DNA of 33,283 nucleotides, filler included, from Ministeria vibrans ATCC 50519 (lineage: Eukaryota > Protista > Filasterea), in the NCBI GenBank assembly GCA_943704425.1. It is 3 parts of 3 records of this genome, joined end to end, with 100 filler letters (N's around TTAATTAATTAA, not from the genome) between each part and the next. Parts side by side here need not be neighbours in the genome. Positions count along the whole stretch, not along the records: positions 7,081 to 11,446 come from CALSCP010001924.1; 2 more parts are not named here. The stretch is one strand, 5' to 3'. The position numbers and the translations under genes are program-made. The stretch's first letter is position 1. Every line of letters starts with the position of its first letter. Positions 1 through 33,283 of this stretch are shown one piece after another. The notes beneath the pieces are model-generated. The model saw nothing but the letters and a program-made list of their open reading frames with translations. It had not been told where the DNA came from and did no database searches.

Positions 1-47
1 AAAAAAAAAAACACTACACAACACAACAAAGGCAAAAACTGAATCAC

Positions 48-209
48 CTTGCGGCTGCCTCTACAAAGGCCGAGCGAGCACGGCTCTCCTCGTCCAAGGC
101 GGCAGCCTGGGCTTCGCTCACAAAGTGTTCGGGGGACGCTTCGCGTGCGAGCGGGGCTTGTGCTGGATTTCTAAGAGAACGATGTCAGAGTCAGCGCACC
201 ACTCTCGGG

Positions 210-257
<48 letters not shown>

Positions 258-435
258 ACCTTGCGCCTCGGGGACCCTGTGGCGCGGCGTCAACCCGCCT
301 GTTGGATATGGGGCTGTCCAGGAGACGCGAGCGCTCGCTTGGGGGCTGATCCTTGGACTGACAACAGCGACGTGAGGAAACGATAATACTGCTGTGCTGG
401 GGTCAACTCACCGGCTTGCCGCAACAACATCCCAT
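48..435 (-). CDS. LAMTOR1: LAMTOR1/p18 (Ragulator anchor; Ego1/Meh1-like) candidate, 5' part. Exons 435-412, 357-260, 170-48; continues beyond the window start
   Basis: Manual splicing at GT..AG sites keeps the frame: MGCCCGKP|SKDQPPSERSRLLDSPISNRRVDAAPQGPRGA|RNPAQAPLAREASPEHFVSEAQAAALDEESRARSAFVEAAA. It has an N-terminal MGCC myristoylation/palmitoylation motif, an ExxxLL acidic dileucine signal (ERSRLL), and a DE-led helix, in the same order as animal LAMTOR1. Absent from the ORF track. The gene is well supported; the orthology is moderate. Confidence 0.6.
212..256. repeat. (GT)n/(AC)n microsatellite inside intron 2 of the LAMTOR1-like gene
   Basis: Direct sequence: gtgtgtgt run immediately after the minus-strand donor at 259. 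Confidence 0.95.
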
Positions 436-518
436 GCTGAAGAAAGTACACTATGGCTCAGTGATCAAAATAATTAAAATAATTCAATCTACAATTTTGA
501 GTTTTGACGCTGGAGTCT

Positions 519-541
519 TGAGTCAGGCGAGTGATGAGTCA
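519..541. promoter_or_regulatory. Two TGAGTCA (AP-1/Gcn4-type bZIP) motifs upstream of the LAMTOR1-like start
   Basis: TGAGTCA at 519-525 and 535-541, about 85-105 bp upstream of the ATG at 435. Function is inferred only. Confidence 0.3.
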
Positions 542-752
542 GCCATCAGAGAGAGAGAGAGCGCGCGCTGCCTCAATCATGACTGCTCTATTCGCACAAT
601 GTACATGATCGTTTTTCTATCTCTTTTGAGTTTTGACTGTTGTATGGACTATGGTCGATGGTGACAATTTGTTCTCAGAACAACACTCGTCCTTTTTAGT
701 TTGTACACACACCCCACCAACATTATACACACACTCTCTCTCTCTACTTTGT

Positions 753-1470
753 TCACTTGAGCCCCTGCATCGCCATTCCAGTCAAAATGTGCCCTTCAAG
801 CACGGGCAATGGCCACTGGGCGGCCCCCTGGCCCAACTTGAACGTACTGCAGAGTCGTGCGCGATCACACAAGGACTCCACTGCTCCATCCCACTCCTCA
901 CACGGCACCGCCTCGCCATCAATCGTCTGCTCCACCGCCGCTTCGTCAGCAGACTGTAGACTCGCAGAAGAGCCTCTTAGCAAAAGCACCCAAGCGTCCG
1001 TTGAGCTGCAAAACGAAGGGTGAGCAAATGGGCACAGCCCTACTCAAAATTCGCATCCCCGTACGCTTCGTGCACACCAAACTTGCGCAACGCCTCGCCA
1101 ATGGCCGGCTGCGGCGACAGGGCACACACCATCTCGCTGAAGATGGTTCGCGACCGCAGACTGCCTTGTGCGTCGGCAATGGCCGCTGTGGTGGCCGCCA
1201 GGCGGAGCTGCGCCACACTCAACACCTGCGAGACGAAACGCCAAAGGGAAAACGAAGAGAGCAGAAGCACGAAGGTGAGTCGCACGGCACCACGGCGTCG
1301 CACACCCCAAGGGGCTGCCCGTGTACCATTCTGGCGTCCACAATCGCCATGCACAGCTCGCCGCTGCGCATCCGCGCCACAACCGCATTCATGTTCTTCA
1401 CGTTGCGCATTAGCATCAGGGTGACGCACGCGCCCGCCGGTGCTGGTGGGTCCAAGGCAAACGTTGTCAT
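753..1470 (-). CDS. TPRKB: EKC/KEOPS complex subunit TPRKB/Cgi121, about 185 aa. Exons 1470-1327, 1225-1065, 1005-753
   Basis: Spliced product MTTFALDPPAPAGACVTLMLMRNVKN...IVDARM|VLSVAQLRLAATTA...GSLRSRTIFSEMVCALSPQPAIGEALRKFGVHEA|STDAWVLLLRG...HILTGMAMQGLK matches Cgi121 motifs (VTLLLFxxVKN; [29 protein letters not shown]). All introns are GT-AG and phase-compatible. Confidence 0.92.
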
Positions 1471-1660
1471 TTGCTAGCAGACGAATGAAAAACACTGCGG
1501 AGTGATCAGTGATCAGTGAACGAGTGAACGAGTGATCGAGTGACGGCGCATGAGTATTTATATTTTAATATTTACCACAAATCAAATCAAATGAGTAACA
1601 TCAAACATGATCAGTTGATCACATGAATGAATTCACAATAAAAAAACCTCACTTGCTTGA
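1471..1660. promoter_or_regulatory. 190-bp putative bidirectional promoter between TPRKB and GCN2, with a tandem AGTGA-core repeat
   Basis: Divergent ATGs at 1470 and 1661; 1500-1544 reads gagtgatcagtgatcagtgaacgagtgaacgagtgatcgagtgac. Confidence 0.55.
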
Positions 1661-6955
<5,295 letters not shown>

Positions 6956-6980
6956 GTATGTGTGTGTGTTTTTTTTTTTT

Positions 6981-7080
6981 NNNNNNNNNNNNNNNNNNNN
7001 NNNNNNNNNNNNNNNNNNNNNNNNTTAATTAATTAANNNNNNNNNNNNNNNNNNNNNNNNNNNNNNNNNNNNNNNNNNNN
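6981..7080. other. Artificial contig spacer N44-TTAATTAATTAA-N44
   Basis: Exactly 100 bp, with a palindromic 12-mer giving stops in all six frames; identical to the spacer at 11447-11546. Confidence 0.97.
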
Positions 7081-7189
<109 letters not shown>

Positions 7190-7207
7190 TCTGTCTGTTT
7201 TGCTTAG

Positions 7208-8795
7208 TACATTCTGCTGCACAGTCTGCCGTACAATGCGCTGCACCGTCGCATTTCGGTGTCCACCAAGAAAGTGGAGCCGCGTCATCGCGACGGCTGG
7301 GCCTTCAAGGAGATCGAGTTGGACATGCCATTTTTTGCGTACGACGAGAAGGAGCTCCAGCAGCACGGAGCCAATGTGTTTGTGTGGAAGAGCTTTGGCG
7401 ACACACACACGTCGACAGTGGTCATGTTGCACGAGAGCGAGCGTGCCGGTCGCTTTGTCGGTCGTGGCCAGACCGAGTGTGGTCTGCACACGCGCATCTC
7501 CTTTAGCGGCCTCGCCCACGGTGGTGTTCTCGTCGACCGTATGGTTGCCACCGACGAACTGGCGCACGTTGCCCAGTGCACACACACCCACGAGATGACG
7601 GCGCGTCAGACGTGCGACTTTGAGCTCATTGCCAACGGTGGCTTTTCGCCCCTTGTCGGCTTCATGACCGAGGAACAGTACAACTCCGTGCTCAACGACT
7701 GCCGTCTGCCCGAGCAAGAGCTCTTTGGGCTGGCCGTTACGCTCGACACCGACAACGACGCCATCCAGGTGGGCGACTACGTTCTCCTGACCAACAGCGA
7801 GACGGGCGCCCGCGGCGTCCTCCACGTCGAGAGCAAGTGGGCACCCGATCGCTTGCGTGAGGGCGAGCTCTGCTTTGGCACGACCAGCCTCGAACACCCC
7901 GCCGTCATGCATCTGGTCAAGGAGAAGGCGCGCTTCAACATTGGTGGACGCATCTTTGGGCGCGCCCTTCCCGAGCGTTCCTGGGTGACGTGCAAGACGC
8001 CGCGTCAAGTGCGCGCCACGCTCGACCAGTCCAAGCCCATCATTTTCTTCCAGACGAGAAATCCCACGCACCGTGCCCATGCCGCCATGTTCCTGCATGT
8101 TGCCAAGGAGTACCGTGGCGCCCAGGTCATTGTCAACCCCATCATTGGGCCGTCCAAGTCAGACGATGTGCCCGCCCAGGTGCGCGTTCAGACCTACGAG
8201 GCGCTCGCCAAGCGCCTCACTCACGTCAAGTTTATGTACCTCCCCTACAGCATGATGTAAGTGACAAGGTTTTTTTTTTTTGTTCGGGACGATACTGATG
8301 TTTTGCTTTGATTTCTTTCCTCATTTCAATAGGGTTGGCGGACCAAGAGAGTGTCTTCAACACATCATCATCCGCAAGAACTTTGGTGCCACCGGCATGA
8401 TTGTGGGGCGGGATCACGCAGGATGCAAGGATTTCTCGGGCAAGGACTTTTACGGGCCGTCCGATGCGCAGACGTTTGTGGCGCAGCACACAGACGAGCT
8501 CAAGATGGAGATGGTTCCGTTCAAGGCCATGGTCTACGCCGAAGAGATTGACGACTACGTCGAAGCCTCCGTCGCCAAGGAGCAAGGTTACACGCAGCGC
8601 AGCATCTCGGGCACCAAATTCCGCAAGGCACTGCGTGACGAAGAGGACATTCCCGACTGGTTCGCCTTCCCCGAAGTCATCGCCATCCTGCGCGACTGGG
8701 CGCGCGAGGAGAAGGCGCGCGAAGAGACAGCAAAGCTGTCGCTCAAGACAACAGAGGAGGAACAGGCGCCATCCGTTACCGTTGTGGCTGTCTAA
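7208..8795 (+). CDS. Fusion of (P)APS reductase C-terminal part (CysH/Met16/APR-B type) and ATP sulfurylase (Sat/Met3 type); 5' partial. Exons 7208-8256, 8333-8795
   Basis: One exon reads YILLHSLPYNALH...WKSFGDTHTS...ERAGRFVGRGQTECGLH (reductase motifs), then AHGGVLVDR, CDFELIANGGFSPLVGFMTEEQY, FQTRNPTHRAH. After a phase-2 GT-AG intron: GGPRECLQHIIIRKNFGATGMIVGRDHAG, ISGTKFR, IPDWFAFPEV (sulfurylase motifs). Confidence 0.93.
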
Positions 8796-9062
8796 GTCGT
8801 GTGTTGGCAAAAGTTGAATTGTGCGACGTTTTTGTCTGTCGCTTTGTGTGTGAAGTACATAACTGTGTGTGGATTTTTAACTTTGAATTATTTGGAATAA
8901 GGATTTTAAGAAGCTTCTATTATAATAATAATTATTATTATATTATTCTTTAGTGGGAGGACGTTCTTGCGCACTAAGATTCTTTCGAAACATTTCCATC
9001 TGCCCCAGTCGTTCGTTTATTCTTAATAATTTTAGGACTCATCCTTTTGAAGACTCTCAATT

Positions 9063-11446
9063 TCACACATAAGAGTCCGAAAAACCCGGGTTCAAAAAGT
9101 GGTCCTGCGGTGAAGTCTTAGAACCGTCTGGACAAGCGAGACGATCCCCCGTAGGTGCTTGAGTCTGGGGTCGAGGCATTGTCTCCAATTCCAGATCGCC
9201 TTTTTGCACTTTCCTTGATTTTGTTTGACGACAACGCCACACAACACCGAAGATGACACACACCATGACAAGAATGGCAACAATTCCGACGCTGACGCCA
9301 ATAACAACGCTGCTGGTGCTGGACCCAGTCGACAGCGCCAAGGAACCCTGGCAAAAGTCTCCAGAATAGCCAGCACTGCAGGTGCAATTGAATGCGGTAT
9401 CCCCTTTGGCTATGCATTGGCCGCCATTCAAGCAGGGGTACGACGTGCACCCGTTCTGCTGAAACACGGCAAAGGTGGTCGGACCCACGAAGTCAAAGAA
9501 GTCCTGCGCGCCCGCGTCGCGGCGACGATCACCAATTGTCACAGGCACACGCAGAGACCATGGGTCACTGCCTTGCGTAGTGTAAAGACCCGTACCTGGC
9601 AGCAACGCCGGTAGACCAAACGTTGACGTGTTGTTGAGATAAAAGTAGGGGCTCACGGCGGGTGAAGCAGGTGGACCCACATTGTTCTCGGGCAGGCCCA
9701 CCGAGTCGGGAAACAGGCCGTACTCGAACGCGACAGTCGTCGTCGTCACAATGGTCACGTTCTGACCCTGTCTAGTGGGTGAGTTTGAACTTGCAATGTG
9801 GATCGTCAATCCGGTTGACGAAGTCGGTTCAATGTCTTGGCTAACGTACGCCGCGCACAAGCGGCCACGATAGTTGGATTGTGGGGAGGGACAGATGCAC
9901 ACGAAGTAATCCACAGGAAGGAAGCGTGAGTAGTCTGGCGTCCGACAATCGCCATTGTGGCATGGATTCGTCGGCAGGCAAGGACTCGGTAAGTCGCAAA
10001 ACTCACCCACCCACTCGGTGGGGCAAGTGCACGTGCCTGTCGCCGAGTGGCATGTGGCGCCATTCATACAAGGCACTGACGTACATTGGTCGCATGTGTC
10101 GCGGAACGTGGGCAAGCCGTATGCGCATTCGCATTTGTAGGCGCCAAAGGAGCCAATGGTGTGACACGTTCCGCCGTGCTCACAGGGCGAGGAAAAACAT
10201 CCGTCGCTCATTGTGCAAGCGTCACCCCAGAAGCCCGCCGGGCAAACACAGCTGAACGAGCCAGTAGGAAATGCAGAGCGAATACAGGTGCCACCATTAG
10301 CACAAGGACTCGAATCACACGCCAAGTGTTGCACCTCACACAGCTCGCCGACAAACCCAGGAGCACAAACACACACAAATCCACCAAGAGAATTGGAGCA
10401 GAATCCGTTGTTGGCGCACGGGCTTGAGGCACACTCATCAATGTCTTCCTCGCACCATGTGCCTGTCCATGTAGCAGGGCACATGCAGCGAACCTGAGAT
10501 GACGCACCAGCAGAAACAGGAGGCAATTCCACACAGCTGCCGGCATTGTTGCACGGATTCGACACACATTTCGACATATAATAGTCACAAAAAACACCAG
10601 TGAAATGTGGATTGCAAACACACAAAAACGTTGACTGCAGATTGACACAAAGTCCGACAACGCATGGCGATGAAGAGCAATAATCGATCGCAGACTCACA
10701 GTTTGTTCCGACGAAGCCAGGAGCACAGGCACACGAGTACTCCAAAGGTTTGTCAATGCATGTCGCATAGTTCTGACACGGGCTCGACGCACACTCATCC
10801 GTCTCCGCTTCGCATGAGGTCCCGAAATATCCATGAACACAGGCGCACGCATACCCATTCACGCTGTCGCTGCACGTCCCACCGTTCACGCATGGGTTCG
10901 ACGCGCACTCGTCAACGTTCACTGCACAGGTCAAGCCAGTGAACCCAGCAGAGCAAGTACACGTGAACCCGCCGAAAACGTCAACACACACCCCGTCGTT
11001 CTGACACGGGTTTGACGCACACTCATCCGTCTCCGCTTCGCATGAGGTCCCGAAATATCCATGAACACAGGCGCACGCATACCCATTCACGCTGTCGCTG
11101 CACGTCCCACCGTTCACGCATGGGCTCGACGCGCATTCGTCAATGTTCACTGCGCAGGTCGTGCCAGTGAACCCAGCAGAGCAAGTACACGTGAACCCGC
11201 CGACAACGTCAACACACACCCCGTCGTTCTGACACGGGCTTGACGCACACTCATCCGTCTCCGCTTCGCATGAGGTCCCGAAGTATCCATGAACACAGGC
11301 GCACGCATACCCATTCACGCTGTCGCTGCACGTCCCACCGTTCGCGCATGGGTTCGACGCGCACTCGTCAATGTTCACAGCGCAGGTCGTGCCAGTGAAC
11401 CCAGCAGAGCAAGTACACGTGAACCCGCCGACAACGTCAACACACA
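9063..11446 (-). CDS. Single-pass membrane protein with at least 14 EGF-like repeats (many calcium-binding type); 5' partial
   Basis: Repeated D-E-C-x-S-x-P-C-x-N-x-G-x-C..C-x-C-xx-G-F/Y-x-G-xx-C units, a hydrophobic segment [24 protein letters not shown], and a short cytoplasmic tail ending [11 protein letters not shown]. The frame stays open up to the gap. Confidence 0.92.
10770..11446 (-). repeat. Near-identical 228-bp tandem repeat (two EGF domains per unit), about 3 copies visible
   Basis: Identical anchors recur at 10833, 11061 and 11289 (spacing 228). Confidence 0.93.
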
Positions 11447-11546
11447 NNNNNNNNNNNNNNNNNNNNNNNNNNNNNNNNNNNNNNNNNNNNTTAATTAATT
11501 AANNNNNNNNNNNNNNNNNNNNNNNNNNNNNNNNNNNNNNNNNNNN
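11447..11546. other. Artificial contig spacer N44-TTAATTAATTAA-N44
   Basis: Same structure as 6981-7080. Confidence 0.97.
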
Positions 11547-11651
<105 letters not shown>

Positions 11652-11707
11652 TATTTTATTATTAATTTTATATTAATTATTTTTATTTTCGTTTTACTTT
11701 TAATTAG

Positions 11708-13621
11708 CGCATGTTCATATCTCTTCAACGTCGCACGGGCATGCAAAACACATGGTGCGAGGCGACCATGGAGGATATTGTTGCGCAGGAGACTATTATG
11801 AACTTCACGGACATACTCACGTACCTGCTGTGGTTTGTGATGTACTTCCACAGCGGTCCCCTCGCCGACTATGTGACGACGGTGGGTGCCTTTGTGGTCC
11901 TTCCAATCTCGTATGTGGCGCCCGGTCTTGGTGTCAACAACTGCTCGTCGCTCGTGGTCACGCGTGTTCTCTTGCGTCACCGCCCTGTCACCTTCTTTTG
12001 CTTCTGTCTGCTCGTCCAGCTCACCTTCTATTTGCTCGAGAACTACTCGGAACGTCTGTCGGATCACCTGTCCGCTCGACTCGGCCGAAACACCACCTAT
12101 TTGGTGTTGCTCTTTACCATTCCGCTTCACATGATTGGTATGGTTATGGGCTCGTGGGTCGCCGTTGGCATTGCGCCGCTTGCGGACAAGGAGCCCGCGT
12201 GGGACTTGGTCACGTACCTGGCACTCGTCTTCAGCGGTCTTGTCTTCTTCTTTCTCGTCGACCTCAGCCTCATGGTTGTAAACACCCTGCGCGCCATACA
12301 AGTGCTGATCACCGAAAGCAGCACCACCATCCGTCCTTCAGACCCCAACGTGGCACCAACTCCTCACACGGCGACCGTCGCGGCGTTCCTCGACGCCTTC
12401 GTCCTTGCCAAGTACAGCTTGCCCTACCAGGTGTGCTTCCCAAACTCCACCGAGAACACGGTGCTTGTTGCAAACGACAATCATCATCACGAGGACGACC
12501 ACGACCACGACCACTACAAGGGAAGCATAGGCCACCATACCGCGACAACGTCCACTCCCAAGAAGAGCGAGACGGAATTCAATCGCAGCAGCCTCAGCAG
12601 CAGTAGTAGTAGCAGCATCAACGAATTGAGTTCCACTGGCGTCGACAAAGACGCACGTGTTGGCTCAGTCAACGGTGCTAGCGTGCTACGATCCGCGCCG
12701 ATTAATATGATTGCAAGTGTCGTCAGCGCCATGATGAACACCACGACTGCGATGGGACTTCTCGTGATGCTCTGGCTGCCCTTCCTGGCGCTCGACAATG
12801 CCAAGGCGTACGTTCGCGACATTGAGTTTGCCGCAATTTTCCGCTCCATTTCGTGGTATACACACCTCAGCGTCCTGCTCCTTGCCGTCATTCTCTATCA
12901 AGTGTACCATCGCGTTCCACGTAGCCATACGCCCCTGAAGGGCGCCGCTGCTGCTGTGTTGCTTTACGCATACGTCACCGTGGTCAACACACTCGATCCT
13001 GGCGCTCCCTCCATCCACGCGTGGTTCTCCATTGCCCTCGTTATGCTCAGCATATATCATTTGGTTGTTAACAAGTTGGAATCCATTGCAAAGCCAACAT
13101 CGATTCATCTCCCAACAATCCAGCTGAGCATCTTTCACAAGGACAGCACTCCCTTGACCCTGCGTTTGCACGAGTCCACCTTTTGCTTGTCGCAAGACCA
13201 GCAAAACTTTGACATCTCCATCGAGGCGAACCTACCCAATGTCTTGGCCGCCGTCGTCTACGGCTTCGGCAAGTTCAGCTCGCAGCGCGTCTTCGACTCC
13301 CTCGAACCGTTTGACATTGTGCTCCAGGTGCAGACGGGCACTTGCCAGCCCAACCTGGTGTTCTCCCTGCCAGATCAGTCCAAACATCAAATTATGAAGT
13401 TCTTTTGTCATCACCAAGTCGCCGACGCACTGGCCCAGCGTCTCAGTGGCTATCTTACGGGACGGCAGTCTGGCACCGTCACCTTTGACCAACTGCGGCA
13501 CCATGTCCTACACAATTTGCTTCCGCGCGCCGTCACCGCAGCCAACATTCATCAACTCGACGGGTACATCACCATCGTGGTCGATTTCATGCGCGAGGTC
13601 TTTCGGGGTGTGCTACCGTAA
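11708..13621 (+). CDS. Uncharacterised multi-pass membrane protein (large exon; probably 5' partial)
   Basis: 636-aa ORF with GC-rich codon use, preceded by an acceptor AG at 11706-11707. Two clusters of hydrophobic helices flank a His/Asp/Ser-rich loop, followed by a soluble C-terminal region. Possible donor near 13618. No family recognised. Confidence 0.7.
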   Translation, partial: RMFISLQRRTGMQNTWCEATMEDIVAQETIMNFTDILTYLLWFVMYFHSGPLADYVTTVGAFVVLPISYVAPGLGVNNCSSLVVTRVLLRHRPVTFFCFCLLVQLTFYLLENYSERLSDHLSARLGRNTTYLVLLFTIPLHMIGMVMGSWVAVGIAPLADKEPAWDLVTYLALVFSGLVFFFLVDLSLMVVNTLRAIQVLITESSTTIRPSDPNVAPTPHTATVAAFLDAFVLAKYSLPYQVCFPNSTENTVLVANDNHHHEDDHDHDHYKGSIGHHTATTSTPKKSETEFNRSSLSSSSSSSINELSSTGVDKDARVGSVNGASVLRSAPINMIASVVSAMMNTTTAMGLLVMLWLPFLALDNAKAYVRDIEFAAIFRSISWYTHLSVLLLAVILYQVYHRVPRSHTPLKGAAAAVLLYAYVTVVNTLDPGAPSIHAWFSIALVMLSIYHLVVNKLESIAKPTSIHLPTIQLSIFHKDSTPLTLRLHESTFCLSQDQQNFDISIEANLPNVLAAVVYGFGKFSSQRVFDSLEPFDIVLQVQTGTCQPNLVFSLPDQSKHQIMKFFCHHQVADALAQRLSGYLTGRQSGTVTFDQLRHHVLHNLLPRAVTAANIHQLDGYITIVVDFMREVFRGVLP

Positions 13622-14111
13622 AGTGAGTATTTTCGGAATACAACAGAAATACAACACACAATTGTATTTTTTGAATTTTGAATACTTTAATCTTTATTTC
13701 CTTTTAAGTCTTTCTCTTTAAGCACCGACGCAAGCCCTTGTTTTAATTCCTTCCTTGCGAGCGTATTGTGACGGGCAGTTTTCTGACAGCGATTGACATT
13801 CGTTTGACAGGTTTGTACTTCGTTTGTACTTTTCGTCACTTATCTATGCACCCAGTCGGCTTCCCTTGCCCGGGATGCTTCCCATACAATGTGTCTTTGT
13901 ATCTTGGACCCATACGCTTCTTGCTGCACCCTTTCTTGTCCCTTTCCACATGTGAATTGTTTTTTCTCCGTTTTTTCCCTCTGACTCTTTCCGCTTTTCT
14001 CCTTAAACCTACGGCAGCATGCCAAATGGCAATTAAAGCAGCCAGCTGTGCCTTAAATATCACTGCCTTTGCCCGCTTTGCTGTCGGCTATCTTTGTGCT
14101 GCAAATGCAAT

Positions 14112-14155
14112 TCTCGAAAAAAAAATCTCGAAAAAAAATCTCGAAAAAAAATCTC
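14112..14155. repeat. Short tandem repeat (TCTCG-A8/9) x3
   Basis: tctcgaaaaaaaaatctcgaaaaaaaatctcgaaaaaaaatctc. Confidence 0.85.
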
Positions 14156-14570
14156 TCCTCTTTTTTTTTCTTCTTTAAAACAAGCTCCTCTTGTCTCCCG
14201 CGCTGATTCGCTGATCTCAAATCTGATGTCTGTGCCTTTCTGCATGGTTGTTGATGGTGACAGCAGCGGGCAGCTCAGTGCCAATGTGTTCATTTCCCTT
14301 TTTTCGCTTTTCCTCTTCTCTCATTACTTTGGTGTTTGGACAACCCTACCCCCTCCCCTCTCAGTCTCCCTTGAGGCCTTGACCCTTCCCTCTACCCTTC
14401 CCTTGTCCAAGTTGCGTGTGACCCTTTCGTGTTTCGCAATCATTATATAATCATATAATCTTCAGAGCTGTACTATCAAACAAAACTTCAACAAAACTAT
14501 ACAAAAAAAAAAAAACAAAAAGCAGCACAATACTTCCGCCGTAGACTTTTTTATGATTATGTCTTCGGTC

Positions 14571-14601
<31 letters not shown>

Positions 14602-14643
14602 TTTCCTTCTGACACAAATGCGACATGGCAGGGCAGGTTCGCG

Positions 14644-17600
14644 ATGGACACGCTTGCGGGCCGCTGCGAAGCAGAGGTTCAACGTATCCAGATCATGTTT
14701 TCCAATCAGAGTGACTTGCTTCACGACGTGTGTGTCAGTTTGGAGGATCTTGCGCGTTGCGTTCACGTCGCGTCCAACTTCCAAGACGTCCAGAAAGGCT
14801 CCAAGACACTCGAGCGTGCCGTGTTGCCCTGCATGATGCACCAGAACTTCACCTTCATGTGTGCCTTCAACGCCTTGCTCGTCGCCTTTCTGCAACGCCT
14901 CGACGCATTCGCGAACGACGCTTCAAGCGACGTCGAGAAGGCGCTTAAGCGACGCGACCGCCTGCTCGAGCCGCTGCGTGGCCACCCCGACGTGTATGCC
15001 AATGTCTGTGTGGCCTTGCTTCAGCCTAATCTACGCAGCGTCCACGTGGACGACCTGCAGCAACTCCTTTTCCTTCTGCGCACCGTAAGAGAGACCCTCA
15101 TACTAATAGTAAAATCGAGTACACAACAACACCCCTTTTGTCTTTTTTTTTTTCTCATGCAGACCGATCTTGCCAAGTGGGTCGGCTGGACCCACCATGG
15201 TAAAGTGAAGAATCTTCTAGCACTCTGGTTTCGCTACCTTGTGCCCCTCGTCATCGAGTCTGCGGAGATGCCAAACGGCAGCGACACGGAATTTGTTGGC
15301 AAAACTTGCATTGAGAACGAGACTGTCGCCTCGGTGCACTGGGCCGACGGTTGTGTCGACTCCCCGCCACGCCCTTACCAGCACCGGCTTGGCCGTGCCG
15401 AGCGAGGGCTTCTTCCACGTAGCGATGCTTCGCGCCAACTGCTCGAAAATGTCATGCTCGCCGACATGGACGCCTTCTGCAACAACGACCAACAGCTGAC
15501 GAGACTCCAGAAAATCGTGACGAACCCGCGCGTTCTCAAGTTTCCCTTGCTGCTCCGTGAGCGTCTCTTTGCCTTTTTACAATGGGTTGTCACCAATGGC
15601 ACCTCCTTGCTCGTCCAGAAGGCCATCGAGTGGCTCTGCACTCTCGAGACGGACCCAGTCATCGACTTTCCGCTCGATCTCTCAACAAAAATGCTCTCGC
15701 AGCTTGTCAAGCTGGGTGCTGCCGATGAGACCCCCGAGAGTGCGCGTGCCATCATCAAGGCGAAGCTAGTGACACTGTGCACAGAGACACGAGCGTCCGC
15801 CATTGCCGACGCTCTCCGTCCGCACGCCGCGCACTCGTCGAGTCTCGCGCTATCAGCGGCCGCTGAAGTCTCCGACGCGCAACGTTTTATTGTTGAAATG
15901 AATTCAGTTCTAATTGGCGTCGCCCCCGACGCCGTTGATCCTCTCAATGCGGCCTATCTGCTCTCGCTGCTCAGTCGCAATCGCGAGAACACAAGTGCCG
16001 CCTTTGGCGCGTCTCCTTTCTCCAACGCCATTCGCACTTGCCTGCGCCATGCCACGTTGAATCCCAAGGCGACTCTAGTGGCCAACGCTGTCATGTGGGC
16101 AGCGACAACACCTACCAGTGCGTGTCCGCGAAACCTTGTTGAGAGTGTTGCCAACGATGTTCTTGCCTCATCCAGGGCACTTCACTGTCTCGCCCACGAC
16201 CGCACCGTCGCCACCGAGACTTTGCCGCACCTACTTACACTCACGGCTCGCTCCCAACCGAACGATGAGTTGCGCTTGCACACACTCAAGTGCCTCGCTA
16301 TGGTCGTCGGCAAGCTGGCCGACGATATCGCCGCCAAAGTGCTCGCCAACGCAGCTGTTGTTGCCGTGCTCGTCTCAACGGCCGCCGAGCGTCGTCCCCC
16401 CATTGGCTTCCAAGAACAGCGCGACACTGCCGTGATCATCCTTGCGACTCTTGTTGCCTCACCTGCGACTCACTGCGACGATGCACTTGTTGAGCACTTT
16501 TGCGCAGGCGACTTTCCCATTGTCACTTCGCCTGCTCTTCTTGGCTCGCAGTGGCTCACGGTCCCCAGCAACTTTCGCAATCTCATCATCTTCTTGTGCC
16601 ATCGCAGCAGTCACACCACTCGTCTCTTGGTCGCGGCCGTCACCGAGAGACTCGCCGTCACCGAGAGCGCCAACGATCACTCATTGGCACCCCTCCTAGC
16701 GCTCTTGCTCAGTGCCCTCAAGGAAGACGTCGTGTACGCGCATGTCAAGGAGGCCCTGTACCTCGCGCTTCCTCGCCTCTTCCTTCTCATTTCCCATTCA
16801 AATCCGGCCGTCGCTCTCAACGCCGCTCGACTCGTTGCCTTCCTTCAACATTTTGATGTCAAGAGCACCCGCATCCTCATTGAGTCGCTCGATGTCTCTG
16901 GTCGCGCCGCTGCTTCCTCCGAGTCCGTGCGCGACAACACACACGAGTTGAACGTCAATGACTCTGTCTTTCTCAGCTCACCTTTGTCGTCCACCAACGG
17001 TTCAGACTCTCCACCCCGCAGCTATGCCACTCGCGTTGAGTACGAACACCTCGAGAAGCTTTCCGACATTCTCAAGCGCGCCGCCGAGAACAGAGTCGAT
17101 GCCATTCCACTTGTGCGCCAATGCCTTTCACGTCTCATTTCATTTGAGGACGCCGTCAAAGCGTCCTCGGACAACGCCCTAGAGGACACCAACGACCAAG
17201 CTGTCGCCAGTGGCCTTGTTCTCACCAAGACCACTCGCCACAATCTCAACAAGGTGCTCGACTCGGCTGATCAGTCTCGCTACCCAGTGCTGCTCGAGGG
17301 CGCCACGGGCGTTGGCAAGTCGGCCACCATTGGCGGGGCAGCGCGTGCTCGTGGCAAGAAGCTTCATCGCATGAACATGTCGTCGCGCATGACGCACGAC
17401 GACCTAGTAGGCCGTCTGGAGCTTATTGGCGACGCCTCCGGCAAGTGCTTTGTCTTTCGTCGCAGCAACTTCACGCTCGCCTTTGAGAGTGGCGACTTTC
17501 TCTTGCTTGATGAGCTCAACCTTGCGCCCGACGATGTTCTTCACTGCATTGAGGCTGCTCTTGACACAGGCAGTCTTAGTTTCTACGACTCTTCCGATGC

Positions 17601-19078
17601 TTTGGTAAGTTGGCAGGCTTTTTGCGCTACTTTTTTCATCTATATAGATGCGTTTGTGACTCGCGACTGATATTTTCTCTTTTCATGGATCAACAGCAAC
17701 CGTACAAGACGGTGACGCGCGGCGAGTCCTTTCGCTTGTTTGCCACCCAAAACCCTGCCACAGGTTTTTTCAAGGGTGCACGCGAGCCTCTTTCGCAGTC
17801 CTTTCTTGACCGCTTTACGCCACTTGTCTTTGAGGAACTGCCAGCAGACGAGTGGGTGAGCATTGTGGCGTCGAAGATGCAGAATATTAGCGATCAGAAG
17901 TTGGCACTTGATATTGCTACGCAGATGCAGATGTTGCATAGCTTCATCGCTAGCAAGCTGCGCGACACCGAGCAACCCTTTCCCGAGCGAGCCGGCTACA
18001 CCGAGGTATCACATCCTTTTATATTTGTCGCTAAAAAAAAATTATTATTATAATATTTAATTATATAATATCTTGATCCATATTCTTTGTTCTGGCTCAT
18101 CATAGGTTTCTATTCGTGAACTTATCAAGTGGGCAATGCATGTGAACGAGATTGCCCTGAACGCACCGTCGATTCTCGACGCATCTCTGCCAAGTGTACT
18201 TGCTTCTGAGGCATGGGCCGTGTACGGGGCGCGTTTCCGTACGCCAGCCGCTCAACAAAACCTCGCCAAGCTTATTGTTGCCGCGTGGAACCCACCGCGG
18301 AAGAGCTGGCCCGAGACGTCTTTCATCACGCACGCTCTGGCGCCGGCTAAGGCGCCCCTTTTTGAGTTTACTCTCAATCGAGACACCTTTCTAGTGGGCG
18401 CTGTAGGTGACCCAACTGCTCGTGTCATGGAAACGCGCGTGCCCGAGCGCATTCAGCTTGCACTCCAGTTTACTTTGGATCAACAGGTTGATGTGTCGCC
18501 TCGACTTACCAACCAGTCCGAGTGGCTCCAACGTGTCCGTCAGTGTCAGGCGGACATTATTGGACTTGTTGTCAAGGAAAACTTTGTCCGGCAACACGGT
18601 CTCTACATGCCGACCAACGAGTGGATCTACCTGTGGCTTCGCACCGCATCCGACGCGCGTCTTTACCCCAACTGTTTTGCGTCTTCTCGTCAAATGGAGG
18701 TCTTTGCTCGAATCGGTGCGTCGTTGTACGCCTCACGATTCCGCCACGAGACTGCGCGCATCGATGTCTTTGAGATTTTTCAGCGGACCTTTGGACTGAA
18801 CGTGTCGATTTCGCTGCGTGACGATGCTCTCATGCAACAGTCTCTGCCGGACGTTCCCTTTGTGTTCACACAAAGTGCCCTCGCCGTGTGTCAGCTCGTT
18901 CTTCGTGCCCTGCGCATTCCCCAACCGATTCTCATTGTGGGCGACGAGGGGTGTGGCAAGTCGGAATTGGTGCGTGCACTTGCCTGGCTTATGGCCAAGG
19001 ACCTCAACCATTGTTCCCGTAAGAATTTTCATTTGTCCTCTATCCTTCATCCCTCATGCATATGATTCATTATAATTA

Positions 19079-19136
<58 letters not shown>

Positions 19137-19180
19137 CATTATTACTTGTATTATGTTATGTTATAGTAATTATTATTCTC

Positions 19181-19213
<33 letters not shown>

Positions 19214-20826
19214 GACAATAGTCACTCCCGATACGGAACCATCACAACTTATTGGGCAGCTGGCGCCATCGGACAGCGCAGAGGGTCGCGCTGAAATCAA
19301 GTGGCAGCCTGGGCCGGTACACATTGCCTTTGAAAAGGGCAACTGGGTACTGCTTGACAACCTGTCGCAGGCCGAGGGCACTGTACTCGAGCGACTTAAC
19401 CCACTGCTCGAACAACCGTCGACGCTGCTGCTCCTTGAGAGAGGTGACAAGGAGGAACTCGTGTGTGGCAAGGGCTACACCTTCGTTGCCACCATGACTC
19501 CCAACGACTTCACGGCGACCACCGCTGCAGGTGCGGCTTCCACCAGCAATGAGCTTTCGCCGGCACTCGCGAACCGCCTTACCACCATCTACATGACTGC
19601 GCCTCAGCGCTCCAAGAACAAATACATCGCACCACGGTTCATTCCAGAGCTCATGGACATTGCCGTGCGTCTCTTGCCATCGAGCATTGCCAAAAGCGAT
19701 GTCACACTGCTTGAGGCGCTCTGCACAACGCTACACGGCTTCTTCACGAAGCCACAGCACTACAAGCTCGGCTCGAGTATCACAATGCGCAACTACGTGC
19801 GCATGATTGACTGTGCGCTCCACTTGCAGCCTCGCGATGGTCCGCTCGCGCCGCGCTTCTGGACTGCGTTCATCACTGTGTTCCATTCGCAGATGAAGGT
19901 TGAGCGCGCGGCGCAGCGTACCGAGGCCGACCTTCTCTATGCAGAGGTTGCCAAGGTATTTGGCGCAGAGGTGCCCGCGGGTGCGCAGCAATTGGATCAG
20001 TCGACATTGCGCAATGGCCAGCATGTGCTCACCCCGTCGCGTCTCGTTCAGGCCGAGAGTGTGCTCGGTTGTATTGCCTGTGGCGCTCCCGTCTTGCTCG
20101 AGGGTCCGGCTGCTGTTGGAAAAACGTCTCTAGTGGATGCCCTTGCCGCTTTTTACGACTCGCGTCTCGAGCGCGTCAACCTCACCGACACGACGACTCT
20201 CCAAGACTTTTTCGGCTCGTGGGTCCTCATTGCAGGTGTGTTTGTATTTCAGGAGGGCAAGTTGCTCAAGGCGATGCAGGAGGGCCTTTGGTTCCTTGCT
20301 GACGAGTTCAATTTGGCGCCACCCGCCGTCCTCAACGTGCTCTTTCCGCTCCTTGAGGGCCAACGCACCTTTGTGCTGCCCACGACCAACAAAGTCGTTG
20401 CCGTGCATCCCAAGTTCCGTTTTTTTGCCACGCAAAATGACTCGTCGTACGCCAATCGACACCGCCTTCCCATTGCGCTGCGCAATCGCTTCCTCGAAGT
20501 CCAAGTGAGCGATTTTCCTCTCGAGGAGCTCCCCGACATCATCATGAAGCGTCGTGACAACCGTCTTGCCACGGGCACCCAGTCTCTCGTCTCGAAGGAG
20601 ACTGCCATGCGTCTCGCCAAACTCTACGACAACCTGCGCAAAACTCGCCAGCGTATTACCATGCGAGAGCTCATGAAATGGGTTCGTCGTATGTCGCAAT
20701 TTCATGTAAGAAAAGAAACTTAAACAATAATAATAAAAATTTTATCATTATTATACTAATAATAATAATAATAATTATTATTATTATTATAATTATTATT
20801 AATTATTTTTATTATTATAATAATTA

Positions 20827-20897
<71 letters not shown>

Positions 20898-23530
20898 TAT
20901 ACTCACTGTGTTGTATTTCTTCTTAGGCTTTTCAGTCGACTGCTCCATGGCACGTTGTGGGCTTTTCGTTGCTCTCGAGCCGCTACTCTCCCGACACGCC
21001 CGGCTATGCGACACTACTCGATGCCTTCTCGCACGTCGACGGCTGGTCCGACCTCAGGCAATTCTTGGGCCCTGAGGGTCTCATGCACGCACTAGCATTC
21101 AATGAGGACGGTCTTGTGGCCTCCATGGGACGGTACTCTCTTCCACTGCTCTCCAAGTCTGCAATGACATCGCAACAGCTCACCTTTGAGCGGTCTGCTC
21201 TGCTGAGCAACTACACCAGTCTGCCTTCCAAGTTTCGCAATGCCTTTGCCAAGCTGTGTCTGGCAGTGCACTTCCGCGAGCCCGTCCTTCTAGTGGGCCC
21301 CGCCTCGTTCAAGTCGACACTGGTGCGCGCCTTTTGTGAGCTACACGGTCTTTCTTCCGATCTCATCAAGGTGTTTCTCACACCTGACACGGAGACAACC
21401 GATCTTGTCGGAGAGATTTCCCCTGTCTCTTTCCAGGAGGTTGTGAAGCGTGTTGTCCCACTGGCGCAAGCCGCACGTCATCGCGCTACGCTTCTGTACA
21501 CGCATGGCGAGAGCAACTCGGGCGCTCGCATCGCGCTCTCGTTCCAATCTCTTGAAGAACTGCTCCCACAGCTTGAGGAAGCCATCATGAACTACCTGAA
21601 GCTCCTCAAAGAGCACGCGAGTGACATGGAGAGTCGCGCTTGTGAGGAGACTATTTTGCAAGACACAGCGCCGCTAGCATCCGAAGTAGCCTTGCTTATG
21701 CCTGTTGAGGACGGTGAAGACGACCTTCAACGTGAACAGTGTGGCCGACAGTGTCAGGCGCTTGATGAAGACTTCTCCGACGAGGAGACCTACGTTCCAC
21801 CAACATGCGACATGATGGACGATTTTGACGACGAATTTTCAAGCGAGGACAGCTCAGAGCAGCCTGCCAACAACACCTTTTCCAATCAGTGGCAATTTGA
21901 TGCACGCTCCAGAAGTAGCAGTAGCAGCAGCGATGGGAGCGTCAGCATCGAAGGAAAGAGCAACAAAGATGCGTCTTCAAAGAAAGTGAAGAAGGTGCAG
22001 GTGAGTGTGGTTGCCGCTGAGTCCTTCAGTAGCGATAGCGAAGAGGAACCTGTCGACCGCAGCAGTGCTACCCGCTCGGTGCAGTCCTCTTTTGTTCACC
22101 CGCTCGACCTTTTGAGTGACGGAGAGTTTACGCCCAAGACAAATGTTGCTGCGACGGAAGCTGACCAGTCGCTGGCATTGTTACGGGAGACTCTTCTGGC
22201 AGCTCAGGCGCAGGAGAAGGCGGAAGAGCGCGCCAGTGCCGAGCGTCTTCCCCCAACAGACATGCTTAAGATGCTTTTGACGCGTGTCACGGAGACTCTG
22301 AACGCTCTCAGTGAGGGGGACGTGTCGAAAGATGAAGTGCTTGTGTCGCTCATGAAGGAACTGTGCTGGTCACGCACAACGATTGTCGATTGTGTCGACT
22401 CGACTCAGCCGAGTTTTCGATTCAAGGAGGGTCCCGTTGCACGCGCTGCCAAGCGTTCCGCTCCCGTCTTCCTCGAGGACTTTGATGCGCCCAGCCAGGC
22501 CGTCACGGAGCGTCTCAACTCGCTGCTCGAACCCGATCCTTCGCTCAACATCACCGAAGACATTGTGAGCCCGCTCACCAACATTCCTCTCCTTCCCGGC
22601 TTCCAAATGTTTGCCTCGATCCACCAAGACTCGGCGGCCCAGCCACTCAAGGTCAGTCCGGCCACGCTGTCGCGCTTCACCGTCATTGGCGCACCTGCCT
22701 ATACCGACGACGAAATCCAGAGCCTCCTGTTACGCAGTCTGAACGAGCGCAGTTTGAAAGTGCCTTTGGCGGAGCTTGACCAGGCGCTCTGCCATGTGTT
22801 TCACCCCGAAGGACTTCGCCTCGGTCTCCACAAGCAAAAGCCGACTGTTGCCCGTGCCAATGATATTCACCAGCTTTTTCGCCTTGGCGACTTTGTTGCG
22901 CGCTCTGTGTCCCACCTGGACGTGAGCGAGCGTGTCTGCTTGGCCCTGAAGAACTTCATTTTTGACGAGTTCACAACCGAAGAACAAGTTCACATCGTGA
23001 GCCGGTGGTGGAACGACCTTGGCAATGGTATGGGCGAGAACCCGCACTTGCGCCTTTTTCAACATCCCGATGCAGACATTTGCAATGAGCCCGTCACCAT
23101 TTGCAACAACGGCTACTATCGTTTCGTCTACGGTGGCTGTTACGTCAAGCCTCCAACCCTTGGTGACGCTGCTGAGTTGACGACGGCGGCCAACACTGAT
23201 TCTGCTCAATGGGACGTTGACCCGCAGAGCACGTTCCAGGTGAACCGACGGTTGACCGTGTGTAAAACGCCGACGTTTGTTGCAAATCTGTCGCGCATTG
23301 CTGTTGCCATGGTCAGTGATGCTCCGTTGCTGCTTGAAGGACCGCCAGGCATTGGCAAGACGCGTGTTGTTGAGGAGGCCGCCAAGCTGTTTGGTGTGGA
23401 GTGTGAGCGCATCAATTTTAGCGGCAGCACAACCCTCAGTCAGCTCGTTGGTAGCATCATGCCTGTTGCGTCACCCGATGGAGTCCGGATGTTTCGATGG
23501 GAGGACGGCAAAATGGTTCAGGCTATCAAG
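14644..23530 (+). CDS. Midasin/Rea1-like giant tandem AAA+ ATPase (MoxR/dynein-related clade), truncated in AAA5. Exons approx. 14644-15084, 15163-17604, 17697-18005, 18106-19018, 19222-20705, 20927-23530; true start uncertain
   Basis: Five Walker A sites (GATGVGKS 17299, GDEGCGKS 18940, GPAAVGKT 20103, GPASFKS 21296, GPPGIGKT 23339); Walker B-like LLLDELNLA, WVLLDNL, WFLADEFNLA, VFLEDFD; FRLFATQNP / FRFFATQN; ERLNxLLE; xSxRELxKW. Introns are GT-AG and phase-compatible. Confidence 0.88.
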
Positions 23531-23542
23531 GTAAAAAAGTAA

Positions 23543-23543
23543 A

Positions 23544-23622
<79 letters not shown>

Positions 23623-23745
23623 TAATAATAATAATAAAATAATAATAATAATAATATTAATAATAATAATAATAATAATATTATTAATAATAATAATATT
23701 AATAATAAAATAAAATAATTATTATGATTATTATTATTACTATCA
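23543..23745. repeat. (AAT)n microsatellite then short (ATT)n; probable mis-assembly junction
   Basis: Separates the AAA gene donor (23531) from an acceptor (23749) of an unrelated coding sequence in a different phase. Confidence 0.85.
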
Positions 23746-23749
23746 TTAG

Positions 23750-26129
23750 ATTGAAGCTGCGGGTCAAGGCATGCAAGACACAGTTCCATGTACAAGAAGC
23801 AGTGAGCGCCGAGGAGGATGCGCTCGGTCAACAGATCGACGACGAGGACGATCAACAGCAACTGGGTGGTCGCAGTGTCGACCTGTCGACCGTGGCTCAG
23901 CCACGCAGCAGCACGATCCTCCAGACTGTGCCCAACGTCACGATCAATAACGCACAGCGCCAGCAACAAGAAGAACATCAACAACAAGAAGAACAGCAGG
24001 TACCGTGCACTCCGGCCGAGCTCCAGCAAGACGCGCAGGCTAGCGCTGACGCAGCGCTTGCAACAAACGCTTCGCCCAACTCTCAGCCTGTGCAAGCCGT
24101 ATCCAGCTACCAACAACATCCCATTGCCGTTGAAAGCGTCCGCGAGGGCGCCGGCGGCGCCGTTCCCACAGTCTCATCGCCCGAGCCCGTCATGGACAAC
24201 ATTGTTCCTTTGCCCACGCCCATGGACACCTCTTCGGACGTCGATGTGCAGGGCGAATGCACAAAGCTCTCAAAGCGTGTAACAGCTCGCCATCACCGCA
24301 ATGCCTTGCCACCCGCCGTCGACACTGTACCCATCCAAGAGGTCATCAAGTGCATTTGTACCATCAACAACGAGGTGACCAAGAGAAACCAAAGCAAATA
24401 ATTAATGGAAGATTCCCAGCGTTTTACAATTAAATTGTTTTCGCGATGATTGTTTCTCCAGGAGCAGTGCAATACTATGGTCCAGTGCAGCACTTGCGAT
24501 GCTTGGAGTCATACTGTGTGCTACGGCTTTTTTAATCCATCTATCGTGCCAGACGTTTTCCAGTGCTTCTTCTGTTCATCCAAGTACGATTGCGTAAAGT
24601 TTACGAGCACCTCAATAATAAGACTCGTTAAATTCTAAAATTATTTATTATTCTAAAATTCTACTAATTATAATAATAATCGTTTGCAATTTAGAACGGA
24701 GGAGCCGTCATTTATGCTTCCAACGGCACTTTGGCGTCTGACTTTGTCTGAGGCGTCTACAGTGACTGCAATTAACAGCAAATTTCTCCGCCAAAAGTTG
24801 ACGGACAAAATACCGAATGTGACCGTAGAAAATGCAGAGCAGCTTGCTGATTCGCTGATGGATCAACTGATGGAAGAGGTGATCAATATTAATAATGATA
24901 ATAATTTTTTATTTTTATTATGATTATAAAAGGGGGCCAAAAACCCCCCGAACTGATACTACTGTTGTTGATTTAACTATTATTCTGATTGATGTTTTAC
25001 GTCTTATTATAAAAATAACTATATAACGTACTAATTTTAATTATTAATATATAGAGGCTTGTATCGCAGCGCATTGATCGCGACGGAAAGTACAAGACAA
25101 GCAAAAAGGCCATCAAGCTGTTCATATCTGGTATGTGTCTTCCCTGCGCCACTACGTCGACGTAAGATCTAGAACACCCTCAAAAACGAGAATACAGAAC
25201 TGAACACATCCCAGTCGCTATTCTACCCCCAAACCCAGTCATGATCAATCTCGAGCTCGTCGCACCATCCCCAGTCGTGATCGGGCGCCTACTGACGACG
25301 TTGCAGTCGACGATGTCGCCAACCAGCTGAAGGCACAATCGCTATCCATTTCAAAAAAATCACAGGTATACGTATTCCCTCACTACTATTTTTCCTATTG
25401 TTACAATTATTATTAATGTAGCTGTTGATTATGAAGCTATGAAAATCAATTCTAATAATAATAATAATATTGATAATAATAATAGTAATTATTATTATTA
25501 TTATTATTGTTATTATTGTTATTATTATTGTTATTATTGTTATTATTATTATTGTTATTATTATTATTATTATTGTTATTATTGTTATTATTGTTATTAT
25601 TATTATTATTATTATCATTATTATTATTATTATATTATTATTGTTATTATTGTTATTATGTTATTGTTATTATTGTTATTATTGTTATTATTATTATTGT
25701 TATTATTATTATTATTATTATTCTTATTATTATTATAATAATATTATTGTTATTATTATTATTATTGTTATTATTATTATTATTATTATTAGGAATTAAA
25801 ATGGGTTGTATTCTTCTTCGTCTACTATTATTTAAATCGGTTGTATTCTTCTTCTATTATTTATTTTGTAGGTGTTCTCTCCTGCCATGAAATCGGCTAC
25901 TCGAAGCTACAAGGGCGCAAGCAAGCGTAAGCGCAAGCAGGACGACAGCGAAAGCGCGACGACCGAGTGGGCGCCTACACTGCCTCCGGCCCTGGCCAAG
26001 GCAGCCGTCGAAAATGACGACAGCCAAGACGCTTTTGAAACCGCCGAACAACCCTTGGCCGAGTCGTCCGCTCTTCATCGCTCCAAACGTCTCAAGTCAT
26101 CTGTGGCCAAGAAAAACATCCGTGTCTGA
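23750..26129 (+). CDS. HOP1: Hop1/HORMAD-like meiotic chromosome axis protein, 3' part (end of HORMA, linker, PHD, winged-helix-like region, C-terminal closure-like motif). Exons approx. 23750-24374, 24462-24583, 24695-24878, 25055-25365 (internal splicing uncertain), 25872-26129
   Basis: Spliced PHD KCICTINNE|EQCNTMVQCSTCDAWSHTVCYGF...FQCFFC with the HxxCYGF signature seen in fungal Hop1. It is followed by a helical segment (FLRQKL..LADSLMDQLMEE|RLV) and the basic terminus KRLKSSVAKKNIRV. The leading LKLRVKA resembles the last HORMA strand. The HORMA domain itself is not in view. Confidence 0.68.
25453..25790. repeat. Intronic (AAT)n followed by long (ATT/GTT)n microsatellite
   Basis: Direct sequence; source of the spurious poly-I/L/Y ORFs. 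Confidence 0.95.
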
Positions 26130-26354
26130 CAACGCAAATTAAAAGTACTAGTGTGTGCAACAAAAGTTATTATTATTTTAATTAAACAGTCAACATAAAA
26201 GAAAATAAATTAAGAATCATGATTGTTATAATCAATTTGATCGATAATTTATTACATATAGCTAGTGCAAGCAATCTTTTATCAATAACCTTGCGGGATT
26301 AATATTATAAAAAATTTTACTAATTTCCTCATGTACACCTTTGGCTTGATCACA

Positions 26355-27289
26355 CTATTGTGCGATTCGCTGGGTCGTGACAATGTGCGCGGCCTCCAAA
26401 CGCACTTCGGGCACACCGGCAGGCCGTCGCACTCGCTCGTCGCCTACAGGCACAGCCAGCGGCACATTCGTACGCCCATTCACCACCAACAATGAATTGT
26501 TCTGAGACAACACCTGCGAAGTAATTTGCAGAGGATAAACATAAACATTGGTAGCAGCATGAGAACACAAAATATATTAATCCTACCTCTTCGTTTACAC
26601 TCAGACCATCGAGATACTGCTTAAGAAGCCGTTTGAGGTCCTCATTCTCTTCGCGCAAAAGCTGTCGCTCACGGTCCAGCGCCAGTTTGTCCAACGTCGC
26701 TTTGTTGTAGCGTTTCCAGAAACCGTCAAGCGCCGAGTACTGATCGACGGGCGCACCTGTCTCTGGCTCACGCAGCACCGCATGCGTACCGCCGCACTCA
26801 TTCAACAACACCGGTCGCACTCCCTCTGGCAACGTACTCAGCACATCCGGCTCGGCGCCAGAGGCACACTCTTCCTTTTCGTCCGTGGTGCGCTCTACCT
26901 CCTCATCCAGTTCGTCCCCGCTAAGTACACTCTCTCGGTAAAACGGCATCACCAGCTCCTCCTCTGCCTCCAGTCGTTGGTTCATTTCGGCTAGTCGCAA
27001 CAGTCGCACTGCTTTGTCCAGCTTGGCTTGCATCGTTTTCTGCGCTGCGTCACAGCGCACCGACAGCCGCGTGAGTCGCGCACGCTCACTCTCTCGCAGC
27101 TGCACCGTCCGCTTCTTCACTGTCTGATACTCACGTGACAGATCTTTCTTTCTCGCCTCAAGCACTGCCGTCTTGCGCTCGCCCTCTCGCGTCACCGCAT
27201 TCAGGCGGCCCTTCACCTCACTCAACTAAATTTTTTAATAATAATAATAGTAATAATAATAATAAGAAATAAAAAAATTAACAATAGAG

Positions 27290-27334
<45 letters not shown>

Positions 27335-27358
27335 TAATAATAATAATAATAATAATAA

Positions 27359-27414
<56 letters not shown>

Positions 27415-28205
27415 TAATTAGTATTATCCAAGTCTTCAGGTGTGCCCAGCCAGAAAAACATTAAAAAAGATGCCCAAAAAAACTTGCGTTTTTGATTTAA
27501 TTATTACCTGCTCGTGCAGTCCACGCAGCTGCTTTGTCTGCTGCGCAATGGCTTTGGACGTGACTCGGTCTCGTTCACGTAAGTCATCAAATTCCCGTCG
27601 TCCGTCTTGCGTGCTTGCATTGTACGCTTCCAACTCACGTGAGAACACCTGTCGCAAATTTGCAATGCGTTTACCCAGTTCCTTCTCCACCTCCTGTCGA
27701 CTCTCCAGATGTGTGTTTGCCAACTCATCCTTCATCTCCTGATGCCCTTCTCGTTTCTCTGCCATCACCTGTTCGTGTTCCCTTCGCATTCCGTACGATA
27801 TCTCCCGCAACAGCTGTTTATGGCCCCTGCGACTCTCCATCAGTCGCTCCCTACCCATGAAACAAGATAAGATAATTATTTTAATAATGATGTAATAATG
27901 CTTATTAATATAATAATGAAGACGTGAAAAAAGAAGAGAATAAATATAATCCAAACAATGCAAAAATCGAATGACCAATCTTAATAGAATTATATCAACT
28001 TTGTTACGTTTCCTCGCGAAAGTCTTCCTTGAGCTCCTCCAGTTCCTCTTCACACAGCTCTTCCAAATTAGCCACTCGCTCATGTTGTATTTCCATCAGT
28101 TCATCCACATTCTACAGCCACAAAAGAAAATTTACTGCATCTTAATAATATAATAATAATAATTAATAATAATTATTTATTATTATTATTATTATTATTA
28201 GTATT

Positions 28206-28298
<93 letters not shown>

Positions 28299-28969
28299 GT
28301 GAGAAACCATTAATTTTACTTCAATAATATTATAGTATTACGTCGTCTTTATATTAATTTTGGGTTTTTACCTCTAGATGAGCACTCAGCGCCGTCTGAT
28401 ACTGCTCTTCGGCCTCTTCCAACTCCTTGACAAGCGTCTCAATGATGGTATTGTTACGATCCACCTCACGCTCAAATGTTTGGGACAAGATCGAAAGGGT
28501 TCGCTCGAGTTCGGCTGCTTTGGCTGCTCGCATAATCTCACGCCAACTCGTGTCAATTTTCAACATGTTCAGTTTGCTTGCTCGCTCCTCCTTTTGCAGT
28601 CGGTCCTTCAAGTAAACCTTGGTCGCTTCGTACAGCGCAAGCCGTTGCTCCTACATGTAACAGTGCACAATTCGCATCAAAATAGCGCACCAAAATTTCA
28701 CAAAGAATGTCTTGTTCGTGTTTTTAACGCCTCTCACGCTACAAAAACACCCCATTCAAACACGAGAGCCAATCTCCAGAGCATCTTTTTCATTGTCCCT
28801 TCACCGCTTTCGTTTGACGTCAACGTCGTACCTCTCTCTGCAACGACTTAGCAGCCGGCGACAAAATCTTCTTCGTTTTTGTCTTGCGCTTTAATCTCTT
28901 TCCTCCTGCCCCTCCAGTGCGAAGACTACGCCTCGTTATAGCCTTCTTTGAATTCTTCTTAGGCGGCAT
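26355..28969 (-). CDS. CCDC65: Dynein regulatory complex subunit 2 (CCDC65/DRC2), multi-exon
   Basis: Start MPPKKNSKK at 28969. YLKDRLQKEERASKLNMLKIDTSWREIMR..ILSQTFEREVD..LEEAEEQYQTALSAHL and FWKRYNKATLDKLAL..LKQYLDGLSVNEE|VLSQNNSLLVVN match the conserved N- and C-terminal blocks of CCDC65. Confidence 0.93.
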
Positions 28970-29172
28970 TCCGTCCGAGATGGAACGCTATTCTACTAAC
29001 TATACTGATTAAGTATTGTAATCCGTTGCCCTTGACAACAACACGAAATAAAATAATAATTCAAATACTTTATTGTTATACTCATAATTAATTCTCTTTC
29101 CCATCTCTGATTCCTCCCGTGTCGTCGCCCTTGCAGATTTATTATTGACCGACTGTATTCCACGCGTTCTAG

Positions 29173-32100
29173 ATGGGATCGAACTCGTCAAAAAATCAGG
29201 TCAGAAGGGCGCTTTTTTTGTGTTCTTGTTCCAGCTCCTCTCCGCGCCAAGCACCGCCATAGCTCAACTAGCATGCCAAACGACACACAGCTCATCTATA
29301 CAGCTCCCTTTAAGAGCGGTCTCTCTTCTTTTTGTCTCGTTCCGCTCCAAAGACGAACAGGGGCACTTTTTGATTACGACAACAAAATTGCTCACCTTCT
29401 TGTCTTCTCCTTGCAGACAATCTTGGTTGAGCCCGCCGATCAGAGCAACAATGCGTCTCACATGACACAGGGTAGGCAGTATTGGACATGCAGAGGACGC
29501 GCAAACGATATCGATGGTTATAAAACTCGATTGATATTGACGTATGACGTGTTCTCTTTTTTTTTTCTCCCTTCCCGTAGCCTCTGGCGCTGTCCACGAA
29601 AAGACGTCTTTGAATCAGACGTCGTCCCATGTAGGCCACGGTGCCACACGGTCGCAGCATCATGCGCTGTCAAAAACTCCCTCAGGGAACCTCTTAGCAG
29701 CAGGCTATGCGTCCTCGTCGCTTGGCAACTCAGCCTCACCAGCATCCTCTAGCTCTCGTCGAGGCCATCAGTCGCAGAAAACACGCCACGACACTTCCAT
29801 GTCCCGTGACAGCAGCAACAGCGCCGCTGTCAATGTGCCAGCCGACACGCAAAATTTCGACACTCTCATGCTGGACGATGGCACCACTCACACGGTGTAT
29901 CGTGCCGACAATGGCGTGTACTATTACGTCGACTTTGACACACAAGAGTGGAAAGAGGCACCCGAAACATGGCTTAAAGAAGGTGTTCTTGAAAGCGAGA
30001 AGGAGGCGATACTAGGGCGACGGAGCAGTGCCAAAGACAGACGTGGTGGTGGAGGGGGCGGTGGGCGTGGACGATCAGGCGCATCATCCTCGACGGGCAC
30101 AGGCGGTGCACGCGAGCTCGAAGAGGATGAACGTCAAGGACTTTATCATGACAAAGCAACGGGGAAGGTGCGCGCACTTCATAGTATAGCTATATATACT
30201 ACTGCTAACAATAATTAATCATAATAATTTTATCATTATTATTATTATTATTGTTCTTTTTTTCCAGATGTACGGTACTTACATCTTTGAGATTAAGAAG
30301 AACATTCGGTACTACTTTGACGACGAAATGGGAGCGTGGGTGCGCATGCCTCTTGAGTGGGAGCAGCGCATTCCGGAAGTAAAGAGCCTCATCAAGCGTA
30401 TTCAGGTACAGCGCAACCGATTATAAATGAGAAATAAGAATAGTAAAATAAGAGAGAATCGAGAATTAATAGTATTAATGTCAATAATAATAATAATAAT
30501 TAATAATAACAATAATGATAATGATAATTATAATTATTATTATTATTATCATTATTCTATTATTATTATTAATTTAATTATAATAATAATTATTATTATT
30601 CTTTAATTCTCTATTAATTGTATTTTTGGTGTTTTAATTCTTTTGCAGTCGGTGATACCGGACTGGAAGAACACAGTGGAGGTGCTGCTTGCGCTGCGAG
30701 AAAACGACTACGACGTACAAGATACAGTAAACTGGCGGTTCACTAACAACGGAGGGGACGGAGGGGTTGCGGAGCTGCCGATGGGGATGGGCGGTGTGGG
30801 TGCAGGGGGCAAGAGCGGCGAGCAGCTTATCGTTGAATACCGCGAGAAGGTCCAAAAGCTGGAAAAGGCTCTAAGTGCACGCGAGCAGGAGCTGCTGACG
30901 CTACAGCAAACGTGGATGGAGCGCATGCAGGACGCACCACGGCCCAAGACGGCAGCCAACCGCGACACAGAGCGCAAGCTGGCCGACGCCGAAGACCTCG
31001 TCGATGCCCAGCGCGCCCGCATTGAAGAGCTTGAGGCTGTCATTGGCGGCTCTGAAAAGGTTTACCTTAACACGACCTTTCTTAATTTTATTATTATTAT
31101 TATATTATTTTTATTATTTTCATTATTACTATTCTCATTATTAATATTGTTATGTTGTTGTTATTTAAACCTTTTCTATTTGTTGTGCTTAATCTGCAGC
31201 TAAAGATGTTGGAGAAGAAGCGACGGACGTCCATGGCAGGCATGAAAGGAAGCGCAGGAAGCGCAGGAGGAGGAGGAGGAGGAGGAGGGGGGGGGATTAG
31301 CGAACAGACGGTGCGCAGGCTCAAGGAGGCGTTAGAGGCGACGAAGAAGGAGGCGGACGAGATCCGCAAGGCAGCAGCTCACAGCATGGCCGACCTGCTG
31401 CCTCTCATTTCCCAATTTTACATTGCGTACGTATATCGACGTTAACGGCACAGTCTCACGACTTATTGCATGCACTCCCTCATGATCTCATTATGTCTCG
31501 AATATGTCTCTGTAAATTAATATTTGCGCAGCTCCCGCGACCTGTCCATTGCCACGGGTGGTCAGAAACGCACTATGGAGGAGCTCAAGGCCAAGTACCG
31601 CGCAGAGGCAATGCAGCGCAGACTGCTCTACAACAAGGCACGACACTGTCTTGCATTAATTGCCCACATAGACACACACATCGATATCCCTTCAGCTTGT
31701 TCTTATTCATTGCTCGTAGATGCAAGAACTCAAGGGAAACATCCGCGTGTTCTGTCGTGTCCGACACGACAAACGTGGTTCTATTGCCCTCAAATTCCCC
31801 ACGGACACAGAAGTGCTTGTCACAAACTCAAGCGGACACAAGAAGCTCTACGAATTTGAGCACGTAATTAAGCGCACACTAGTCACAATCATGAGTATTA
31901 GTACTTCTGCATGCACTCTCATTAATGCTATATATATACATGGCCTTGCCCGTGTAGGTGTTCAAGCCGTCGTCGACGCAAGAAGAGGTCTTCGAGGACA
32001 CCGTCTCGATCATCACATCGTCCATCGATGGGTACAACGTTGCCCTCCTTGCCTATGGCCAGACCGGCTCCGGAAAGGTCACTGCAAATACGTCGTTGCA

Positions 32101-32949
32101 TGCACACAGTCTCTCATCAAGATTGTATTGACATAATATGTGTACGTATAATAATATATCTATAAAATTCTATAGACACACACGATGATGGGCCCGCCCA
32201 ACGACCCCGGAGTCAACATTCGCAGTCTCAAGGAACTCTTCCGCGTCACGAGCGAACGCGCAAAGGAAGTTGACTTCAAACTCAAAGTATGGCCCTTGAA
32301 AACGAATTTGTTTTACTATGACTGTCTCAGATGAACTTAACGCCATAACCCGCTTAGGTGTGGATGGTTGAGATTTATAACGAACAAATCATCGACTTGC
32401 TCGAGCCTAAAGTAGCAGGAGAGAAGCCAAAGACCAAGACGATTGCGCATGGCCCACAGGGTAAAGCAAATAGTACTGAACTAAATGGGATGCATCGACT
32501 TATGGATCACTGTTTGTACATCATGTGCAGGAAACTATGTGCCAGACCTGGTCGAAGTGGACGTGGGCAACATGGACGACGTGGTCAAGACCATGGCACG
32601 CGGTCACGAGAACCGCACTGTTGCTGCGACTGCAATGAACAGCTCGTCCAGTCGAAGCCAGTATGCACTCCAAACAAAACAGAATCATCCAAGGAATTGC
32701 ACACTCCTTTTTTTCTTTCTCGCTTATAATTAGTGTTAATAATTAAAAATCTTCCTATCTGTCACACGATTTAGTCTTATCCTGACAATCCACATTAATG
32801 GACTCAACAAGCTGAGTGGAGAACGCACTCACGGGCGACTGACATTGGTCGACTTGGCGGGCAGTGAGCGAGTGGCGCGCAGCGAGGCCAAGGGACAGCG
32901 TCTGGTCGAGGCAGCCGCCATCAACAAGTCGCTTTCTGCTCTCGGACAG
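29173..32949 (+). CDS. Kinesin-14 family (C-terminal motor, KIFC3-like) protein; 3' end beyond the window; start exon tentative
   Basis: Neck RRLLYNK|[15 protein letters not shown]; [18 protein letters not shown]|THTMMG; [12 protein letters not shown]; MNSSSSRSH; [11 protein letters not shown]; [10 protein letters not shown]. These are preceded by coiled coil and an aromatic-repeat plus CUE-like N-terminal region. Confidence 0.94.
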
Positions 32950-32977
32950 GTTTGTACACTCGCTTCGAACCTTTCTT

Positions 32978-33283
32978 TATCTCTATCACTTTGTTTCTTT
33001 CTCCTTCCTTTCTCCTCTCTTTATCTCACTTTTGTTACTCTCTCTATTGCTTTGTTTCTGTCTCTTTATCACTTTTTCTCTCTCTATCACTTTGTTTCTC
33101 TCTCTATCACTTTGTTTCTCTCTCTATCACTTTGTTTCTTTCTCTATCACTTTGTTTCTCTCTCTATCACTTTGTTCTCTCTCTATCACTTTGTTTCTCT
33201 CTCTATCACTTTGTTTCTTTCTCTATCACTTTGTTTCTCTCTCTATCACTTTGTTCTCTCTCTATCACTTTGTTTCTCTCTCT
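32978..33283. repeat. Intronic 20-bp pyrimidine-rich minisatellite (TCTCTATCACTTTGTTTCTC)n
   Basis: Direct sequence; regular 20-bp period from 33081, degenerate copies before that. Confidence 0.92.

What the first reader, a model, noticed from the sequence alone, without database searches (positions are those of the whole stretch)
7208..8795. (P)APS reductase fused in frame to ATP sulfurylase, with no APS kinase in view
Seen: inside a single exon (7208-8256) the reductase motifs LPYNALH, KSFGDTHTS (7388-7414) and ERAGRF..TECGLH (to 7489) run through an 8-aa linker (TRISFSGL) into AHGGVLVDR, the start of a Sat/Met3-type ATP sulfurylase. The protein ends shortly after the sulfurylase core with no kinase-like domain. 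Known: ECG(L/I)H holds the catalytic Cys of CysH/Met16/APR; animals fuse ATP sulfurylase to APS kinase (PAPSS) and fungal Met3 has a C-terminal kinase-like domain. As I recall, a reductase-sulfurylase fusion has been reported in a dinoflagellate, so the architecture is rare rather than unprecedented. Inference: one enzyme converting sulfate to APS to sulfite, possibly channelling APS and pulling the unfavourable sulfurylase reaction forward while skipping PAPS. This is unexpected if the host is an opisthokont, and may be laterally acquired.
Basis: partly seen in the sequence, partly recalled or inferred. Interest (0 to 1): 0.88.

Follow-up and report, generated by a model that had tools for sequence, protein, structure and literature searches.

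The report
Known reductase–ATP sulfurylase fusion gene
This is a real, expressed gene that joins a sulfate-reducing enzyme domain to a sulfate-activating one, but the same fusion is already described in dinoflagellates and in single-celled relatives of animals, so it is an ordinary member of a known family whose chemistry has never been tested.

Summary
Exon 7208-8256 encodes the C-terminal lid of a sulfonucleotide reductase (RAGRF, ECGLH), an 8-residue linker, then a Met3-type ATP sulfurylase. Exon 8333-8795 completes the sulfurylase, with no APS-kinase domain. Spliced, polyadenylated transcript contigs from RNA-type runs of four studies (one on record as poly(A) RNA-seq) cover both exons. 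Three of them run 571-927 nt further upstream, in frame with more reductase sequence, so the fusion is transcribed as one mRNA.

The interpretation needs correcting. The architecture is not rare. About a hundred three-domain relatives turned up, in Capsaspora, Sphaeroforma, Creolimax, Corallochytrium, Syssomonas, Pigoraptor, Vitrella and many dinoflagellates. It was published in 2008 (Heterocapsa) and in 2014 (dinoflagellates, Chromera, Capsaspora). The window's protein sits inside the clade of unicellular holozoans, so nothing points to lateral acquisition by an opisthokont-type host.

Both halves most resemble the fungal enzymes Met16 and Met3. Whether the reductase uses APS (channelling) or PAPS cannot be told from sequence. 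It lacks the Fe-S cysteines.

One detail I did not find described in the papers read: every fusion protein carries an ordered insertion of about 45 residues in the reductase domain, which the stand-alone reductases compared lack.

Verdict: new member of a known kind, low to moderate interest.

The parts
7081..7207 (+). 3' end of an intron: (TC)n microsatellite 7081-7187, a pyrimidine tract, and the AG acceptor at 7206-7207. The piece begins inside this intron, so the upstream exons are missing.
   Evidence: TRF, period 4, 26.8 copies; all four runs have contigs whose match starts exactly at 7208 and continues upstream on sequence unlike the window.
7208..8256 (+). Coding exon of 349 full codons plus 2 bases of a split Met codon. 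It holds the end of the reductase domain, the linker, the PUA-like domain and the first part of the ATP-sulfurylase catalytic domain.
   Evidence: Collinear with full-length fusion proteins at 52-60% identity.
7247..7387 (+). Family-specific insertion of 47 residues (R14-W60) in the reductase domain, between VPYNxLH and (W)KSFGD.
   Evidence: Present in all aligned fusion proteins. Met16, C. auris PAPSR, APR-B and CysH have 4-6 residues here. Retained in transcripts. Ordered in the AlphaFold model of relative P0151, block pLDDT 91-98.
7388..7414 (+). KSFGDTHTS, the Fe-S-free version (GDxxxT/S) of the site where Fe-S APS reductases carry GCxPCT.
   Evidence: Motif rule from Patron 2008. Invariant K-S-F-G-D in the family.
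7442..7456 (+). RAGRF, the R(S/E/A)GR(W/F) substrate-binding motif of the reductase lid.
   Evidence: Motif definition in PMC8173546. R, G, R and F are invariant in the family.
7475..7489 (+). ECGLH, the catalytic motif. The nucleophilic Cys codon TGT is at 7478-7480.
   Evidence: Motif definition in PMC8173546.
7490..7513 (+). Eight-residue junction TRISFSGL between the reductase lid and the sulfurylase. Its first two residues (TR) are invariant across the family.
7514..7954 (+). PUA-like N-terminal domain of ATP sulfurylase (PF14306).
   Evidence: residues 103-249, E 1.9e-31.
7994..8256 (+). First part of the ATP-sulfurylase catalytic domain, including QTRNPTHRAH (8051-8080).
   Evidence: PF01747, E 5.6e-18; TIGR00339, E 5.8e-52. 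Q, R, N, H and H match the residues conserved in over 100 diverse sulfurylases.
8257..8332 (+). Intron of 76 nt, GT..AG, T-rich.
   Evidence: the joint 8256>8333 appears in one contig of each of the four runs laid.
8333..8795 (+). Last coding exon: the rest of the ATP-sulfurylase domain (GRDHAG at 8406-8423), a 32-residue charged tail, and the TAA stop at 8793-8795. There is no APS-kinase-like domain.
   Evidence: (PF01747, E 1.1e-38, profile positions 97-211 of 212).
8796..8887 (+). 3' UTR, with the poly(A) tail added after 8887.
   Evidence: contigs of X11 and X7 end at 8887 followed by 22-23 A not present in the genome.

Best explanation
The gene is an ortholog of the known sulfonucleotide-reductase/ATP-sulfurylase fusion proteins ('APR-ATPS') of unicellular holozoans and alveolates. 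One mRNA encodes a protein of roughly 670-700 residues. It has an N-terminal Fe-S-free reductase domain of the Met16/APR-B class, and only the last ~100 residues of that domain lie on this piece. The domain's catalytic lid (RAGRF...ECGLH) runs through an 8-residue junction straight into a Met3-type ATP sulfurylase that lacks any APS-kinase domain.

Shown here: the architecture, splicing, polyadenylation and transcription, and the conservation of the catalytic motifs of both halves.

Inferred: the sulfurylase half makes APS from sulfate and ATP. The Cys of ECGLH attacks the sulfonucleotide to form an enzyme S-sulfocysteine. A thiol reductant such as thioredoxin then releases sulfite, so the protein performs the first and the committing step of assimilatory sulfate reduction. 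I think it somewhat more likely than not (about 55%) that the reductase takes APS directly, as moss APR-B does. In that case the fusion would draw off the product of the thermodynamically unfavourable sulfurylase reaction. The family-specific ordered insertion and the tethered lid probably fix the two active sites relative to one another.
For: The domains and motifs are detected.

Transcript contigs from runs of four studies are spliced at 8256>8333. Two of them are polyadenylated at 8887, and three continue 571-927 nt upstream of 7208. Their last 30 nt read AKWSWKNVCD in frame, matching the family consensus LAxWSWxDVxxY.

Full-length collinear relatives at 52-60% identity carry PF01507+PF14306+PF01747. 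In the tree the window's sequence sits inside the holozoan clade.

K-S-F-G-D, E-R-x-G-R-F, T-E-C-G-x-H, QxRNPxHxxH and GRDHAG are all kept.

The AlphaFold model of the closest full-length relative has pLDDT 93 and pTM 0.86, with an ordered insertion and its lowest confidence (67) at the ECGIH segment. Its halves superpose on yeast Met3 (TM 0.89 normalised to the target) and yeast Met16 (0.74).

For APS as substrate: there is no kinase domain. The P-loop of relatives reads (S/T)AWLxxDN where fungal PAPS reductases have TTAFGLTG, and its Asp aligns with an Asp of APS-specific APR-B. Patron 2008 makes the same argument for Heterocapsa.
Against: The N-terminal ~170-195 residues of the reductase domain (P-loop, LDTG and KVEP motifs) are not on the piece, and I could not recover them. 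Their integrity in this organism rests on transcript length and 10 codons only.

By sequence the reductase half is nearer to PAPS reductases (Met16 E 1e-30, TIGR02057) than to APR-B (1e-24) or Fe-S APS reductases. No activity data exist for any member (Prioretti 2014). The P-loop argument is my own reading of the alignments, not a tested determinant.

The window's protein departs from two columns invariant in 92 relatives (P176A, H310N) and sits on a long branch.

All runs laid were assembled contigs, which cannot show a true 5' end.
Confidence: 0.8

Rival explanations
1. Same fusion protein, but the reductase half is a true PAPS reductase like Met16. APS made by the sulfurylase half leaves the protein, is phosphorylated by a separate APS kinase, and returns as PAPS. 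The fusion then serves co-expression and stoichiometry, not channelling.
For: The reductase domains of relatives score best against PAPS-reductase models and structures (TIGR02057 1e-42 against TIGR02055 1e-21; Met16 1e-30 against APR-B 5e-24). The nearest stand-alone relatives found are fungal PAPS reductases at 32-35% identity. The Fe-S cysteines are absent.
Against: Moss APR-B shows that an Fe-S-free, PAPR-like enzyme can be APS-specific (PMC11350084). The P-loop differs from fungal PAPS reductases and shares an Asp with APR-B. A fusion of steps 1 and 3 of a pathway that omits step 2 would be odd. No kinase domain was seen in the fusion relatives examined.
Confidence: 0.35
2. The reductase part is a non-catalytic remnant or regulatory module, as the APS-kinase-like domain is in fungal Met3, and only the sulfurylase is active.
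For: Only the tail is visible here. It carries a 47-residue insertion, and NCBIfam scores stay far below the curated cut-offs.
Against: The lid motifs are invariant or nearly so across 92 relatives spanning holozoans and alveolates: KSFGD and the R, G, R, F of RxGRF are invariant, and TECGIH is kept in at least 90%, with a conservative Leu in the window. The core motifs in relatives are kept as well. The insertion is ordered and conserved rather than decayed.
Confidence: 0.05
3. The gene was acquired laterally by this host, for example from an alveolate.
For: The family's distribution is patchy (holozoans plus alveolates), and Prioretti 2014 calls the similarity hard to explain. I could not establish the host lineage independently.
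Against: The sequence groups with Syssomonas inside a clade of 13 rows whose eight named members are all unicellular holozoans (SH-aLRT 99), not with Vitrella or the dinoflagellates. Both halves are fungal-like, that is opisthokont-like. The gene has spliceosomal introns and sits beside a eukaryotic EGF-repeat gene.
Confidence: 0.1
4. Assembly or annotation artefact: two separate genes wrongly joined.
For: None found. The piece is short and begins in a microsatellite.
Against: The junction lies inside one uninterrupted exon. It is covered by identical transcript contigs in four studies and is conserved residue by residue in about 100 proteins.
Confidence: 0.01

Closest known systems
APR-ATPS fusion proteins of dinoflagellates (Heterocapsa triquetra, Amphidinium), Chromera/Vitrella and the filasterean Capsaspora owczarzaki ('ATP sulfurylase Ats1'): Patron et al. 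2008 (PMC2275785), Prioretti et al. 2014 (PMC4220642)
   Same: Same domain order (Fe-S-free reductase, short junction, PUA-like domain, ATP-sulfurylase domain, no kinase). Same conserved junction ...TECG(I/L)HTR...PHGG. Same insertion in the reductase domain. 52-60% identity to holozoan members and 41-44% to alveolate members.
   Different: A different organism, not named to me. A longer branch, with two departures from otherwise invariant columns (P176A, H310N). A 32-residue charged C-terminal tail. The N-terminus is not on the piece.
Yeast Met16 / fungal PAPS reductase (PDB 2OQ2)
   Same: Best solved match of the reductase half. Shares the GDxHS/T, ERAGR(W/F) and TECG(I/L)H lid and has no Fe-S cysteines.
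   Different: Met16 is a stand-alone protein whose lid ends the chain, and it has 4 residues where the fusion has ~47. The P-loop is TTAFGLTG against (S/T)AWLxxDN in fusion relatives. Met16 uses PAPS.
APR-B of Physcomitrium patens (PDB 4BWV), an Fe-S-free APS reductase
   Same: PAPR-like sequence without the cluster cysteines. Proven APS specificity, the precedent for the function proposed. A P-loop Asp aligned with the family's Asp.
   Different: More distant than Met16 (E 5e-24 against 1e-30). Lacks the insertion, is not fused to a sulfurylase, and has extra residues before ECGIH.
Fungal Met3 ATP sulfurylase (PDB 1G8F, 1J70, 1R6X, 1I2D)
   Same: Best match of the sulfurylase half (E 1e-80, 38% identity, TM 0.89 to the kinase-less form). 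Same QxRNPxHxxH and GRD motifs.
   Different: Met3 carries a C-terminal APS-kinase-like regulatory domain and no N-terminal reductase.
Animal PAPS synthase (APS kinase-ATP sulfurylase)
   Same: Also a fusion of ATP sulfurylase with the next enzyme to use APS.
   Different: The partner is a kinase at the N-terminus, and the sulfurylase belongs to a different subtype (E 1e-22). It makes PAPS for sulfation, not sulfite.

Membership tests
Reductase-ATP sulfurylase fusion family (APR-ATPS) | Sulfonucleotide-reductase domain N-terminal to ATP sulfurylase in one reading frame | tested here: met
   The junction lies inside the uninterrupted exon 7208-8256. The reductase tail and the sulfurylase domains are both detected.
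Reductase-ATP sulfurylase fusion family (APR-ATPS) | Complete reductase domain upstream on the same mRNA | tested here: inconclusive
   Transcript contigs extend 571-927 nt upstream, and the 10 codons seen are in frame and homologous.
Reductase-ATP sulfurylase fusion family (APR-ATPS) | Collinear similarity and phylogenetic placement among known members | tested here: met
   52-60% identity over all 349 residues to 13 full-length members. Placed inside the holozoan clade, SH-aLRT 99.
Reductase-ATP sulfurylase fusion family (APR-ATPS) | Family-specific ~45-residue insertion between VPYNxLH and WKSFGD | tested here: met
   7247-7387. Present in all members aligned and absent from the solved reductases shown (Met16, C. 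auris, APR-B, two CysH) and from the fungal stand-alone reductases.
Sulfonucleotide reductase (CysH/Met16/APR, PF01507) | Lid motifs R(S/E/A)GR(W/F) and ECG(L/I)H with the catalytic Cys | tested here: met
   RAGRF at 7442-7456 and ECGLH at 7475-7489. Motif definitions from PMC8173546.
Sulfonucleotide reductase (CysH/Met16/APR, PF01507) | Rossmann-like core with P-loop and KVEP motif | not testable with these tools
   It lies in exons off the piece. It is present in all full-length relatives.
Fe-S APS reductase (bacterial/plant APR) | CC...CXXC cluster ligands | tested here: not met
   The CXXC site reads SFGDTHTS (7391-7414). Relatives have FDxHSK in place of CCxxRK. TIGR02055 gives only E 0.04.
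ATP sulfurylase, Sat/Met3 type (PF14306 + PF01747, TIGR00339) | PUA-like domain plus catalytic domain with QxRNPxHxxH and GRD(H/M)AG | tested here: met
   QTRNPTHRAH at 8051-8080 and GRDHAG at 8406-8423.
Fungal Met3 / Aquifex Sat-CysC | C-terminal APS-kinase or kinase-like domain | tested here: not met
   Only 32 residues follow the sulfurylase domain before the stop, with no kinase hit. Transcripts are unspliced from 8333 to the poly(A) site.
Animal-type PAPS synthase | N-terminal APS kinase and a PAPSS-type sulfurylase | tested here: not met
   The N-terminal neighbour is a reductase. The closest relative matches Met3 at 1e-80 against PAPSS at 1e-22.

The most novel reading that the evidence does not exclude
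The fusion family is a separate origin of cluster-free APS reduction. In this reading a Met16-type PAPS reductase of an early opisthokont was converted to APS use by P-loop changes. It became rigidly docked to a Met3-type sulfurylase through a new ~45-residue subdomain and a lid that is now an inter-domain tether, giving true APS channelling. The gene later passed between holozoans and alveolates.
Probability: 0.3. Interest if true: 0.5.

Novelty: new member of a known kind. Interest (0 to 1): 0.25.

Why it matters
It matters little as a discovery, because the architecture has been in the literature since 2008 and in an animal relative since 2014. It is useful in three modest ways.

First, it adds an expressed member to a family that turns out to be widespread among unicellular holozoans. 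That bears on how sulfate assimilation was organised before animals lost it.

Second, no member has ever been assayed. The APS-versus-PAPS question and the channelling idea are open, and a simple recombinant experiment could test them.

Third, the reductase's catalytic lid normally ends the protein as a mobile tail that must be reached by thioredoxin. Here it is an internal tether next to a conserved new subdomain, which is a neat structural problem.

Tried and rejected
1. A hidden intron at 7259-7390 would remove the 'insertion' and restore Met16-like spacing. Rejected: all transcript contigs are continuous there, and the insertion is conserved in every relative.

2. Recovering the upstream exons. 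The scan of metagenome contigs found only relatives at or below 49% identity. The reads tool shows only 30 loose letters. The full N-terminus stays unseen.

3. Looking for the fusion in prokaryotes. The 11 loci hit by the TECGIHTR/KSFGD patterns matched only the reductase tail of the query. The two I read (L005, L010) are stand-alone Fe-S APS reductases next to sulfite-reductase genes. Only reductase-tail patterns were scanned, so this is not an exhaustive test.

4. Looking for stand-alone reductases that carry the insertion. The four short candidates I aligned (P0267, P0268, P0272, P0274) are truncated fusion models. Two run into ...HTR..PHGG.LVD, and two stop before or at ECG.

5. Naming the host from the neighbouring EGF-repeat gene. 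Only one EGF-driven hit came back.

6. Literature on P-loop determinants of APS/PAPS choice. The APR-B structure paper was not held, and the papers that were held do not state determinants.

8. Exon 1 and exon 2 were always handled separately by reference.
Full report
**What is on the piece**

The usable stretch is 7081-11446. It opens with a (TC)n microsatellite at 7081-7187, followed by a pyrimidine tract that ends in AG at 7206-7207. From 7208 an open frame runs to 8256. A T-rich 76-nt GT..AG intron follows at 8257-8332. A second exon from 8333 ends at a TAA stop at 8793-8795. On the other strand, from 9063 to the end of the piece, lies an unrelated gene for a membrane protein made of EGF repeats.

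**Checking the observation**

- KSFGDTHTS is at 7388-7414.
- ERAGRF...TECGLH ends at 7489, and the Cys codon is at 7478-7480.
- TRISFSGL is at 7490-7513, followed by AHGGVLVDR.

These are not chance look-alikes.
- NCBIfam aligns residues 47-94 of the exon to the very end of its PAPS-reductase models (PRK02090 E 4.7e-9; TIGR02057 E 9e-9, model positions 190-224 of 224).
- The PDB sequence search aligns residues 59-99 to residues 213-253 of yeast Met16 (2OQ2).
- RAGRF and ECGLH are the two motifs that define the mobile C-terminal lid of sulfonucleotide reductases, R(S/E/A)GR(W/F) and ECG(L/I)H (PMC8173546).
- Downstream, Pfam finds the PUA-like domain (E 2e-31) and the ATP-sulfurylase domain, split over the two exons (E 6e-18 and 1e-38).
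- QTRNPTHRAH and GRDHAG are intact.
- Only 32 charged residues follow the sulfurylase domain, and there is no kinase hit.

The Pfam PAPS_reduct model gives nothing on 7208-7489. That is expected, because only the tail of the domain is on the piece.

**Transcription**

Near-identical sequence occurs in runs of ten studies, two of them on record as RNA libraries. I laid four runs. One (X6) is a poly(A) RNA-seq library; the other three are guessed to be RNA. All were available only as assembled contigs.
- Each has a contig that skips exactly 8257-8332.
- Two contigs end in a poly(A) tail after 8887, where the genome is not A-rich.
- All start their match exactly at 7208.
- Three contigs continue upstream for 571, 854 and 927 nt on sequence absent from the piece.
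- Their last 30 upstream letters read, in frame, AKWSWKNVCD before YILLHSLPYNALH. This fits the family consensus LAxWSWxDVxxY(V)L...VPYNALH.

So the reductase part continues in upstream exons of the same mRNA. Contigs cannot show the true 5' end.

**What it is**

A profile-free search of 1.8 billion representatives with exon 1 returned full-length proteins of 645-764 residues that align to all 349 residues. Searching with the best of them gave about a hundred proteins with the precomputed architecture PF01507 + PF14306 + PF01747. Named members include:
- Capsaspora owczarzaki ('ATP sulfurylase Ats1'), Sphaeroforma arctica and Creolimax;
- Corallochytrium, Syssomonas (Colp12) and Pigoraptor (Opistho-2);
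- Chromosphaera (Nk52) and Abeoforma;
- the chromerid Vitrella and many dinoflagellates (Polarella, Symbiodinium, Alexandrium, Gambierdiscus).

Exon 1 is 52-60% identical to the holozoan proteins and 41-44% to the alveolate ones. In a maximum-likelihood tree it is sister to Syssomonas. Both sit inside a 13-row clade whose named members are all unicellular holozoans (SH-aLRT 99). That clade is separate from the Vitrella group and from the dinoflagellates (quick search, exon 1 only).

The junction ...TECG(I/L)HTR-x5-6-(P/A)HGG is conserved throughout the family, so the fusion is old.

**Literature**

Patron et al. 2008 reported ATPS fused to APR in Heterocapsa triquetra and argued for channelling of APS. 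Prioretti et al. 2014 list the same N-terminal-APR architecture in dinoflagellates, Chromera velia and the filasterean Capsaspora. They state that no activity or kinetic data exist, and they call the filasterean-alveolate similarity hard to explain. A 2024 review still cites only the 2008 observation.

So the architecture is known, including in an opisthokont. I could not name the host. The neighbouring EGF-repeat gene gave no informative relatives, and organism names were coded.

**Kinship of the two halves**

For the closest full-length relative (P0151), the sulfurylase half matches the fungal enzymes far better than other subtypes:
- yeast and Penicillium Met3 at E 1e-79 to 1e-81;
- plant ATP sulfurylase at 1e-23;
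- human PAPSS at 1e-22.

The reductase half matches, in order:
- Met16 at 1e-30;
- Candida auris PAPS reductase at 7e-29;
- moss APR-B at 5e-24;
- E. coli CysH at 1e-10 to 1e-12;
- the Fe-S APS reductase of P. aeruginosa at 3e-9.

An AlphaFold model of P0151 built on 92 family members has pLDDT 93 and pTM 0.86. Foldseek gives the same order of matches. The nearest stand-alone reductases found in the protein collection are fungal PAPS reductases at 32-35% identity. Both halves are therefore 'fungal-like', which fits an opisthokont origin of the fusion better than import into one.

**A feature I did not find described in the papers I read**

Between VPYNxLH and (W)KSFGD, every fusion protein has 44-50 extra residues. 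In the window this is 7247-7387. Met16, the C. auris enzyme, APR-B and CysH have 4-6 residues there, and the fungal stand-alone enzymes lack the stretch altogether. The four short reductase-only candidates I aligned turned out to be truncated fusion models.

In the model this stretch is ordered (block pLDDT 91-98, three short strands and a helix). The least confident block is the one that contains ECGIH (67). I had considered that 7259-7390 might be an unnoticed in-frame intron. The transcripts keep it.

**How it most likely works**

Established for the family: the lid Cys attacks the sulfur of APS or PAPS to give an enzyme S-sulfocysteine, and thioredoxin or a similar reductant then releases sulfite.

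Inferred here: the sulfurylase half makes APS and the reductase half consumes it. In this protein the lid is no longer a free tail. It is the tether to the sulfurylase's PUA-like domain, and the new subdomain may hold the two halves together.

Whether the substrate is APS or PAPS is undecided.
- For APS: no kinase domain was seen in the fusion relatives examined. Cluster-free APR-B is a precedent. In relatives the P-loop reads (S/T)AWLxxDN, unlike fungal TTAFGLTG, and its Asp aligns with an Asp of APR-B. This is my own reading of the alignments, and the P-loop of this very gene is off the piece.
- For PAPS: overall similarity is highest to PAPS reductases.

I put APS at about 55%.

**Oddities of this copy**

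Of 94 columns in exon 1 that are at least 95% conserved in 92 relatives, the window differs at 10. Two of these columns are invariant in the relatives: P176A and H310N (positions recounted). Among 108 more distant sulfurylases the His position is Q or N in 14, so H310N is probably tolerated. Pro176 is nearly universal (139 of 140).

The transcript contigs show no differences at these places, so they are not sequencing errors. The terminal branch is long (0.64 against 0.22 for Syssomonas).

**Limits**
- The N-terminal exons were not recovered.
- The prokaryote scan used only reductase-tail patterns.
- The tree was a quick search on one exon.

**Verdict**

This is a real, expressed reductase-sulfurylase fusion and an ordinary ortholog of a published family. 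The claims of novelty and of lateral transfer do not hold, and the biochemistry remains untested.

Noticed in passing
window 9063-11446, minus strand: Tail-to-tail neighbour: an ORF of more than 771 residues that runs off the piece. It has at least 13 EGF/hEGF/EGF_CA repeats, a non-EGF Ser/Thr-rich stretch, one predicted transmembrane stretch ([23 protein letters not shown]) and a short cytoplasmic tail. Apart from one EGF-driven hit, no relatives were found for the non-EGF part.
   Followed up: partly
window 10770-11446: Three tandem copies of a 228-nt unit (96% identical) inside the EGF-repeat gene, each encoding two EGF modules. This is recent repeat expansion and a likely cause of the assembly break at the end of the piece.
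   Followed up: no
window 7081-7187: A (TC)n microsatellite of about 107 nt fills the 3' part of the intron upstream of 7208 and coincides with the start of the piece. The assembly probably broke here, which would truncate any gene model made from this contig.
   Followed up: no
window 7733-7735 and 8135-8137: This copy has Ala176 and Asn310 where 92 fusion relatives invariantly have Pro and His. The transcript contigs agree with the genome at both places.
   Followed up: partly
window 8768: A G>C difference in the transcript contig of run X11 only. [quoted passage not shown]
   Followed up: no
P0163 (Vitrella) and P0002, C-terminal ~90-100 residues: The Vitrella-group fusion proteins carry an extra conserved C-terminal extension (...THxLFF...SL(D/E)(D/E)L...LQ) that is absent from the holozoan and dinoflagellate members. 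Its function is unknown.
   Followed up: no
L005 and L010 (alphaproteobacterial MAG contigs): Stand-alone Fe-S APS reductases ending in KTECGIHTR lie next to a sulfite-reductase hemoprotein gene. In L010 a DUF-like small ORF sits between the two. This is the ordinary bacterial cys gene arrangement.
   Followed up: no
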